A stretch of DNA of 64,000 bases from positions 36,324 through 100,323 of the forward strand of contig JBHLKM010000018.1 in NCBI GenBank assembly GCA_048886685.1, written 5' to 3'. Source of the stretch: Candidatus Hodarchaeota archaeon. GTDB lineage: Archaea; Asgardarchaeota; Lokiarchaeia; Sigyniarchaeales; SOKP01. Of this stretch, positions 1 to 64,000 are shown in pieces. Numbering within the stretch: position 1 is the stretch's first letter; each line of letters begins with the position of its first letter. Made by a program: the position numbers and the translations under genes. Below the pieces are notes generated by a model. That model saw only the letters and a program-made list of their open reading frames with translations. It ran no database searches and had not been told where the DNA came from.

Positions 1-686
1 AAAACATCCTTAGAACTGTTGAAAACCTGAGCTATTACGTGGTCTTGGAAATATTTTTCTAATTTTGGAAGAAATTCAGGTCCATATAAGATTGCTCTTT
101 GTAGAAATTTTAATTTTTGAGAACCTTTTATGGTTAAATTGCTTAATTCTGATAATTTTTTCTTAAAATTATTATATTTTTCAATACTTTTTGTCAAATC
201 CTGAACTTTTATTTCAGATCCTTTAATTTTTTCAATTTCTTCTTTTAAAGCCATTAATTCTAGCTTAAAATACTTTGAACTATTTTCCGTTTTAGTGTAT
301 GATACATAGAATTTCAGATAAGGAATATTGTGATATTTTGCTATTATTTCTGATGCACAAATGTCTGAAACACAATGATTTGAGATTATAAAATAATCAA
401 CCAAATCTAGAAATTTATAATTATTAGGTTTTGTAGAAAAGGCTCCAATACATGATTGAGCAAATGAACAAGTCGAAGGGGGCAGAAAATCATGACTAGC
501 ATCCATTAATTCATCATTTCCAGCAAACATCATTCTTAAAGGAATAAAACCAGCAGCATCGATTAACTCTTCTGGAATATTATCATGAGATATGAAAGCA
601 ATTACTTTTTTACCCTCTTCCTTCTTTTCTTTAAGATAAATATAATAATCTGATAGAAATTCAGAATCTTCCATTTCTATAATCAT
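1..686 (-). CDS. 2-hydroxyacyl-CoA dehydratase subunit (HgdB/FldB/BcrC family), runs off window start
   Basis: Manual translation from ATG 686 (or 674): MEDSEF...GKKVIAF..HDNIPEELIDAAGFIP...LPPSTCSFAQ...SNHCVSD; open to position 1; directly downstream of the activator gene. Confidence 0.8.
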   Translation of the reverse strand, partial: MIIEMEDSEFLSDYYIYLKEKKEEGKKVIAFISHDNIPEELIDAAGFIPLRMMFAGNDELMDASHDFLPPSTCSFAQSCIGAFSTKPNNYKFLDLVDYFIISNHCVSDICASEIIAKYHNIPYLKFYVSYTKTENSSKYFKLELMALKEEIEKIKGSEIKVQDLTKSIEKYNNFKKKLSELSNLTIKGSQKLKFLQRAILYGPEFLPKLEKYFQDHVIAQVFNSSKDV

Positions 687-764
687 AAAAATTTTGAATT
701 ATTAAACAAAAAAGAGTTAATTGTTCATAAAATTTATTGATATAAAAACTAAATAGAAAACAGA

Positions 765-1544
765 TTAATCGTCATTATGTTCTTGAGCAATTAAAGCTGC
801 TCCGATTGCTCCTGTTAACTGGGGATGATTTGGGATTACTATTTCATAACCTAATTCTTCTTCTAAGAACTTTTTAACTGCTACATTTTTAGCAACACCT
901 CCACAAAAAACAAGTAAAGGTGCTACTCCTATACGTTTAGCCATGCCTGCGACTCTCCTAGCAATGGATTTATGAATTCCCGCTGCTATATCATGTTTTG
1001 CTGTACCTCTGGCAAATAAGGAAATTACTTCACTCTCAGCGAAAACAGTACATGTAGAACTAATTGCTGAGGGTTTATTTGAGTTTAATGCGAGATCTCC
1101 AATTTCTTCTATTGGAACTTCAAGTGCATGAGCCATGACTTCTAAAAACCTTCCAGTTCCTGCTGCACATTTATCATTCATTTGAAAGTCCATAACATTA
1201 CCAGTTTTTTTGGATATAAGAATGGCTTTAGAATCCTGACCTCCAATATCAATAACAGAGTGTGCTTCTGGAAAAAAATATTGTGCTCCACGGGCATGTG
1301 CTGTAATTTCTGTGATTCGATCATTAGCAATATCAATTGTATTGCGTCCATACCCAGTAGACATAATGAAAACATCACTTTTACTCAAATTATTTTTTTC
1401 CAAGATCTCATTAAAAAGATTATTACCTACTCTTTTAAAATCGAATGTAGATCTTTCAACTCGAAAATCAACCAATTTTCCCTCATTCACTAGTACAATT
1501 TTAGTAACGAGAGATCCGATATCTAGTCCAATAAAATTTTGCAT
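765..1544 (-). CDS. acyl-CoA dehydratase activase (HgdC/FldI family ASKHA ATPase, [4Fe-4S])
   Basis: GLDIGS, STGYGR, IDIGGQDSK, MNDKCAAGTGRFLE and ISSTCTVFAESEV motifs. Confidence 0.95.
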   Translation of the reverse strand: MQNFIGLDIGSLVTKIVLVNEGKLVDFRVERSTFDFKRVGNNLFNEILEKNNLSKSDVFIMSTGYGRNTIDIANDRITEITAHARGAQYFFPEAHSVIDIGGQDSKAILISKKTGNVMDFQMNDKCAAGTGRFLEVMAHALEVPIEEIGDLALNSNKPSAISSTCTVFAESEVISLFARGTAKHDIAAGIHKSIARRVAGMAKRIGVAPLLVFCGGVAKNVAVKKFLEEELGYEIVIPNHPQLTGAIGAALIAQEHNDD

Positions 1545-1623
1545 TTTATTTTTTCCATAATATAGTTAGATGGGTAAATGAAAATCAAAAAATAAAATTT
1601 ATGATAATAATCGAGATAATATT

Positions 1624-2352
1624 TTAACCTAATAAGAATATAGAAATAATTAGTGTTAATGTAAACGCAAAAACCATCTGAAGTATATTTTTAACTATAG
1701 ATTCTTTAGAAATGACTCCTAAAAAGACCCCGAGTAAAATAATACAGATTAGAATTATACTAAATGAAATAATAAAAGTAGAAAAATTAGCTATTGGTGC
1801 ATAAAAGAACGGAAATAATGGTACAAGGCCTCCTAAAAATGGTGATAAGCCATTTACAAACGCTACAATAATACTTGCAAATCTTTCAGCTTTTTCTTGG
1901 ATGTTTTTAGTTCTTTTTTTCTTTTTTTTCTGATTATTATTTGTATTAATCTCAATACTGTTTGCTTTAATATTTATGTTATTCCCTATTTTAGTTAACA
2001 TTGCTTTTTCAATTTCTTTTCTACTTGCTTCTTCATCAATTTGATCTTCTTTTTCTTCAGTAATTATCATTGCTCTTTTTAATTCTTCTTTTATTTTTTT
2101 TTGTTCTGCTTTTTCTGAAAGATAGGATCCTGTTATCCCTGATATAAACATAGATATAGATGATCCTACTCCCGTTAGAATAACAAGATGGCTATCGACT
2201 GAGATCTGTCCTTCCTTAAGTATTAGTGCAAAGAATCCCAAGAGGATACCCAAAACTGTTAACATCCCATCATAAAAATTATTCACAAAATAACGGCGAG
2301 CAATTGCCCACAAATTTGTTATTTTTGAATATACTCTGATTTTTTCGAGCAT
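1624..2352 (-). CDS. VIT1/CCC1 family Fe/Mn transporter
   Basis: RRYFVNNFYDGMLT, SGITGSYLSEKAE, NGLSPFLGGLVPLFPF; 5-TM pattern. Confidence 0.8.
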   Translation of the reverse strand: MLEKIRVYSKITNLWAIARRYFVNNFYDGMLTVLGILLGFFALILKEGQISVDSHLVILTGVGSSISMFISGITGSYLSEKAEQKKIKEELKRAMIITEEKEDQIDEEASRKEIEKAMLTKIGNNINIKANSIEINTNNNQKKKKKRTKNIQEKAERFASIIVAFVNGLSPFLGGLVPLFPFFYAPIANFSTFIISFSIILICIILLGVFLGVISKESIVKNILQMVFAFTLTLIISIFLLG

Positions 2353-2417
2353 TCTTATTAATCTAATTTTACTTTAGTTTGGATTAAAAATCTGATTTAT
2401 TAACACACCCTATAATT

Positions 2418-3086
2418 TTAGATACCTAACAATATTGATATAAGAAGAGTAACAATCCCAGCAGTAACTAAATGTATGGCATATCTTACACGTCCCCCAC
2501 CTGAAATCTTTCCTAAAAAGTTACCTAAATAAATAAGCAGTATAGCAAGTACAATATAAGAAAAGATAAAATGTATGAGAGACAATTTTACGCCAAAGAA
2601 AAATGGAATTAAAGGTAAAGAGGATCCTAACACTGGAGCACCTCCGTCAACTAGGGAAGCAACTATAGTTGCGAAATCCTCAGCTTTTTCTAGTAAAGTC
2701 TTGTCTTTTTTATTTTTCATATTATTTTTTAAATCGTGTTCCAATATATCGCTATTTTCATCTTCTTTTTCCTCGATCATTGCCATATCTTTTTTCATGT
2801 CATCAACTTTCTTCTTTCTTTCAGCTTCTTCAGAAAGAAAAGCACCCCATAGACCACTTATACCAATAGCTAATGCTGTAGCGAAACCAGTAACAGTAAC
2901 GGTTTGAGGGGTGAATTGAGTTGCATTTTTACTCAGAAAAATAATGAAAATACCACTCACGATTCCAGCGCAAGTTAAAGCGCCATCAAAACAGTTATTG
3001 AAAAATTTACGTCGAGCAATTATACCCAAATCGGACATTTTTGAATATTCTTTCCAACTTTTTAACGTTTCACGAAATTTTACCAA
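2418..3086 (-). CDS. VIT1/CCC1 family Fe/Mn transporter (tandem paralogue)
   Basis: RRKFFNNCFDGALT, SGLWGAFLSEEAER, DGGAPVLGSSLPLIPF. Confidence 0.8.
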   Translation of the reverse strand: MVKFRETLKSWKEYSKMSDLGIIARRKFFNNCFDGALTCAGIVSGIFIIFLSKNATQFTPQTVTVTGFATALAIGISGLWGAFLSEEAERKKKVDDMKKDMAMIEEKEDENSDILEHDLKNNMKNKKDKTLLEKAEDFATIVASLVDGGAPVLGSSLPLIPFFFGVKLSLIHFIFSYIVLAILLIYLGNFLGKISGGGRVRYAIHLVTAGIVTLLISILLGI

Positions 3087-3266
3087 TTCTATTCCTCAAA
3101 AATCGTTGTTAAACTAAAAATATAGTCTCTTATTCCCAAATTATTCAAGTTGTTTTTAAATACTTATTTAATAATATATTTTATCTTTATTATATTTTTA
3201 TTGGGAGTGATCTATGTATATTGGATAATTTTGGTATTATAGAAAAAAAAAGTTAAAAAAAATATT

Positions 3267-4052
3267 TTAGTTTCCCTTAAATTTACCTTCACGCTTTCCG
3301 AAAAATGCAGCAACTCCTTCTCTTAAATCTTCCGTTTGAAGGGTTAACATTAATTGATCCATATCCATATGCATTATTGCTTGATCTAAGGCACCACAAA
3401 TGTGATTAATAGTTTTTTTAATCATTTGAGCAGGGATTGGGGGCATCACAGCATATTCTTTACCGATCTCAATAGCTCGCTCTAAGAGATTCTCCTTTGG
3501 AACTATTTCACTTATAAAACCCCACTTTAAAAGTGTTTGAGCATCATTATTTTTGCCTAATATTGTCATTTCTTTTGCAAATGTAGGACCAATTAGATGA
3601 ACAACAATAGGAAGTATAGTCCAGCTTAAACTCATTCCTAATCGGCTCTCCGGAAATCCTGCCATACAATTTTCTTCTCCAATACGAAAATCAAGTGCTG
3701 AAGCTATACAACAACCTCCTCCAAATGCACCTCCATTAATGGCAGCGATTGTAATTTGATCCATCATGTATAGCTTACGAGTCATTCTCGGCCCATTTTG
3801 CATTGCTCTTTGTCTTCCCAGTAATGTAGTTGGACCTTGTTGTTCTCTCAAATCTCTTCCACCACTAAAATGTTTACCCGCTCCTGTAAAAATCACAACA
3901 CGCGTTTCTGTGTCTGATTGAAATTCTTCTGTTAAATATTCAATCTCTGTCATTAAAGCAGTACTTAATGTGTTGAGTTGTTCTGGTCGATTAAATGTAA
4001 CAATAGCGATGTAATCGTCGCGTTTTTCTACTATTAAATTTTTATACTCCAT
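3267..4052 (-). CDS. enoyl-CoA hydratase/isomerase (crotonase) family protein
   Basis: TFNRPEQLNTL, FTGAGKHFSGGRDL, IAAINGGAFGGG, FPESRLG, EDLREGVAAFFGKREGKFKG. Confidence 0.92.
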   Translation of the reverse strand: MEYKNLIVEKRDDYIAIVTFNRPEQLNTLSTALMTEIEYLTEEFQSDTETRVVIFTGAGKHFSGGRDLREQQGPTTLLGRQRAMQNGPRMTRKLYMMDQITIAAINGGAFGGGCCIASALDFRIGEENCMAGFPESRLGMSLSWTILPIVVHLIGPTFAKEMTILGKNNDAQTLLKWGFISEIVPKENLLERAIEIGKEYAVMPPIPAQMIKKTINHICGALDQAIMHMDMDQLMLTLQTEDLREGVAAFFGKREGKFKGN

Positions 4053-4254
4053 ACATACTCACTTTAAAATAAACTGTCAACTTCATATAAAATGTAATTT
4101 TAGATCTAAAAATCCATAATCATTGAAAAACTAATGAGAATTTTCCAAATAAAACAATATAAACTCTCCCTAATTTATATTCTACAAATACTAAATTTTT
4201 AATAACCTAATTATTAATATTAATATCAGAACAAAATATTTTAAGGGAATTCTT

Positions 4255-4893
4255 ATGAATAAGATTAAAGAAGAAATTATTTCAATGTTAATTGAACATT
4301 CAAGAATTATATATTCTGTTATTTCGGATATGGGTGTTTACTATTCAACTTGGGCAGAAGATTACGAGGCTAATAAGGAAACCTTAGAAAAGAAAAAAAG
4401 TAAAATGCAACTCCGTGAAGAAGATGCCGATGCTATTAAAATTCAATTGATACAGAATTATTCTGAGGCAGGCGCGCAAGGTTTAGGAGATTATGTTGCT
4501 CTTATTCTCCGGATGGATAATGTAATAAACTATCCGTTGGAATTTGTTGATATGCTTCCAAAAATCAAGTTAGACGGTGGAGGAGATGATGAAATAAAGA
4601 AAAGATATGAAAAATTGATTAATAAAACAATTAATATGGCTAATGTCTTAAAATCTACAATAAAAAGTCTAAGAGATAAACCTGAAATGGTTTTGAAAAA
4701 TACCACTACTATCCATGAGATTGAAAATGAAGTTGATACAATATATCGCCAATTTTTAGAATATCTTTATTCCAATGATCAATTAAATATGAGGAAACTT
4801 CTTAGAATAAGAGATAGCATAGTTTTAATGGAACAGCTTTGCGATAGAATCCATGATATTGCTGATCAAATAAGAATTCTTCTCTATCAATAA
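4255..4893 (+). CDS. DUF47/PhoU-like phosphate transport regulator
   Basis: Two helical repeats with EEDADAIK and IENEVDTIYR, and C-terminal MEQLCDRIHDIADQI. Confidence 0.8.
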   Translation: MNKIKEEIISMLIEHSRIIYSVISDMGVYYSTWAEDYEANKETLEKKKSKMQLREEDADAIKIQLIQNYSEAGAQGLGDYVALILRMDNVINYPLEFVDMLPKIKLDGGGDDEIKKRYEKLINKTINMANVLKSTIKSLRDKPEMVLKNTTTIHEIENEVDTIYRQFLEYLYSNDQLNMRKLLRIRDSIVLMEQLCDRIHDIADQIRILLYQ

Positions 4894-5040
4894 AAATCTT
4901 TTTTGATTCCGTTCTTTGTTGTCAGATGGATAAGAGATCTTTTTTTTATCTTCTTTTAATAACAAAATTTATACGCGTAATTTAATTTGTATTATTTAAA
5001 ATTAACAAGTTTTTTAAACAAAAACAAAGATGTTAGATAT

Positions 5041-5403
5041 ATGAAAGGTAAACAGAAATTTTACTTATTACTTGGAATATTTCAAGTGGTATTGATTTTC
5101 TTAGTAATTTTCACATCAAATGGAATTGTAACTTTTGTTAGTGCTCAGGGTACTACCTTTGATTATTATGATTCAACAACAACAGTTGCTTTAGCGATAG
5201 CTGTAGCATTATCCGTAAGTTTTTCAGTGCTCGGAAGCGCTTGGGCTATGAAAACAGTAGGAACTGCTGCTATAAGTGCACTTTCAGAAAGAGAAGAAGC
5301 GTTCTTTAAAGCATTTCTTGTGGTTGCCCTATGCGAAGCACTAGCAGTCTATGGACTAATTGTAGGAATTTTACTTTGGACAAAAATCCCTACGCCCGTA
5401 TGA
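5041..5403 (+). CDS. atpK: A/V-type ATPase proteolipid subunit K/c with N-terminal hydrophobic extension
   Basis: Hairpin with GTAAISALSER and ion-binding Glu in ALCEALAVYGLIV; ATG 5041 preferred over TTG 4987. Confidence 0.9.
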   Translation: MKGKQKFYLLLGIFQVVLIFLVIFTSNGIVTFVSAQGTTFDYYDSTTTVALAIAVALSVSFSVLGSAWAMKTVGTAAISALSEREEAFFKAFLVVALCEALAVYGLIVGILLWTKIPTPV

Positions 5404-5457
5404 GTTAATTTTTTTTAAAATATTACCACAAAAAATTTTGATTTTGGTGATTTTTGG

Positions 5458-6507
5458 ACGAGTGTTATTGTTGATAGCTATGCGTTTACTCTAATCAAAA
5501 TTGGTTTTCTAAAACAACTAATAATGGATGAAATAACTCTAAAAAAGTTAGAAGATATAACCAATATTGAGCAACTAATCGAATATATTGATAGGTTTTA
5601 CCCAGGCTTGACCTTTAATACATACACTATTGAAGAAATTGAGAAGGCATTATTTCATACTTATATTAAATTAATTGGAAGAATAATAATGAATTCTCCA
5701 AGAACTATGCGTATATTTCTTAGAAATTATCTTATGAAGTATGAAATAATGAATATCAAAAGAATTATTTTAGGTACAATTCTTGGCATGAGTTTAAACG
5801 ATAAATCAAAATTAGTCAATAAACAGGTAGAAAAATACTTAAACAACACAGATTTTATTAATGAGCTTCTAGAAATTACATCTTTAGATCAAATTCAATT
5901 ATATATGAGGCATACCAAATATAACAAAGCCATAAGAGAAGGAATTCTTTACTTTCGAAATACTAAAGAAATTTTTGTCTTGGAAGCTTTTTTAGATAAA
6001 CTCTATTATGAAACTATGGAAAACGAAATAAAATTTCTAAATCCTAAAGAAAAAGTCATGATTTCTTTCTATGTGAAGTATAAATCTGAGATATATAACT
6101 TGAATATAATTTATAGAGGTATTAAGAATAATATTGACAGGAATCTACTTTCACAGTTCCTTGTTAACAATTATATGTTCTTAGATCAAAGCTCTCTAAA
6201 TGATCTACTAAAGCTAAATAATGTTAATGATTTTATTACACTTCTATCTGAATTTTTGATTATAAAAAATGAAATAAGAACTAATCTACTACGATCTCCG
6301 CTTAAAGGAAAACACTTGATTTGGGAAATTGAAAAACTATATTTTAATTACTTTTTTAAGAAATTTCAACTTCAAATAGACGATATAGAATATCAATCAA
6401 TTTTCAAGATTATGGAGTTATTAATTAGAAAAGATAATGAAATTAAAATTCACGTATTACCTAAGGTTGTAGATATTTTACATGAAAAATATAAGGTGTT
6501 AACATAA
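5458..6507 (+). CDS. atpC: A/V-type ATPase subunit C (d); start probably upstream of the ORF-track ATG 5524
   Basis: KYEIMNIKRII, LEAFLDKLYY and EIYNLNIIYRG motifs; in-frame upstream SVIVDSYAF...; operon position. Confidence 0.8.
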   Translation, partial: TSVIVDSYAFTLIKIGFLKQLIMDEITLKKLEDITNIEQLIEYIDRFYPGLTFNTYTIEEIEKALFHTYIKLIGRIIMNSPRTMRIFLRNYLMKYEIMNIKRIILGTILGMSLNDKSKLVNKQVEKYLNNTDFINELLEITSLDQIQLYMRHTKYNKAIREGILYFRNTKEIFVLEAFLDKLYYETMENEIKFLNPKEKVMISFYVKYKSEIYNLNIIYRGIKNNIDRNLLSQFLVNNYMFLDQSSLNDLLKLNNVNDFITLLSEFLIIKNEIRTNLLRSPLKGKHLIWEIEKLYFNYFFKKFQLQIDDIEYQSIFKIMELLIRKDNEIKIHVLPKVVDILHEKYKVLT

Positions 6508-6818
6508 TGGATCTTTTTGAAAATTTGAAAGATATCGAAAGGGTTTATGAAGAACTTGTGAACAATGCTAAGAATTTAAACTTAAAAGAAATTGAGAAAT
6601 TCAGAGAAAATGAACAAATAGCATTTGAGGACTTTATTAACGAAAAGAATAAGCTTGTGAATGAGGTATTAGGAAAACTAGCAAAAGATGTTAAAATAAA
6701 AATTGATAGTTTTAAAAATAAATTAGATACGGCAATTAAAAAGATTGAGTTACAATTTCAAAAAAGAATTGGAAATCTTCAGAAATTGATCATCGAAGAG
6801 GTGGGATTAGACTTTTAA
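6507..6818 (+). CDS. A/V-type ATPase peripheral stalk subunit H/G-like
   Basis: 103-aa charged coiled coil (LKDIERVYEELVNNAK), translationally coupled inside the operon. Confidence 0.6.
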   Translation: MDLFENLKDIERVYEELVNNAKNLNLKEIEKFRENEQIAFEDFINEKNKLVNEVLGKLAKDVKIKIDSFKNKLDTAIKKIELQFQKRIGNLQKLIIEEVGLDF

Positions 6819-7144
6819 TGTTTGATAAAGAAGTTTATGTAGTGGGGGATGAAGATATTGTTTTAATGTTCGGACTCTTAGGAATAGAGGGCACAATAAT
6901 CGAACATCGGGATGAGTTCCTAAAATTGTTTAACGATTTGGTAACTCAACCAGAAATAGGAATGATTATTATAACATTAAAATTGTCTGATGAATTAATT
7001 GATTTTCTGTTAGATTTTAAATTAAATAACAAGAAACCGTTTATATTTATTCTTCCTGACATTTTCCAACCTAATATCGAAAGAATGGATGTCCTATTAA
7101 ATAAAATCTCCAATGCAATTAGCGAGATAGAGCTATTAAAATGA
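6818..7144 (+). CDS. atpF: A/V-type ATPase subunit F
   Basis: VYVVGDEDIVLMFGLLGIEG, EIGMIIIT, PFIFILPD. Confidence 0.9.
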   Translation: MFDKEVYVVGDEDIVLMFGLLGIEGTIIEHRDEFLKLFNDLVTQPEIGMIIITLKLSDELIDFLLDFKLNNKKPFIFILPDIFQPNIERMDVLLNKISNAISEIELLK

Positions 7145-7170
7145 GTTGATTAATAATTTCTGAAGAAAAA

Positions 7171-7884
7171 GTGTTTAAAAAGCAATTAGGAAATTTGGGA
7201 CGTTATTTAATCGAGAGAGCCCAAATTGAGATAAAAGAATTAAACCAAAAAACTCTTTTTCAAAAAGCTGAAATAAAAAAAAGGTTTATAGAAAGGAGTG
7301 AAGAGAGAACAATTAAATTGAAGCAACATTTTAAAGAGAGCTATGATCAATTTTTAAATCAATCATTATCTTCAACTCTATTAAGTGGTAAAGAAAAATT
7401 TTTGAATATAAAAAATAATCTAATTAAAGAATTAAAGCTGTCGTTATTTAAGCTTATAAAGCAAAGAATTGATAATAATTATAAATTCTACATTGATTAT
7501 CTTTTGAATTCAATAAAAAATGTCACGAAAACTATAGATAATCCCCAGGAAGTAGAATTAATATTTAATAATAAAGATTATGACTATTTTATTAAGAATT
7601 TTGATAAAATTGTAAATCTTTTTAAGAATCCAATAGAAATTAATAAAGATAAAAGAGATTTTATTGGTGGATTTAAAATTTCTCTAGTTGGTGGAGTAAT
7701 ATCTTACGATTACACCATTGATAATTTAATTAATAGAAGTTCGTCTTATCTACAGATGGAAATTTCCAAAATCATTGATGACTCTGAAATTAAAGAGATT
7801 GAAATTGAATTTGAAGAATTTATAAAAAATCAAAAGAAATTAATTACGGAATACTTAACTAAGTATGATCAAATCCAAATCTAA
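7171..7884 (+). CDS. atpE: A/V-type ATPase subunit E
   Basis: N-terminal coiled coil plus FIGGFKI...ISYDYTIDNLI globular head. Confidence 0.85.
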   Translation: MFKKQLGNLGRYLIERAQIEIKELNQKTLFQKAEIKKRFIERSEERTIKLKQHFKESYDQFLNQSLSSTLLSGKEKFLNIKNNLIKELKLSLFKLIKQRIDNNYKFYIDYLLNSIKNVTKTIDNPQEVELIFNNKDYDYFIKNFDKIVNLFKNPIEINKDKRDFIGGFKISLVGGVISYDYTIDNLINRSSSYLQMEISKIIDDSEIKEIEIEFEEFIKNQKKLITEYLTKYDQIQI

Positions 7885-9703
7885 TAAAAATTCTCAGCAT
7901 GGATATATTTCTGCAATCATTGGTTCTTTAATTCATGTAAAAGGACTAGAGAATCAAATAAAACTACATGATTTGATTAAAGTTAGAAATATGTTAGGAG
8001 AAGTTATCCAAATTTATTCAGATCATATTGTTGCTCAATGTTTTGAAAATACAACAAATTTACGAATTGATGAAGAAGTTATAAATTTAAATGAACCCTT
8101 ATCAATGGAACTAGCACCAGGATTGTTGGGAAATATTTTTGATGGAATACAAAGACCACTTCAAAAAGCTTTTGAAATACTCAAAGGTGGGCAATTAGAA
8201 AGAGGATTAGAAATACCATCACTGTCGAGAACAAAAAAATGGCATTTTATTCCACTAGAGAGAATCAAAGCTAATGTTATAGGAGGAGATGTGATTGGAA
8301 TTGTCCAAGAAACTGAGATAATAGAACACAAAATAATGGTTCCACCATATACTAGTGGTATTTTAACCTATCTTGTAGGTGAGGGAGATTATACAATAGA
8401 ACAAGAAATATACAGATTAAAGAATGGGCAAGAAGAAAAATCTTTTTCAATGATGCAAAAATGGCCCATAACAACCCCTAGACCATTTAAAGAAAGGTTA
8501 TTACCTGATGAGCCGTTGATTACGGGGATACGTGTTATAGATTTATTGTTTCCAATAACCAAAGGGGGGACTTTTGGTGTTCCAGGAGGATTTGGAACCG
8601 GTAAAACAGTTATTCAACAATCATTAGCCAAATGGTGTGATGCTGATATAATTTTATACATAGGTTGCGGAGAACGAGGAAACGAGATAGCTGACGTATT
8701 AAAGCAATTTACTGAGCTAGTTGACCCCAAAAGTAAACGTCCTTTACTAGAGCGAATAATATTAATAGCAAATACCTCAAATATGCCCGTTTCGGCACGT
8801 GAAGCAAGTATTTTTTCTGGAGTAACTATTGCTGAATATTATAGAGATATGGGATATGATATTGCTGTTCTTGCTGACAGTACTTCAAGATGGGCAGAAT
8901 CTTTAAGAGAAATATCTGGATTATTGGAGGAAATGCCTGCTGAAGAGGGATATCCTGCTTATTTACCATCCAAACTCTCTGGATTTTATGAAAGGGCTGG
9001 TATTGTCAAACTTATTGGTAATAAAGTAAACGGAAAAGAAAGAATAGGATCATTAACAATCATAGGTTCTGTTAGTCCTCCCGCAGGGGACTTTAGTGAA
9101 CCTGTAACAGCAACCACTAAAAATTTTGTACAAGGGATATGGGCTTTGGATGCCGGATTAGCCTATTCTAAGCATTACCCCGCTATAAACTGGTTGGATT
9201 CATATTCAAACTATCCTGATTATATCTCTGAATGGTGGTATGAGAGAGATATAAACTGGTCGGAAATTGATATTGATTGGTTTGACTGTCGTAATCAAGT
9301 TAATGAAATTTTATCTCAAGATAATGAATTAAAATATATAACTCAACTAATCGGAGAAGAAAATTTACCTGATGATCAACAATTAACTTTATTTATTGCC
9401 AAATTAATTAAAAATGGATTTTTAATTCAAAATGCCTATGATGATATCGATAGCTTTACAGATATAGCGAAACTCTTAGGTATGATAAAAATTATTCTAT
9501 TATTATTTAAAGAAAGTAAAGAATTATTGAAACAAGGATTTTTAATCGAAGATATAAAATCACTTTTAGTTATTAATGATATTTTAAGAATAAATAGAAC
9601 AATAACTAATGATGATTTCAATAAAATTAAAGATATTAAAAAAAAGCTACTCAGTGAGATAGAATCTTTAAAATTAACCAGAGGAGTATTCAAAAAGCTA
9701 TGA
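7865..9703 (+). CDS. atpA: A/V-type ATPase catalytic subunit A (copy 1)
   Basis: Walker [49 protein letters not shown]. Confidence 0.97.
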   Translation: MIKSKSNKNSQHGYISAIIGSLIHVKGLENQIKLHDLIKVRNMLGEVIQIYSDHIVAQCFENTTNLRIDEEVINLNEPLSMELAPGLLGNIFDGIQRPLQKAFEILKGGQLERGLEIPSLSRTKKWHFIPLERIKANVIGGDVIGIVQETEIIEHKIMVPPYTSGILTYLVGEGDYTIEQEIYRLKNGQEEKSFSMMQKWPITTPRPFKERLLPDEPLITGIRVIDLLFPITKGGTFGVPGGFGTGKTVIQQSLAKWCDADIILYIGCGERGNEIADVLKQFTELVDPKSKRPLLERIILIANTSNMPVSAREASIFSGVTIAEYYRDMGYDIAVLADSTSRWAESLREISGLLEEMPAEEGYPAYLPSKLSGFYERAGIVKLIGNKVNGKERIGSLTIIGSVSPPAGDFSEPVTATTKNFVQGIWALDAGLAYSKHYPAINWLDSYSNYPDYISEWWYERDINWSEIDIDWFDCRNQVNEILSQDNELKYITQLIGEENLPDDQQLTLFIAKLIKNGFLIQNAYDDIDSFTDIAKLLGMIKIILLLFKESKELLKQGFLIEDIKSLLVINDILRINRTITNDDFNKIKDIKKKLLSEIESLKLTRGVFKKL

Positions 9704-11091
9704 GTGTTATTTATAGAAAAATCCAACAAATAATTGGACCCCTAGTATTTCTTAAAAATGAGCATCATGCTCAATTTGGGGAGATTGTTTTAATTAGAAC
9801 AGATGATGATAATATTCGTATGGGACAAATTGTAAAAATGAGTGAAGAACTTATAGTAGTGGAAGTATTTGAGGATACTACTGGATTATCTACAGAAAAT
9901 GCTGAGATAATTTTCACAGAAGACACGTTTAAAGTAAAGATTTCAAAAGATATGCTTGGTCAAACATTTAATTCTTTAGGAAAACCAATTGATATTAAAA
10001 CAAAAGCTTTATTAGATTCAGATATTTTATCAGATGTTCAAAGAGATATAAACGGAGTTCCTATTAATCCATTTGCAAGGGAATATCCTGTAGATATAAT
10101 TCAAACGGGAATATCAGTAATTGATGGCCTATTCACATTAATTAGGGGTCAAAAACTCCCAATATTCAGTGGACAAGGATTAACTCACAACAAATTAGCT
10201 GCTCAAATTGCTACACAAGCAAAAGTTTTAGCAGAAGAACCATTTGTCATAATCTTTTGTGGAATAGGGATAATTCAAGACGAAGCAATTTATTTTTTAA
10301 ATCGTTTTCAAGAGAGTGGATCCATTCAAAACATAATTTCTTTTATAAATTTTGCAGATGATCCGATAATTGAAAGATTAATTATCCCAAGAGTTGCTTT
10401 AACAACTGCAGAATATTTTGCCTTCGAAAAAGATATGCATGTTCTTGTTATTTTAATTGATATGACTAACTATGCTGAAGCTTTAAGAGAACTTAGTTCA
10501 GCAAAAGAAGAGATCCCTAGTAGAAAGGGTTATCCCGGATATATTTATTCCGATTTTGCTTCAATTTATGAGAGGACGGGGAAAATTAAAGGAAAAAAAG
10601 GCACAATAACTCAAATCCCGATTCTTACTATGCCATCAGATGACATATCACACCCTATTAGTGACACCACGGGCTATATAACTGAGGGACAACTAGTACT
10701 TAGCCGCAGTTTGCACAAAAAAGGAATTTATCCTCCGTTTGAAGTATTAGCCTCCATTTCACGATTAATGAAAGATGCAATAGGTAAAGATAAAACAAGA
10801 GAAGATCATGCTGATGTTAGCTCACAATTATTGTCTGCATATTCAAATTATCTTGAAGTTAAAGATCTTATTTCAATCGTAGGAGAAGATGGTTTAAGTT
10901 TTGAACAGAAGAATTTTTTAAAATTTGGGGTAGATTTTGAACAGAAATTTTTAAAACAAGAAATAAATGAAAATCGAGATTTTGAAACTACACTTAATTT
11001 GGCATGGGAAGTGCTTTCAAATTTAACTATAGATCAATTGTTTAGAGTACATTCAAGATTTTTAGATAAATATTATAAGATCCGGGTGTAG
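9700..11091 (+). CDS. atpB: A/V-type ATPase subunit B
   Basis: IRGQKLPIFSG, DMTNYAEALRE, RKGYPGY, TGYITEGQ, SISRLMK. Confidence 0.96.
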   Translation: MSVIYRKIQQIIGPLVFLKNEHHAQFGEIVLIRTDDDNIRMGQIVKMSEELIVVEVFEDTTGLSTENAEIIFTEDTFKVKISKDMLGQTFNSLGKPIDIKTKALLDSDILSDVQRDINGVPINPFAREYPVDIIQTGISVIDGLFTLIRGQKLPIFSGQGLTHNKLAAQIATQAKVLAEEPFVIIFCGIGIIQDEAIYFLNRFQESGSIQNIISFINFADDPIIERLIIPRVALTTAEYFAFEKDMHVLVILIDMTNYAEALRELSSAKEEIPSRKGYPGYIYSDFASIYERTGKIKGKKGTITQIPILTMPSDDISHPISDTTGYITEGQLVLSRSLHKKGIYPPFEVLASISRLMKDAIGKDKTREDHADVSSQLLSAYSNYLEVKDLISIVGEDGLSFEQKNFLKFGVDFEQKFLKQEINENRDFETTLNLAWEVLSNLTIDQLFRVHSRFLDKYYKIRV

Positions 11092-11094
11092 GTT

Positions 11095-11742
11095 ATCAGT
11101 TTTCGTGATATAAAACCAACAAAATCAAATTTGATAGGATTACAAAAGAGATTAGTTTTTGCTGTTAGAGGAGAAACTTTTTTAGAATATAGACGAGAAC
11201 AGTTAGTCTTTCAAATTAAACGATTAGGGAAAGAATATTTGGAAATACGAAAGAATTTTATTGATTTATTTAAACAATCACTTATAAAATTAAATCAAAC
11301 TTATGAAGAAATGGGTAAAAATGGAGTTGTTCTGATTAGTAAATTAAGCAGAATACAATATAAACCCATGATAGATATTCAATATCAAAAGAAAGTAGGA
11401 ATAGTTGTTCCTAAAATTAATTATGAATTTTTTCAAGAGGAAAAATTACCTGCTTATACCTTTGAAGACACAAGTCATTTTCTCGATGATTTAATTATTT
11501 TATTGAAAGAATTTTTTAAGGAAATGATAAAATTTACTGAAATTGAAGATTTACTATTGAAACATGCTGTTAGCTTTAAAAAAGTAAATCGCCGGATTAA
11601 TGGACTAAAAAATATGATTATTCCAAAAATGAAAACGGATATAAAACAAATTAAAGAAATTTTAGAAGAAATTGAGAGAGAAAACTATGTAAGACTAAAA
11701 AAAACAAAAGATTTAATTATTAGCCAAGGAAAAACCACTTGA
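11095..11742 (+). CDS. atpD: A/V-type ATPase subunit D; start probably upstream of the ORF-track TTG 11131
   Basis: In-frame upstream ISFRDIKPTKSNL (conserved xPTR/K motif), RRINGLKNMIIP, EEIERENYVRLK. Confidence 0.9.
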   Translation: MSFRDIKPTKSNLIGLQKRLVFAVRGETFLEYRREQLVFQIKRLGKEYLEIRKNFIDLFKQSLIKLNQTYEEMGKNGVVLISKLSRIQYKPMIDIQYQKKVGIVVPKINYEFFQEEKLPAYTFEDTSHFLDDLIILLKEFFKEMIKFTEIEDLLLKHAVSFKKVNRRINGLKNMIIPKMKTDIKQIKEILEEIERENYVRLKKTKDLIISQGKTT

Positions 11743-11754
11743 GTATGATGAAAA

Positions 11755-14229
11755 ATGGTAAAAAAAAGTGAATTTAGTTTAATAAGAGCAGAAATAAACC
11801 ATAATTATAAAGATCAATTACTAATTGAACTCTCAGATCTAAATATAGTTCATGTAAAACCAAGAGCAGAAAAAAACAAAATTAAGAAGGAATTAGAAGA
11901 AAAAGATCCTCTTAAGGAAAAAATTAAAGATATAAGGAAAAATTTAAACAACCTGTATAAAAAACTTGAAATAAGTGAATATGATGTTTTAAATTTAAAA
12001 GTTGCTGAGGATGATAGAATAGAATTTATTGCAAGAGATTTACCAGAATTAATAGACCATATCGAAGAAGAAATCGATTTTTATACAAATAGAATGGTTG
12101 AGTTAAATAGATATATTACTAAAGGAAAAATCGAATTAGAAAATTTAATGACAATTAAAAATTGTTATAATTATGCAAAAAAATTAAATCTAAATGTAGA
12201 AAAAATAGATAGTTTGGAAATTTTTAAATTTCGAATTTTCACAACTTTTAGCAAAAACTTAACCAATTTAAAAAATTTATTTGAACATTCAGAATTTCCT
12301 AATTTTTATGAAACATTTATGATTTCTGATGATCGAATTGGTTTCTATATTATCTATCCAAAAGATAAGGAGAATGAGTTTAACGCAAGGATTCGATTAA
12401 TACATTCTGAAGAAGTTCCAATACTTAAAAGATATTTGACAAAAGAAGGAATAAATTTCCTAAGAATTAATAAGGAAATAAATTTTATTGAAAATTTGGT
12501 TTCAAGATATAAAAAAGAACAAACTCGAATAATAAAAGATAATATGTTAAGATTTGCGGCGATTAATGAAGTTGTGCAAAATATTGAGGAATATAATTGG
12601 GCGGAACATCAATTTGAAAAAACAACATCAAATCGTCTAATCTTTAAATTCTTTATTCCCTCACAGAAAAAAGAGGAGATTCTTCAACATTTATTTGCAA
12701 TCTTTAAAGATAATATTACCATCGAATCAAATGATATCTCAAAAAAAAAACCCATTAAAGAAGCTATTACTGCAAAAAAAAGAAAAACTATGAAATACAA
12801 AAAAGAACCAATACTAAAAGAAGAGTATCTAGAACGAAGTGAAAATGATGGGATAGATAATGGAGTAGACTTAAGAGAATCTACTCCTACAATAATGAAA
12901 AATTTCTTTTTGATTCGCCCATTCGAAACAATTACCAGATTATATGGCACACCAACTTATTCTGAAATTGATCCTACTCCGATTATTGCTTTTACTTTTC
13001 CAATATTATTCGGTATGATGTTTGGTGATATTGGTCATGGGCTAATTTTAATAATCGCAGGATTTATAGGAGGAATAGTATTTAGGAAAAGGAAAGGAGA
13101 CACTGCCAATTTCTCATGGATAATTTTTTTCTGTGGATGGGCTGCATTTTTCATCGGATTTTTATACGGTGAATTTTTAGGAAAACATGAACTAGAAATT
13201 TTTGGCAACATAATTTGGCATCTCGAACCAATTAATTTATTAAGTATTCTTCCTCCCCCATATATTTTAAGAGCTACAGCAATTATAGGAGGGGGCATAA
13301 CTATACTGGGTATAATAGCACTTACTTTAATTCATTCCAGATTAAAAAGAATAGCAAATTGGATTATTGGTATTGGATTAACATTTTGTTTGCTGTCATT
13401 GATCCTATTAATAATTTCACCAACGTTAGATATTACGTTATATAATCCTTTGCAAAATATAATGAATGTATTTAAATTTGCAATTTATATTGGTGTATTT
13501 CATATTAATTTGGGATGGTTCATTCAATTTTTGAATTATTGGAAACAAAAAAGAAAATATCTGGGATTTAGTGATTCTTTAATGAAAATTCTATTGTTGA
13601 CTGGAGGAACTATTCTAATTTTTGGATTTGGATTCGATATTTATGGATGGTTATCCTCTCCTTACCCAATTTTACTAGTCTTAATCCCTGGGGTGCTTTT
13701 ATTGGGATTGAAACCATTTGGAAAACTTCTTGGGATTTCTTATCTAAAAGAAGAATCTTTTAGTGGATTATTAGGTGAAGGTTCGATTGAAGCCTTTGAT
13801 ACTGTTTTATCAGTAGTGAGTAATGTAGCTTCATATATTAGATTATTAGCTTTAGCATTAGCACATATAGCATTGTTATATTCGATTAATGCTATGAGTA
13901 CCTTGATTGAAGGTGACAATTTTGGAATTGAAATAGTTAATTTAATTGGTCAGATCTTTGGGAATATAGTCGTAATCTTAATTGAAGGTATACTAGTTTT
14001 CATCAACACCTTACGTCTTCATTTTTATGAATTCTTTTTTAAATTCTACCAGGGCTCAGGAATTGAATATTTTCCATTTTACCTTGATAATAATTACTCT
14101 ATGCTTAAGTTTAGGCCAGAGACTGAGAAAGACATCATTTCAGAGGAAATTGAGAGAGAGATTGATACAGAATTTGTAAAAAAAGAAATAGATAAAGCTA
14201 TTAATTATCTTTCAAAAAAATTTGAATAA
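11755..14229 (+). CDS. atpI: A/V-type ATPase subunit I (a), long 824-aa form
   Basis: YGTPTYSEIDPT, FGMMFGDIGHG, SNVASYIRLLALALAH (essential Arg), LRLHFYEFFFKFY. Confidence 0.95.
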   Translation: MVKKSEFSLIRAEINHNYKDQLLIELSDLNIVHVKPRAEKNKIKKELEEKDPLKEKIKDIRKNLNNLYKKLEISEYDVLNLKVAEDDRIEFIARDLPELIDHIEEEIDFYTNRMVELNRYITKGKIELENLMTIKNCYNYAKKLNLNVEKIDSLEIFKFRIFTTFSKNLTNLKNLFEHSEFPNFYETFMISDDRIGFYIIYPKDKENEFNARIRLIHSEEVPILKRYLTKEGINFLRINKEINFIENLVSRYKKEQTRIIKDNMLRFAAINEVVQNIEEYNWAEHQFEKTTSNRLIFKFFIPSQKKEEILQHLFAIFKDNITIESNDISKKKPIKEAITAKKRKTMKYKKEPILKEEYLERSENDGIDNGVDLRESTPTIMKNFFLIRPFETITRLYGTPTYSEIDPTPIIAFTFPILFGMMFGDIGHGLILIIAGFIGGIVFRKRKGDTANFSWIIFFCGWAAFFIGFLYGEFLGKHELEIFGNIIWHLEPINLLSILPPPYILRATAIIGGGITILGIIALTLIHSRLKRIANWIIGIGLTFCLLSLILLIISPTLDITLYNPLQNIMNVFKFAIYIGVFHINLGWFIQFLNYWKQKRKYLGFSDSLMKILLLTGGTILIFGFGFDIYGWLSSPYPILLVLIPGVLLLGLKPFGKLLGISYLKEESFSGLLGEGSIEAFDTVLSVVSNVASYIRLLALALAHIALLYSINAMSTLIEGDNFGIEIVNLIGQIFGNIVVILIEGILVFINTLRLHFYEFFFKFYQGSGIEYFPFYLDNNYSMLKFRPETEKDIISEEIEREIDTEFVKKEIDKAINYLSKKFE

Positions 14230-14275
14230 TGTTCATTATCAATGAATTGAATAATTAACCAAATTATGATAAATT

Positions 14276-14713
14276 GTGCCGGAAACCAAAGAGAAACTAT
14301 TAAATCGAAAAGTACTTATTATTCGGTTATTAATTTTGATCAGTTATTTGCTTATACTGCTTTTTTTTTTCTATTTTTTAACCAAATTTGGGGCTAATCC
14401 TTTCATTGTTCTTATCTTGCTTCTGTTCACGTTTTTGATAACTATCGGTCCATTTTTTAGACGAGGTAAGAGATCTCTTTACTCTAGGATGTTTCCCAAT
14501 AGAAAAAGAAAAAGCTCCCTTGAAGGGGGACAGAAAGAAAAGGATCGTAGAATTAAGAGAAAATTTGAACAAGCTGAACCTAAAATCTATAAAAAAGTCA
14601 ATCTGGAAATTAATTATCGTAAACCAATTGTACTTAAATGCGGAAATTGCGGAAATACAATACCCAATTTTGTAAAAAAATGTCCATTTTGTAATAAACA
14701 AGTATCCTACTAA
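14276..14713 (+). CDS. membrane-anchored zinc-ribbon protein within the ATPase operon
   Basis: Two N-terminal TM helices, basic linker, CGNC-x10-CPFC. Confidence 0.75.
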   Translation: MPETKEKLLNRKVLIIRLLILISYLLILLFFFYFLTKFGANPFIVLILLLFTFLITIGPFFRRGKRSLYSRMFPNRKRKSSLEGGQKEKDRRIKRKFEQAEPKIYKKVNLEINYRKPIVLKCGNCGNTIPNFVKKCPFCNKQVSY

Positions 14714-14737
14714 ATTAAACAGAGGATTTTATGAAAA

Positions 14738-16540
14738 ATGAAAGAATTGAGTCAAGGATATATTTCTGCTATTATAGGTTCCTTAATAAAAGTAAAAGGA
14801 TTAGAAAATGAGGTAAGACTTTATGATATGGTTAAAATCTCAAAACATAATATTCTGGGAGAAGTTATTCAAATACAATCAGATCACATTGTGGCTCAGT
14901 GTTTCGAAAATGTCATTAAAGTAAAATTATATGAGAAAGTTGAGAATCTAAATGAACCACTTTCGATGGAATTGGCTCCGGGTCTAATTGCGGGTGTTTT
15001 TGATGGAATTCAAAGGCCTTTGGAGATGATTTTTAAAAATTTAGAATCTGGAGGCTTAGAAAGAGGGATAAAATATCCTTCTTTATCAAGAAAAACAAAA
15101 TGGCATTTTACACCCCTAAGGAAATTAGGTGATGAAGTTAAAGGAGGAGATGTGATTGGATCAGTTAAAGAAACAAAAGATATCGAGCATAAAATAATGG
15201 TTCCTCCTAATTCTACTGGGATAATTTCATTTATCGCTGATGAAGGTGATTATACAATAGTAGAAGAAATTTATAAACTAAAAGATAAAAATAAAGAAAA
15301 TTCCTTCCCAATGTTACAAAAATGGCCCATCACTCAAAATAGACCTTTTACAAAGAAAGAAAATCCGAATAAACCATTAATAACAGGAATACGTGTTATA
15401 GATTTACTTTTTCCAATCGTAAAGGGTGGCACAACTGCTATTCCTGGAGGATTTGGAACTGGCAAGACCGTTATTCAACAATCATTAGCTAAGTGGTGTA
15501 ATGCTGATTTGGTAGTATTTATTGGATGTGGAGAGCCCGGAAATGAAATTGCAAATATCTTGAAGCAATTTTCAGAAACTGAAGACCCTAAAAGTGGTAC
15601 TCCTTTATTAGATCATATAATACTTATAGCTAATACCTCCAATATGCCTGTATCAGCACGAGAAGCCAGTTTATTTTCTGGGGTAACTATTGCGGAGTAT
15701 TATCGAGATATGGGATACGATGTTGTTGTGTTAGCAGATAGTATATCGAGATGGGCAGAATCTCTCAGAGAAATCTCAGGCTTATTGGAAGAAATGCCAG
15801 CTGAGGAGGGATATCCTGCATATCTACCTTCAAAACTTTCAAACTTTTATGAGAGAGCTGGCTTGGTTAAAACTTTAGGCTTAGATCACATAGGTGCAGA
15901 GAAAGAAGGGTCTTTAACGATTATTGGAACTATATCACCACCAGCAGGCGATTTCAGTGAACCAGTTACCTCAACAACAAAAAGATTGGTACAAGTTTTT
16001 TTAGCTTTAGACCCAAAATTAGCCTATTTAAAGCACTATCCCGCTATAGATTGGCTTAATTCTTATTCGAATTACCCTTCTTATATTGCAGATTGGTGGT
16101 ATGACAGAGATATTGATTGGCCTGAAATTAATATTGATTGGGACGAATGTCGAAATCAAGTGAATGACATTTTATCACAGGAACAGGATTTGAAATATTT
16201 GATTCAATTAATAGGTGAAAAGAACTTGCCAGAAGATAAACAACTAGTTCTCTTTATTACAAAATTAATTAAGAATAGCTTTTTAATCCAAAGTGCTTTT
16301 GATGAAATTGATAGCTTCACCGATGTTGAAAAATTATTAGGTATAATTAAATTAATTCTCTTTATTTACAATAAAGGGAAAGATCTTGTTAATCAAGGAA
16401 TATTACTTGAAGACCTATTAGATTCTGAACTTATTAATAAAATAATGAGAATCAGTCAAACAGTTCCGAACAATAACTTCAATCAAATTGAGAGAATAAA
16501 GAATGAACTTATAAGGAAATTTAGACTAGTAAGTATCTAG
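14738..16540 (+). CDS. atpA: A/V-type ATPase subunit A paralogue (copy 2; GER>GEP)
   Basis: Colinear with 7865..9703; Walker [10 protein letters not shown] intact, but GCGEPGNE. Confidence 0.93.
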
Positions 16541-16570
16541 GATATTTTACTTATATACCTTTCAATAATA

Positions 16571-17167
16571 TTATGGCTTAAACCACTCAAAGAAATAATA
16601 TGAATTTGTAAGAGGATTTGCTATAACAAATTTTTTCCTTACAGATGTTGCTAATCTCCCTGCACGCACCATATCTATTGCTGTAATTTCAGCATCATGT
16701 GGTAAAACGTGTACCATAAAGAGTGAATGTTCAAGGCCAGGACCACGGCGATAAACTACAAAATCCGCACCGAACTTTAATCCTGGCCGTGGAATGTATC
16801 CTTTTTCCCTTAGATCTTTATAAATTATGAACTTTTCCTCAAATTTATGGTGTATATTCTTCGCTAGCTTATAAAACTCCTTTGGGCTTAAATCTTTTTT
16901 TTCAATTACATCAAATATTGTAATTTCATCTTTTTCCAATAGGAAATATGCCTCTATTAAAGATAGTTCACTTGGTTTGGAGAAATATTCCAATCTTGGC
17001 TTATTAATTCCAAGTGGGGAACCAAAAAAACCTTTCTTTACATATAAATAAGAAGCGTATAAAGGATTAAAGACAATAACTCTAGAATTTATGAATTTGG
17101 TTGGAATTCTTTCTGGTACGTCAACCTCATCAAGATTTATTTGATTATCCTTTACTTGATTCATCAT
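16571..17167 (-). CDS. endA: tRNA-intron endonuclease, catalytic subunit
   Basis: LSLIEAYFL, YKDLREKGY..RPGLKFGADFVVY, EHS, RLATSVRKK (Tyr/His/Lys triad). Confidence 0.95.
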   Translation of the reverse strand: MMNQVKDNQINLDEVDVPERIPTKFINSRVIVFNPLYASYLYVKKGFFGSPLGINKPRLEYFSKPSELSLIEAYFLLEKDEITIFDVIEKKDLSPKEFYKLAKNIHHKFEEKFIIYKDLREKGYIPRPGLKFGADFVVYRRGPGLEHSLFMVHVLPHDAEITAIDMVRAGRLATSVRKKFVIANPLTNSYYFFEWFKP

Positions 17168-17293
17168 AAAAGATTATTAAAGATAACTTAATAAATCTTA
17201 CAATTTCTTATTGAATAGATTAAATTATTTAAGCTTCAAAAATATTAAATTTTAAATTTAATATTGAACGTTTAATGATTGGTGATTGGTAAA

Positions 17294-18181
17294 ATGGTCC
17301 TTAGAAGAGCAACTCATGCGGGCAGTTGGTATCCTGGGTCCAAAAAAGGCTTACAAGAAGCAATACAGGGGTATTTTATGGATAAAAAATTTGGTCCCGG
17401 TGAAGAACCTTTAACATTGAATAAAGATGAAAGAACTGTTATAGGAGGTGTCTCTCCACATGCGGGTATGACATATTCAGGACCTTGTGCCGCTTTTACA
17501 TACCTAAATTTATTCAAGGAGAGAATTCCTGATACAGTTATAGTTTTAGGTACAGATCATATTGGGTATCATAAAATTGCATTAATGAAAAAAGGAGAAT
17601 GGGAAACACCGTTAGGAAATTTGGAGATAGACGAAGAATTCGCAAAACAGATATTAATTAATAGTAAGATAATTGAAGAAGATAATTCTCTTTTTATAGG
17701 TCTTACTGCTGAACAAGAGCATAATATAGAAATTCAATTACCGTTTATTAAGTATTGTTCTCATGATAAAGAAGTAAAAATTGTTCCAATTAAAATAGCT
17801 GGCACTAGAGATTTTAAAACTATGGAAGCAATCGCTATTGATATCTCCAACGCAATAAATTCAAGCAAGAATGATATTGTTATTGTAGCGTCTTCAGATA
17901 TGTCCCACAAACAAGTAATGGATTCAAGCCAATTAAAAATATTTAAGGAGATTGATTTTGCAGCAATTGAAGAATTCAAAAAATTAAATCCTGAAAAAAC
18001 ACTTGAAGCTTCTTTAAAAACCTCCATATGTGGTCCACAAACAATTACTACTATGATGCTAATTTGCCAAAATCTAAATGCCACCAAAGGTGAAATGATG
18101 CAATATTATACAAGTTCTGAAAGAACTGGAAGCATTGGAGGCTATTGTGTAGGATATTTTTCAGGAATTATTTTGAAATAA
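17294..18181 (+). CDS. MEMO1 family protein (AmmeMemoRadiSam protein B)
   Basis: RRATHAGSWYP, SPHAGMTYSG, EHNIEIQLPF, ASSDMSH, SICG; ATG 17294 lies 8 nt after GGTGA. Confidence 0.93.
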   Translation: MVLRRATHAGSWYPGSKKGLQEAIQGYFMDKKFGPGEEPLTLNKDERTVIGGVSPHAGMTYSGPCAAFTYLNLFKERIPDTVIVLGTDHIGYHKIALMKKGEWETPLGNLEIDEEFAKQILINSKIIEEDNSLFIGLTAEQEHNIEIQLPFIKYCSHDKEVKIVPIKIAGTRDFKTMEAIAIDISNAINSSKNDIVIVASSDMSHKQVMDSSQLKIFKEIDFAAIEEFKKLNPEKTLEASLKTSICGPQTITTMMLICQNLNATKGEMMQYYTSSERTGSIGGYCVGYFSGIILK

Positions 18182-18222
18182 AATTAATTTATAGAATAGA
18201 AATAAAAATTAGCCTTAAAAAT

Positions 18223-19350
18223 ATGCCAGAAGATAAGGAAAAGGTTGAAGATTTTATTACTTTATGGCGTAAAAAGATGATGACTGAATCCGATAAACCA
18301 AGTGCCATTGGGGAAACCTTAAAACGAATTCAAGAAGTTGAACAGGAAAACGAACAACTAAGGAATAAAATTCGGGCAAATATAGATTTAATAAGTAGAA
18401 CCGAAGAACTTGTAAGAAATACCATTTCTGAAAACGAAAGATTAAAAGAAGAATTAAGAAAGTCGGGATCTATCGGGGGAAGGAATATTAGTGATATACA
18501 ACAGGAAAATCTCGAACTTAATAATAAAGTTAAGAGTCTAACTATGATTTTAACAGAAAAAGATAACGCATTAAGCTTAAAAGACAATGAATTAGCTGAA
18601 TTACGAGTTAAATTAAATGAAGCAACGATGACAGCACAATTTTTAGCTGATACTGCTTCTGAAGAACCTCCTGATGTATCTAAAGCTTTAATTGAAGATT
18701 TACAATCAGAATTATCAAAGAAGAAAACTCAAATTTTTGAATTGGAACAAGTGATTACATCACTTAATAATGAACTTGTTAATCTAAATGAACAACTAAT
18801 CGAAAAGGAGACTAAATCACCGGTTGATTACTTATTACCTATTGATACATCAAAATCGACTAGTATAAAACCTCAACCCTCTCAAACTTCTTCAGCATCA
18901 TTAGAAATTCTATGTCAAGACCTTCAAGCAGATTTAAACAAGTACAAGAGAATAGTTGAGAAATTAAATCAAGATAAATCTGAATTGCAAAAAACTATCG
19001 AAAAAGGAGGCTTTACACTTGAACCAGAAGAGTTGAAAGAACTAAAAAAAGAAAATGAAGATCTAAAAGCTGAACTTTCTCAAATACAAGAAATCCTTAA
19101 AATAAAATCAAAACCCACCGTTGAGACTCTATCTATTGTAGAATCTGAGAGATTAATTGAAGATCTCCAAGCACAATTAAAACTTAAAGATCAGGTAATA
19201 ACAGAATTAAAATCATCAAGCCAACCTCAAATTATCACACCACAAGGTCCAATGTCTAATTTAGTAGAGGATTTGCAGAAAACAATAAATAAATTAAAAA
19301 TAACGATAGATGAAAAGAATAAAATTATTGAAGAATTAAAATCATCATAG
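18223..19350 (+). CDS. long coiled-coil protein, function unknown
   Basis: Heptad-rich E/K/L segments broken by Pro/Ser linkers; repeated LIEDLQ/LVEDLQ motif; ATG 18223. Confidence 0.75.
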   Translation: MPEDKEKVEDFITLWRKKMMTESDKPSAIGETLKRIQEVEQENEQLRNKIRANIDLISRTEELVRNTISENERLKEELRKSGSIGGRNISDIQQENLELNNKVKSLTMILTEKDNALSLKDNELAELRVKLNEATMTAQFLADTASEEPPDVSKALIEDLQSELSKKKTQIFELEQVITSLNNELVNLNEQLIEKETKSPVDYLLPIDTSKSTSIKPQPSQTSSASLEILCQDLQADLNKYKRIVEKLNQDKSELQKTIEKGGFTLEPEELKELKKENEDLKAELSQIQEILKIKSKPTVETLSIVESERLIEDLQAQLKLKDQVITELKSSSQPQIITPQGPMSNLVEDLQKTINKLKITIDEKNKIIEELKSS

Positions 19351-20334
19351 ATGAGTAATCAAAATAAAACCAACACTTCTTTTTTTTTTGCTGGGCATGT
19401 TGCTGTAGATAATGTTATTAGATATAGACGCTTAGGTAAAGCTACTTTGGGAGGCAGCGTTTGCTATGGCTCTTTAGCTCTAAGAACCTATACTCAAGAT
19501 GGTAAAATAAGTATTATCTCACATATAGGTAAAAAAAATTTTAGCAAATCTTTGTTGGGTATTATAAAAAATAGAAATATTGATTTGAGAGGGGTAAAAT
19601 ATTCTGATGTAGAAAATACTAATTTTATTTTAGATTATTTCGATCACAATAGAACCTTAACTCTCAAATCAAGAAGTCCAGATCTTGAATTTAATGATAT
19701 TCCACAAGGTTACCTAAATAGTTCACCTGACATTGTTATTTTAGCCCCATTATGCAATGAAATTTCATTTGAGTATGTTTTGCAAATATCAAAACAATTT
19801 CCGAGTGTATATATTGGGATTGATTTGCAAGGATTTATCCGTAATATTGATGACAATGGAAAAGTTTCCTATGTTTATAAGAATCAAAATATTGCAAATC
19901 TCAAAAAAATAATAGAAATAATTGGAGATAGATTGATACTTAAAGGATCAGAAGAAGAAATGAAACTTTTAGCAAATAAGCATGATGATCTTTACGAGGT
20001 AATGAAATTTTTTGAAGTTTTTGATACAAATGGAATATTCATAATGACTTTGGGAGATCAAGGCTCAATGCTTTATAGAAAAGGAAAAACAATCTTGAAA
20101 ATCCCCGCATTTAGACCAAAAAAAGTGAATGACGAAACTGGAGCAGGAGATGTCTATTTTTCGATATTTTTATATGAATTTTCCCTCTCTGATAAATCCT
20201 GGGATTCAATTAAAAAAGTAGCTTTGCTAGCATCCGCAGCTGCTTCATTTTTAGTAGAAAAAAAGGGACCATCTGGTTTTGCATTAAAAAAGAAAGTATT
20301 AAAAAGAGTAGAAAGAAAAGATTATTTCAAATAG
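19351..20334 (+). CDS. PfkB/ribokinase family carbohydrate kinase
   Basis: GHVAVD, LGGSVCYG, MTLGDQGS, DETGAGDVY. Confidence 0.9.
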   Translation: MSNQNKTNTSFFFAGHVAVDNVIRYRRLGKATLGGSVCYGSLALRTYTQDGKISIISHIGKKNFSKSLLGIIKNRNIDLRGVKYSDVENTNFILDYFDHNRTLTLKSRSPDLEFNDIPQGYLNSSPDIVILAPLCNEISFEYVLQISKQFPSVYIGIDLQGFIRNIDDNGKVSYVYKNQNIANLKKIIEIIGDRLILKGSEEEMKLLANKHDDLYEVMKFFEVFDTNGIFIMTLGDQGSMLYRKGKTILKIPAFRPKKVNDETGAGDVYFSIFLYEFSLSDKSWDSIKKVALLASAAASFLVEKKGPSGFALKKKVLKRVERKDYFK

Positions 20335-20343
20335 AATAGGTGG

Positions 20344-20940
20344 ATGTTCATACATATAAATTTACATTTTGCTATTGGAATAATTATTGCTTCAATCTCA
20401 AAAGAAGTTCTAAAGCTTAACTTTCTGGAATTTTTTTTAATAGTATTATTCGCCTTTGTGTGTGATTTTGATATCTTTTTATCAAAGTATGCATTAGATA
20501 ACAATCATAGAATGCTGATTACTCATTCCATTATCCCTGGAGTAGTTATTACCATTTTAGGATTAATACTTAATTGGACCGTTTTGATAATTAGTGGTCT
20601 TAGTTATTCAATTCATATTATCATTGACACCCTTGATTGGGGTACTAATTTCTTTTACTTTCAAAAGAAACAAGTAGGACTCAAATTATTAATCACAAAA
20701 GAAGAATTTAACAATATATCTAGATATTTATCTCAATTTAAAAGACCAGAATCCTTTTTTGATAAAAAATATTACGGAAATGTCGCTTGTGTAATAACAG
20801 AAATACTGATTTTCGTTCTAATGATATTATTTATCACATTATTTGCGTTAAAATACTTATTCACTACCACTATTTATTTTCTCTTTCTTGCGTTCCATCT
20901 GCAACGTCATTTCAATTTGAAAAAAATTGAATCAAACTAA
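20344..20940 (+). CDS. membrane-bound metal-dependent hydrolase-like protein (YdjM-like)
   Basis: TM helices with H, DFD, NHRMLITHS and SIHIIIDTLD motifs. Confidence 0.65.
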   Translation: MFIHINLHFAIGIIIASISKEVLKLNFLEFFLIVLFAFVCDFDIFLSKYALDNNHRMLITHSIIPGVVITILGLILNWTVLIISGLSYSIHIIIDTLDWGTNFFYFQKKQVGLKLLITKEEFNNISRYLSQFKRPESFFDKKYYGNVACVITEILIFVLMILFITLFALKYLFTTTIYFLFLAFHLQRHFNLKKIESN

Positions 20941-21027
20941 GTGGAAAGATATTAAATTCTTTTCATATAATAAAAAATAAACATTAAGTATTTCTATTGA
21001 AATAAATTCAAATCTAACTAAATATAG

Positions 21028-21504
21028 GTGATTATTATATCAAATGATATTAAAACTAAAGTTGGGATTAAATTAGATGAAGCTGAATCTCAAATGATAT
21101 TTAAATGCGATTTAGGAGATATGAAGGTCAAGGATTGTTATATTGATGAAGAACATCCCGAAGAAATTGATATGGTTGGGCCTAATCCCTCAAGACTACT
21201 AGCTTTGGGTATATTAGGATGTTTAAGTGCAAGCTTTATTTTTTGTTTAAAAAAGCGGAACTTTAAGGTAGATGATTTTACAGCAGAAGCAGAAGTTGTA
21301 ATTGCCCGCAATGAGAAAGAATTTCTGAGAGTTAAAAAAATTGATGTTAATATAGTACCAAAAATATCAGATTCAAATGCACTTAAAAGAGCAAAACAAT
21401 GCTTAAAATCTGTTAAAGACGGTGCAAGTTTCTTTGAACAATATTGTATTGTTACACAATCAGTAAGATCTGGCATTGAAGTAAATGTAAATCTTAATCT
21501 ATAA
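21028..21504 (+). CDS. OsmC/Ohr family protein (true start may be ATA 21037)
   Basis: GPNPSRLL..LGCLSAS...QYCIVTQSV (two conserved Cys). Confidence 0.85.
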   Translation: MIIISNDIKTKVGIKLDEAESQMIFKCDLGDMKVKDCYIDEEHPEEIDMVGPNPSRLLALGILGCLSASFIFCLKKRNFKVDDFTAEAEVVIARNEKEFLRVKKIDVNIVPKISDSNALKRAKQCLKSVKDGASFFEQYCIVTQSVRSGIEVNVNLNL

Positions 21505-21544
21505 TTAAAATTTATCATTATAAAAAATCCAGAGATGATTTTAT

Positions 21545-21982
21545 ATGCCAGACGAGTTGAAAACTAAAGTTGGTTTAAAACAAGAAGAAGAAATGATTTT
21601 TAAATGTGAACTTGGCAACCTTAAAATGGATAATCTCTATATTGATGAAAGGAATAAAAAAGAAGTCGAAAAAATAGGATCTTCTCCTACAAAATTATTA
21701 GCTTCGTCTGTTCTAGGTTGTTTAGCTGCAAGTTTTTCATTTTGTCTACAGAAGAAAAATTTTTCATTATCGGGATTTGAAGGAAAAGCTGAAGTTACAA
21801 TTGCCAGAAATGACAAAGGATATTGGAGAGTTAGGAATATTAATATAGAACTGAACCCAAAAATTGATACTCCTGAAATGCGTAAAAGGGCAGATCAATG
21901 TGAGAAATTTTTCGAGCAATATTGCATTATTTCAGAATCGTTAAGAACCGGATTCGAAGTAAATGTTAATCTAAAATATTAG
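21545..21982 (+). CDS. OsmC/Ohr family protein (tandem paralogue)
   Basis: GSSPTKLL..LGCLAAS...QYCIISESL. Confidence 0.85.
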   Translation: MPDELKTKVGLKQEEEMIFKCELGNLKMDNLYIDERNKKEVEKIGSSPTKLLASSVLGCLAASFSFCLQKKNFSLSGFEGKAEVTIARNDKGYWRVRNINIELNPKIDTPEMRKRADQCEKFFEQYCIISESLRTGFEVNVNLKY

Positions 21983-22031
21983 TTCTGGCATTTTTATTAA
22001 GTTCTCTGAAAATTAGTAGAATTATTCGGAT

Positions 22032-23069
22032 TTAATCCTTTATCCCTTCTTCAGTTATAGTAAAGACAGTATCACTCTCAGGAATATTCGGAGCATCAAC
22101 AACTTTCGCAATTCGTTGTTCTCCTTTTCCTTTCCTTAAGAATATCCGAATAGTAGCCCCATGAGCTACAACATGCCCGCCTGTATGTGTTAATGGATTA
22201 CCATAGAACACGTCCGGTTTAGCAGATACCTGATTTGTATAAACAACAACCATCTCGTCATATACTTCAGATAATCTTAATAAATCATGGATGTGTGTAT
22301 TCATAATTTGTTGACGAGATGCTAAAGTTCCTCTTCCAATATACTCACTACGAAAATGACCTATTAAGGAATCCACGATCACCAATTTGATGTTTTTTTT
22401 ATCAATTATTCGTGGGGCTTCTCTGATTAAAACAATTTGATGATCACTATTATAGGCTCTACCAATGGTAATATTTCTTAAAATCTCATTATAGTCCAGA
22501 TCTAAGGCAGTTGCCATCTGGATAATCCTTTCTGGCCGAAAAGTCCCTTCCGTATCAATATAGAGAGCATTTCCTTCAAGACCTCCACTTTCGTATTGTA
22601 GTTGTACATTCACACATAGTTGATGAGCTAACTGTGTTTTTCCCGTACGATACTCTCCAAAAAGTTCAGTTACTGCCCCAGGTTCAATGCCTCCTCCTAC
22701 TAATTCATCAAGATTTTGACTTCCTGTGGTTAATTTATTTAATAATTTACGTTTTTCCCAAATTAAATCAGCTGATTTGAATCCCATTTTCTCTACATCT
22801 TGAGCTGTTTTAACTAATTTTTCTGCTGTTTTTATACCTAAACCTACTTCATCGGTTAGTTTAGTTAAGGGATACATTGCAAGTGTTCTAACTGATAAGA
22901 TTCCAGCATCTTTTAACTTTTTTATGGTTGCATCTCCAACTCCAGGCAGATCTTTTAAACTATAAGAAGATTTTGGTAAGGATTCTTTATCTTGACTATC
23001 TTTATCTAAACTACCTTTTTTTTTTGCCATCACTGAATATAAAGAATCGCTACTATTTGAATTACTCAT
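22032..23069 (-). CDS. radA: DNA repair and recombination protein RadA
   Basis: N-terminal HhH (DLPGVG), GEYRTGKTQ, YIDTEGTFRPER, VIVDSL, FRSEYIGRGTLASRQ. Confidence 0.95.
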   Translation of the reverse strand: MSNSNSSDSLYSVMAKKKGSLDKDSQDKESLPKSSYSLKDLPGVGDATIKKLKDAGILSVRTLAMYPLTKLTDEVGLGIKTAEKLVKTAQDVEKMGFKSADLIWEKRKLLNKLTTGSQNLDELVGGGIEPGAVTELFGEYRTGKTQLAHQLCVNVQLQYESGGLEGNALYIDTEGTFRPERIIQMATALDLDYNEILRNITIGRAYNSDHQIVLIREAPRIIDKKNIKLVIVDSLIGHFRSEYIGRGTLASRQQIMNTHIHDLLRLSEVYDEMVVVYTNQVSAKPDVFYGNPLTHTGGHVVAHGATIRIFLRKGKGEQRIAKVVDAPNIPESDTVFTITEEGIKD

Positions 23070-23128
23070 AAAGTATTATTATATTATGAAATAAGTATAA
23101 AAATAAAAATAAAAAAGTAATAGAAGTT

Positions 23129-23800
23129 CTATTTTATTTCTTTACCAGACCTAGTGATGAGAAGCAGAATAATAAACAGAATCACTGAAAATAGAAATGT
23201 CAATAAACCTACAGGGGTTTCAGTGCCCCCAATCCAGATAAAATCTAAATACAAGAAAGGCAAGATGAATATCGCAACAAACACGAATAAAATTGGTAAC
23301 GGCGCCTCCTCATCTTTAATATCAAGAATTAACGGTACAATAATAAGGATTATCATTAATGTAGCTGCGAGCTTGAATCCTAATGCGACACCCTCTCTAA
23401 AAATTGCTGAATGAACATTTGGTAACCAAAAATATCCAACCCTTTCAGTATAAGTTTTCAAATCAGAATCTATTTCTGGTAAAATTGCACTTGCAATTAG
23501 TTGAACAAGGATCCCTAAAGTAAGGTACAATAGAATTTCATTAATTTCTTTATCCTTTTTTAAATAAACTGCAATAGTATCACGTAATAAAGTAACAATC
23601 CACAAGCCAAAAAGGATAATATATGCGAAGAGAACATCATATCCTAATCCCCAATAGATATTTACAGGAATGACCGCAACTATATAGGCGAGATACCCGG
23701 CCTTCTCATTCCTACCGAATAAATCAAATGCAAGGAAAACGGCATATATGATAAAAAAAGTTGTTATAATTATAATCGAACTAGCATCAACTTCTACCAT
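23129..23800 (-). CDS. hypothetical polytopic membrane protein
   Basis: About 7 hydrophobic segments; no family recognised. Confidence 0.7.
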   Translation of the reverse strand: MVEVDASSIIIITTFFIIYAVFLAFDLFGRNEKAGYLAYIVAVIPVNIYWGLGYDVLFAYIILFGLWIVTLLRDTIAVYLKKDKEINEILLYLTLGILVQLIASAILPEIDSDLKTYTERVGYFWLPNVHSAIFREGVALGFKLAATLMIILIIVPLILDIKDEEAPLPILFVFVAIFILPFLYLDFIWIGGTETPVGLLTFLFSVILFIILLLITRSGKEIK

Positions 23801-23889
23801 AATATCATCTTTTACTTGTTCTTAAGTTAATTTTTTATTATTATATAATTAGTTCTATTTTTTTTAAATTTTTAATTCTTAATGGAAAA

Positions 23890-25278
23890 TTAGAGTTTTG
23901 AAATTATTTTTTCCAATTTATCGATCATTTTTTGTGCAGTATTTTTATCTTCAGACTCAGCAGATAAAAGTATTGCATCCCTATGTAACGCTACTTTAAT
24001 TAAAGCATAACAATTATTATCTATTATTTTTAATTCGTTGATTATATCATGATATTTATATCCTGTTTCCTCCGCTACTTCCCTTAATCGATTATGTATG
24101 TTATCAATAAGATCTGGTGAGATTGGTATTGTTTTGTTTATCTTTGTACCTTTGGGAAAACCCCTAGTCAATGAACTTAAAAGATCTTCTTGTTTTGTCA
24201 TAATCTCAAGTATTTTTAGTAGTATAAAGTTTCCATCACTGAAAGGTGCGAACTCTGGAAAGTAAAACTTAAGAGTATCTGCTGCAGCAAAACAGGCACG
24301 TTCTTCTCTAATTTGCCTTGAAATTTCTCCTGGAAAATTTTCAACTTCCTTAATTGGAAACCCACCATCCGCAATAAAATCCCTGACAACAGGAGGGAGT
24401 GATGGTGTTGTTAAAATTGTATTTGCTTTAGAATTTTGTATGCGTTTATCAAATGATACGAATAACATCAGTAAATCTTCAAAACTTATCTCCAACCCAT
24501 TCTCGTCAACAACCAATATTCTTGAGCCATCAACATCAAAACACACTCCAAGATGACTATTTGAAGCTTTAACAATATCAGCGGTGTTCCTAATTGTATT
24601 GATACTTGGAACTGGGCTTGAAGATCTTTCACGATAATGGGTATTTAATGCAATCACTTCAACGCCAATATCATTTATTAAAAGAGGTGTGATCTTACCT
24701 GTAGGCCCATATGAACAATCTACAACAATTTTTAAATTTGCCTTTTTTATATTCTTCTTATCTACAAATTGTTGCAATGATTTAATATATATATCAGCAG
24801 TTTGAGGAATCGCAGTTATTTGCCCTATTTCATTAGGATCTACACGTCGTACTTTTCTCGGGTAGGTATTATAAGAGTTTATTATCTTTTGAATCTCACT
24901 TTGCGAAAGCTCAATCCCTCCGGCATCTAAAAATCTAATGCCCACATCTTCGCTATATAAATGGCCTCCTGAAAAATAAACGCCACCACTAGCTCCAAAA
25001 CGCCTAATTGTAAATTGTAATAAAGGAAATGTACAATCTGATAAATTTAAGAGATTTATTCCTGTAGACATCAACCCTGAAGTATAAGCTCTTTTTAACA
25101 TTCTGCTATCATTATGATAATCTCTCCCCATAACAATAGACTCATTTTGATTAAATATACTACCATGAATAGATCCAATTGAGCTTGATATTTCTGGTGT
25201 GAAAATATAATTTGCTCTACCTATAATTCTTCCATTCTTATTTAACTCATTAAGGTTCTTTATTTGAAGATGCTCCAT
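23890..25278 (-). CDS. phosphoglucomutase/phosphomannomutase-fold protein, probably catalytically inactive
   Basis: GRDYHNDSRMLKRA, VVDCSYG, FDVDGSR; catalytic TASHN loop replaced by SGGHL. Confidence 0.85.
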   Translation of the reverse strand: MEHLQIKNLNELNKNGRIIGRANYIFTPEISSSIGSIHGSIFNQNESIVMGRDYHNDSRMLKRAYTSGLMSTGINLLNLSDCTFPLLQFTIRRFGASGGVYFSGGHLYSEDVGIRFLDAGGIELSQSEIQKIINSYNTYPRKVRRVDPNEIGQITAIPQTADIYIKSLQQFVDKKNIKKANLKIVVDCSYGPTGKITPLLINDIGVEVIALNTHYRERSSSPVPSINTIRNTADIVKASNSHLGVCFDVDGSRILVVDENGLEISFEDLLMLFVSFDKRIQNSKANTILTTPSLPPVVRDFIADGGFPIKEVENFPGEISRQIREERACFAAADTLKFYFPEFAPFSDGNFILLKILEIMTKQEDLLSSLTRGFPKGTKINKTIPISPDLIDNIHNRLREVAEETGYKYHDIINELKIIDNNCYALIKVALHRDAILLSAESEDKNTAQKMIDKLEKIISKL

Positions 25279-25470
25279 TTATTATAACTTTTTTGAATTT
25301 ACGATTAATTTTCTATTGGAAATTGTATATTATACCTAACTAGACTAGAATATATAACTTTACCGATTTTTAAAAATTATCGTTTTCTTTTTAGTATATA
25401 AGATATGAAAAATTATATACAAACAAGAAATTCTCCTGAATTAAATAATAATTGGAATTTATAAGGTATT

Positions 25471-27189
25471 ATGATTGAAATTGGTAGTTATTGTCTAGTG
25501 TTACATGCTCATTTACCATGGGTTTTGGGACATGGTATATGGCCTCATGGAATGGATTGGGTTAATGAAGCTGCAGCTGAGACATATATTCCACTTCTTA
25601 TGGAATTATATAAATTAGTTGATGATGGGTATCATCCCAAGCTTACTATTGGTCTCACACCAGTATTATGTGAAATGCTCCGTCATCCTAGATTTATTGA
25701 TGGATTCTTAGGGTATCTGGACGAGAAATATAATGCTGCTGTCCATGATTATAATGATTTTACAGAAAATAGATATGAAGAGGGAAGGATCAAATTAACA
25801 AAATGGTGGCAAGAGTTTTATTCCCGAGTGAAGGAAGATTTTATACATCGATATAATAAAGATATCATAGGTGCTTTTAAAAATCTACAGGATATGGAAC
25901 TTTTAGATATTTTAACATGTGGAGCTACTCATGGATATGCACCACTTCTTTCTAAAGAAACCTCTATAGATGCTCAATTTAAAACAGCTGTTGATAACTA
26001 TAAAAGGCATTTTGGAAGAACTCCTACAGGTGCTTGGTTACCTGAGTGTGCGTACCGTCCAGGATATCGATGGAAAAACCCTATAACAGGTGAAGAATAC
26101 AATCGTCCTGGTGTGGAATATTTTCTTGCGAAAAATGGTTTGAAATACTTTTTTATTGATACTGCATTACTACTAGGAGGAAAATCACAGGGAGTTTACG
26201 CTGCTCGGTTTCCTTTGCTTGCAGAGCTTTGGAAGCAGTTTGAATCCCAATATGAAGAAATCCCTATTTCATTTGAAAAATCTCCATATGAACCATATTT
26301 AGTGTCAACTGATCCCAGCACTCCTGGTCCTATTGGATTTTTTACTAGAGATGAAAAAACTGGAATAGTGGTATGGAGTGGAGAACATGGATATCCTGGT
26401 TGTGCAGAATATCTTGATTTTCATAAGAAGCACTATCCTGGAGGGCTTCGATACTGGAAAGTCACGGAAGCTAAGCTAGATTTAGGAAAGAAAATGTTAT
26501 ACTGGCCAGATGATGTTCCCGGGAAACTAGATGAAAATGGAGGGCATTATATAAATCTGATTAAAGATATTTTAAGAGATTTTAAAAATAACTTTGGGAG
26601 GAAAGGTATAGTTGTAGCCCCATATGATGCAGAATTGTTTGGTCATTGGTGGTTTGAAGGTAATTGGTGGTTATCGAGAGTTCTTCGATGGGTAGAAGAT
26701 GACCCAGAAATTGACTTGACAAATACAAGAATATACTTAGAAAATAATCCCCCAAATAAAGTTGTAAGTGTGATTGAGGGATCTTGGGGTCAAGCCTCAT
26801 CTCATTGGGTATGGCTTAACGAATGGACAACATGGACGTGGGAAAGAATTTATGAATGTGAAGCTAAGAGTGAAGAGATTATAGCTAAACATAAAAACTC
26901 ACATGATCCTAATTTAATAAAGATTCTTAAACAAATAGCAAGAGAATTATTGCTACTACAAAGTAGCGATTGGCAATTTTTAATTACAACATGGTCTGCC
27001 CGTGATTACGCAGAAAATAGAGTTGCTTTACATTATGAAAATTTTAATAGGCTCTATAATATGGCAAATACGTATGCAAGTGGTCAAAATGTTGATGAGG
27101 GAGAGTGGCACTTTTTAGGTACAATAGAAGCGAATGATGGATTATTTAAAGCTTTAGATCTTGAACCGTTCGCAAAAAGTAAGATATAA
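25471..27189 (+). CDS. GH57 1,4-alpha-glucan branching enzyme (DUF1957)
   Basis: LVLHAHLPW, ETYIPL, ATHGYAPL, WLPECAY (nucleophile), PYDAELFGHWWFEG (acid/base), LLLQSSDWQF. Confidence 0.92.
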   Translation: MIEIGSYCLVLHAHLPWVLGHGIWPHGMDWVNEAAAETYIPLLMELYKLVDDGYHPKLTIGLTPVLCEMLRHPRFIDGFLGYLDEKYNAAVHDYNDFTENRYEEGRIKLTKWWQEFYSRVKEDFIHRYNKDIIGAFKNLQDMELLDILTCGATHGYAPLLSKETSIDAQFKTAVDNYKRHFGRTPTGAWLPECAYRPGYRWKNPITGEEYNRPGVEYFLAKNGLKYFFIDTALLLGGKSQGVYAARFPLLAELWKQFESQYEEIPISFEKSPYEPYLVSTDPSTPGPIGFFTRDEKTGIVVWSGEHGYPGCAEYLDFHKKHYPGGLRYWKVTEAKLDLGKKMLYWPDDVPGKLDENGGHYINLIKDILRDFKNNFGRKGIVVAPYDAELFGHWWFEGNWWLSRVLRWVEDDPEIDLTNTRIYLENNPPNKVVSVIEGSWGQASSHWVWLNEWTTWTWERIYECEAKSEEIIAKHKNSHDPNLIKILKQIARELLLLQSSDWQFLITTWSARDYAENRVALHYENFNRLYNMANTYASGQNVDEGEWHFLGTIEANDGLFKALDLEPFAKSKI

Positions 27190-27191
27190 AT

Positions 27192-27209
27192 TGGTGAGTT
27201 GCTTCACCA
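27192..27209 (+). terminator. short hairpin just after the GH57 stop (possible terminator or stabiliser)
   Basis: TGGTGA-gttgct-TCACCA starting 3 nt after the stop, followed by T-rich sequence. Confidence 0.35.
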
Positions 27210-27350
27210 CCTAATGTATTAAATTTTATTATGCTTAAGAATTTTATATTTTTGTCTAAAATTTTTATAATATTATTAAGATAGTTTTTTCTTTAGAAAG
27301 CTCAAAACCTAAGTAAAATAAAACTTTCGAATCGAGATTTAAACCTACAG

Positions 27351-28583
27351 GTGGATGATATTTCAAATTCATTTTTGTATAACAAAAAATCAGCAATAAA
27401 TCATGTGAAATCTCTAGCTTTTGGGAGAAAAGTAGGAACTGAAGGAGAAATAAGAACTATTAACTATATTAGAAATAATTTAAAAGAAGAAGGTATAAAA
27501 TTTGAGATAGAACCGTTTTTATTGTTTTCGATTTGGCGTACTTTAAAACTTTATTCGATAGGTATTACTTTTCTAATTTTTGCTGATAGTTTAAGTAGTT
27601 TTTTTATGATTGGATTTTTGCTATTTAAGTTAATGATATTAATCCTTCTGTTCTTTCTTATAAAGCAATTTATAGATTCCACAAATTTAAGTTGGTTAAC
27701 TTTTAAATTAGACAAAGGACAAATCTTTTCAAAACATCCTATTTCACAAAATCTTCTTACAACGGTTATAGCTAAACAAGATCGTAGAAAAAGACCGGTT
27801 GTTATTCTTTGTGCTCATTATGATTCTCTTTCTGTAAATTATAGTGGAAGATCTTTAATTAGTACTAATGTGAGTTTTTTTTTTTACTTTATTGTTTACT
27901 ATCCAATAAATTATTATAGTAATATCTATTTTGCGATAAAATTACTTAATTGTTTAGTAATTTTAGTATATCTAATCTTTCTCCTGACCATCAAAATTGA
28001 TAATCAATCAAAAGGTTCAATAGACAACGCAAGTGGAACTGCTATATTAATCGAGTTATCAAAAATATTTTACAACAAACCGCTTAATAATTTAGATCTA
28101 ATATTCTTATGGACTGGTGCCGAAGAATTAGGATTATGGGGATCTAAAAATTATTGTACAAACAATTTTAAACAGTTAGATAAAAAATACAATCTAAATA
28201 ATTCATATATTATAAATATTGATATGGTCGGATCTTATATTGGATTGGTGGATAATGACAAGTTTTTTAAGAAATCCATCCATAAGGAAAGTCTAAATAA
28301 TTTAATAACAAATATAGCAAGAGAGAAAGAAATTTCTTTAAGAAAAGAAAAAAGTATAATAAAACTTTCGAATGACTATATGGTATTTAGAACTTTTGCT
28401 AAAAAACTAGGAAAAAAACTGCAAATTTGTTCGTTTAATTCAAGAACAGATAAAAAGTTTATACATAGTCCTAAAGATACACCAGAAAAGTGTATTTCAA
28501 AAAATCTTAATGATTGCATAGAGATTTGCTATTTTACATTAAAAAAGATAGACGCCGATTTAGTTAGAACTCCAGATGAATGA
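27351..28583 (+). CDS. membrane-associated M28 family peptidase
   Basis: RKVGTEGE, CAHYDS, GSIDNASG, GAEELGLWGS, NIDMVG, IHSPKD; inserted TM segments. Confidence 0.88.
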   Translation: MDDISNSFLYNKKSAINHVKSLAFGRKVGTEGEIRTINYIRNNLKEEGIKFEIEPFLLFSIWRTLKLYSIGITFLIFADSLSSFFMIGFLLFKLMILILLFFLIKQFIDSTNLSWLTFKLDKGQIFSKHPISQNLLTTVIAKQDRRKRPVVILCAHYDSLSVNYSGRSLISTNVSFFFYFIVYYPINYYSNIYFAIKLLNCLVILVYLIFLLTIKIDNQSKGSIDNASGTAILIELSKIFYNKPLNNLDLIFLWTGAEELGLWGSKNYCTNNFKQLDKKYNLNNSYIINIDMVGSYIGLVDNDKFFKKSIHKESLNNLITNIAREKEISLRKEKSIIKLSNDYMVFRTFAKKLGKKLQICSFNSRTDKKFIHSPKDTPEKCISKNLNDCIEICYFTLKKIDADLVRTPDE

Positions 28584-28609
28584 AAAATTAATATCAAATT
28601 TGATTTTAT

Positions 28610-29779
28610 ATGGGAGAGATATTTAAAAACCTCACTCAAATTAGAGATGTAAAAAAACGACGGGCTTTCCTTGAGAGAAAAGGTCTGAGCAAACCGGAAA
28701 TTGAAAAAATTCTCGAAGAAGTACATATTAAGGTAAAGGGAAAAAAGAAATTCCCAAGAGCAAACTTAATGAAGTTCGATAGGGAGGGTTTAGCCCAAGC
28801 GTCCTCAAAATACGTTGCAGAATATCGAACTTGGAAAATGAGACAAAGATTAGGTCCGATCAACTCATCCCTAGATGTTGGAAGTGGTGTCGGTGGTGAT
28901 ACCATTGCTATGGGAATGCGTTGGAAAGTTTATTCCGTAGAAATAGACCCTTCTACTATGGAAATGTTAAAGCATAATGTAAGTGTTTATAATCTAGAAA
29001 AGAATGTTGATTTTATACTTGGGGATATCTTGAACTTAATTGATGACAAGAAATTTCAAGATAAAATAAAAGAAATTGACTGCATCTTTTTTGACCCAAG
29101 TAGAAGAAGTCAAGGAAAAAGGACTGTAAAGATTGAAGAGTATGATCCTCCTTTAGAATTAGTGGAAAAATTAAAACAATTTTCTGAAAACGTATGTGTA
29201 AAAATAGCCCCTGGAGTTGATCTTTCTTATCTCACTACTTATGATTGTGATATTGAAGTTATCTCTTACAAGGGCGAAGTAAAAGAAACTGTACTATGGT
29301 TTGGCAAATTCAAAATTAAATTAGAAAAAAACTCAATTATAGCAACCAAACTTCCGGAAAAAATAACCTTAATACAAGAGTCACTAGATTACAAAATACC
29401 TATAAGTGAATATAAGAATTATATTTATGAACCTGATCCTGCTTTTATAAAAGCACATTTAATAGGAGATATTGCCAAGAAATATAATTTATTTCAAATG
29501 AGCAACAAAATTGCCTACCTTACAAGCGATTCTTTTATTGACACGCCCATTTTAAAAAGCTATAATGTTCTTGCGTACACAAATTTAGATTATTACTCAA
29601 TCAATGAAAAACTTAATGAATTAAACCTTGGCAAAATGGACTTTAAAGCTCGAGGAGTTTCAATTGACTTGAAACATATTCATAATAAAGTTAGGGGCAC
29701 TGGAAAAAACAGGGGTCTCATCATATTTACAAAAATTTCGAATAAACCATGTGCTATTATATGCAAATACACAAAATAA
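28610..29779 (+). CDS. class I SAM-dependent methyltransferase with C-terminal THUMP-like region
   Basis: LAQAS, LDVGSGVGGD, FFDPSRR, VKIAPG, IYEPDPAFIKA. Confidence 0.85.
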   Translation: MGEIFKNLTQIRDVKKRRAFLERKGLSKPEIEKILEEVHIKVKGKKKFPRANLMKFDREGLAQASSKYVAEYRTWKMRQRLGPINSSLDVGSGVGGDTIAMGMRWKVYSVEIDPSTMEMLKHNVSVYNLEKNVDFILGDILNLIDDKKFQDKIKEIDCIFFDPSRRSQGKRTVKIEEYDPPLELVEKLKQFSENVCVKIAPGVDLSYLTTYDCDIEVISYKGEVKETVLWFGKFKIKLEKNSIIATKLPEKITLIQESLDYKIPISEYKNYIYEPDPAFIKAHLIGDIAKKYNLFQMSNKIAYLTSDSFIDTPILKSYNVLAYTNLDYYSINEKLNELNLGKMDFKARGVSIDLKHIHNKVRGTGKNRGLIIFTKISNKPCAIICKYTK

Positions 29780-29792
29780 TGATTTTTATAAA

Positions 29793-31742
29793 TTACATAA
29801 AAAATTGTAAATCTCTCATATAATAACCAATGATCCACTGAAGCAAATCAATTCCCTTATATGGTGTCCAAGCAGTCCAAGAATCTGAGGGGATAAAACC
29901 ATGGTCAATCATTAAATCAGGAAAAGGTCCGATATCATTCCCATTCCATTTAATATTTGCTGTGATTATTGTCCTTCCTTTAAAATCTTCTGTCTCAGGG
30001 ATTTTTATAGTAATTGGTAATTCCATAAACGTCTTTGGTTTGATATTAAATGACTCTTTTTTATACTCCGATTCCCACTTTTCTGGTAGGTTTAATTCAA
30101 TTTCTACAATAGAGTCTTTTTCAAGATAATTTCTTATAATTAAATTCGTTTGGCATGTATTACCTGGTTTGGAAATAATTCTAATTGGTTTAAAGCATAT
30201 CCAATTTGGATCAAATCCCATATTTGGGTCGTCTTGAGCCACTAGATCTCCAATAAGTGATTTATACGTTGAAACATGGTCTCTGTAGCTTTGTAATATT
30301 TGTTCATTTACCTTAAAAAAACCAAGATGGCTCGATGCGAGATATTCAGGTTTACAGTTTAATAAGATATCTGCACATTTGACTGACCCTAGATTATCAC
30401 CTAATTGACATAAATTAATACAATTATTATTTGTTTCAGGTCCATTTAGTAATAAAGGTTGCATACTATCCCCTACGAAAAATGCACTCTTTCCATCTAT
30501 TTTCGTAAATAAACCCATGTGATATTCCGTTTGACCAGGGAAATGGAATATTTGAAATTTATAATCATCCCAAGTAAAACATTCGCCATCCTTTAGTACT
30601 CTATCCACTTTAATTGGTGTATCTATTAGACACCCAATTCTATAGTGAGTAGGATTTTCCAAAACATCCACTAAATTTTCAAGAGCATATACTGGTATAT
30701 CATATTTTTGCTGTAAAAGAGGAATCCCTCCAATATGATCATCGTGGTAATGTGTGGGAATTACAAAATCAATTGTTTTTACATCATTTTCCTTTAAGAT
30801 TTTATTAAGTTGCTCATAATTGTACGCAAAGAATACACCATCTCCTGGAAAGTCAATAAGAATGCAATTCTGGTGATTTCCTAATAGAACAAAGGTAGTT
30901 CCAAATCCTTTGCGGATAACATGAGGAAATAAGCTTTTATCCTCGCTTTGTTCAAGTTGATTAACGAAATCCATAGCATTATTAATATCCATTGGTATAA
31001 TTTTGTTAAGGCGAAATGCTGAAGTTACACGGTCGAATTTCTTTTTTAAAATTTCAATATCCTTAGTTGGTTCTTTAATTATCTCCCCATGAGAAGGTAA
31101 TAAAACATCAGGATTATATTTGAGTAATTCTTCAAAAGAATTAAGTGAAAATCCTATTCCCATATTTCCCCCATCTCCAGTATAGCTGTATTCTAAATCA
31201 TAATAATTAATTATTTTTCCACCAGAATGAATTAAATCTCCTGTGAATGCTAATGTTCCAGTTTCATATTGTAATAAATAAGTAGCACTTCCTGAGGTAT
31301 GACCTCGAGTTTCAATAATCTTGAATTTATGAGAACCCCAAACAAAATCTTCTTTGTCCTTAAAAGTTCGATCTAAGGGGATATTGTAAGTAGAAACGAA
31401 AAAACTTGGTTTTAAGGAGTAGATATCATAATAAGATTTTTTCTTCCAGAATTCTTCTGCTTCTGTGAATAGTTTCTTCTCTCTGCTTGGTGCTGCAATC
31501 TTTATCTCTTGTTGTAGTGCGATATTATCTCCGAAACACTGATCTCGATGATAATGAGTATGGAATATGTAATCAACCTCATTGACATCTATATCTGAAA
31601 GGAAATTTAAGATTTTTCCTGATCCAAAATCGATTAATATTGCCATATTCCCGTCTCTTACTACATAAACATTGATAGAATCCTCAAATAAGAAGATATT
31701 CTCAAAGATTTCAATTAACTCCATAAATTCTATCCCTCTCAA
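29793..31742 (-). CDS. tandem metallo-beta-lactamase-fold hydrolase with C-terminal Ig-like domain
   Basis: Two MBL domains (THYHRDQ..GHT..TGD..PSHG and THYHDDH..GQT..VGD..SSH). Confidence 0.85.
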   Translation of the reverse strand: MRGIEFMELIEIFENIFLFEDSINVYVVRDGNMAILIDFGSGKILNFLSDIDVNEVDYIFHTHYHRDQCFGDNIALQQEIKIAAPSREKKLFTEAEEFWKKKSYYDIYSLKPSFFVSTYNIPLDRTFKDKEDFVWGSHKFKIIETRGHTSGSATYLLQYETGTLAFTGDLIHSGGKIINYYDLEYSYTGDGGNMGIGFSLNSFEELLKYNPDVLLPSHGEIIKEPTKDIEILKKKFDRVTSAFRLNKIIPMDINNAMDFVNQLEQSEDKSLFPHVIRKGFGTTFVLLGNHQNCILIDFPGDGVFFAYNYEQLNKILKENDVKTIDFVIPTHYHDDHIGGIPLLQQKYDIPVYALENLVDVLENPTHYRIGCLIDTPIKVDRVLKDGECFTWDDYKFQIFHFPGQTEYHMGLFTKIDGKSAFFVGDSMQPLLLNGPETNNNCINLCQLGDNLGSVKCADILLNCKPEYLASSHLGFFKVNEQILQSYRDHVSTYKSLIGDLVAQDDPNMGFDPNWICFKPIRIISKPGNTCQTNLIIRNYLEKDSIVEIELNLPEKWESEYKKESFNIKPKTFMELPITIKIPETEDFKGRTIITANIKWNGNDIGPFPDLMIDHGFIPSDSWTAWTPYKGIDLLQWIIGYYMRDLQFFM

Positions 31743-32025
31743 TTTTCAATATTATATATGATATGTACTTGGTATGTTTTATTATTAATGATGAAATTAA
31801 AAATTTCATCTCTTCTTCCCTATACATATTGGATGCTAATATATAAATTAAATCATGTTTAGAAAGCTCACTTCTTAAAAGCATTTTAATTGAAATAAAT
31901 TAGACTCCTCGCGTTGCTAAGAGTATTCAAAAATCGGTCTACAATAATTATAAATAGTCGTATTTACTCCTTGATCTTAAGGTAAAAGGAAGTATAATTA
32001 GGTTGTTAAGGGTAAAGGTGTTTAA

Positions 32026-32280
32026 ATGACAGTTAGTCTCAAATATCATGAAATTTTGGAAGAAGATTTAGTGTTAGAATTAGAATGGTTAGAGGAAGAA
32101 TTCGAAATCTTATTTGATTCCAAAATTGAAGAACACACTGCGATGGACAAGAAATTTGCTAATGATATTTTAGATTATATACTCGAAAATACCGATGTAG
32201 ATGGTAATATTAGATTATTAGATCTGTTGAATGAGGTTTTAGAAAAAATTGAGAACAGATATTCTCCATTATTTAATTGA
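32026..32280 (+). CDS. small acidic hypothetical protein
   Basis: 84-aa ORF preceded by AAGGTG; helical and E/D/L-rich. Confidence 0.65.
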   Translation: MTVSLKYHEILEEDLVLELEWLEEEFEILFDSKIEEHTAMDKKFANDILDYILENTDVDGNIRLLDLLNEVLEKIENRYSPLFN

Positions 32281-32492
32281 AATTAATATTCATTTAATAA
32301 ATTCTTATCCTAATTGATTTTTTCCTCAAGAAAGTCTCTATTTAATATATATTATTAGATTTATCGCTTTTTTATAATAGCAATATTTAGAAATTTCATA
32401 GATCATTTTTCATTTTTCGATTTGATTAAATATATATTACCTATCTTTATTAATTATTTAGTCCAAATAATGCGTATCACGAGGATTGAATT

Positions 32493-33437
32493 ATGGAGAT
32501 ACAAGGAGAAGATAACTCTGATGTTCGGAAAGTAATTTTTGTTGGTTTGGATAATGCAGGAAAGAGTTCTATAATTCTATCACTTCTTAGAGAAATTTCA
32601 AAATTTGCTGTGATAAAACCAACTAAAAATGTCGAGAGAAGAACATTTGAATTTCTAGGAATGAATGTTTCGGAGTGGGACTTAGGGGGACACGAAAGAT
32701 ATCGTAAACTCTATTTAGAAAAAGCTCAATTGATTTTTCGGGGAACAGATATTTTGATATTTGTTGTTGATATTCAAGATAATGATAGAATTGTAGAATC
32801 CTATATATATTTAAAAGATATAATAGATAAATTAATTGAAATGAATTTAAATCCCCCAATCTATGTTTTTATTCATAAGAATGATCCAGATTTTACTAAA
32901 AGTGTTCAAATTAAAACAAATGAGACAAAATCTTATTTAAAAAATAAAATTGAGGATATTCAAAATTATAATAAATTTTCTTTCTATGAAACTACTGTTT
33001 TTGAACCACATTCTATTATAAATGCCATGTCTGAAATTCTTCTAGATTTGTATCCAAAGTCTAAAGTAATTGAAATAGCAATTCAAGAATTTTTAAATAA
33101 AAATAGTGTTGATGGTATGATTTTAATGGATGATAACTCATTGATCATTGGATCATACTATAAGACTGAGGTTATTAAAGAAATATTGTATTCTTTATCA
33201 CCATATTTCTTAAGACTAAACGATGCATTTGAAGAATATGTTAATATGGATGATCATGTTGAAAATCAAATGATAGTTGAAAAGCTCGAGAAAAATTTTC
33301 TTTTCAAACAATTTAAACTTATAGAAGATAAAATACGATTCTACATTCTATTGTGTACAGATGAGCCGTTTTTAAATAAATTCGAATTTAACGCCTTATT
33401 AAATTTATTAAAAGAAATAATTTCTTATGAGGTCTAA
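32493..33437 (+). CDS. Rag/Gtr-like small GTPase with C-terminal roadblock/longin-like domain
   Basis: GLDNAGKS, WDLGG, Rag-type G4 HKND, ETTVF; C-terminal GMILMDDNSLIIG. Confidence 0.85.
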   Translation: MEIQGEDNSDVRKVIFVGLDNAGKSSIILSLLREISKFAVIKPTKNVERRTFEFLGMNVSEWDLGGHERYRKLYLEKAQLIFRGTDILIFVVDIQDNDRIVESYIYLKDIIDKLIEMNLNPPIYVFIHKNDPDFTKSVQIKTNETKSYLKNKIEDIQNYNKFSFYETTVFEPHSIINAMSEILLDLYPKSKVIEIAIQEFLNKNSVDGMILMDDNSLIIGSYYKTEVIKEILYSLSPYFLRLNDAFEEYVNMDDHVENQMIVEKLEKNFLFKQFKLIEDKIRFYILLCTDEPFLNKFEFNALLNLLKEIISYEV

Positions 33438-33548
33438 ATAAACTGGGAGTTTAATAAAATTATTTCAAATTATAGACCTAATTTATATTGATAAAATATC
33501 ATTTATCCATTAGAAAAAAATAGATTAAATAAACACTAGTGAAAGCAT

Positions 33549-36383
33549 TTGAAAATTATAATATTAAGCCATTTTAATCCAAGATTTGGCCCTAAAATCC
33601 TATTGAAAGCACCAGAATCATTAAAAGAAAATGATTTTGATTCTCTTCCTGCTTTAATGGACCTTTATAATGAGGGATTTTTCATTCACACTTTTGGAAA
33701 TTATAAGAGTGCTAATTATATTTTTAATATTTTTAGCAAAAAGGCAAGGGGCATGACAGAAATGCTACTTATTTCCATCGTATTCGACGTTAATAATAAT
33801 ATTAATTATAATTTATCAAAAGAACTGCTTGAAGGATTTGTAAGAGAGTTTGAAAATATTGAAGGTGTTTATAAAGCTTTTCATAGTAATCAATATGAAG
33901 ATGCTATGGAAAAATTAGATAAGGTCAAAGAATTATTTTTCACCTTCTATAATTCAATTCCCGAAGAAAGCATTATGTATAAACATAAAGATGCAAAAAT
34001 CCTCGTGTTTGGGCTTTCTTATGCTGGAAAGACGACCTTGATAAATTGTTTAAAAGAGGATATGAATAAAAAAACACTTCCGACTACATACATAGATGTT
34101 TCGAGGATTGTAATAAATAAAGTATCATTGTTTACTTATGATACACCTGGACAAATAAAATTTAGGAATTTATGGAAACCTTATTTAAAAAATCAAGATG
34201 GTTTAGTTTTCGTACTTGATATTGCAGACAAAGAACAATTTAGTGCTGCTCGAGAGATATTGCATAATGTTGTAGATTTACCAGATATGGAAGGCTTACC
34301 ATTACTTATTCTTTTTAATAAAATTGATTTAGAAGAGCCTAATATTGAAGCACTCAAGAAAGAGATGAAATTTGACAATTTTACTAATAGACCAATTCAG
34401 TGTTATTTAACCTGTGGCCTTACCGGTGAAAATATTAATAACGCCTTCCAATGGATTTCAGAAAAACTCTCAGAAAAAATTTCTCCTACTCCAAAAAGCG
34501 AATTGGGCCTACTTTTTTCAAAATGGAATGAAGATGAAGGTGTAAAAATAGTAGCAAATTATCCTGTTGATGCATTTGATGATCCTGAAGTCATTGCGAT
34601 CCGCTGCTTCTCGATTTCTCAATTTATCTTTGGAGGAGAGAATTTTAAAAGAACTTCTGTGATCTTACCCTTCACACATCTTAAACTAAAGGCAGCAATT
34701 TATTTTGATATTATTTCGGATGAATCAATAAGAGGTGGAGCACTACCTCTTTCACTAGTAATATTTTATGATGAGAATATTCCCAGAGCAATTATAGAAC
34801 GATTTAATAGTTTTATTTTTGACAAATTTACTCAAATTAAAGAATTATACACAGATAAATCTCAAGTTTTAATTGAACTCAGAAAAATATATGATACTAT
34901 TTTAAAAAAGTTAAGATCTGTCGAACCAACAATACAAGCATTAAGAATAGCAGAAATGCGTTATCAAGCATTATTCATGGCTGCTCGAGATGCAATTCTC
35001 ATTATTGATCGTAAGTCGGGAATAATTGTCGATGCAAATAAACAAGCAGAAGAAATACTTCAACGACCTTCAGAAATTCTTATTGGAATGCATTCTACTC
35101 AATTTAAATTGGAGGGAGAACAAACAGATTTCAAACAAATTATATTTAAACAGATTGAATTGGAGAACCCTCGATTAATTGAAATTCAAATTAAGAATCC
35201 AAACAATAGTAGTATACCCGTGGAAATAAATGCAAGCGAGATCCAAATGGGTGGTCAAAATTTAATTCAATGCATTCTACGTGATATTACTGAACGTAAA
35301 ATTGCAGAAAAGAGGTTAATTAATTCTGAAAATAAATATCGTCATCTATTCACAAATTCTCCTTTTTCTATAATATTAATTGATTCGAATGGAATTGTTG
35401 TAGATTGTAACCCTATGATAAAACAGTTGCTAGGATATAGTAACGAGGAATTGATTGGTAAAAGGTATGACAAACTTCCATTTATTCATCCAGAATATTT
35501 GAAGTCAATATTAGAGAGTTTAAAAAGGCTAATTAAAGGTGAACCAATAACTATTTTAGATGTTCAATTGAAGACAAAGGACGGAGGTTTAATATGGGTA
35601 AATATTCAAATATCTGTAGTTATAATTGATCAAGAAATTTATATTCAAATAATCGCCAACAACATTACTAACCAGAAAGAAGCCGAAGAAGCTTTACGAG
35701 AGAGTGAAACACAATTTCATAAAGCTTTAGATCGAGCCAATTTTTATAAAGAATTATTTGCTCACGACGTAGACAATATTTTTAAAAAAATACAAAACTC
35801 TATCACAAGTTACAAACTAACTCAAAAATCTACAAAAAAACCAATTGCATTGAATGGTATCTTAGAAGCTATTAAAGATCAAAGCCAAAGTGGGATAAAG
35901 TTAGTATCAAATATACGAAAATTATCCCAAATTGAAGATACGCCTCTGTCTTTAGTAAAGATTGAATTAAATTTGGTTTTACAGAAAGCCATAGAAAATA
36001 TATACGAAATTTTTCAAGACAAAAAAATTGATATTAAAGTATACCCTCCAAATAAAAAACATTATATTAACGCAAATGAGATTTTAGTAGATGTATTCGA
36101 AAATATTTTGATACATATTATTGAATATAACGAAAATACAAATGTAGATATTCAAATTCTGATATATCGCCAATTCAAAGAAGAAACTAATTATTTAAAA
36201 ATTGAATTTGTCGATAAGGCTGTTGGATCTTCATTGGGTAAAAATGAAAAGGAAAATAGCTACAAAGATTCCAGGAGCATGCTTTTAGGGCTATCTTTTG
36301 TTGATCAAATAATAAATAGTATAAATGGAGAAATGTGGGTTACAGGATCGAATTTCGTTATTATAATTCCAGAAATAATTTAA
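33549..36383 (+). CDS. multidomain signalling protein: longin/uDENN - Arf-like GTPase - longin - PAS - PAS - degenerate histidine kinase
   Basis: SHFNPRFGPKI; GLSYAGKTT/DTPGQ/NKID; WNEDEGVKIVANYP; two PAS-PAC (DAILIID..DAN...RDITERK; FSIILID..DCN...NITNQK); FAHDVDN and a degenerate HATPase. Confidence 0.85.
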   Translation: MKIIILSHFNPRFGPKILLKAPESLKENDFDSLPALMDLYNEGFFIHTFGNYKSANYIFNIFSKKARGMTEMLLISIVFDVNNNINYNLSKELLEGFVREFENIEGVYKAFHSNQYEDAMEKLDKVKELFFTFYNSIPEESIMYKHKDAKILVFGLSYAGKTTLINCLKEDMNKKTLPTTYIDVSRIVINKVSLFTYDTPGQIKFRNLWKPYLKNQDGLVFVLDIADKEQFSAAREILHNVVDLPDMEGLPLLILFNKIDLEEPNIEALKKEMKFDNFTNRPIQCYLTCGLTGENINNAFQWISEKLSEKISPTPKSELGLLFSKWNEDEGVKIVANYPVDAFDDPEVIAIRCFSISQFIFGGENFKRTSVILPFTHLKLKAAIYFDIISDESIRGGALPLSLVIFYDENIPRAIIERFNSFIFDKFTQIKELYTDKSQVLIELRKIYDTILKKLRSVEPTIQALRIAEMRYQALFMAARDAILIIDRKSGIIVDANKQAEEILQRPSEILIGMHSTQFKLEGEQTDFKQIIFKQIELENPRLIEIQIKNPNNSSIPVEINASEIQMGGQNLIQCILRDITERKIAEKRLINSENKYRHLFTNSPFSIILIDSNGIVVDCNPMIKQLLGYSNEELIGKRYDKLPFIHPEYLKSILESLKRLIKGEPITILDVQLKTKDGGLIWVNIQISVVIIDQEIYIQIIANNITNQKEAEEALRESETQFHKALDRANFYKELFAHDVDNIFKKIQNSITSYKLTQKSTKKPIALNGILEAIKDQSQSGIKLVSNIRKLSQIEDTPLSLVKIELNLVLQKAIENIYEIFQDKKIDIKVYPPNKKHYINANEILVDVFENILIHIIEYNENTNVDIQILIYRQFKEETNYLKIEFVDKAVGSSLGKNEKENSYKDSRSMLLGLSFVDQIINSINGEMWVTGSNFVIIIPEII

Positions 36384-36387
36384 ATTT

Positions 36388-37524
36388 TTAAGGGATAAGC
36401 CTTCTCCTGATATACTTTATTAACTCTTCAGCTTTATTGTAATAATCTTCATCATTTTTAGACATTACAGATAATTTCTTCAATTTTTTTGTAATTTCTG
36501 GTGAAAATTCTCCATATTGGCTACTATAGGCTTCTGTCCGTCTTTTTAGACTGAATTCGATTTTCTGCTCTGGAGTTAGACTTAAATAATTATCTATGGA
36601 TCTCAAAATCTTCTTTTTCTCAATGGGTAGGTTTCCCCAAATTTCAAGTAATAAATTGGCAGCAGAATCACTAGTAATAGTCGTATTACATTCAATATTC
36701 TCTACGAGAATTTTTTCTTCCTTAACTACATCTTCTTCATTTAATTCTTCAAAAAGTCCAGATTCTTTTTTACCATATAAGATTGTGTTAGGAAAGATTT
36801 CTAATGTTCTAAGCCTTACGAACTCAGGCTCAATTTCATTAATCACTTTTGCAGTCTCAAGAGCGTGTTCTTTACTCCACTTTTTGCCTCCTAATCCCGG
36901 CATAACATATGTACAGAGCGAAATTCCTCCATCCTTAATGCTTTTTCCTCCAATTATATGCTCTTTACTAATTGCGCCTTTATTCATAAATTCTAGTACA
37001 TTATCCGAACCTGATTCTAATCCAACATGAATTCTATCCAGTCCCGCATCATGAAGTCTTCTGAAATATTCACAACCTTTTTTTGCCGCTGTTCTTGTTC
37101 GACCATAACTAGTTATTCTATTTATCGTTGGAATTATTTGTTTCCAATAAATAAGGATATGTTCTAAAAAATCGCATTTATAAAGAAGTGGATTTGCCCC
37201 ACCCAAGAACGCAGTAGATGCATTCGCATATAAATGCCAATAGATTAAGTGATTAATGCATTGATTCAATTTTGGGAACTTTGTAAATGTATCCAATATT
37301 TTAGCTTTATCCAAGTATCCAGAACTAAATAAATATTCATTCAATGCAGCAGCATTATCAATATCTTTTTTAATTTCTTGCAATAATCTTCTCTTAAAGT
37401 TTCTTGAACTAGTTTCGCTACCACAGAATGCACATTTACCCCAAGGACAAGAAAAATGTGTGCTAATCGAAAGACTAAAATTTTCTGTAGGAGGTCTTAC
37501 AGTAGCAATTTGAAATTCTTGCAT
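36388..37524 (-). CDS. radical SAM protein
   Basis: IATVRPP, CPWGKCAFC, AFLGGAN, GLDRIHVGLESG, YVMPGLGG. Confidence 0.9.
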   Translation of the reverse strand: MQEFQIATVRPPTENFSLSISTHFSCPWGKCAFCGSETSSRNFKRRLLQEIKKDIDNAAALNEYLFSSGYLDKAKILDTFTKFPKLNQCINHLIYWHLYANASTAFLGGANPLLYKCDFLEHILIYWKQIIPTINRITSYGRTRTAAKKGCEYFRRLHDAGLDRIHVGLESGSDNVLEFMNKGAISKEHIIGGKSIKDGGISLCTYVMPGLGGKKWSKEHALETAKVINEIEPEFVRLRTLEIFPNTILYGKKESGLFEELNEEDVVKEEKILVENIECNTTITSDSAANLLLEIWGNLPIEKKKILRSIDNYLSLTPEQKIEFSLKRRTEAYSSQYGEFSPEITKKLKKLSVMSKNDEDYYNKAEELIKYIRRRLIP

Positions 37525-37620
37525 AATAAATTCTATTATTATAGATATTATAACATTTTTGATACATTTCTGCTAGAGTTCTTCTTCTTAATAATCCTTA
37601 ATTGTATCAAGCTAGTAGTT

Positions 37621-38025
37621 TTATTTCACTATTAAAACATCACATAACACGTTATTCATGACTTGTGTTGGGATAGAACCTATTAATCTACGCTTTAGAA
37701 TTCCATGTTTTCCACTATAACCGAGAACTACGAGATTGATGTTCTCTTTCTCAACAATATTTTTGATGTAATCTTCTGGTTCTACATCGACTATTAATCT
37801 CGTTTCGATTGAAAGACTCGCTTCTTTAAATAACTTTTCAATCTCAGTGAAAACTTTTTTACCATGTTCTTCAACATCCTTCGCATCTGAATCAGATTTG
37901 CGATGCAATATTGAGTGAAATGCTATTATTTTACCTTCATAATCCTTTTGAATTTCAATCACACGTTTAGCAGCTTTTAATGATCCTTCTGATTCATCTA
38001 TTCCAATTAAGATTTTATCAAAAAT
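37621..38025 (-). CDS. universal stress protein (UspA family); start extended to ATT 38025
   Basis: In-frame upstream FDKILIGIDESEGSLKAA (USP beta1/alpha1); LVVLGYSG...LIGSIP..V...VLCDVLIVK. Confidence 0.85.
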   Translation of the reverse strand: MFDKILIGIDESEGSLKAAKRVIEIQKDYEGKIIAFHSILHRKSDSDAKDVEEHGKKVFTEIEKLFKEASLSIETRLIVDVEPEDYIKNIVEKENINLVVLGYSGKHGILKRRLIGSIPTQVMNNVLCDVLIVK

Positions 38026-38260
38026 AGGTTTTTCACCTTTTGATATTTACATTTATTATCTATATTAAAAACCTAGAATAGTAGATAAAGATGATTATAA
38101 AAAATTATAAATTACTAATTATTAATTAGCTTTTTTGTAGGGTTAAGTTTGAATAAAACCAAAAGAAACATACCATCTTTAAATTATAAATTAAAGAAAG
38201 TAAATTTAAAAACAAAAAGCTGTTAACTTTTTATTAAGCAATAATCGGGAGATTATTTAC

Positions 38261-38782
38261 ATGTATAAAAAGATTTTATTATCTACAGATGGTTCTAAGC
38301 ATATTAATCGAGCAGCTGCAATTATTATTGGATTTTATAATAAGTGGGGTAGTGAAATTGTTATATTCCATTCAATTAAACATATGTTAGAAAAAGTTTC
38401 TCCTCCTTCTCATGGATGGTCTATCCCTTATGCTTCTGATGTATATTTTACTGGATCTACTTCTACTAGTCCCTTGTTGATAAAGGGAGCGAAATATCCT
38501 AATATTGAAAGAATAAGTGAAGCTGAGGTTTTACAAATAGGTGAACGTATATTGGAGGACAAAAAAGCAATATTTGAAGAAGTCCAAATACCAGTCAAAA
38601 CTCATTTGATCACAAAAGAGTATCCTGAAGAATATATCGAAAGAATGGTTAAAAAGAAGAAATTCGATCTTGTGGTTGTGGGTATTAAAGGAATTCATTC
38701 CAAGATAAGCCAGATATTTTTAGGATCTGTTGCAGAAACTGTCGTGAAAAACGCATCAAGCGATGTTCTGATAATTAGGTAA
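38261..38782 (+). CDS. universal stress protein (UspA family)
   Basis: MYKKILLSTDGS, DLVVVGIKG, FLGSVAETVVKNASSDVLIIR. Confidence 0.9.
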   Translation: MYKKILLSTDGSKHINRAAAIIIGFYNKWGSEIVIFHSIKHMLEKVSPPSHGWSIPYASDVYFTGSTSTSPLLIKGAKYPNIERISEAEVLQIGERILEDKKAIFEEVQIPVKTHLITKEYPEEYIERMVKKKKFDLVVVGIKGIHSKISQIFLGSVAETVVKNASSDVLIIR

Positions 38783-38791
38783 AAACAGAAT

Positions 38792-40381
38792 TTATCTTCT
38801 CCTAAGGTATTCAATATTTATATCTTGAAAACAAGAGTCAATTGACTCAAATTCTCCTAACTCATTCAATTCAATTTTATTTGTATTGTTGAAATTTTTC
38901 GCTGCCCACAACAACTTAAGAAATCTTTGATGGTGATGATGAAAACGTTGATTGGCGTATTCTTTTGCCTGTTCAGTATAAAGAAGAAAAGGCCAATCAC
39001 TTCCTTCCATTAATAATAATTCTCTGGCCATTTGTTTTAGGATCCTTAATTGCGGATCATCAGGAGTTGGATTGTAATTTAAAATTTCTTCAAATTCTCT
39101 TATAGAACCATTTATATATGGCCATATCCAACCATGGTCAGGGTTTTTCCAAACCCGAAAATCCCCTCCTTCACCCCAACTGCTCTCTTTCATTCTAATT
39201 ATAGAGAACTTTTCATCATAGTGAGTAACATAATCAGAAATAGTAATCATTTCAACACTTTCATTAACATTAATCAATTCAAAAACTCTACTCAACCAAT
39301 CAATTCCTTCCGCATACCAATGACCGAATAATTCAAAATCAAATGGGGAAATTACTATTCCTTTCTCATTATACTTATCTGAAAAGGTTTTAACCTCAGA
39401 TTCTAAAATATTCATAAAATGGTATGCTTGAGATTCAATTACTTCTTTTGCTTTAGCAATATTATAGAGTTGCTTATTATTAGCACCAATATCTTTGCCA
39501 GTAATTCTCCAATAGTGCAAACCAGACTCAATATCTTTTTTATGAAATTCTCTGTAATATTCATTGCCAGGATAGCCAATTTTAGCATCCCATACTTGCC
39601 TACTTGTGCTTTTGTTTCGCCCGAAAACTGAAACGCCAGTTTCTAAATTATAACCAAAATTTGTAGTTAAACCAATATTATTTTTCTGTTCAGTAATTTC
39701 TGCATCAAGGATGCCATGAGAATCAACAAAAAAATATTTTATACCAGAATTATTCAACCAGTAATCAATACTCTCTCTAATCTTACCTTTCCTATATTCT
39801 CTGGGTCTGTAAGCACATTCAGGAAGCCAAAAACCCTTAGGATCTCTACCAAAATACTTTTTATGAGTATCTACAGCTAATTGGATTTGAGAAAATATCC
39901 CAGAATCACTTTCAAAAAGTGGTAAAAGACCATGTGTTACTCCACATGTTATCAATTCAATCATACCTTCATCTTGGAGCCACTTGAAGCTTCCTAAAAT
40001 ATCTCGATAGAAATTATGATAAAATGTATCTAGTACGTATTTAAAATTGCTCAAATGAAAATCTGCTATTGCTCTTCTTTGGGGATCGTTTTCAAATCGT
40101 TTAATGTCATTTTGCGCTCGTGAAATCAGGTTTTCCATATATTCTGAAAATTGCTGTTTCATATATTCATCTGCTAATTGTTCGGCCAATATTGGAGTAA
40201 TATTAATAGTTATTGCCGTTTTTATTCCTCTCTCTTTTAATTCTCTCAAAACATTTAATAAAGGAATATATGTCTCATTCATAGCTTCAAATAGCCATTC
40301 CTCTCCCGCAGGCCATCTTCCCGATTTTTTACACCATGGCATATGCCCATGAAGTATTAAACCAAAATATCCTAGTGTCAT
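38792..40381 (-). CDS. GH57 1,4-alpha-glucan branching enzyme (DUF1957), second paralogue
   Basis: LILHGHMPW, ETYIPL, THGLLPL, FWLPECAY, PFDFELFGHWYAEG, LLLMEGSDWPF. Confidence 0.92.
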   Translation of the reverse strand: MTLGYFGLILHGHMPWCKKSGRWPAGEEWLFEAMNETYIPLLNVLRELKERGIKTAITINITPILAEQLADEYMKQQFSEYMENLISRAQNDIKRFENDPQRRAIADFHLSNFKYVLDTFYHNFYRDILGSFKWLQDEGMIELITCGVTHGLLPLFESDSGIFSQIQLAVDTHKKYFGRDPKGFWLPECAYRPREYRKGKIRESIDYWLNNSGIKYFFVDSHGILDAEITEQKNNIGLTTNFGYNLETGVSVFGRNKSTSRQVWDAKIGYPGNEYYREFHKKDIESGLHYWRITGKDIGANNKQLYNIAKAKEVIESQAYHFMNILESEVKTFSDKYNEKGIVISPFDFELFGHWYAEGIDWLSRVFELINVNESVEMITISDYVTHYDEKFSIIRMKESSWGEGGDFRVWKNPDHGWIWPYINGSIREFEEILNYNPTPDDPQLRILKQMARELLLMEGSDWPFLLYTEQAKEYANQRFHHHHQRFLKLLWAAKNFNNTNKIELNELGEFESIDSCFQDINIEYLRRR

Positions 40382-40400
40382 AATTAAAAATGGATCATTT

Positions 40401-42242
40401 TTAAAACTTATATTGTCTATTTTGTATTTTATTAAAAATCTCTGGTGTTAAAGCAATAAAATTTGATTTATCTGGTAGCATAACATAGATTTTTTCAGAG
40501 ATGATATTTATATCAAAAGCTTCTTTTTTCAAATCTAATTTTCTAAATTTGAATGTTGCTGTTGCTGACAAATGCGATTTAAACCTTAAAAAGATAGGGA
40601 TCGCATAATAAGGAAGATTCTTTTTAAGATGTTCAGTTAAATTTTCAAAATCGAAATCTCCAAGATTCACATCAATTACAATGGATGCCATTCCAGCACG
40701 TCCATCAGTACCTGGTATTTTCACCCCATAAGCAGATGACATTGATATTTGTTCAAAAACATTGAGTACTTCTTCTACTTCAGTAGTGGATACATTATGT
40801 GCCTTCCAACGATAAGTATCACCTATTCGATCGATAAATTGTACGTGATTACATCCTTGATCTCTCATTAGATCCCCAGAATTGAACCAGACATCTCCTT
40901 CTTCAAAAACATTTCGGAATAATTTTTTTTCTGTAGCTTCTTTATCAGTATAACCAACAAAAATATTTTCTTCTGGAAGACCCCAAAGAAGTAATCCAGT
41001 CTCACCCAAGTTAACTTTTTCCATATATCCATTTTCATTCATTATTGGAGTTTCTTTATCATAATTATATTTGACAATTGCATAGGGATTGGCACAATAT
41101 CCAACTGTACAATCAAAATTAAGATAATTACTGAAAACTAATCCTATTTCTGATGCTCCATAAAATTCCCCAACCTTCGTGATATTGAAGCGTTTCTTAA
41201 AGTCTTTCCATATATCTGGACGTAGACCATTACCAATAATTGTTTTTACGGGATTTTTCGAGTCATTTGGGCTAGGAGGCTGATTCATTAAATATCGACA
41301 CATTTCTCCTACATAATTAAAAGCTGTCGCATTAAATTTTTGGATATCATCCCAGAACTGCGAGACGCTAAATCTTCGACTCAAAGCTACAGCCGCACCT
41401 GCACCAAAGGCTGCTGCCCATCCTAAACACAGCGCTGTAGTGTGAAATAAAGGAAGTGGGATATACATAGTATCCTCAGGAGTTAATTCACCTACAACAA
41501 GTCCAATCATGTAACAGCTACCAACCATGCGTGAATGGATAAAAATCGATGCTTTTGGTAAACCTGTGGTACCAGATGTAAATATATAGGCTAAGGGATC
41601 AGAGCTTTTGACATTAAATGTGGTTGATGGATTGTTTACTGGAAAATCCTTAACAACTTGAGAGAGATCAATAAATTCATTTGGTGTAGATATCTTACCC
41701 TCATCTGGTAAAAAGAGGAATTTAACCTCATTTTCTGTACTTAAGTTAGATTTAACTAAATCGAAAGCCTTAAAGCTTTTTTCATCAACTATAATAATTT
41801 TTCCAGGCACAACATTTAAACAACGTTCTAAGGAACTCTCTCGTAAATCTGTGTTAATTAATGAACCTATTGCCCCAATTTTCCCAATAGCCGTAAAAAT
41901 TACTAAATATTCTGGACGGTTAGTCACCAGAATCTCTACAACATCACCTTGTTTTAATCCTAAAGAAATGAAATAATTAGCATAACGGTTAACCCATTCA
42001 TTAAATTCCTTATAAGTAAGCGTACTATTCTTAAATTTGACGGCAATTCTATCAGAATAGTTTTCTGCATTTCTTTCAACAATTATTCCCCATGTAACTT
42101 TATTCTCAGCAAGTATCTGTAAAAGCTCTATTACTTCCTTCTCATATTTCTTATTAGCTTCCTCCAATCTTTTTTTAAATTCTTTCTCATCAATAAGATC
42201 TTGTTCTTTTGATTTTTCTTCTTCTAATATAAGGATCCCCAT
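40401..42242 (-). CDS. long-chain acyl-CoA synthetase (FATP/very-long-chain type)
   Basis: YIFTSGTTGLPK, YVGEMCRYL, EFYGASE, WFNSGDL, DRIGDTYRWKAHNVSTTEVE, DGRAGMA. Confidence 0.92.
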   Translation of the reverse strand: MGILILEEEKSKEQDLIDEKEFKKRLEEANKKYEKEVIELLQILAENKVTWGIIVERNAENYSDRIAVKFKNSTLTYKEFNEWVNRYANYFISLGLKQGDVVEILVTNRPEYLVIFTAIGKIGAIGSLINTDLRESSLERCLNVVPGKIIIVDEKSFKAFDLVKSNLSTENEVKFLFLPDEGKISTPNEFIDLSQVVKDFPVNNPSTTFNVKSSDPLAYIFTSGTTGLPKASIFIHSRMVGSCYMIGLVVGELTPEDTMYIPLPLFHTTALCLGWAAAFGAGAAVALSRRFSVSQFWDDIQKFNATAFNYVGEMCRYLMNQPPSPNDSKNPVKTIIGNGLRPDIWKDFKKRFNITKVGEFYGASEIGLVFSNYLNFDCTVGYCANPYAIVKYNYDKETPIMNENGYMEKVNLGETGLLLWGLPEENIFVGYTDKEATEKKLFRNVFEEGDVWFNSGDLMRDQGCNHVQFIDRIGDTYRWKAHNVSTTEVEEVLNVFEQISMSSAYGVKIPGTDGRAGMASIVIDVNLGDFDFENLTEHLKKNLPYYAIPIFLRFKSHLSATATFKFRKLDLKKEAFDINIISEKIYVMLPDKSNFIALTPEIFNKIQNRQYKF

Positions 42243-42514
42243 ATTTTTTATATTTAAAATGTAGTAATTACAATTTTTTGAAGTTAATGGTTAATATCTA
42301 AGATAAGATTTAATATATTTGTGTATTATTCATAGAAAGTTTTGATCTTAAAAGCTTAATTTTTAAGTTGGAAAAGTGTTTTCTTAACTTTAGATCTTCT
42401 CTTTAACATTTTATTTGAGATCTTCTCGAATTTTAAAAGAAAGTTATCCAAACCATTTTTTCTATTCTTTTTCTTATAGTACAAAAACCAGAGCATATCT
42501 TTAAAAAGAGGATA

Positions 42515-43666
42515 TTAAATATTAGTACCCAGTTCTAAAGTTTGGTCTCTTAACTGGGAGTTATTACTAATTTTGCAGTTCGGAGCGACAATTGATCTCT
42601 CTAAAACGACATTGTCACCAATTTCACAATTATTACATATTATGCTTTCAGTAATAATACAACCCGCTCCAATCTTGATATCATCCCATAAGACACTTTT
42701 TTCAATCGCAGTATCTTCTCCGATAATAACGTTTTGTCCTATAGAGGTGAGTTCCTTAATTTTCACCCGATTTTCTAATTGTACAAACTCTCCAAAGCAA
42801 GCTGGTTTATCAATTATAATATTTTGTCCGGAATTGATTATGCCCATTACATAAATCCCGTCATATTCTGCACCATTGGGTAAAATAGGCCAAGCATACT
42901 TCCGAAGTAAATCCCAATTTGACCATAAATATGTAGTAGAATTTCCAGCATCCATCCAGTAATAATTTCTGACAAATCCGTATAAATTATACTGGTTTTC
43001 AAGGAGATAAGGGAAAACTTCACTCCCAAAATCCATTAACCTTGTTTCATAAAGAATATTCCCAATATCTTTATCAAAACAATAAATTCCCGTATTAATA
43101 ATATTAGTGTGAAGAAAAAGATCAGCTCTTTGGGCCATACTAGACACATATAGTTCCATAGGAGCTGGCTTCTCTAAAAAGAGATAAATCTTGCGATTTT
43201 TATCCAAAAGAACCACACCATATTGAGAAATGTGGCTTTCAACTGTTTTCATTGAAATTGTGGTTAACCCTCCCTTTTCGGTATGAAATGCCATAAAATC
43301 TTTCATTGGAAGATTTGTGACAATATCTGCCATACTAACGACGACATTTTCAGAATCAATGCGATCTGTTAATAACCTATACGCATCAGCTGTACCTTTG
43401 CTCTCTTGTATTTCACATTCTAACTCTACATCCCCCAATCTGTCAGGAGTCCAAGTTTTTTCAATATATTCTTTTAAGATTTCTCCTTGATATGCTAAAG
43501 CTAACACAATATGTTTTATATCAGCATATACTAAATGTGCGATAGCATAATCAACCATAGGAACATTTGTAACTTTTACTAACGGTTTTGGAATTAAAGA
43601 GGTCAAGGGCATTAATCTTTTACCCTTACCACCAGCTAGGATTATCGCAGACCATTCACGAGTCAT
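42515..43666 (-). CDS. NDP-sugar pyrophosphorylase (mannose-1-P guanylyltransferase/GlgC-like) with C-terminal LbH repeats
   Basis: AIILAGGKGKRLMPLT..IPKPL, FLEKP, NTGIY, DFGSEVFP, YWMDAG, hexapeptide repeats. Confidence 0.9.
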   Translation of the reverse strand: MTREWSAIILAGGKGKRLMPLTSLIPKPLVKVTNVPMVDYAIAHLVYADIKHIVLALAYQGEILKEYIEKTWTPDRLGDVELECEIQESKGTADAYRLLTDRIDSENVVVSMADIVTNLPMKDFMAFHTEKGGLTTISMKTVESHISQYGVVLLDKNRKIYLFLEKPAPMELYVSSMAQRADLFLHTNIINTGIYCFDKDIGNILYETRLMDFGSEVFPYLLENQYNLYGFVRNYYWMDAGNSTTYLWSNWDLLRKYAWPILPNGAEYDGIYVMGIINSGQNIIIDKPACFGEFVQLENRVKIKELTSIGQNVIIGEDTAIEKSVLWDDIKIGAGCIITESIICNNCEIGDNVVLERSIVAPNCKISNNSQLRDQTLELGTNI

Positions 43667-43814
43667 TTTAAACTAAATTTTAACTTGAGGAAGAAAAAAC
43701 ATGAATTCATCAAGAAAACATTCATTATATATAACATATCCAATAGATATAAATCTAATTTTATTTGATATAAAAAACTTATTAATTTAGACTATAAAGA
43801 GTGAAATTAGTTAA

Positions 43815-45113
43815 TCATCCAATATACTTTTCTAGTGACTCTCTTATTTCTTTTGCTGCGATATGAGGCAATTTTCGCGCAACACGCATATCTTCTAATA
43901 ACTCCAATCCTCCAATTGTCTCATGAGGAATTATATCTGCAAACATATGAAATTTAGCATCATAACCAAATGGACAACAATTAAATAAAATATTTCGGTT
44001 TTTATCAATTTTTATATCATCTAATGCTTGAAAAATTATTTTCAAAGAATACGCTAAATCTTCGATTTGATTGATTTTCAATTGAGAAAATCGTCTTAAA
44101 TGTTCATTTGGATGGAATCGAATATGATAATTTCTTACTGGACTCCCAGTGTTATAAAAAGTCCAGAATTCAGTTTTCAATATGATTCTATCTGTATCTC
44201 CATGCGTTGTTTGGCAAAGATGGCAGTTATCCCCCATTTCTTTAAAAGCCTCGAGATATCCCTCCAATCTGCTCCCATGTCCGTCCATGTTTAAGTCAAT
44301 ATAGGTCTGACTATGAAACCGAGGTTGAGAACCACCAACTTTAGTTCCAATATTAAAAAATGGCATTACAGGGATATCATAATAATCCTCTTCAATAGCT
44401 ACTTCAATACAATAAAGAATTGCAGCTTTCATGGAAAGGAAAATTCCAGCCAAAACCTCCTCAGGGATTAAGTTAAAACATAAGGAGGGGTAAAAGTGTC
44501 TTGAAATTGTTACTAAATTTATTCCTCTCGAAAGCTTCAAGTGAGGAGGTAGTTGTTTTTTTACATACTTTTCGATATCAGTATCTATTATTCGAGCCAT
44601 TGAAGGGTATCTATTAATTAAAGTAATTGCTTTATTAGCGTCTGGTATCCTGTCAATCCGATGTGGTTTCTCTGAAAAAGGATTATCCCTCCTAATTTCA
44701 TCTTGAGTAATTATCATGGTATACCCATCACCAAGAGGTACACCCCAATCATCATACACTTGTTTTCCCTCTGTAACAGAAGAAAACACATCCTTATGCT
44801 TTTTTAATATTTTCTTTGAACAATCATAGAATTCTTTCTCTTCTTCTATTGTCTTGAATCCTTTAGGTCTTTTGCCTCGAATGGGAGATATATAAGAGTA
44901 ATGGCCATAATACCTTGTTCGCTCACTCCGAAGACCAAAATCCTCTGAAGTAATCTTTACTGTAGATAGAGGATCCCATCGTTTAATCGGTATTTCATAG
45001 ATATCCTTAAAATTCTCTTTGTTGATAATGCCCCACTCCATAAACCTTGGTTTGTATCCTTTATTTTCAGATTCCGCTTTTTTACTAGATATGAAAATTA
45101 CCTCTTTTTTCAA
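43815..45113 (-). CDS. galactose-1-phosphate uridylyltransferase (GalT)/HIT-like protein, divergent
   Basis: RWDPLS, INRYPS, FFNIGTKVGGSQPRFHSQ, CHLC, FHMFADIIP..IGGLELL. Confidence 0.75.
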   Translation of the reverse strand: MKKEVIFISSKKAESENKGYKPRFMEWGIINKENFKDIYEIPIKRWDPLSTVKITSEDFGLRSERTRYYGHYSYISPIRGKRPKGFKTIEEEKEFYDCSKKILKKHKDVFSSVTEGKQVYDDWGVPLGDGYTMIITQDEIRRDNPFSEKPHRIDRIPDANKAITLINRYPSMARIIDTDIEKYVKKQLPPHLKLSRGINLVTISRHFYPSLCFNLIPEEVLAGIFLSMKAAILYCIEVAIEEDYYDIPVMPFFNIGTKVGGSQPRFHSQTYIDLNMDGHGSRLEGYLEAFKEMGDNCHLCQTTHGDTDRIILKTEFWTFYNTGSPVRNYHIRFHPNEHLRRFSQLKINQIEDLAYSLKIIFQALDDIKIDKNRNILFNCCPFGYDAKFHMFADIIPHETIGGLELLEDMRVARKLPHIAAKEIRESLEKYIG

Positions 45114-45263
45114 TTCTAATTGAATTTATTCTTAGAGATTAATAATATTATCTTATTTATTTCTTATTTAAATAACTATTGATATATTATAATCATAAAA
45201 TAAAACTAAAAAAAGAAAATGAGGAAAGATTGGCACCTTCTGACCTAACAATCCATCAGAATA

Positions 45264-45554
45264 TTAATATTCCAGCCTTTTAATTATCTTATAAGTTTTA
45301 AATTCTCGAACAGGCTCGTTATTTTCATCCATCTTTTCAATAGGTACACGTACATAGTTTTTATCGTCGAGTTCCTCAACCTTGACTTCTTTATATCTAA
45401 TCATTTCATTCGCTCTTTTTAACTCTTTTATTAGGAAGTCTCTTACTGCACATCGTATAAGTTCAGATCGCGAAGGATATAATCCATCCTCCCCTATCAA
45501 CTTCTCAATACTTTCAAGATAAGTTTCAGGTATATTAACAGTAACAATTTTCAT
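45264..45554 (-). CDS. ribbon-helix-helix (CopG/Arc/MetJ) transcriptional regulator
   Basis: MKIVTVNIPETYLESIEKL..GLYPSRSELIRCAVRDFL. Confidence 0.9.
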   Translation of the reverse strand: MKIVTVNIPETYLESIEKLIGEDGLYPSRSELIRCAVRDFLIKELKRANEMIRYKEVKVEELDDKNYVRVPIEKMDENNEPVREFKTYKIIKRLEY

Positions 45555-46133
45555 TTAATTTCTCCTCATTCAAAATCAAAATTCGGTATATTGTCTAAAG
45601 CCTTTTTTAAAACAATCGCCTTAAACCACATTTTTTTTTATATGATCTTAGATGATAAGATAATATATAAACATTTTTTTTTATCGGATTAATATATTTA
45701 AAGCAATACTATTTTGTCATGTTTTTCCAATTCCAAAACGTTTATTAATACATTAATTTTTAAAACAATGCTGTAATCCTTGAATTTAATGGTATTTTTA
45801 GGGTTTTAATATATATATATATTGGTTAAAAAAATTTTAACTATTTACAAATTAAATCTGATACAATTTAAAAAGATCTTAAATTATGATAAAAATTTTT
45901 TATTTATTTAAATAATCTTAAACATATCTTCAATTCAAATAGTCGATCGTTTAAGAAAAAGATATTAAATAGATATACAGCTTAACCATTTACTTTTAAT
46001 TAATTAAGTTATTAGAAGAGCAAAATAATTATTTCTTAATTTTCGATAAATAGGGGATTCAAATAAATTTTTATATGCATTCTGTTGCTATATTTATAAA
46101 TATCTATTATACAAAATTATAAAGGAAAAAGGA

Positions 46134-47552
46134 ATGTCAGAACAAAAACTTTTTCAAGTCTTCCAAAATAAGCTGGGATTTGATCCTGAAGATTACTTAG
46201 TATCCAGTGAAGAACATGAACTTACAGATTTTCAGAAAAAAGCTATAGAAAATGCAACTGCGATAATGAAAGATAATATAATTGGTGAAGTTAAATCATT
46301 CGGAGGTAGTGTAAAGGCTAATGAGGAAAAATTTAAGGAACTTGAAAAAAGAGCAAACGAAGAATTGGAAGATGAGCAATACGAGAAATTAAAGAAAGAA
46401 TTGAAGAATTATGTTAAAAAGTTGCGGGAACTAATTGAAAAGACTTGTGCTGCAATAATACCTGTAAAAGAAATGCCTTGGGTAGACGTCTTGTTTCGAA
46501 CAGTCCCTCGTATAGTTTTCGATAAGAAGGTAGAGTTTTTAGATAATGCGATTGCATATTACGGAGAAATTAAATGTATTATCTCACGTTCTACTATTTT
46601 TGGTAAAATGAAAAATGAAAAACCTTTGTTTGCACCAATAATGGGATCCATTGATTTAGGTGGATACAAACTCGATGAGACTAAAAAAGGGCCTAAATCT
46701 CAGATATATTCTTATGTAAGTGCTATAATTGATTCTTTTGATTCTACAATGACTAGAAATCATCTTGCGAAATATCACGAAGCTTATCAAAGACATGGCG
46801 ATCCAATTTGCGATTTTTTAATGAAAGATAATGAGTTAATGAATTCAATGGAAAGAGTCACTTCAGGTTTCGAATCAAATCGACTTTCTTCGGATATAGC
46901 AGTTTTTAGTATAGCTGTTCCTCAAAATGCCGATAAAACTACTTTATTAGTAGTGGTTGACGAAGGGAAAGATGCGAACAAATTTTCGAGATGTTTTGAA
47001 GCTCTTTTAAAATTTTCTGCGGAAGGTTGTAACCTCCCTTCTAGTGCCCCACCTATTCAACAACCACAAGCAGCAGGTCAACCTCAACAACCTGGCGGTG
47101 TGAGAACTCCAGGAGGTCAAGAACTTAAAGTTTGGACAGCAGAAGAATTAGCATCTGAGGCTCAAAAGCGGATGGAATCTCAGCCGGATATTCCTGAATG
47201 GACAGAAGAGGATTTAAGTAAATTTGCTTCAGAACGTGGATCTGGTTTACCAGAAGGAATGGAAGTATGGACTGAAGAAGATTTACTGGAATTAGCCCGT
47301 AAAAGGCAGGGAGGTTTAGATATACCTGAATGGGAGCCTGATAAAGATTTAAAGGAGTGTACAAAGTGCGGGTATGCATTGAGACCTGGATGGAGTAAAT
47401 GTCCCCACTGCGGAACACCTGTAGGCGCTGAAATTGAACCTGGACCAAGTGAAGAACTAAGTCCGGACCAAAGTGAAGAATCGAAGGAAGAATCCGATGA
47501 GCTCAAAGAAGAAATATCAACGGAAGAGCCTGAAGAAAAAAAGGAAGAGTAA
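46134..47552 (+). CDS. hypothetical protein with internal WTxE(E/D)L repeats, zinc ribbon and acidic tail
   Basis: P/Q linker; VWTAEEL/EWTEEDL/VWTEEDL; CTKC-x10-CPHC; E-rich C-terminus. Confidence 0.8.
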   Translation: MSEQKLFQVFQNKLGFDPEDYLVSSEEHELTDFQKKAIENATAIMKDNIIGEVKSFGGSVKANEEKFKELEKRANEELEDEQYEKLKKELKNYVKKLRELIEKTCAAIIPVKEMPWVDVLFRTVPRIVFDKKVEFLDNAIAYYGEIKCIISRSTIFGKMKNEKPLFAPIMGSIDLGGYKLDETKKGPKSQIYSYVSAIIDSFDSTMTRNHLAKYHEAYQRHGDPICDFLMKDNELMNSMERVTSGFESNRLSSDIAVFSIAVPQNADKTTLLVVVDEGKDANKFSRCFEALLKFSAEGCNLPSSAPPIQQPQAAGQPQQPGGVRTPGGQELKVWTAEELASEAQKRMESQPDIPEWTEEDLSKFASERGSGLPEGMEVWTEEDLLELARKRQGGLDIPEWEPDKDLKECTKCGYALRPGWSKCPHCGTPVGAEIEPGPSEELSPDQSEESKEESDELKEEISTEEPEEKKEE

Positions 47553-47733
47553 TTTGTTAATCTAATTTTTCAATTTCTTATGATTTTGTTCATTTATAAA
47601 TAACAAGAGAGTAATTGTCTTTTATAAGTTAAACCGAAAACTTTAAAAGTGTATAAAATATGCAAGATTCCAAAATTTTTTTAAAGAGCTTTTATTTTCA
47701 ACCTTATAGGAATTAAGAATTTCGGAAATTTAA

Positions 47734-48765
47734 TTGTTACACAATATTTTTTTATTTAAGGGTAAGAAAGATTTGGAGGATCTTAATATTTATTGTTACC
47801 CTAAAGAAATTATTAATATAAACAATAAACTCCTTGTTAATAATATTATAAAAGGACATGATAAAGAACTAATAAATGAAAACGAAGAATCACCCTCAAA
47901 CCGTAAAAACTCAAACTATTATAAAATTGAGAAACCTGTTGCTCAATTTATTGATGATTATAATATCTACAGTTCGTGCATTGATGAAGATATAATTGTT
48001 GGTCTAATCTTTGAAGATGACGATAATCCTTACGATTATAAAGAGATTTTTGAAGAATTATTATGTGAATTGCTGAACAACGGCAATGGTTATTCTTTCG
48101 AGGATGAGATGGAAATAGATAATCTGTTAATCTCTATGTTCATTGATCTTCGAAGATATGGAGATGAAGTTGTAGAAAAATCTCCAGAAATAGAATTTTT
48201 CTACCAGAGAGAGGCATTTTTTAAGGTGTTCCTCTTCGGAATTGACGAGTCAGGAAAATCTAGTCTTGTAAGGCGATTAAAAACTGGAGAATTCAATGAT
48301 AATTATTTTACCCCAACTCGTAAATTCGAAATTGAATACATTCAAGCAAAGGAAAAAGGATTACTAGCTGTTTGGGATATGCCTGGACAAAAAATTTTTA
48401 GATCAAAGTGGCTTAAAGGATTACAAGATTCTAATATTATTGTATATATGATAGATATCGCAAATCAGAGAAGATTTGAAGAATCAAAACAGGAATTTTG
48501 GAAAATTTTAAACAATAATGAATTGAATAGTGTTCCCCTCTTAATTTTGGGAAATAAAAGTGATTTAATAGAACAAATAGATGAAAAACTTGAAGCTCAA
48601 CTCCAGAATTTAAGGGAAGAAGTTTATACATATTTTAATTTTGAAAAAATTAAGAATCGGAATTGGAAATTCTTATTTACTTCAGTAAAAACCAATTATA
48701 ACATTGAGAAATCAGTTCAAACGATTTTCAATTTGATGTCAAATTATAAACATATTCAAAAATAG
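47734..48765 (+). CDS. Arf/Rab-like small GTPase with N-terminal longin-like domain
   Basis: GIDESGKS, FTPT, WDMPGQ, GNKSD, TSVK; N-terminal IVGLIFEDDDNPYDYKE. Confidence 0.85.
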   Translation: MLHNIFLFKGKKDLEDLNIYCYPKEIININNKLLVNNIIKGHDKELINENEESPSNRKNSNYYKIEKPVAQFIDDYNIYSSCIDEDIIVGLIFEDDDNPYDYKEIFEELLCELLNNGNGYSFEDEMEIDNLLISMFIDLRRYGDEVVEKSPEIEFFYQREAFFKVFLFGIDESGKSSLVRRLKTGEFNDNYFTPTRKFEIEYIQAKEKGLLAVWDMPGQKIFRSKWLKGLQDSNIIVYMIDIANQRRFEESKQEFWKILNNNELNSVPLLILGNKSDLIEQIDEKLEAQLQNLREEVYTYFNFEKIKNRNWKFLFTSVKTNYNIEKSVQTIFNLMSNYKHIQK

Positions 48766-48907
48766 AGCTCTTTACGCCAGTTAGTTTTCAATCCAATGGA
48801 TTTAATCATTAAATTTAAATATCTAGCTATTTAAATTTCTATTATAATAAATAACATCTTTATACAGAATTATTAAACCTCCGTGAATATCAATTTAAGG
48901 GATTGTA

Positions 48908-49501
48908 ATGTCGAAAAGGTTAAAAAAAGAATTACAAATTATGGTTGATGAGAAAGAGGGGCACTTGTTTTTTGGAGAGAAAAAGAAAGATTTGAAATTA
49001 TTGATGTTACGACCTCTTGATTTAATCGAATTCTCTGAATTTGCTGGTACAAATGCTGATGATATACTTATCTGGGTTGGTAAGTCATTAGGAAGAGATT
49101 TTATGGAAAAATTTTTTTATCATAAAGACTGGGGAACTGAGACTATGGCAACCAGAAAAGAGGTTCTTCTTGGATCTTTTGAAGCTTTAGAACTTATGGG
49201 ATATGGGCAAATAGTAGGTAAATTTAGAAAAGACCATATTTTAATCGAAGTAGAAGAATCACTTGCTTGTGAGGAATCTGATAATATAATGGCTAAAAAT
49301 CTATGCCTATTATATCAAGGAATATTCAGTGGATTATTCGACATTTTACAAATGGATGTGGATGGAGAAGAAATCGGATGTTCTTTATTAGAACAAGAAA
49401 AATGCACCTATAGATTTGATGTTATTGGTGGAGAATTTGACGATAGTTTAGTTGACGAAGAATCTGAAGCAAACGTTTCTGACTTTTTATCAACTCTTTA
49501 G
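48908..49501 (+). CDS. V4R / TRAPP Bet3-like domain protein
   Basis: ILIWVGKSLGRDF, LELMGYG, CLLYQGIFSGLF, EIGC....EKCTYRF. Confidence 0.8.
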   Translation: MSKRLKKELQIMVDEKEGHLFFGEKKKDLKLLMLRPLDLIEFSEFAGTNADDILIWVGKSLGRDFMEKFFYHKDWGTETMATRKEVLLGSFEALELMGYGQIVGKFRKDHILIEVEESLACEESDNIMAKNLCLLYQGIFSGLFDILQMDVDGEEIGCSLLEQEKCTYRFDVIGGEFDDSLVDEESEANVSDFLSTL

Positions 49502-49699
49502 GTCTTGTTGTATTTTTTAATCTTTTTCTTTGGTAACCAAGGTATTATCATTGAAACTCGGTTTTTATAGTCTGAGTAATCTGGTTTTCTAATAAATTGT
49601 AAATAATCTCTTTTTTTATAATGCAATATATTTTTAAAGATATTTGATAGTATATAATATTGAATCAATTTGGAAAATAAATAAGAGGGTTAGATTTTC

Positions 49700-51358
49700 A
49701 TGAAAAGAATTCACTCTAAAAGAATACTTCTTTTTATAATTTTGATCTCTTTATGTACATTTGAGACTAATACGCCTATTATAACAAATTTTGGATTAAA
49801 AAAAGCAATTAAACAAGAACCATATACAGCTAGTAGTGCTAATTTAGGGGCCTGGATAATTGTATGTGGTGATAGAAATGATCATCACTTATTAGGGGCA
49901 ATAAGAAATGGATGCGATGAAACTTATGAAACATTAATAAATCGAGGCTTTGATCCCGATGATATATATTATTTGGATGCTGATTATGGGACACCTTCAC
50001 CCCATCGAGAAGCTATATCATATCGAGTGAACATTCAGGATGCAATAGAAACTTGGGCAACAACCAAAGTAGATCCTACTCATGGTCTCGGAATTTATCT
50101 AATTGATCATGGTGGGACCGATTACATTTGTCTTCCAGGAACAGATCTCACTGAAACAGATTTAAATACGTATCTGAATAATTTAGAAACTAGTACAGGA
50201 TGCAGACGCTTTATTATTATTTATGAAGCTTGTCATGCTGGATCTTTTATCGACGCTATTAGTAAGAGCGATCGTATTATAGTTACGTCAACAGATAGTA
50301 TCCATGGCGCATATGTGAATGATGGTCGAACTCATGCTGCTTTTTCTGAAAAATTCTGGTCATCTATTATTGAATGTAAAACTATTGGAGTAGCATTTGA
50401 GGAAGCTGTTGAGTTTGTTGAAGATTCTATCGAAGAAATTCAACTTCCTAAGATAGATGATAATCATGATGATATTGGGCATGGAGTAGATTTATCAGGA
50501 CATTTGCCATATCTAGGTGATGGAGATGATGCATTAAATATCTGGATTGGATCAGGAACAAACTGCCCTTCAGAGATATTAGCCTGGTGTCCCTTAAGAG
50601 GATTTTTGAATTATAGTAGGTTTTATGCTCCAATGTGGGCTTTAGTGGGTACTGGTGCTAATACCCTAATTGATAGTGTGTATGCAAGAATAATTCCCCC
50701 TGGTTATGATCCACCTCCAATTGAAACTGATCAAGAAGGTTCAAAACTCGGTTATATTTCTGAATTATTTCATATTGTTGAATTAACTGATCCTGATACA
50801 GACGGGAATTTTACAGCAGATCTTTTTGATCCAAATGTTTTTACTAATCCAGGAGATTATAAAATCAACATCTATGCCAGAAGTAAAAATGGGACTATAT
50901 CTGATATTATATCAACTTATCTTACTTTAAATGATGATGGATTAGCTCCTCTTGATACGACACCTCCAACAATATCAATATTAAATCCAAGTTCAAGCGA
51001 GACTCTAAATAGTATAACTAACATAATTGTCGAGGGAGATGACGACCAAGCACTTGATAGAATTCAAATTTATATTGATAAAGAATTAGTAAAAGAAGAA
51101 ATAATGCCAGTTTATTATCCTTATCCCGAAGTTACCTACAGTTTAAACCCAACAGAATACTCAAAAGGATCCCATAATATAACCGCAACTGCTATAGATG
51201 AAGCAAACAATATCAAATCAAGCTCTATTAATATAAATATTGAAGAGCAAGAAATAATCCCAGGTTTTAGAATTACTATATTGATTATTGGTTCAATCAT
51301 CGGAATAATAATAGTTTTTAAGTTGAAAATTATAAAGAAAAAGCTAGAGGCTATATAA
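49700..51358 (+). CDS. secreted/surface clan CD cysteine peptidase (C13 legumain-like) with Ig-like domain and C-terminal sorting signal
   Basis: Signal peptide; IYLIDHGG and IYEACHAGSF His/Cys dyad; DTTPPTISILNP Ig-like domain; IPGF + TM + KKK tail. Confidence 0.82.
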   Translation: MKRIHSKRILLFIILISLCTFETNTPIITNFGLKKAIKQEPYTASSANLGAWIIVCGDRNDHHLLGAIRNGCDETYETLINRGFDPDDIYYLDADYGTPSPHREAISYRVNIQDAIETWATTKVDPTHGLGIYLIDHGGTDYICLPGTDLTETDLNTYLNNLETSTGCRRFIIIYEACHAGSFIDAISKSDRIIVTSTDSIHGAYVNDGRTHAAFSEKFWSSIIECKTIGVAFEEAVEFVEDSIEEIQLPKIDDNHDDIGHGVDLSGHLPYLGDGDDALNIWIGSGTNCPSEILAWCPLRGFLNYSRFYAPMWALVGTGANTLIDSVYARIIPPGYDPPPIETDQEGSKLGYISELFHIVELTDPDTDGNFTADLFDPNVFTNPGDYKINIYARSKNGTISDIISTYLTLNDDGLAPLDTTPPTISILNPSSSETLNSITNIIVEGDDDQALDRIQIYIDKELVKEEIMPVYYPYPEVTYSLNPTEYSKGSHNITATAIDEANNIKSSSININIEEQEIIPGFRITILIIGSIIGIIIVFKLKIIKKKLEAI

Positions 51359-51466
51359 AATCGAAATTTTAAATCCCTTATTTTAATATTTTTTATTTCT
51401 GAAGCCCTATATCTTTAGTGGTTTACTTAACAACCTTTCATAATCGCTTCATATGTTTTTAAGCGT

Positions 51467-51482
51467 GTGTGAAGTTTCACAC
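51467..51482. promoter_or_regulatory. inverted repeat about 165 nt upstream of cdhA (possible operator, or terminator hairpin of the upstream gene)
   Basis: GTGTGAA-gt-TTCACAC followed by a T run. Confidence 0.4.
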
Positions 51483-51647
51483 TTTTTTTATTTAACCAAT
51501 TTAGCCCGATATTTTTTCTAATATAATAATTAACTTTTAAATTCACTAAAAAATATCCAAATTAGGAAATTTGAAATTTTAAAATAGAATCTAGTATTAA
51601 TCTAATTATTATTTAGTCTAAAAAATTAAAAAAAAAATGAATTAAAA

Positions 51648-54027
51648 ATGGAAAAAAGAGGCGCTAAAGTTAAAATAGACGAATATAAAGGGCTACTTGG
51701 TACCATTAAAGGCTTCGAACTCACCACAGGGAAAATTTCTTACGGCGATGAGACTGAATGGGAACCTATGGGACCTCATCCAATGCCCCATATCCCTACA
51801 CTTCGGAACTGGTTTTTCACCCTAATGGACAGGTACAAGCCAACATATATGCCGATATATATACACAATTGATTCGTGTATGTACGGAAATTGCGATATG
51901 TGTTGCCTGTGTACTTATGGAAAGTGCAATCTCTCAAAGGGCAGAACAGGTGCTTGTGGTATTAACATGGAAACGCAAAACGCACGTATAGTAGAGATTG
52001 CATGTTGTATAGGTGCAGCATGTCATTCAGCTCATGGTGATCATCTGCTTCATTGGCTTAAAGAAAAATATGGAAATGTGCCACTTAATTTTGGAAATAA
52101 TATCGCAGTTGAGATGCCACTGACACGTTTAATAATTGGAATGAAACCTGAAACTTTGGAAGATTTAGAAACAGCTATGGAATGGGTTCATTATACATTA
52201 ACACAACTTTTAGCAGCAGGTCATACCGGCCAAGAAAGCTCCCATTTAGATTATGAAGCTAAAAGCTTTTTAGCAGGATTGGCAGATTCAGTTGGCATGG
52301 AAGTATCTGATGCTATACAAATTGCCGCTTATGGAATGCCTGTGGGAGACCCAAATGCTCCAATTGTGGAATTGGGTATGGGTACCTTGGATACTGGGAA
52401 AGCAACAATTTTAATGATTGGTCATAATGTTGCACCTGGAGTAGAGTTAGTAGATTATGTGCGAGAAAAGGGTTTAGATGATAAAGTAGATATCGGTGCT
52501 ATATGTTGTACCGCTCATGATTTAACAAGATATTATGATGGGGCAAAAATCATTGGATCCTACTCAAGACAATTACATTACATTCGATCTGGTTTAGCTG
52601 ATGTTGTAATGGTTGATGAGCAATGTGTTGTTTTGCAAACATACGAAGAAGCTAAGGCTGTAGGGGCTCCTTACATTACAACTAACGAAAAAATTATGGG
52701 AGGATTACCAGACAGAACTGAAGACCCTGTTGATGAAATTGTTGACGATTTAGTCAGCGGAAAACTTGATGGTGTATTGATTTTAGATCCTATAAAAGCG
52801 GGTGCTGTTGCTGCTGAAACTGCAGTAAAGATTAAACCTATAAGGAAAGCTAAGAGTGGTGTCCCAGATGAACAGGGATGTATTGATATGGCCATGAACT
52901 GTAATGGTTGTGGCAATTGTCAGAGAAATTGTCCTAATGATCTACCCCTTGTTGAAGGTGTAAATTTAGCAAAGGATGGGGATTTTTCAGTACTTCAAAG
53001 TGTTTTTGATGAATGTCTTGGATGTGGAAGATGTGAAAAGGATTGTATGAAGGATGTCTCTCCTTTAACCTTAATAATGCACGCATCAAGAGAATATATC
53101 AGAACTGAGAAATATAATTGTAGAGCTGGACGAGGACCAATCCAAGATACAGAAATCAGAAATGTAGGAGCACCTATCGTTTTAGGCGAGATTCCTGGTA
53201 TTGTAGCTATTATAGGTTGCTCTAATTATGCCCACGATATCCACGAATTATACACAATGGCAGAAGAATTCTTAACGCGTAATTATATTGTTGTGGTGTC
53301 GGGGTGTGGTGCTATGGATATTGGTCTAGTCAAAGACGAGGAAGGCAAAACGTTATACGAGAGATTCCCAGGAGATTTCGACCGTGGCTGTTTAGTTAAC
53401 GTTGGAAGCTGTGTTGCAAATGCCTGGATAACTGGTGCAGCCACAAAAGTTGCAAATATCTTTGCGAGAAGGCCATTACGCGGAAATTTTGAAGAAATTG
53501 CAGACTATATTTTGAATCGTGTAGGTGCGGTTGGTGTAGCTTGGGGTGCTTATTCTCAGAAAGCAGCTAGTATAGCAAGTATGGCTAACGGATTAGGTAT
53601 TCCAGCAGTGATTGGACCACATGGTGCTGAGTATCGTCGCATGTATCTTAGCAGATCTGATGATGAAGAGACGTGGAAAGTCTATAATGCTCGAGATGGA
53701 ACTGAAGGACATATTGTAGGTCCTGGACCAGAACATCTTTTAACTCCAGCTGAAAGCATCGAACAAGCTATTTGTTTAGTCGCTAAATTAGCACTACGAC
53801 CTGCTGATAACAGTAAAGGACGGATGATAAAATTATCTCATTGGATTGACTTAGAACGTAAATATAAGGGAGTCAAATTCCCAAATGATTTAGAGAAATT
53901 TATTCGACTTGAAGCAGATATTCCTATTAACATGAAAGATGAAATTCAAGAATATCTAAAAGAAAAAGACTGGGAACCAAAGGAAATTGTGGACCCAACT
54001 TTACTCAAAAGGATGTGTAGAACTTAA
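51648..54027 (+). CDS. cdhA: CO dehydrogenase/acetyl-CoA synthase complex alpha subunit, interrupted by a 34-nt insertion; join(51648..51856,51891..54027) = 781 aa
   Basis: Upstream ORF 51648..51872 has the CdhA N-terminus ([25 protein letters not shown]). Downstream ORF 51880..54027 (+1 frame) has [31 protein letters not shown], VDEQC, two ferredoxin motifs, GCSN, SGC, GSCVAN and WGAYSQKA. Confidence 0.95.
51857..51890 (+). other. candidate bulge-helix-bulge/loop type intron in cdhA mRNA (34 nt)
   Basis: GCCG AT^A TATATACAC aattgattc GTGTATGTA CGGA AA^T; 9-bp intron stem; removal restores the frame and gives ATG CCG ATT TGC GAT ATG (MPICDM). Confidence 0.7.
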
Positions 54028-54096
54028 TTTTATTATATTTTTTATTTTTCTTTTTTTTATTAATCTGAATTCTTTAAATCTAATTCATGAATTACA

Positions 54097-54948
54097 TCAA
54101 TTGCTCTTACTATCATCTCGGGGAATATTCTCCCAAGTGAGATTCTGGCGTTTTTCATCTAAAGAGATTTCACAACTCGGCTTATAGTCTATTTCTAATC
54201 TATTTTCAAAAAGTTTTCGCCCTAATTCCAGCGCCTTTTCCATATTTACGGACGTCCCATTTTGATTAGGGTGTCTTTTTTCCCATTCTTTAAGATTTTC
54301 TTCTGATGTAAAGAATAAAGTAGTAGAACATTGTGATCCAAGGTATACTACTAAATTTTTAGGTTGTTGGGAAGCAATTCGTTCGTCTTTAATCTCAATC
54401 TTAATTTCTTGATTGGAAATAGGATCTTTTGAATTAATAGTAGCATCTTGATTATATGTAAAAGGGAGTCCCAAAGCATCAATAGCACATGAAGCTTCAA
54501 TTGGGCTTAAAATTCTTCCATCCTCTAAAGTTGTAATGTGTTCATATCCAATTTTAGGCATTCGAGGAATAATTTTCTCATCCCGATTTTTTTCCTTAGT
54601 GATTATCCCGATTCTCTCAAGTTTAGATAGAGCATCATCAAGTTCTTGATCTGAAAACCTTAAATTTCGTTCAATTTCTTTGAAAGTATGGATAGAATCA
54701 TATTTAGAATACTGTTCTATTATATAATTAAAAAGTACTTCCTGATTTGGCGACAATCTTACATGAGGAAACCCTCTTCTGGCAAATTGCTTAATTATTT
54801 TTTCTTCAATTTTTTCGTCATATTGAATTCCTAAAGCTTTTTTAGTTTCTTCAATAGATAAAAATTTGCCTGTTTTCTTATATTCACTTAATAGGAATTT
54901 TAAAATCTCCCTTTCTTCAGAATTTAATTCAGAATCTAAACTCTCCAT
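54097..54948 (-). CDS. organomercurial lyase (MerB)-like domain fused to two N-terminal winged-helix-like domains
   Basis: SCAIDALG (Cys-x2-Asp), ATINSKDPISNQEIKIEI, QCSTTLFFTSEENLKEW; two LxxxQ/E..L..I helix-turn-helix-like repeats. Confidence 0.75.
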   Translation of the reverse strand: MESLDSELNSEEREILKFLLSEYKKTGKFLSIEETKKALGIQYDEKIEEKIIKQFARRGFPHVRLSPNQEVLFNYIIEQYSKYDSIHTFKEIERNLRFSDQELDDALSKLERIGIITKEKNRDEKIIPRMPKIGYEHITTLEDGRILSPIEASCAIDALGLPFTYNQDATINSKDPISNQEIKIEIKDERIASQQPKNLVVYLGSQCSTTLFFTSEENLKEWEKRHPNQNGTSVNMEKALELGRKLFENRLEIDYKPSCEISLDEKRQNLTWENIPRDDSKSN

Positions 54949-55069
54949 TATAATAAAACTCTTTTGAGATAATGATTTTAATTATAATAATCAATTCTAA
55001 TTAATAATTCTTTAATATTAAGAAAAAAAGGGATTTTTTGGAATTTTGATTATCTGTCTTTAATTTAAA

Positions 55070-55216
55070 TTATTTAATCAACCTTTCTTTAGCTTCATCC
55101 ATGGTAGAACACATTTTTGCACTTAATCCTGTAAACTTATTTACAATATTTAGAAAAATTGTTTTTACTCCAGTTATTTCAAGGATAGCAGTTCCTTGGT
55201 TTTTCAACCAAGGAAT
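55070..55216 (-). pseudogene. 3' remnant of a small STAS/SpoIIAA-like gene
   Basis: IPWLKNQGTAILEITGVKTIFLNIVNKFTGLSAKMCSTMDEAKERLIK*; preceded by in-frame TAA, no start codon. Confidence 0.45.
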
Positions 55217-55311
55217 TTAAAAAAGCATACTTTAATGTGTTAAAGAAGATTTTTATTTATCAGTTAGTTTAATAGTAATTGCTTAACCAAATAGTAAAAA
55301 TGTGAAAGGAT

Positions 55312-55521
55312 TTGGAAAAACAAGATAAAGATATTTTAAAACTATCAAAATTGTGTAAGCATTGGGCTGATCATAATGATTCTCATAAAGAAAATTTTTT
55401 AAAATGGAGAGATATTGCGAAAAGTAAAGGTCTGAAGACTGTGGTGGAGAATTTAAATTATGCGATTGAAATGTTAGATAAATGTAATGAATATTTGTTA
55501 GCGGTTCATAATGAACTGTAG
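55312..55521 (+). CDS. small His-containing helical protein (putative metal-binding)
   Basis: KLCKHWADHNDSHKENFLKW motif; GAAAGGA before TTG. Confidence 0.7.
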   Translation: MEKQDKDILKLSKLCKHWADHNDSHKENFLKWRDIAKSKGLKTVVENLNYAIEMLDKCNEYLLAVHNEL

Positions 55522-55577
55522 CATAGTTTTGAGATGATTTATAAGTACTTCGAAAAGATTTTACTGAAAAAGCTTAA

Positions 55578-56048
55578 CTAATCTAAATTAACAAGAGATC
55601 TACAAGAATTACATTTTTGGGCTCCACGAAATAAAGATTTCCCGCATTTTTGACACATATACCTTTTCTCTTCTTCTTCAACCCACTTTTCAGTTCCAAG
55701 TTCGCGCCATCTATAAATTGCTCGAAGCATAACTTTTTTACCCCTTGGACTTGGCCAATTCATGATGAGAGAACAAGGAGAATCCTCAAATTGACGACAT
55801 CCTTCAATTTCTTTATCCTAGATACATTTTTTAATTGAACAAGTCTGACAGAAAGAAAAGATAATACCTTCAGATAGACATCCTATACAGGCGATGTCAT
55901 CTACACTTTTTGCGCCCCAAGCTTGAAAATAGGGTAAAACTTATTGTTTTAATTTTTGATTGTCATCTCGATAAGCTATATACACTCTACAAACACCGCA
56001 ATACAAACCAAGCGGTGCGAGAAGTTCCCTTTTAGTGTCTGCTATTAT
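55578..56048 (-). pseudogene. DUF3795-like Cys-rich protein pseudogene
   Basis: One frame: LLAPLGLYCGVC...KQ*VLPY...CIGC...CQTCSIKKCI*DKEIEGCRQFEDSPC...CQKC..CNSC; in-frame TAA 55941-43 and TAG 55818-20; expected Cys residues appear lost. Confidence 0.8.
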
Positions 56049-56056
56049 AAAATTAT

Positions 56057-57265
56057 TTAGAGGAAAAGATTAATTAATGGTAATAATTGCTCTTTAAAAT
56101 AGTCTAATTTACCCTCTAATTTTTCAGCTTCTTCAGCAAGAGCCCAAAGGTATACAGGAATTTGAAGATCAGAATATTCAAATAGTTTTTCTCCTCGAAT
56201 TGAAAACCCATTAAGGGGTAAATCAAGCCTGATTGATTTTTCACGTATTAAACCAATAGAATTATAGAAATTGGAAAGAGTTTGTAGAAGAAGAGCCGTA
56301 TTATTTACCAACATCTCATCTGTATCAGAACTTGTATAACTACCAAAAATTAAGCCATCCATAGATACTAAACTTGAGGCTTTAGAGTCTACTTGATTAC
56401 AGAAGTCTTCAAGGATATTTTCGATTATTTCTGAAGTATCAGAAACTTTCTTTAACGCAATACTAAACATCTGCATTATCGTTTCTCTTTGAAATACAGT
56501 AGTATCACAAAAATCAACCGAAAACTCTTCAAATTCATCTGAGATTTTATTAAACTTATTTTTTATTGTAGTTACATTATTTTGCCATTGAAGTGTTTTT
56601 CGAATATCTTGATCGCTTTTGCTAAGAACAATGAGAAGAGCAGGTTTTTCCTTCAATTCAGTTAAAACCTTTAAAACTTCTCTGAAATAGTTTGCGGATT
56701 CTGGAAATCGATCAGGATCCTGTGTATCAACAACATATAAAATAATATCTACTTCTGTAAAGAAAAGTTCTGGTCTACTGAAGTAAAGCTTCTCAATATA
56801 TTGAGTTTGACCACCAAGGTCCCACGAAATTATCGGATACCCGAAAAAGTCCAGTTTTTCTCTTTTGACACCTCTTGTGGGTAATAGTGACTTTATAATT
56901 GAGAATTTTTCTTGAACTGCAGCTAGAATAGATGTTTTTCCACCATTATCAAGACCCACCATAAGTAATTTCTTATGTCTCCTTAGTTGTTCTTGAACAT
57001 TTTTCTGGATAACTTGAGCTATTTTAATCCATTTTTGTAACATCGATGGTAATACATCTTTTACTTCAGGAAGATTCGCAACAGATAAACTCGCTAGATC
57101 TCCAATAGATTTTATACCATTTGCAATTAATTGATCAGAACTAACTTTATCGACACCTATTAATGTTTCTGGTTTGAATCTTAAAATATCTTCAATTTCA
57201 CTAATTAATACATTGCGTTTAAAGAAATCCTTTAATATTACATTTTTATTGGTTTGATCTGACAT
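56057..57265 (-). CDS. Rag/Arf-like small GTPase with N-terminal HhH-like and C-terminal roadblock-like domains
   Basis: LIGVDKVS..L..NGIKSIGDLA; GLDNGGKTS, PTRG, WDLGGQ, SKSD, DTTVF; SSLVSMDGLIFG. Confidence 0.85.
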   Translation of the reverse strand: MSDQTNKNVILKDFFKRNVLISEIEDILRFKPETLIGVDKVSSDQLIANGIKSIGDLASLSVANLPEVKDVLPSMLQKWIKIAQVIQKNVQEQLRRHKKLLMVGLDNGGKTSILAAVQEKFSIIKSLLPTRGVKREKLDFFGYPIISWDLGGQTQYIEKLYFSRPELFFTEVDIILYVVDTQDPDRFPESANYFREVLKVLTELKEKPALLIVLSKSDQDIRKTLQWQNNVTTIKNKFNKISDEFEEFSVDFCDTTVFQRETIMQMFSIALKKVSDTSEIIENILEDFCNQVDSKASSLVSMDGLIFGSYTSSDTDEMLVNNTALLLQTLSNFYNSIGLIREKSIRLDLPLNGFSIRGEKLFEYSDLQIPVYLWALAEEAEKLEGKLDYFKEQLLPLINLFL

Positions 57266-57439
57266 TCTACATCAGAATTATAAACATTTATCTTTATACT
57301 TTATATCTTAATATGATATTATTAAATTTTAGTAATTTTACTAATTTATTAATAATTAATTACTATTTAAAAAATAGATTAAATAGAATAGCGTTATAGT
57401 TAATTTTTATAAATACGCCCTAAAGACTGTAATGATCAC

Positions 57440-58645
57440 ATGATTGAGCAAAGAATACCCGAAAATATTGTTGTGTGCTTAGATACTTCAAGATCGATGT
57501 ATAAGAAGGATTTTCCTCCTAATCGACTAACCTGTTGCACCAATGCCATTAAAACCCTCATTAAAAAAAGATTTGAATTGGATAGTCTAAGCACGTTTGC
57601 TATAATCAAATTTTCTGATAAAGCAGAAAAAGTTATAGATTTTACCACCTCAACTTACATAGATAACCTTAACAAGGCCTTAGATTCTCTTACATGCGGA
57701 GGATATTCTGCATTAGGCGATGGATTAGCTTTAGCAATCAAAACAGTAATCGCAGAATTGCGTAAAATTGGGGCAAAACCTCCAAGAATCCTTTTAATCT
57801 CTGATGGAAAAATTATGAAAACTGTTGTCGATCCTTTAAAAATGGCACGGTTAGCACAGGGATTAAATATTAAAATTGATACTTTCTTAGTTGGAGAAAT
57901 TGGACAAATAAATATGTTAAAAAAATTAAGTGATATCACACAAGGTAGGTATTTTTATAACAGTGATTCTGAGAGTTTAGTTAGATCAGCTCAAGAAATA
58001 GCTGATGATAATTATAAAAGATATGGATCTAACCAAGAGATTTTAAGTGAAAATCCTGCTTTTCTGAGAAAGATTGCTGCAGATTTATTAAGAGTTCAAG
58101 ATTTAACTAAAGATCAAGAACAACGAGCAAAACAAATAAGAGGGGAAGTAGATTTTAAGAAATGTTCTATCTGCTTTTCCGATATAAATCCCTATACTAA
58201 AGGATCTTTTTATGTTACAGGTCGGTATTGTCCTAATTGTACTACTCCCTTTCATATACATTGCTTAGCGGGATGGGCAGATTCTCAAAAAGATCATATC
58301 GTAAAAAGATCAGGAACCGCTAGATGTCCACATTGCTTTTATCTATTAAAAGTTCCAACTGAGGTTACCCAAATACAAAAATTACGCATTCTTTCGCGTG
58401 GCCCAAAAGAAGAACCAGCAAAAAGACCTGAAATTCTTCCAGCAAAATATATTGAAGATGTAGCCTTGCTTGGAGAAGATGCTCTATTTAATGCATGTCC
58501 AGTGTGCCATTTAATTTTTGAAAAGGGGCAAAGAGCAGTTCAATGTGGTAATCTTGAATGTAATACATTTTATCATGAAGAATGCTTTAAAAAACTAAAA
58601 GACGGTCATTGTAGAAGCTGTGATGTTAAACTCCATCTATATTGA
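57440..58645 (+). CDS. vWA domain protein with two C-terminal C4HC3 RING/PHD-like zinc fingers
   Basis: VVCLDTSRSM..DFPPNRL, LLISDG; CSIC..CPNC..FHIHCLAGW..CPHC; CPVC..CGNLEC..YHEEC..CRSC. Confidence 0.85.
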   Translation: MIEQRIPENIVVCLDTSRSMYKKDFPPNRLTCCTNAIKTLIKKRFELDSLSTFAIIKFSDKAEKVIDFTTSTYIDNLNKALDSLTCGGYSALGDGLALAIKTVIAELRKIGAKPPRILLISDGKIMKTVVDPLKMARLAQGLNIKIDTFLVGEIGQINMLKKLSDITQGRYFYNSDSESLVRSAQEIADDNYKRYGSNQEILSENPAFLRKIAADLLRVQDLTKDQEQRAKQIRGEVDFKKCSICFSDINPYTKGSFYVTGRYCPNCTTPFHIHCLAGWADSQKDHIVKRSGTARCPHCFYLLKVPTEVTQIQKLRILSRGPKEEPAKRPEILPAKYIEDVALLGEDALFNACPVCHLIFEKGQRAVQCGNLECNTFYHEECFKKLKDGHCRSCDVKLHLY

Positions 58646-58667
58646 AAAAAATTTGTAATCAATTAAA

Positions 58668-58949
58668 ATGAATGATATAAATAATAATATAAGCAATCAG
58701 ATAAATATTGCTGCCTATTATCTTTCCCAAAGGAACTATACATATGATACTTTATGTTGGATGCTTGCTGAAAGGCAATTAGTTGCTCAACAAGATCCTA
58801 GATATGCACATAAAGAACGAATTAGGGAAAAAGCAGCGGAAATATATTTCAGTTCAACCCCGTATGATATATTAATCTGGTTGATAGCAGAACTTGATAT
58901 AAAGCTAAAAATTAAAAAGTCGAGAAAGCCTTTAGATAGAATCATTTAA
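58668..58949 (+). CDS. small hypothetical protein with an internal duplication
   Basis: INIAAYYLSQR..YDTLCWMLAERQL / IREKAAEIYF..YDILIWLIAELDI. Confidence 0.7.
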   Translation: MNDINNNISNQINIAAYYLSQRNYTYDTLCWMLAERQLVAQQDPRYAHKERIREKAAEIYFSSTPYDILIWLIAELDIKLKIKKSRKPLDRII

Positions 58950-59038
58950 TATCTTAGGTTAATTTTATAATTTTAATACTTTTAGCTATTTAGTCCTATT
59001 TTACAAATAATAGGATATTTTAATAGTTAGTAAGAATT

Positions 59039-59917
59039 ATGAGTGAACTCAAGTTCTATAGTTATGGAGATATTAAAGTAGGAAGGGGGAATTTTGAATT
59101 ACCTCCCTTACTAATAGGAACTCTTTTTTATCAAGGCCAAAATTTCGTTAATAGAAAAAATAATGAAATTTTCGATGAGAATAAGGCATTAAAACGAATA
59201 AACACACAATTAGACTTATCTAATCAATATAAAATTCCTAATCTCATTGAAATTTCAGCAACTACACCAAAAGCTATGGTTAAATACTTGGAATTTTATT
59301 TAGGAAACTTTAATCCTCCCTTTGTTTTGGGAGGGAATTTTGAATCTAGAGTTGCTGGAATAGATTATTTATCAGAGCATGGAATTAAACCTGATCAATA
59401 CATCTATAATACGATTTCAAATCTCAAAAATAAGCAAGAACTAGAGATTCTAGAAAAATATAGAATTCAATCGGTTGTTGTGTTAATTCTCGGATCAGAA
59501 AATATGACCTCTACTCAAAGATATGAATATATAACTGGAAAAAATCAACCTAATAATGTGAGCATATTAGCTGGATTAAAAAATTTAGGGATTGGAAAAA
59601 TTTGGATTGATGGGGGTGTAATTAATTTAGAAAGTTTAGCTCATGTTTTAGAAACGCAACAATTGGTTAGTGCCGCGTTAGAGCTTCCGGTAGGCACAGC
59701 CCCGAATCTTTTTCTTTTTCAATATTCTTCACCTCGTTTGAATCTTAAATTCCATACACGTTATCGAAGGGCCAGTATTATGTTTATTGCTGCATGGTAC
59801 TCTAATTTTATCTTTTATGGAGCAATTGAAGATGCGAAAGAGTCGTTTTCTTCAGCGTATCAATCGTTAGAATTTAAAAAAATTGTTAAAAGTCGAAATA
59901 TGAACTTATTTAAATAA
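59039..59917 (+). CDS. MtrH-like (methyltetrahydromethanopterin methyltransferase subunit H family) protein, stand-alone and divergent
   Basis: ELPPLLIGTLFYQGQ...IFDENKALKRIN, IYNTIS, LPVGTAPN, NFIFYGAIEDA. Confidence 0.75.
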   Translation: MSELKFYSYGDIKVGRGNFELPPLLIGTLFYQGQNFVNRKNNEIFDENKALKRINTQLDLSNQYKIPNLIEISATTPKAMVKYLEFYLGNFNPPFVLGGNFESRVAGIDYLSEHGIKPDQYIYNTISNLKNKQELEILEKYRIQSVVVLILGSENMTSTQRYEYITGKNQPNNVSILAGLKNLGIGKIWIDGGVINLESLAHVLETQQLVSAALELPVGTAPNLFLFQYSSPRLNLKFHTRYRRASIMFIAAWYSNFIFYGAIEDAKESFSSAYQSLEFKKIVKSRNMNLFK

Positions 59918-60089
59918 CAAATTGGTTTTCCCTTATCGATATTTATCAACAATTGAAAAAAAATGGGAATAATAGAATAAAAAGCTATTAATACTAAGGT
60001 TTTAATATTTTAATTAAGTCTATGCAATTCGTATAGTAATTTTAATTGAATCAGTTTTTAACTAATATTCTAATTTAAAGGAGAAAAAT

Positions 60090-61229
60090 ATGAGTAACAG
60101 TAGCTTTAGTGATGAGAAAGAGCTGGAAGCTATAAAATTAATAGACCAAGCGGAAACTCTTGCTGATCGTGGAAAAGGTGAGGAAGCTATCAACTTCTAT
60201 GAAAAAGCAGCCTCAATCTATCTTGATCTTGGAAGTTATATTAAATTAGATGAGCTCTATATAAGGATTACTCAAATAATCTCGAGATTTAAAAATAATA
60301 TTCAAGCTATTTACCGATTGAAATCTATTATTAGAAAGACTGAAGATTTAAAACTTTATGAGGTTTCAGCAAAATTATTGATCCAATTGGGAAATATAAC
60401 CTATAATATGCGAGATTGGGAGACTGCTGGAGAATGTTGGGAAAAGGCTTCAGGATATTTATATGAAATTGATCCTGAAGAATATATTAGCCTAAGTTCG
60501 ATCTTTCTATTAAAAGCTGGTCAAGCTTTTGAACGTTCAAGGATAAAAAAAGACTATGGTAAAAATTTAATCCTAAGGGCTGTGATGAAAATAAATAAAT
60601 TCGATGAATTATACCAACAGGAGGAAAAAAGAGCACTCGATCTCTTATCAAAAAAAGAATTCGAATCTTCTGCTAATAAGTTCAATGACATAGCGAATTA
60701 TTTTAAGAAAGCATTGGAAAATTTAGGAGATCTTATAGATGAGGAAAAATCGAAAGATACAATGCTTAATGCAAAAGCTCGTTGCATTCATTTTGTTGCT
60801 GAATATCAAACTGTTGCTGCTTTATGTTTAAGAGCATCTGAAAATCGTGAATATAATGAGAAAATTAAGAAACTTGGAACTGATTCTCTCCAACGATTTA
60901 AAGAATCGATTTCTCTTCTTAAATCTTATCTAAAACCTCAAGTTTCTGATTTTGATAATGAAGTAATATTAAGAATAACGTTTGATACAATGTTGATGGC
61001 AATTATCCAAGGAATGTTGGGAACCTCTCAACTAAATCCAATCGACTTTTTATTGGAAAATGTTGAAGAGAACAAGAAATTAGCTAAAGAACTAAAGAAT
61101 TCTCCTTATTTTAAAATTGCGAATCGAATCGAAAAAGTGGGTATTAGAGAAGTTTTTGATGACCTCTTAAAGCTTCATTTAGGTCATTTTGAAAGTATAA
61201 AAAACACCTTAATTACTTATTTTCAATAA
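60090..61229 (+). CDS. TPR/alpha-solenoid protein, alpha-SNAP-like repeats
   Basis: AINFYEKAASIY, AGECWEKASGY, KAGQAFE, SANKFNDIANYF repeats. Confidence 0.65.
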   Translation: MSNSSFSDEKELEAIKLIDQAETLADRGKGEEAINFYEKAASIYLDLGSYIKLDELYIRITQIISRFKNNIQAIYRLKSIIRKTEDLKLYEVSAKLLIQLGNITYNMRDWETAGECWEKASGYLYEIDPEEYISLSSIFLLKAGQAFERSRIKKDYGKNLILRAVMKINKFDELYQQEEKRALDLLSKKEFESSANKFNDIANYFKKALENLGDLIDEEKSKDTMLNAKARCIHFVAEYQTVAALCLRASENREYNEKIKKLGTDSLQRFKESISLLKSYLKPQVSDFDNEVILRITFDTMLMAIIQGMLGTSQLNPIDFLLENVEENKKLAKELKNSPYFKIANRIEKVGIREVFDDLLKLHLGHFESIKNTLITYFQ

Positions 61230-61240
61230 CTTAATATTTT

Positions 61241-62344
61241 CTAAATTGTATCTGGACCGACTGTTCTTATTAATGTTTTTATTTGGTCCTCTGTTTTAGC
61301 GAAGACACCAATATTTCCAATTTGTATTTGTTTTAGACCAATCTCCTTTACAACTTCATATGTTTCTATGATTTCTTCCAATAAGGGCGCTCTAAATTTA
61401 ATTAGTTTATATTGTGGAAAAAAAGCTAAGATATGGAATGGAATTTGATCATCTATGCTAACAATTAACTCCGCAATTTTCTGGAATTGATCAACTTCAA
61501 TTAAATTTGGGATGTAAACGGTAAGAATTTCTAAATTAAAATTCCGTATAATAATTTCTTTTGGAGCATTAAGAACTGTCTTATTTGAACACCCACACAG
61601 TTTCTTGTAGATATCAACATCATAAGCTTTGATGTCAAGCCAATAGGAGTCTAATCCCGCTTTTTGAAAGATATTTAAATTTTTGGGGGTGAGTCCAAAA
61701 CCGTTAGTCTCTAATAAAACCCATAGATCTTCACATTTCTCCTTAATCTTTTTTGTAACTTCAACATAAAATTCTGCCTGACATGCAATATCTCCTCCTG
61801 TAAATGCTGCTATATTCCTTGCTGGACCAAATCCTTGTGGACCTAATACAATTTGGTCTTTCGAGAGTTTATTTGGGCATAATGGACTCCTTTTCTTAAA
61901 TAAAATACATGAACCACAGTGCTTACATAAATCATTAGCATAGAACATTAAAGAACGTTCTCTTGGTTCAAATACAGTTACATCTTTTTGGTAATTTTTA
62001 CACATTATTGCGATTTCATCAGTAGAATACCATAACCCGTTAAAAAATTTTGAAAATTCCCAAGAATGGCATTTTAAGCAATTATGATTGCAGCCCGACT
62101 GATAAATAGAAAAGTAATCTTCAGGTCTTGATAAATGGGCTGCTGATATTACTCGGTGATACTGATTATTTTCAAATTTTAAAGTTGCCCTACAGGCTGT
62201 TTGTAAAGAACCATCTTTCAACTCAACCTCACATGCCCCTTTACTATATCCTTGCTCTACCATAGTACATGGTATTTTCGTTTCTTGCATACCAATGGAA
62301 ATAAAAACTGAGATTAATAAAAATTTAATGGTAAATTTTTTCAA
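61241..62344 (-). CDS. radical SAM protein (PFL-activating enzyme-like); start may be ATG 62290
   Basis: SIYQSGCNHNCLKCHSWEFS, AFTGGD, ETNGF, LDIKA, PFHILAFFPQYKL. Confidence 0.88.
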   Translation of the reverse strand: MKKFTIKFLLISVFISIGMQETKIPCTMVEQGYSKGACEVELKDGSLQTACRATLKFENNQYHRVISAAHLSRPEDYFSIYQSGCNHNCLKCHSWEFSKFFNGLWYSTDEIAIMCKNYQKDVTVFEPRERSLMFYANDLCKHCGSCILFKKRSPLCPNKLSKDQIVLGPQGFGPARNIAAFTGGDIACQAEFYVEVTKKIKEKCEDLWVLLETNGFGLTPKNLNIFQKAGLDSYWLDIKAYDVDIYKKLCGCSNKTVLNAPKEIIIRNFNLEILTVYIPNLIEVDQFQKIAELIVSIDDQIPFHILAFFPQYKLIKFRAPLLEEIIETYEVVKEIGLKQIQIGNIGVFAKTEDQIKTLIRTVGPDTI

Positions 62345-62537
62345 CTATGTAGAAATAACAAAGTTTAAAAATCTTCATTTCTATAATTTATTTAATTAAA
62401 TAGAAAGAGAGTTTAGTAAAAAAAATTCTCAAAGCTTTTTCTATTCTATTAGTTATATTCAGCTCGAATATCATATAGAGGAGATTAGGCTAACTATGAA
62501 TTTAATAAAATACGACTACGTTTAGGGGATTTAAGTT

Positions 62538-64000
62538 TTGAAAATATTATATGTAAATCCTGCAAGACTTAGTTCTGGACTTGACGCAATAATTAAAGGA
62601 CCTCCTCTTAATCTTATCTCGATTGCAGCAATGGTTCCAGAACATGACGCCAAATTATTTGATTTTAAGGTTCATAAATATAAAGAAAATAGATTTCGTA
62701 CATTATTGAATCAATCGGATATTGTTGCTATTACTTCTATGACACCACAAATCTCTCACGCCTTTGAAGTTGCTGAGATGGCTAAAAACCAAGGGTGTAC
62801 CACAATTATGGGTGGATACCATCCAACATTAGCACCTGATTATGTAGCAGTAAACCCTGCTGTAGATTATACGATAAGAGGTGAAGGTGAATACTCATTT
62901 CGAGAGTTAGTACAATATCTTGATAGTAATAAAAATCCAAGTTTACTGAAAGAGATAGATGGGGTTTCATACAAAAATAAAGAAGGAAAAGTAATACATA
63001 ATAAAGATCGAAGACTTGAGCCCAATTTGGACAACTTTCCTATGCCTCGTAGGGATCTTTTAGATGATAAAAAATATATTTATTTAGGTGCACGTGTAGC
63101 TCAACTTGAATCATCACGTGGGTGTCCTCATAATTGTAAATTCTGTTGTATCATAAAAATGTGGAGAAATTCGGATCGTCCTGTAACCTATCGTACAAAA
63201 TCAACTAAAAGGATTATGCAAGAAATATACAATATTGATTGGAAAAATGATTTTATCTTTTTCTGCGAAGATAATTTTTCAATTAAAACAAAGCGTACTA
63301 AGAAAATTCTTGAAACTATGATCCGTTCAGGAGTTCCGAATAAGATTTATTTCTCTTGCCAATCTCGAGTTGATACATTATATAGAAATCCATGGTTAGT
63401 TGATTTGATGCATAAAGCAGGCATGAGACAAGTTTTTCTTGGTATCGAATCAGTACATCAACAAAGCCTTGATGCGATGAACAAGCAAAATACTACTCCT
63501 GATATGGTTAGAAAAGTAGTTTCCTCACTACAAGACCGTGGAATCTCGATTTTTGGGGGGATGATCATTGGATTTCCTGGGGAAACCAAAACAATGGTAA
63601 GACAAAACATTCAATTTGCTCGATCGCTTAATATGACATGTGTGCAATTCACCCCTATAACAGCATTTCCTGGGACCGAATTTTATAATGAAATGAAAGA
63701 AAAAGATATGGTTACCAGTCATAATTATAAACATTATAACTTATTTCATCCAATGATGAAAACTGATCAACTATCAAGTAGAGACATGTATCGACTAGTA
63801 GCTGAAGCATATTCTGCTTATTACCTCAGTAAAGGTTGGCTTAAAATGCTCGTAAAAAGATATACTAATCCATTTGGAGAATTCAATTGGATGGGTCGAA
63901 ATATCCCACGGTTCGCTAAAACCGTGATTAAAAGCGGATTAGATATGCTTCATTCAATGGGAATGACGAAATCAATAATATCCGATGAGATGAAAGAAAT
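62538..64000 (+). CDS. cobalamin-binding radical SAM protein, runs off window end
   Basis: TTG start MKILYVNP..PPLNLISIAA, IMGGYHPT, IRGEGE, SSRGCPHNCKFCC, FCEDNF, VFLGIES, MIIGFPGE. Confidence 0.9.
   Translation, partial: MKILYVNPARLSSGLDAIIKGPPLNLISIAAMVPEHDAKLFDFKVHKYKENRFRTLLNQSDIVAITSMTPQISHAFEVAEMAKNQGCTTIMGGYHPTLAPDYVAVNPAVDYTIRGEGEYSFRELVQYLDSNKNPSLLKEIDGVSYKNKEGKVIHNKDRRLEPNLDNFPMPRRDLLDDKKYIYLGARVAQLESSRGCPHNCKFCCIIKMWRNSDRPVTYRTKSTKRIMQEIYNIDWKNDFIFFCEDNFSIKTKRTKKILETMIRSGVPNKIYFSCQSRVDTLYRNPWLVDLMHKAGMRQVFLGIESVHQQSLDAMNKQNTTPDMVRKVVSSLQDRGISIFGGMIIGFPGETKTMVRQNIQFARSLNMTCVQFTPITAFPGTEFYNEMKEKDMVTSHNYKHYNLFHPMMKTDQLSSRDMYRLVAEAYSAYYLSKGWLKMLVKRYTNPFGEFNWMGRNIPRFAKTVIKSGLDMLHSMGMTKSIISDEMKE

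Follow-up and report, generated by a model that had tools for sequence, protein, structure and literature searches.

A longin-GTPase-longin core fused to PAS domains and to a histidine-kinase-like module with a degenerate ATP-binding domain in an Asgard archaeon

Introduction

What does a single archaeal protein do with a eukaryote-type small GTPase, two longin domains flanking it and the sensory and kinase-like parts of a prokaryotic signalling protein? The locus analyzed here raises this question, and the placement of an Arf-family G domain between two longins in one protein provides a one-protein test of whether this switch machinery predates eukaryotes.

In eukaryotes, longin pairs act as GAPs in lysosomal complexes, namely C9orf72-SMCR8 on Arf, NPRL2-NPRL3 on RagA and FLCN-FNIP on RagC. 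In the CSW:ARF1 structure, ARF1 is cupped by two longins, and Arg147 of SMCR8 is directed into the active site (PMC8213707). A GP motif together with an Arg in the loop before b5 marks GAP-type longins and one class of Asgard longins; the 2025 survey reporting such GP-motif/Arg-finger longins in Asgard archaea left their client GTPase open (PMC12290439). Earlier papers mention, in outline, Asgard longin-GTPase fusions as well as Arf-like proteins that begin with a longin (PMC12290439, PMC10933270, PMC11914678). Among the papers searched, we found none on a longin-Arf-longin core combined with PAS domains and a (pseudo)histidine kinase, on family-wide kinase decay or on REC-longin relatives, nor did the literature searched describe any fusion of a GTPase to a histidine kinase in Asgard archaea.

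Results

An intact reading frame with a conserved architecture

The analyzed DNA is a stretch of 64,000 nt, hereafter the window, from contig JBHLKM010000018.1 of assembly GCA_048886685.1 (Candidatus Hodarchaeota archaeon), and all positions are relative to it (Table 1). The ORF starts with a TTG codon, and its homologues have their starting Met at the same position. The encoded 944-aa protein comprises, in this order, a longin, an Arf-family G domain, a second longin, two PAS domains and a DHp/CA module.

An earlier note, made from the sequence alone, had described one ORF with a longin-GTPase-longin-PAS-PAS-kinase-like fusion. This was confirmed, and all motifs quoted in that note were found in the 944-aa protein where it had placed them. 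It had further asked for read support. The gene is also covered by tiling contigs, at 99-100% identity, in three more samples of the same study. These are short unitigs, most of which come from a single study; no RNA sequencing runs are listed for the locus. About 120 proteins from independent assemblies, showing 45-87% identity, have an identical domain order. Because the architecture is conserved across the family in this way, a chimeric assembly was rejected.

Table 1. Features of the locus, with positions in the 64,000-nt window
Feature	Position	Strand	Basis or remark
Rag/Gtr-like GTPase gene, 314 aa	32493..33437	+	111 nt upstream; Pfam Gtr1_RagA E 7e-29
944-aa ORF	33549-36383	+	open for 944 codons, intact
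First longin, NPRL2/FLCN type (aa 1-140)	33549..33968	+	AF2 model, Foldseek, VIA
GP motif G14-P15 of first longin	33588-33593	+	within F13-G14-P15
Arg67, b4-b5 loop of first longin	33747-33749	+	model topology
Arf-family G domain (aa 141-310)	33969..34478	+	Pfam Arf PF00025 142-306
Gln202 of DTPGQ	34152-34154	+	putative catalytic Gln
Second longin (aa 311-465)	34479..34943	+	AF2 model, Foldseek, ESM Atlas
W326-N-E-D-E-G331, start of second longin	34524-34541	+	C9orf72-like W-x-E-x-x-G motif
Arg395-Gly-Gly of second longin	34731-34739	+	R395 in b4-b5 loop
PAS domain 1 (aa 466-590), with helical linker from second longin	34944..35318	+	Pfam PAS_9 481-582
PAS domain 2 (aa 591-715)	35319..35693	+	Pfam PAS 596-692; TIGR00229 593-716
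DHp-like helices (aa 716-800)	35694..35948	+	H-box FAHDVDN 737-743; family profile vs HK853
His739, putative phospho-acceptor	35763-35765	+	within FAHDVDN
Degenerate CA, HATPase_c-like (aa 801-944), and stop codon	35949..36383	+	HK853 alignment
His856 of N-box NILIHIIEY 852-860	36114-36116	+	opposite HK853 N380

Both flanking domains have GAP-type longin folds

In the AF2 models, both domains flanking the GTPase are predicted to have the topology bb-a-bbb-a-a (pLDDT 92 for the first and 88 for the second longin), with the C-terminal helices of the second extending to residue 464. The best Foldseek match of the first longin was NPRL2 (E 8e-7, probability 1.0); the second matched NPRL2 (1.4e-5, probability 1.0) and the Asgard structure 8yqg (3e-5). 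The VIA comparison of the first longin gave Z scores of 13.3 with 8yqg, 13.0 with the GATOR1 chain 9o5a_H (residues 7-142) and 12.5 with one chain from the FLCN-FNIP2 complex 6nzd. Matches of the longins in the ESM Atlas belong to SMCR8, FLCN and NPRL2 clusters (TM 0.68-0.78), with a TM of 0.78 for the second longin against SMCR8-like clusters. Overall, the nearest solved folds of both domains are NPRL2/NPRL3, FLCN/FNIP (Lst4), C9orf72 and an Asgard longin, and VIA Z scores to GAP-type longins (FLCN/NPRL2/SMCR8/C9orf72 class) range between 11 and 13 for both. Both domains fulfil the fold criterion of GAP-type longins and also the GP-motif criterion, which places this motif where strand 2 begins (PMC12290439). 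The roadblock/MglB topology (a-bb-a-bbb) is not, as both models begin with a b-hairpin and finish with two helices, and roadblock structures scored below longins (Z ~8). Tri-longin exchange factors and SNARE longins ranked only 1-3 Z units under the GAP longins.

Sequence comparison supports homology to eukaryotic GAP longins marginally or not at all. Pfam scans of this protein and of 47 and 60 relatives revealed no longin, NPR2, Folliculin or DENN family above noise; NPR2 (PF06218) and Folliculin (PF11704) gave no match at E<=1 in this protein, and one of the 47 relatives matched Folliculin with E 0.14. Narrow family profiles found nothing in the PDB. After widening with six paralogues, the first-longin profile reached NPRL2 in the PDB only with E 0.8 over 26 residues, and a word-index search for homologues of the first longin, based on its profile, returned fragments of its own family only. 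The wider-family profile of the second longin spans the whole human C9orf72 longin and matches its WDNILGP motif, with a marginal E of 0.03.

The motifs themselves are strongly conserved. In the first longin, P15 is invariant in the family, and position 67 is occupied by Arg in 75, Lys in 23 and Asn in 11 sequences. In the second, 117-118 of 118 sequences retain W326, E328, G331, R395 and G396, and with them the motifs W-D/N-E-x-x-G and R-G-G. The protein has G331-V332 here (the Gly being invariant), GP being the consensus in the wider family (WDExxGP...VRGG). R67 and R395 were both placed in b4-b5 loops, and in the C9orf72 alignment the Arg stands opposite an Asn. Their equivalence to the eukaryotic Arg fingers (NPRL2 R78, FLCN R164, SMCR8 R147) rests on secondary-structure position only, without superposition.

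The earlier note would have been refuted had the flanking domains not been longin/uDENN folds; both are, and belong to the NPRL2/FLCN/SMCR8/C9orf72 class. Its description of a "second similar domain" held in part: the fold is common to both, and sequence similarity is not detectable (hhalign E 0.06), so that a common origin of the two longins is not shown by sequence.

An Arf-family G domain between the longins

The central domain belongs to the Arf family (126.5 bits against a PF00025 cut-off of 22.3, E 1e-36), its closest solved relatives being Arl8A/B (1e-26), followed by Arf1 and Sar1 (range 1e-26 to 1e-22). It contains GLSYAGKT (155-162), the switch-I T179, DTPGQ (198-202), with Pro in place of the Arf Gly in G3, and NKID (257-260). 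The N-terminal amphipathic helix of Arf proteins, which is usually myristoylated, is absent, and the G domain lies internally behind the 140-aa longin. G1, G3 and G4 show no variation across the family, and position 202 varies (Gln in 61, Lys in 49, His in 4 and Tyr in 4 sequences).

All 65 sequences with Gln or His at position 202 have R67, compared with only 10 of the 53 with Lys or Tyr there. This pattern would be expected if R67 acts on the fused G domain; it is not significant once kinship is considered, with only 5 phylogenetically independent contrasts in an underpowered comparison. R395 hardly varies, including in sequences whose fused G domain has lost Gln202. Complex prediction with the two longins and the GTP-bound G domain as separate chains gave ipSAE values of 0.23 and 0.08 (mark 0.32), which speaks neither for nor against docking.

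PAS domains and a kinase module with a decayed ATP site

Two stretches fulfil the PAS criterion: PAS_9 scored 90.8 bits, and TIGR00229 matches twice (best 143 bits, E 5e-42). For the DHp-CA region, a family profile matches HK853 (3dge, 2c2a) with E 3e-15 over 200 residues, starting just past the H-box. HK853 was reached by this profile only; when the kinase region was searched against the PDB as a single sequence, nothing matched. Both HATPase_c (18.6 bits, cut-off 26.4) and HisKA (12.3 bits, cut-off 26.9) remain sub-threshold.

The Mg-ATP Asn of the N-box is replaced by His856, the G1 box is degenerate (DKAVG 889-893, opposite DNGIG of HK853), the G2 box (SMLLGLS, with LLGLS at 912-916) has lost two of its three glycines, and no F box was found in the CA domain. 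His739 is offset by about one helical turn from the register of HK853 H260; in the family, this position is His in 28, Asn in 68 and Gln in 13 sequences. The acceptor His739 is still there, and we therefore restrict the term "pseudo-kinase" to the ATP-binding domain. That autophosphorylation is lost in the 944-aa protein is an inference only.

Repeated kinase decay around a conserved core

The approximately 120 known relatives belong to one GTDB family of Asgard archaea. Across this family the longin-GTPase-longin core is conserved, whereas kinase residues were lost repeatedly, with His739 changed no fewer than 10 times and the N-box Asn no fewer than 5 times. Most members lack the His and yet keep the whole protein; His739 is retained here and in the closest relatives. 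Of the paralogues in the family, the 944-aa protein represents the shorter one, which retains the His. Deep-branching relatives (P0018, P0019, P0109-P0114) are probably real kinases, because they show canonical H, N and G1 boxes. Stand-alone copies of the core (473-483 aa) are known as well, and it is further found behind a receiver domain and, apparently, as core-PAS-PAS (~700-720 aa). The same genome encodes two REC-longin proteins (L011, L013).

With respect to the kinase, the "eroded HATPase" of the earlier note held in all the boxes it named, and its "pseudo-histidine-kinase" held in part, as it applies to the ATP-binding domain without being proven for the whole module. Its proposal that the output had moved from phosphotransfer to the GTPase is supported, as the kinase decay, the conserved core and the kinase-free core all fit. 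GAP or GEF activity and the direction of signal flow remain inferences.

A Rag-like GTPase gene upstream

The neighbouring gene encodes a protein with the G3 motif DLGGH, the G4 motif HKND and a C-terminal roadblock region, which matches 8yl2 LokiRagO (1e-61), LokiRagM (1e-26) and RagC/RagA (1e-11) in the PDB. Its orthologue adjoins the orthologues of 74% and 53% identity (P0005 and P0022), in divergent orientation in the latter case. It was not found beside P0017, P0024 and P0035, nor at the long paralogue. Upstream genes of 300-313 aa at two orthologous loci (L006, L007) are not Rag-like. A role of this GTPase as trans partner of the 944-aa protein is conceivable, and no link has been shown.

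Discussion

A proposed single-chain switch

The domain folds, motifs, conservation pattern and kinase decay are shown by these analyses. The reading that explains them best, although we consider it no more likely to be right than wrong, sees a longin-pair/GTPase switch within a single chain, gated by the PAS domains and carrying a kinase module that resembles a scaffold. The protein would be a soluble, cytoplasmic signalling protein whose Arf-family G domain is covalently clamped by two longins (LGL core). The longins would pair and cradle the fused G domain, and a b4-b5 Arg (R395 and/or R67) would complement Gln202 in GTP hydrolysis. The PAS pair, responding to an unidentified cytoplasmic ligand or redox cue, may alter this geometry via the helical linker to the second longin, and the nucleotide state of the G domain would therefore be the regulated output. 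DHp/CA would mainly dimerise the protein; its ATP site has decayed, yet His739 might still join phosphotransfer. That the G domain docks on the longins, that GAP chemistry takes place and that the signal passes from PAS to core are inferences, made in the absence of a structure containing all three core domains.

Besides the missing core structure, the positional basis of the Arg-finger equivalence, the weak sequence homology to eukaryotic GAP longins and the non-significant R67/Gln202 coupling, two observations stand against this reading. Most eukaryotic longin pairs serve as exchange factors or platforms and are not GAPs. In addition, the retained His739 and the order of ordinary sensor kinases, with N-terminal input and C-terminal output, favour the reverse direction.

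A bolder reading, which as a joint claim can only be called possible, takes the LGL core as the prokaryotic single-chain counterpart of eukaryotic longin-pair GAP complexes. NPRL2/SMCR8-type and C9orf72-type "WD" longins would then have differentiated before eukaryogenesis, with an Arf/Arl8-like client and under PAS and two-component control.

Alternative explanations

The alternative that survives best, and that we regard as possible but not likely, reverses the flow: the nucleotide state of the G domain and the PAS domains would be the input, and the DHp would act as a weak or atypical kinase, a phosphatase or a His-phosphotransfer partner of orphan receivers such as the REC-longin proteins. 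In its favour, His739 lies in an H-box-like motif and is kept here and in the closest relatives, the core occupies the N-terminus, the usual place of sensor domains, deep-branching relatives are probably real kinases, and REC-longin proteins are encoded in the same genome. Against it stand the loss of the Mg-ATP Asn, the state of the G1, G2 and F boxes, the sub-threshold Pfam scores, the absence of a receiver gene near the locus and the retention of the whole protein in the majority of the family, where the His is gone.

In a second, unlikely alternative, the longin pair would be a trans GAP, GATOR1- or folliculin-like, for the upstream Rag-like or another free GTPase, and the fused Arf-like domain would be regulatory or a pseudo-substrate. 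The neighbour is a genuine Rag-like GTPase (HKxD and roadblock tail) whose orthologue adjoins two orthologues, Rag GAP subunits are the nearest folds of both longins, and R395 persists without Gln202. However, three other orthologous loci and that of the long paralogue lack this neighbour, the conserved feature is the G domain fused between longins, and there is no binding evidence.

Finally, non-catalytic longins serving as an exchange or docking platform (Mon1-Ccz1, TRAPP, DENN, MglB-like) or as mere dimerisation modules are very unlikely, since the GP motif and Arg loop are specific to GAP-type longins (PMC12290439) and the second-longin Arg is nearly invariant, even though most known longin/roadblock pairs function in nucleotide exchange or as scaffolds (PMC3747258; PMC10933270) and the Z margin over tri-longin and SNARE longins is small.

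Comparison with known systems

With C9orf72-SMCR8(-WDR41) (7mge, 6lt0, 7o2w; PMC8213707), the protein shares two different longins with an Arf-family GTPase, the W-D...G(P) motif (W33-D34...G38-P39 in C9orf72), the Arg before b5 and VIA Z scores of 9.7-10.8; 7mge itself was solved with ARF1 fused to SMCR8. It differs in being a single polypeptide without DENN or WDR41, with Arg in both longins and with PAS and kinase attached, and its GAP activity is only inferred. GATOR1 (NPRL2-NPRL3, Arg78) and FLCN-FNIP2/Lst7-Lst4 (Arg164) are the best Foldseek/VIA matches of both domains; in addition, the strand-1/GP-motif start is NPRL2-like, and the gene next to the ORF encodes a Rag-like GTPase. In contrast to these complexes, the fused client is Arf-like, not Rag-like, and DEPDC5 or DENN parts are absent. 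Asgard GP-motif longins, the Loki Roadblock-Longin protein 8yqg and Asgard Arf-related GTPases with additional domains belong to the same phylum as the 944-aa protein and share its class of longin, the Z scores to 8yqg being 16.2 and 13.3.

In prokaryotes, MglA-MglB of Myxococcus likewise places two roadblock/longin-superfold platforms on one Ras-like GTPase; MglB, however, is a homodimeric roadblock protein whose fold opens with an N-terminal helix, and it is not fused. PAS sensor histidine kinases with HK853-type DHp/CA share the PAS-PAS-DHp-CA layout, whereas the 944-aa protein fails the ATP-site motifs and carries a eukaryote-type GTPase module. DivL and RetS are repurposed pseudo-kinases in which, as here, catalytic residues are lost and the fold is retained. 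Roco/LRRK2 proteins combine a Roc GTPase and a kinase in one dimeric polypeptide, so that intramolecular regulation would be expected; they differ in having a Ser/Thr kinase and a COR dimeriser, lack longins and a histidine kinase, and are unrelated in sequence.

Meaning for the family

As two GAP-class longins are fused to it, the Arf-family G domain can be named as a candidate client of Asgard longins, and a soluble construct of ~465 residues would allow the Arg-finger test without reconstitution of a complex. The family wires prokaryotic sensor parts (PAS, histidine kinase and, in relatives, receivers) to eukaryote-type GTPase regulators, and its repeated kinase decay provides a natural example of rerouted signalling output. 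If the bolder reading were true, nutrient signalling of the CSW/GATOR1/folliculin style would descend from an archaeal sensor-coupled GTPase switch.

Domain architecture and reality of the fusion

The fusion gene is an uninterrupted open frame of 944 codons, starting with a TTG codon at the position where homologues carry methionine, in the AT-rich genome (~30% GC) of an Asgard archaeon. Searches against Pfam and NCBIfam identified an Arf-family G domain and two PAS domains, left HisKA and HATPase_c sub-threshold, and found no family match for residues 1-140 and 311-465. An earlier note had proposed a longin-GTPase-longin-PAS-PAS-pseudo-histidine-kinase fusion, and every motif it quoted was found where stated.

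An identical domain order was found in ~120 proteins from independent assemblies (45-87% identity), and the gene, including its domain junctions, was tiled at 99-100% identity by short contigs from three other samples belonging to the same study. On these grounds, an assembly artefact was ruled out.

Features of the fusion gene, its product and its upstream neighbours (nucleotide positions refer to the window, residues to the fusion protein)
Feature	Position	Strand	Evidence or remark
84-aa ORF, upstream of Rag-like gene	32026-32280	+	no family match
Rag/Gtr-like GTPase, 314 aa	32493-33437	+	Pfam Gtr1_RagA, E 7e-29; 111 nt upstream of fusion gene, same strand
Fusion gene	33549-36383	+	
Arf-family G domain	residues 142-306		Pfam, E 1e-36
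PAS domains (two)	residues 481-582 and 596-692		Pfam/NCBIfam; TIGR00229, E 5e-42
HisKA			12.3 bits, cut-off 26.9; sub-threshold
HATPase_c			18.6 bits, cut-off 26.4; sub-threshold
Acceptor His	His739		retained
Mg-ATP Asn (opposite HK853 N380)	His856		HK853 alignment
G1 box (opposite DNGIG)	residues 889-893		DKAVG; HK853 alignment
F box			absent; HK853 alignment
G2 box			SMLLGLS; HK853 alignment

Fold and motifs of the flanking domains

Confident AlphaFold2 models based on family alignments (pLDDT 92 for residues 1-140 and 88 for residues 311-465) both show the longin element order ββ-α-βββ-α-α (β, strand; α, helix). Foldseek against the PDB returned NPRL2/Npr2 of GATOR1/SEAC as the top match of both domains (E 8e-7 for the first, 1.4e-5 for the second, probability 1.0), followed by FLCN/FNIP2, Lst4, NPRL3 and the longin of the Lokiarchaeota Roadblock-Longin protein 8yqg. 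The same matches, identified by entry title and residue range, were re-examined with VIA-align. Here, the first longin reached Z-scores of 13.3 with 8yqg, 13.0 with GATOR1 entry 9o5a (residues 7-142), 12.5 with FLCN-FNIP2 entry 6nzd and 10.8 with C9orf72-SMCR8 entry 7o2w; the second reached 16.2 with 8yqg, 11.7 with Lst4, 11.1-11.5 with FLCN-FNIP2 and GATOR1 entries and 9.7-10.4 with C9orf72. For comparison, SNARE, TRAPP and adaptor longins lay at 8-10 and roadblock domains at ~8. An ESM Atlas shape search with the second longin retrieved Asgard clusters, some annotated as Folliculin or NPR2, and eukaryotic clusters of SMCR8-like (TM 0.78), FLCN/SMCR8-type uDENN (0.76), Avl9 and NPRL2 proteins. 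The longin fold proposed for both flanking domains is therefore correct. The second domain had also been called similar to the first; they share the fold, and sequence similarity was not detectable (hhalign E 0.06).

According to a 2025 survey (PMC12290439), GAP-type longins (FLCN, NPRL2, SMCR8, C9orf72) are marked by a GP motif just before strand 2 and an arginine finger, with an additional W33-D34 in C9orf72. The survey also recognised these features in one class of Asgard longins and left open whether their clients are Arf-related or Rag GTPases. In the first longin, G14-P15 opens strand 2 and R67 sits in the strand 4-5 loop. Family-wide, P15 never varies, G14 occurs in 36/93 sequences and position 67 is distributed as R75/K23/N11. 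The second longin carries W326-N-E-D-E-G331 and R395-G-G, of which W326, E328, G331, R395 and G396 are each kept in 117-118 of 118 sequences, with Asp at 327 in 115.

An exhaustive profile search with the second longin among 1.84 billion proteins yielded only 170 cluster representatives, with the consensus WDExxGP...VRGG. The best biological match of this profile in the PDB was human C9orf72, at a marginal E of 0.03. The alignment spans the complete longin (26-164), with WDExxGP facing WDNILGP and the second-longin Arg facing an Asn of C9orf72. First-longin paralogues of the same genome carry SYF..GP and W-A-R-G, and a profile widened with them reached NPRL2 at E 0.8 only. Thus, kinship with the eukaryotic GAP longins is supported by fold and motifs, without significant sequence profiles, and GAP activity is inferred.

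G domain

The closest solved relatives of the G domain are Arl8A/B (1e-26), Arf1 and Sar1, and all family members share G1, the switch-I Thr, DxPG and NKxD. The fusion protein has the catalytic Gln202, a position distributed across the family as Q61/K49/H4/Y4. R67 occurs in 65/65 sequences that have Gln or His at 202, against only 10/53 that have Lys or Tyr there; R395 is retained in 116/118, whatever the residue at 202. This association suggests that R67 acts on the fused G domain, an inference that is statistically insecure because the tree yields only five independent contrasts. Lys replaces the catalytic Gln (DIPGK) in one large subclade of the long paralogue and Tyr in a small one; loss of Arg67 is confined to these subclades.

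Decay of the kinase module

A profile built from the last 230 residues of the family aligns with HK853 (E 3e-15). The eroded HATPase described in the earlier note was confirmed; the acceptor His is still present (see table). In the family, the acceptor position is distributed as H28/N68/Q13 and the N-box Asn position as S73/N27/H4, and DxGxG is kept in only ~20 members. A maximum-likelihood tree of the longin-GTPase-longin core (midpoint root, no outgroup) shows two clades. In the clade with the fusion protein, some members have fully canonical kinase motifs and several losses occurred separately; the other clade consists of the 1100-1126-aa paralogue with an extra GAF/PAS, in which Asn and G1 are lost throughout. 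By parsimony, His changed at least 10 times and Asn at least 5 times. From this we infer that kinase chemistry is dispensable in most lineages, a loss of autophosphorylation being unproven.

Other architectures and distribution

The core also occurs alone (473-483 aa), with a tail without assigned domain (630-635 aa), as core-PAS-PAS without kinase (701-721 aa, assuming full-length records) and coupled to a single PAS and a canonical kinase (~830 aa). Giant versions of 1772 and 2317 aa carry many PAS and GAF domains, and further forms are receiver-Arf-longin (567 aa) and receiver-longin (~300 aa). Among 300 sampled genomes of the phylum, with counts limited by a first-look filter, the core was found in 28/67 genomes of the window's GTDB family compared to 0/233 in 29 other families. 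Since it was seen only in this family, the names Thor-, Heimdall-, Odin-, Hod- and Hermodarchaeota that submitters gave to some few relatives are likely loose labels. Six of the 29 positive genomes, including the window's own (G000), gave two matches.

The latter genome (4.4 Mb, 47 contigs) contains both full paralogues, and short and long classes thereby coexist in one genome; the long-class gene lies at G000:C9:823-2226 (loci L009, L017; open frame 1153 aa). Second-type longins (like residues 311-465) are joined here to receiver domains, a Ras-like GTPase and a Rag-like GTPase, and first-type longins (like residues 1-140) to PAS-GAF-PAS or an Arf-like domain. The former include receiver fusions with WDExxGP / RGG longins at L011:949-1935:+ (contig C13) and L013:736-1929:+ (C4), also seen in the relatives P0184, P0210 and P0193, the last being receiver + Arf-like + longin. 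These fusions appear to be two-component outputs that target small GTPases instead of DNA. Within 30 kb of C4 (134-165 kb), loci L012, L013 and L014 encode longin-Ras-like, receiver-longin and longin-Rag-like proteins, which may form a local cluster of GTPase regulators. A 555-aa protein (L019:262-1926:-, C6) lacks both GTPase and kinase and combines a first-type longin (family-profile E 1e-41) with a downstream PAS-GAF-PAS array. Weak matches to the second-longin strand-1/GP region (E 7e-5 to 7e-3; C20:63822-63923, C20:55684-55797, C16:78191-78298) sit within very long open frames of 2318-2680 aa.

Interpretation

The closest mechanistic model for the core is C9orf72-SMCR8 on ARF1, in which the GTPase is cupped by two longins and SMCR8 Arg147 enters the active site; this structure came from ARF1 fused to SMCR8 (PMC8213707). 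Based on this model, the conserved core and the dispensable kinase, we favour, with about an even chance of being right, a PAS-gated, single-chain longin-pair/GTPase switch in which the decayed kinase would serve as dimeric scaffold. GAP activity, docking and signal direction are inferred, and predicting the three core domains as a complex added no weight for or against docking.

A signal running the other way, from the GTPase state to residual His-phosphotransfer, is less likely; no receiver gene was found near the fusion gene. Action in trans on the neighbouring Rag-like GTPase is unlikely. This protein (G3 DLGGH, G4 HKND, roadblock tail; closest solved relative homotetrameric LokiRagO, 8yl2, 1e-61) has orthologues adjoining the fusion orthologues P0005 (74% identical, on the same strand) and P0022 (53% identical, in divergent orientation), i.e. 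at 2/5 other orthologous loci, and is missing at the remaining three and at the long paralogue. A related contig carries two ORFs as long as the 84-aa ORF in its equivalent region (L001:2463-2717 and L001:3545-3799). Longins as a non-catalytic platform or in an exchange role are very unlikely, set beside the conserved GP and arginine motifs.

Longin-GTPase fusions and Arf-like proteins that begin with a longin were noted in outline for Asgard archaea (PMC10933270, PMC11914678), and GP-motif longins were already described (PMC12290439). In the literature searched, we found no description of a double-longin Arf core with PAS and (pseudo)histidine kinase or of its receiver-fused relatives. Across this family, the longin-GTPase-longin core is the conserved unit, with the sensor and kinase parts as accessories.

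Follow-up and report, generated by a model that had tools for sequence, protein, structure and literature searches.

Is the cdhA gene of this Asgard archaeon broken, or is the short insert that divides it cut out of the message before translation? The gene lies within the window, i.e. the whole stretch of 64,000 nucleotides of contig JBHLKM010000018.1 that was analysed, and the original prediction had described it as occupying two frames set apart by 34 extra nucleotides. Both the coordinates and the number were confirmed, with alignment to 20 uninterrupted genes of the same genus leaving a gap of exactly 34 nt. The upstream ORF (51648..51872) encodes 74 amino acids and ends in a TGA at 51870-72, while the open stretch of the +1 frame extends over 51826-54027, overlaps the first by 47 nt (51826-51872), and contains an ATG at 51880 that opens a 715-aa ORF. 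Given the comparisons described below, 51857-51890 is very probably a mini-intron of the cdhA pre-mRNA, of the tRNA type that depends on EndA. The features concerned are listed in the table.

Table. Features of the interrupted cdhA gene, of the fold predicted for its transcript, and of the EndA genes.
Feature	Position	Strand	Remarks
cdhA exon 1	51648..51856	+	209 nt; last two bases are the start of an Ile codon
Exon-exon helix, 5' arm	51841..51850	+	pairs with 51896-51905; in minimum-free-energy fold
Central-helix strand, 5' exon (GCCG)	51851..51854	+	pairs with 51885-88; stops 2 nt before the 5' cut
5' bulge AUA	51855..51857	+	3 nt; predicted cut 51856/57
Putative mini-intron in cdhA	51857..51890	+	34-nt gap relative to uninterrupted homologues
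Intron hairpin h'	51858..51884	+	51858-66 pairs with 51876-84; loop 51867-75; in minimum-free-energy fold
Central-helix strand, intron (CGGA)	51885..51888	+	partner of 51851-54
3' loop	51889..51895	+	7 nt, replacing a 3-nt bulge; predicted cut 51890/51891; 4 extra nt
cdhA exon 2, including stop codon	51891..54027	+	NCBIfam cdhA model match
Exon-exon helix, 3' arm	51896..51905	+	in minimum-free-energy fold
EndA, probable catalytic (alpha) subunit	16571..17167	-	Pfam PF01974, PF02778
Second EndA paralogue	G000:C5:74654-74902 (ORF L033:1438-2040, minus strand)		

Once spliced, the gene is CdhA, the alpha subunit of CO dehydrogenase/acetyl-CoA synthase (TIGR00314), with 209 + 2134 nt making up 781 codons and no further lesion in these 2343 nt. 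Exon 1 covers positions 5-62 of the NCBIfam cdhA model and exon 2 alone scored 986 bits (cut-off 781) over positions 62-761, with Pfam matches to Prismane and 4Fe-4S dicluster, and the joint is thus contiguous at model position 62. The 34 nt were missing from the 20 same-genus genes and from 69 further uninterrupted cdhA genes (about 100 homologues), and the alignment with solved CdhA structures was gap-free at the joint (the best PDB match of an intronless orthologue is 8riu_A). Removal at AU^A ... AA^U, as originally proposed, did restore the frame, the 781 amino acids and a conserved Pro-Ile-Cys joint, and the predicted junction coincided with the point at which intronless homologues are joined. 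Homology alone permits two products here, one with U51891 as the last base of the Ile codon (51857-51890 out) and one with A51857 in that place (51858-51891 out); the cuts at 51856/57 and 51890/91 are singled out only by the bulge-helix-bulge (BHB) rule. The insert itself is made up of 1 bulge nucleotide, a 9-nt stem arm, a 9-nt loop, a second 9-nt stem arm, a 4-nt central-helix strand, and 2 further nucleotides. It is single-copy in the genome: a multi-copy mobile repeat was considered and rejected after a fuzzy genome search (<=8 mismatches to the 34-mer) returned the cdhA copy alone. A second, uninterrupted cdhA paralogue is located at G000:C2:340112 of the same genome (G000), and neither cdhA copy is linked to cdhB or cdhC.

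The helices, the bulge and the loop that had been proposed for the transcript were all found in their places. The exon-exon helix has 10 bp with one G.U and was 85% paired across homologues, the intron stem has 9 bp with one G.U and carries the TGA in its loop, and the central helix consists of three G-C pairs and a G.A. A strict hBHBh' motif was not what was found, as the 4-bp central helix is incomplete in this genome (it is complete in the homologous locus L003, where the pair is a G.U, as well as in 9 of the 15 other inserts), and of the two 3-nt bulges the 5' one is canonical while the 3' site lies within the 7-nt loop. The relaxed HBh'/BHL motif, a substrate of (alpha-beta)2 or epsilon2 EndA, is defined by a central helix, one canonical bulge with h', and the other site in a loop (PMC5829648), and this geometry is present, the 9-bp h' being stacked immediately against the intron strand of the central helix. 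The BHB rule places each cut between the second and third residue of a bulge (PMC2738675), and cuts 2 nt past each central-helix strand restored the coding frame. Folding energy alone gives the motif no support because the minimum-free-energy fold differs from the BHB-like fold (-20.8 vs -19.0 kcal/mol), the latter making up about 6% of the ensemble; the fold z-score is only -2.1. The BHB core of L003 coincides with the minimum-free-energy fold and accounts for 70% of the ensemble. The case that the predicted motif exceeds chance is therefore a comparative one and not one of folding energy.

Aligning the cdhA genes of Asgard archaea, a check that the original prediction had called for, showed that presence of the insert is variable and that both the stem and the central helix carry compensatory changes. 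Homologous 34-nt introns interrupt the gene at the same nucleotide in L003, L063, L184 and L185, and over the 4 homologous introns the hairpin was 97% paired, with two pairs altered on both sides (A-U to G-C, and C-G to U-A). The outer pair of the central helix is G.A in the window, G.U in L003 and G-C in L063. The intron differs from that of L003 at 6 of 34 positions, as compared with 64% of synonymous sites, and the introns of L003 and L063 are 91% identical while the flanking exon sequence is ~32% different. Purifying selection on intron-bearing cdhA genes is the same as on intronless ones, judging from a dN/dS of 0.027-0.037 for intron-bearing against other genes and of 0.024 for an intronless pair. 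The closest relative, L131, is without the intron, and a near-identical intron occurs in the distant cdhA lineage of L063; should it have been acquired by recent transfer, dN/dS would argue less strongly for this particular gene. At the L006/L125 locus, where the version is degenerate and 33 nt long, Cys codons are altered as well, and there is a foreign, G+C-rich stretch containing Ns.

Inserts of this kind were also found elsewhere in the gene and in the genomes. Other Promethearchaeota carry 29-34-nt inserts in cdhA at reference nucleotides 130, 208, 209, 216, 228, about 340, and 510, amounting to seven or more positions that all fall within the first 170 codons. The cdhA of L185 has three inserts, and L019/L092 and L107/L127 have two each, arranged around a 20-nt micro-exon. 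Removing the inserts from L063, L090, L092, L107, L114, L127 and L185 gave a full frame of 781-795 amino acids with no other lesion, and nine other intron-bearing cdhA genes were free of further lesions. In L019 and L107, an Ile codon is split A|UU over the intron, which leaves no room for removal that is off by even one nucleotide.

A common rule describes these inserts: a 4-nt exon strand plus 2 nt, the cut, 1 nt plus a hairpin plus the complementary 4 nt plus 2 nt, and the second cut. Besides two tRNA introns, it fitted 15 further inserts located in cdhA or in other genes, and mean pairing of the 4-nt strands was 3.4/4 in register vs about 1.5 in shifted registers. As a null distribution I kept 294 other genome hairpins of the same geometry, whose mean pairing was 1.66, with 4/4 reached in 2.4%. 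They came from a search of the whole genome for hairpins that, once removed, would join long ORFs; as a census of introns this search was unusable, because fusions of neighbouring genes dominate and central-helix pairing is at chance level. An unbiased blastn comparison of 1.2 Mb of a sister genome (G005) with G000 revealed the same geometry in one short ORF, in uvrB (model positions 96|97), and in a gene for acetoacetate-CoA ligase (model positions 319|320). Two tRNA introns of G005, 30 and 33 nt long, likewise have this geometry and cut rule, and many tRNA genes of G000 are interrupted.

Candidates for the machinery that such an intron would call for are encoded in the genome. The EndA gene assigned to the window was confirmed, on the minus strand, and its best PDB matches are chain B of 3p1z/3ajv (Aeropyrum pernix) and chain B of 2zyz; the genome as a whole encodes two EndA paralogues and one RtcB. 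Asgard EndA is reported to be of the broad-specificity (alpha-beta)2 type (PMC5829648). In the mechanism I propose, the cdhA transcript would fold locally into a relaxed BHB of the HBh' kind, in which a short helix forms between 51851-54 of the exon and 51885-88 of the intron; beyond this helix, the 5' strand would continue into the 3-nt bulge and the 9-bp intron hairpin, and the 3' strand into a loop closed by the 10-bp exon-exon helix. The splicing endonuclease, probably a two-subunit EndA with one subunit encoded at 16571-17167, would cut 2 nt past each strand of the short helix, RtcB would ligate the exons, and a 34-nt fragment, probably circular, would be freed. The ligated mRNA would then yield a normal 781-aa CdhA with its Ile codon rebuilt over the joint.

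Removal of the insert from the mRNA as a relaxed BHB (HBh'-type) intron is strongly supported by sequence comparison, the original reading being backed by the position of the junction, the compensatory changes, purifying selection, and the common cut rule. I infer both that the transcript is cut and joined and that EndA and RtcB are the enzymes at work. The spliced joint had no match in JGI metagenome contigs, a collection that is mostly DNA and may lack records close to this genome, and is hence uninformative on this point. The best match to the spliced product, P0001, was considered as a transcript and rejected, as it is the intronless gene of another species. It had further been claimed that a Wood-Ljungdahl enzyme needs splicing; the insert is indeed in cdhA, but the need is weakened by the intact second paralogue, and a regulatory role of the intron is unsupported.

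Several other explanations were weighed. An assembly or sequencing artefact, among the alternatives originally allowed for, is next to inconceivable, as two other near-identical MAG assemblies, GCA_048938465.1 and GCA_048886345.1, hold the insert (JBHLMC010000005.1 and JBHLKT010000015.1, with 1 and 4 differences in 3348 nt), which brings the NCBI MAG assemblies with an identical insert to three; the 74-aa ORF is also recorded from a Logan assembly, and homologous inserts were seen in MAGs and metagenome contigs of several independent studies. A disrupting hairpin insertion, by which this cdhA would be a pseudogene, is decidedly unlikely. The intact paralogue means that the cell might tolerate loss of the split copy, the lack of linkage to cdhB/cdhC holds for both copies, the nearest relative does not have the insert, and the L006/L125 version with its altered Cys codons and foreign stretch would fit decay. 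Against this, the reading frames are intact in the split gene and in the nine other intron-bearing cdhA genes, dN/dS (0.03) equals that of intronless genes, the hairpin and the 4-bp helix are maintained by compensatory changes, and single-copy genes such as uvrB show an identical geometry; a proliferating repeat as the agent is at odds with the insert being single-copy. Removal of the insert from the RNA by an agent other than EndA and RtcB, such as another nuclease or self-cleavage, is also decidedly unlikely, although the action of EndA here is a prediction, the 3' site has no canonical bulge in this genome, and the motif is a minor fold. The tRNA introns of the sister genome share the size and cut rule, and Rfam matched no family, ribozyme or other, within 51500-52200. 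A length of 34 nt is below that of any known self-splicing intron. The cut rule also equals the published EndA rule (PMC2738675).

Two further explanations would leave the insert in the mRNA. Translational recoding, either as a ribosome hop over the insert or as a +1 shift within the overlap 51826-51872, is very improbable. The frames do overlap, a stop codon lies within the hairpin loop shortly past the break, and a hop from the Ile codon at 51855-57 to 51889-91 would yield an identical protein. However, programmed bypassing uses matching take-off and landing codons, and here AUA (51855-57) and AAU (51889-91) do not match. The 11 extra residues that would result from a +1 shift are found in no homologue and are unconserved as protein, since compensatory changes in the stem alter them in both frames, and neither the A|UU split of L019/L107 nor paired inserts around a 20-nt micro-exon could be handled by a hop or a single shift. 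Just as improbable is a split gene, in which the 74-aa N-terminal peptide and the 715-aa protein starting from ATG 51880 would be made separately and then assemble. That ATG does open the 715-aa ORF, and re-initiation there had been named as a possibility; it is not conserved, being ATA in L003 and L063, which have the same intron. In addition, the two products would end in, or start with, 4 non-native residues beside the first cluster cysteine, and the arrangement would be unworkable where a gene has two or three inserts and a micro-exon of 20 nt.

With removal as a tRNA-type intron as the preferred reading, precedents are few: in the literature searched, splicing of archaeal protein-coding mRNA by the tRNA enzymes is documented only for cbf5 of Crenarchaeota, and here a putative intron of this kind lies in the gene of a central carbon-fixation enzyme of an Asgard archaeon. 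If true, eukaryotes' nearest kin among the archaea would possess interrupted protein genes and a general cut-and-join step for mRNA, and cdhA would be a tractable case for the origin, spread and loss of such introns, as well as for the question of splicing alongside coupled transcription and translation. Metabolic reconstructions from Asgard MAGs would be affected, because gene callers report split genes as broken or partial. More speculatively, the cdhA intron might belong to a class of 29-34-nt mini-introns that is actively spreading through the protein-coding genes of Promethearchaeota, a tentative reading in which at least seven cdhA positions were colonised independently and sister species differ in the set they carry. 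It would imply recurrent gain by transfer, gene conversion or reverse splicing, together with precise loss, and a protein-only 'genes in pieces' regime already at work in eukaryotes' closest archaeal relatives, possibly with conditional splicing of some messages.

The closest known system is the BHB-type intron in the cbf5 pre-mRNA of Crenarchaeota (Watanabe 2002; Yoshinari 2006; Yokobori 2009, PMC2738675). As is predicted for cdhA, it is a short intron inside a coding frame whose removal restores a conserved protein, with an unconventional or relaxed BHB at the exon-intron borders, cuts between the second and third bulge residue, a tie to hetero-oligomeric EndA, and variable presence among relatives (PMC2738675). 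In contrast, cdhA is a metabolic enzyme gene of the Promethearchaeota (Asgard) lineage, and cbf5, on the reading taken here, has one intron position, in the catalytic Asp codon, compared with at least seven positions, up to three introns per gene, and 20-nt micro-exons in cdhA; spliced cDNA and in vitro cleavage exist for cbf5, while the cdhA intron is predicted from sequence comparison. Asgard and TACK archaea also have non-canonical tRNA introns (PMC5829648; bioRxiv 10.64898/2026.10.13.758758), which resemble the cdhA intron in size class and cut rule, as the two G005 tRNA introns illustrate, in the enzymes presumed to act, and in frequent gain and loss. They differ in that the host RNA of the cdhA intron is an mRNA with no tRNA body to aid recognition, that coding sequence supplies the exon half of the motif, and that translation of unspliced RNA can yield a truncated protein.

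The likeness to HAC1/XBP1 that had been drawn extends to non-spliceosomal, protein-only cutting and joining of an mRNA by which the reading frame is altered. In those messages IRE1 cuts and RtcB or Trl1 ligates, with RtcB-type ligation in metazoa. The nuclease is thus a different one, the motif consists of two stem-loops, and the event is a regulated stress switch, such that for cdhA the likeness is supported only for the type of ligase. Finally, the translational bypass elements of T4 gene 60 and of Magnusiomyces mitochondria (byps) are likewise short hairpin inserts with stop codons inside intact genes. Such elements are retained in the mRNA and depend on a match between take-off and landing codons that cdhA lacks, whereas the codons split by inserts in cdhA relatives demand removal at the level of single nucleotides.

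The interrupted cdhA gene lies in a 4.4-Mb Promethearchaeota (Loki-type Asgard) MAG, where the frame from 51648 encodes 74 residues up to a TGA stop at 51870-72, while the +1 frame stays open between 51826 and 54027. On the NCBIfam cdhA model TIGR00314, the first piece covers positions 5-62 and the second positions 62-761 (986 bits), with Prismane and 4Fe-4S dicluster as the Pfam domains. Using exon 1 as a query against 40 related genomes returned ~20 uninterrupted same-genus cdhA genes (783-792 residues), compared with which the window gene carries exactly 34 extra nt between bases 2 and 3 of a conserved Ile codon. An intronless orthologue aligned without gaps across the break point to the solved CdhA structures 8riu, 9c0q, and 3cf4. 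Among 80 additional cdhA loci taken from public MAGs, 69 likewise gave a single uninterrupted match, although some of these later showed in-frame inserts by DNA alignment. Assembly error could be excluded since two further assemblies at NCBI, from strains that are almost the same (1 and 4 differences over 3348 nt), contain the identical insert, and a Logan assembly likewise supplies a record of the 74-aa ORF. The original prediction of a 34-nt insert splitting cdhA is confirmed: the insert is an exact gap relative to uninterrupted homologues and is present in three assemblies. Its core reading, a relaxed bulge-helix-bulge (BHB) intron of the EndA type in the cdhA pre-mRNA, is supported and very likely correct as judged from sequence.

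All helices, bulges, and loops that had been proposed for this RNA were found in place, and their geometry is shared by every insert: four exon bases and two further bases precede the first cut, followed by one base, a hairpin of 5-10 bp, four bases that pair with the exon four, two bases, and the second cut. The 4-nt strands paired at a mean of 3.4 of 4 positions in register vs ~1.5 in shifted registers, and pairing dropped on both sides, as it would if the helix had exactly four pairs. For 294 other hairpins of the window's genome (G000) with the same geometry the mean was 1.66, with 4/4 pairing in 2.4%. Intron base 1 was A in 13 of 15 inserts, while the last two bases were AA or AU (AA in most cdhA introns), the sole exception being the misaligned, degenerate L006 copy. 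This cut rule is the published EndA rule, under which cleavage falls between the second and third bulge residues (PMC2738675). The window motif is of the relaxed HBh' type because its 3' site sits inside a 7-nt loop and its helix contains a G.A pair. This type requires an (alpha-beta)2 or epsilon2 EndA, and Asgard archaea have been assigned the (alpha-beta)2 enzyme (PMC5829648). The genome encodes RtcB and two EndA paralogues; the EndA gene named at the outset is genuine, and this copy is closest to crenarchaeal catalytic subunits.

Homologous 34-nt inserts were found at the same nucleotide in G014 (L003), LW60_5 (L063), and metagenome contigs L184 and L185, and a degenerate 33-nt version in G020 (L006/L125). 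This last locus (L006:1813-2160 / L125:1282-1630) is a chimeric scaffold or else a copy in decay: its intron lies beside a G+C-rich stretch that includes a run of Ns, and beside cluster cysteines that have changed. Across homologues the intron stem of the predicted structure was 97% paired, with both partners exchanged at two of its pairs (A-U to G-C, C-G to U-A). In the 4-bp helix, the outer pair was G.A in the window gene, G.U in L003, and G-C in L063. The window gene and L003 differ at 6 of 34 intron positions, compared with 64% of synonymous sites. For L003, minimum-free-energy folding gives the BHB core (70% of the ensemble); for the window gene, this core lies 1.8 kcal/mol above the minimum (~6% of the ensemble). 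On these comparisons, the insert is conserved as an RNA structure.

A pseudogene would be consistent with the intact cdhA paralogue elsewhere in the genome and with the degenerate L006 locus, but the frames are intact, the insert shows covariation, and it is single-copy (no further copy of the 34-mer in the genome at up to 8 mismatches). Moreover, cdhA is under selection: dN/dS was 0.030 for the window gene against L003, both of which carry the intron, and 0.027-0.037 when genes with introns (the three-intron L185 included) were compared with intronless ones, vs 0.024 for an intronless pair. Ribosome hopping over the insert would have to proceed between unmatched flanking codons, and a +1 shift would add 11 unconserved residues; against both, relatives split the Ile codon as A|UU and also contain micro-exons. 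Re-initiation at ATG 51880 is disfavoured by ATA at this codon in L003 and L063, and removal of the insert by another RNA-level mechanism is conceivable, although nothing points to it.

Aligning all cdhA loci as DNA to an intronless reference mapped inserts of 29-34 nt to seven positions, none of them beyond codon 170 of 781 (nt 130-510 of the 2343-nt reference). L019 and L107 each have two inserts around a 20-nt micro-exon (same sites in L092 and L127), which encodes a Cys-Asp-Met-Cys-Cys-Leu stretch. Removing the inserts restored a full frame of 781-795 residues in every gene (786 in L185), with no further lesion.

Features of the cdhA locus and inserts in related loci (bare coordinates, window; G005, sister genome CP070831.1; C, contig; L, locus)
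Feature	Position	Strand	Remarks
EndA gene	16571..17167	-	
Secreted peptidase C13 with Ig-like domain	49700-51358	+	cdhA neighbour
cdhA candidate mini-intron	51857-51890		34 nt
MerB-like protein with winged-helix N-terminus	54097-54948	-	cdhA neighbour
Second cdhA paralogue	G000:C2:340112 (L030)		uninterrupted, 788-aa open frame
cdhA insert	reference nt 130		L063, L090, L185
cdhA inserts	reference nt 208		L019/L092 and L107/L127, two unrelated sequences
cdhA insert	reference nt 209		34-nt family
cdhA insert	reference nt 216		L114
cdhA inserts	reference nt 228		L019/L092 and L107/L127, related via G-C to A-U double change
cdhA insert	about reference nt 340		L185
cdhA insert	reference nt 510		L125
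Three cdhA mini-introns	L185:3364-3392, 3472-3505, 3640-3669		29/34/30 nt; Ga0114920_10002488
uvrB mini-intron	G000:C3:215413-215441 (L181:1501-1529)	+	29 nt; not in G005
Acetoacetate-CoA ligase gene mini-intron	G000:C40:3422-3451 (L182:1501-1530)	+	30 nt (1+9+5+9+4+2); not in G005
Short-ORF insert	G000:C4:207083-207112 (L183)	-	30 nt; 9-bp hairpin, 4/4 central helix, 23 codons in
tRNA-Thr and tRNA-Leu introns	G005:C1:639538-639567 and 1033319-1033351	-	30 and 33 nt; absent from G000 orthologues

In a FastTree phylogeny of 107 cdhA proteins, the window gene fell within a well-supported clade of eight rows. Here, the intron is missing from L131 (the closest relative, 96% identical), L004, and L005 but present in L003, so that it must have been precisely lost or gained two or more times. 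I also found that the 34-nt introns L063:1178-1211 and L003:1710-1743, from distant clades, are 91% identical (3 differences), while their exon flanks differ by ~32%. The likeness is a hint that the intron was transferred or gene-converted, or may alternatively reflect an ancient origin with many losses.

Independent support came from an unbiased blastn comparison of 1.2 Mb of G005 with G000, listing every 20-60-nt gap with well-aligned flanks. Coding-strand inserts in G000 comprised those in cdhA, uvrB, the acetoacetate-CoA ligase gene, and a short ORF. The exons are contiguous on their NCBIfam models for uvrB (2-96 and 97-595) and the ligase (3-319 and 320-654), and the uvrB central helix, CCAG/CUGG, has 4/4 pairs. 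The short ORF had no family match; its insert may be another intron close to a gene start. The same screen recovered the two G005 tRNA introns, which obey the mRNA-insert cut rule with 4/4 pairs in both, so that mRNA inserts and tRNA introns of the genus are alike in size and geometry. A 29-nt G005 insert (G005:C1:1121957-1121985, +) with a 4/4 central helix, absent from G000:C1 near 195586, lies in a region that lacks any long ORF; it may belong to a non-coding RNA or small gene as an intron. ARAGORN found only 35 tRNA genes in G000 and placed introns in 21, some of which are implausible; interruption has probably kept many tRNA genes from being detected.

Judged from its two neighbours, the window cdhA is not part of a cdh operon; a different contig carries cdhB and cdhC together (G000:C3:59475-60525), unlinked to both cdhA copies. 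A regulatory role for the intron is unsupported. In the literature searched, mRNA introns of this type were described for cbf5 only, and a 2026 preprint on Asgard introns covers tRNA introns only. The interest of the cdhA intron lies in its lineage, its gene, and the intron density.
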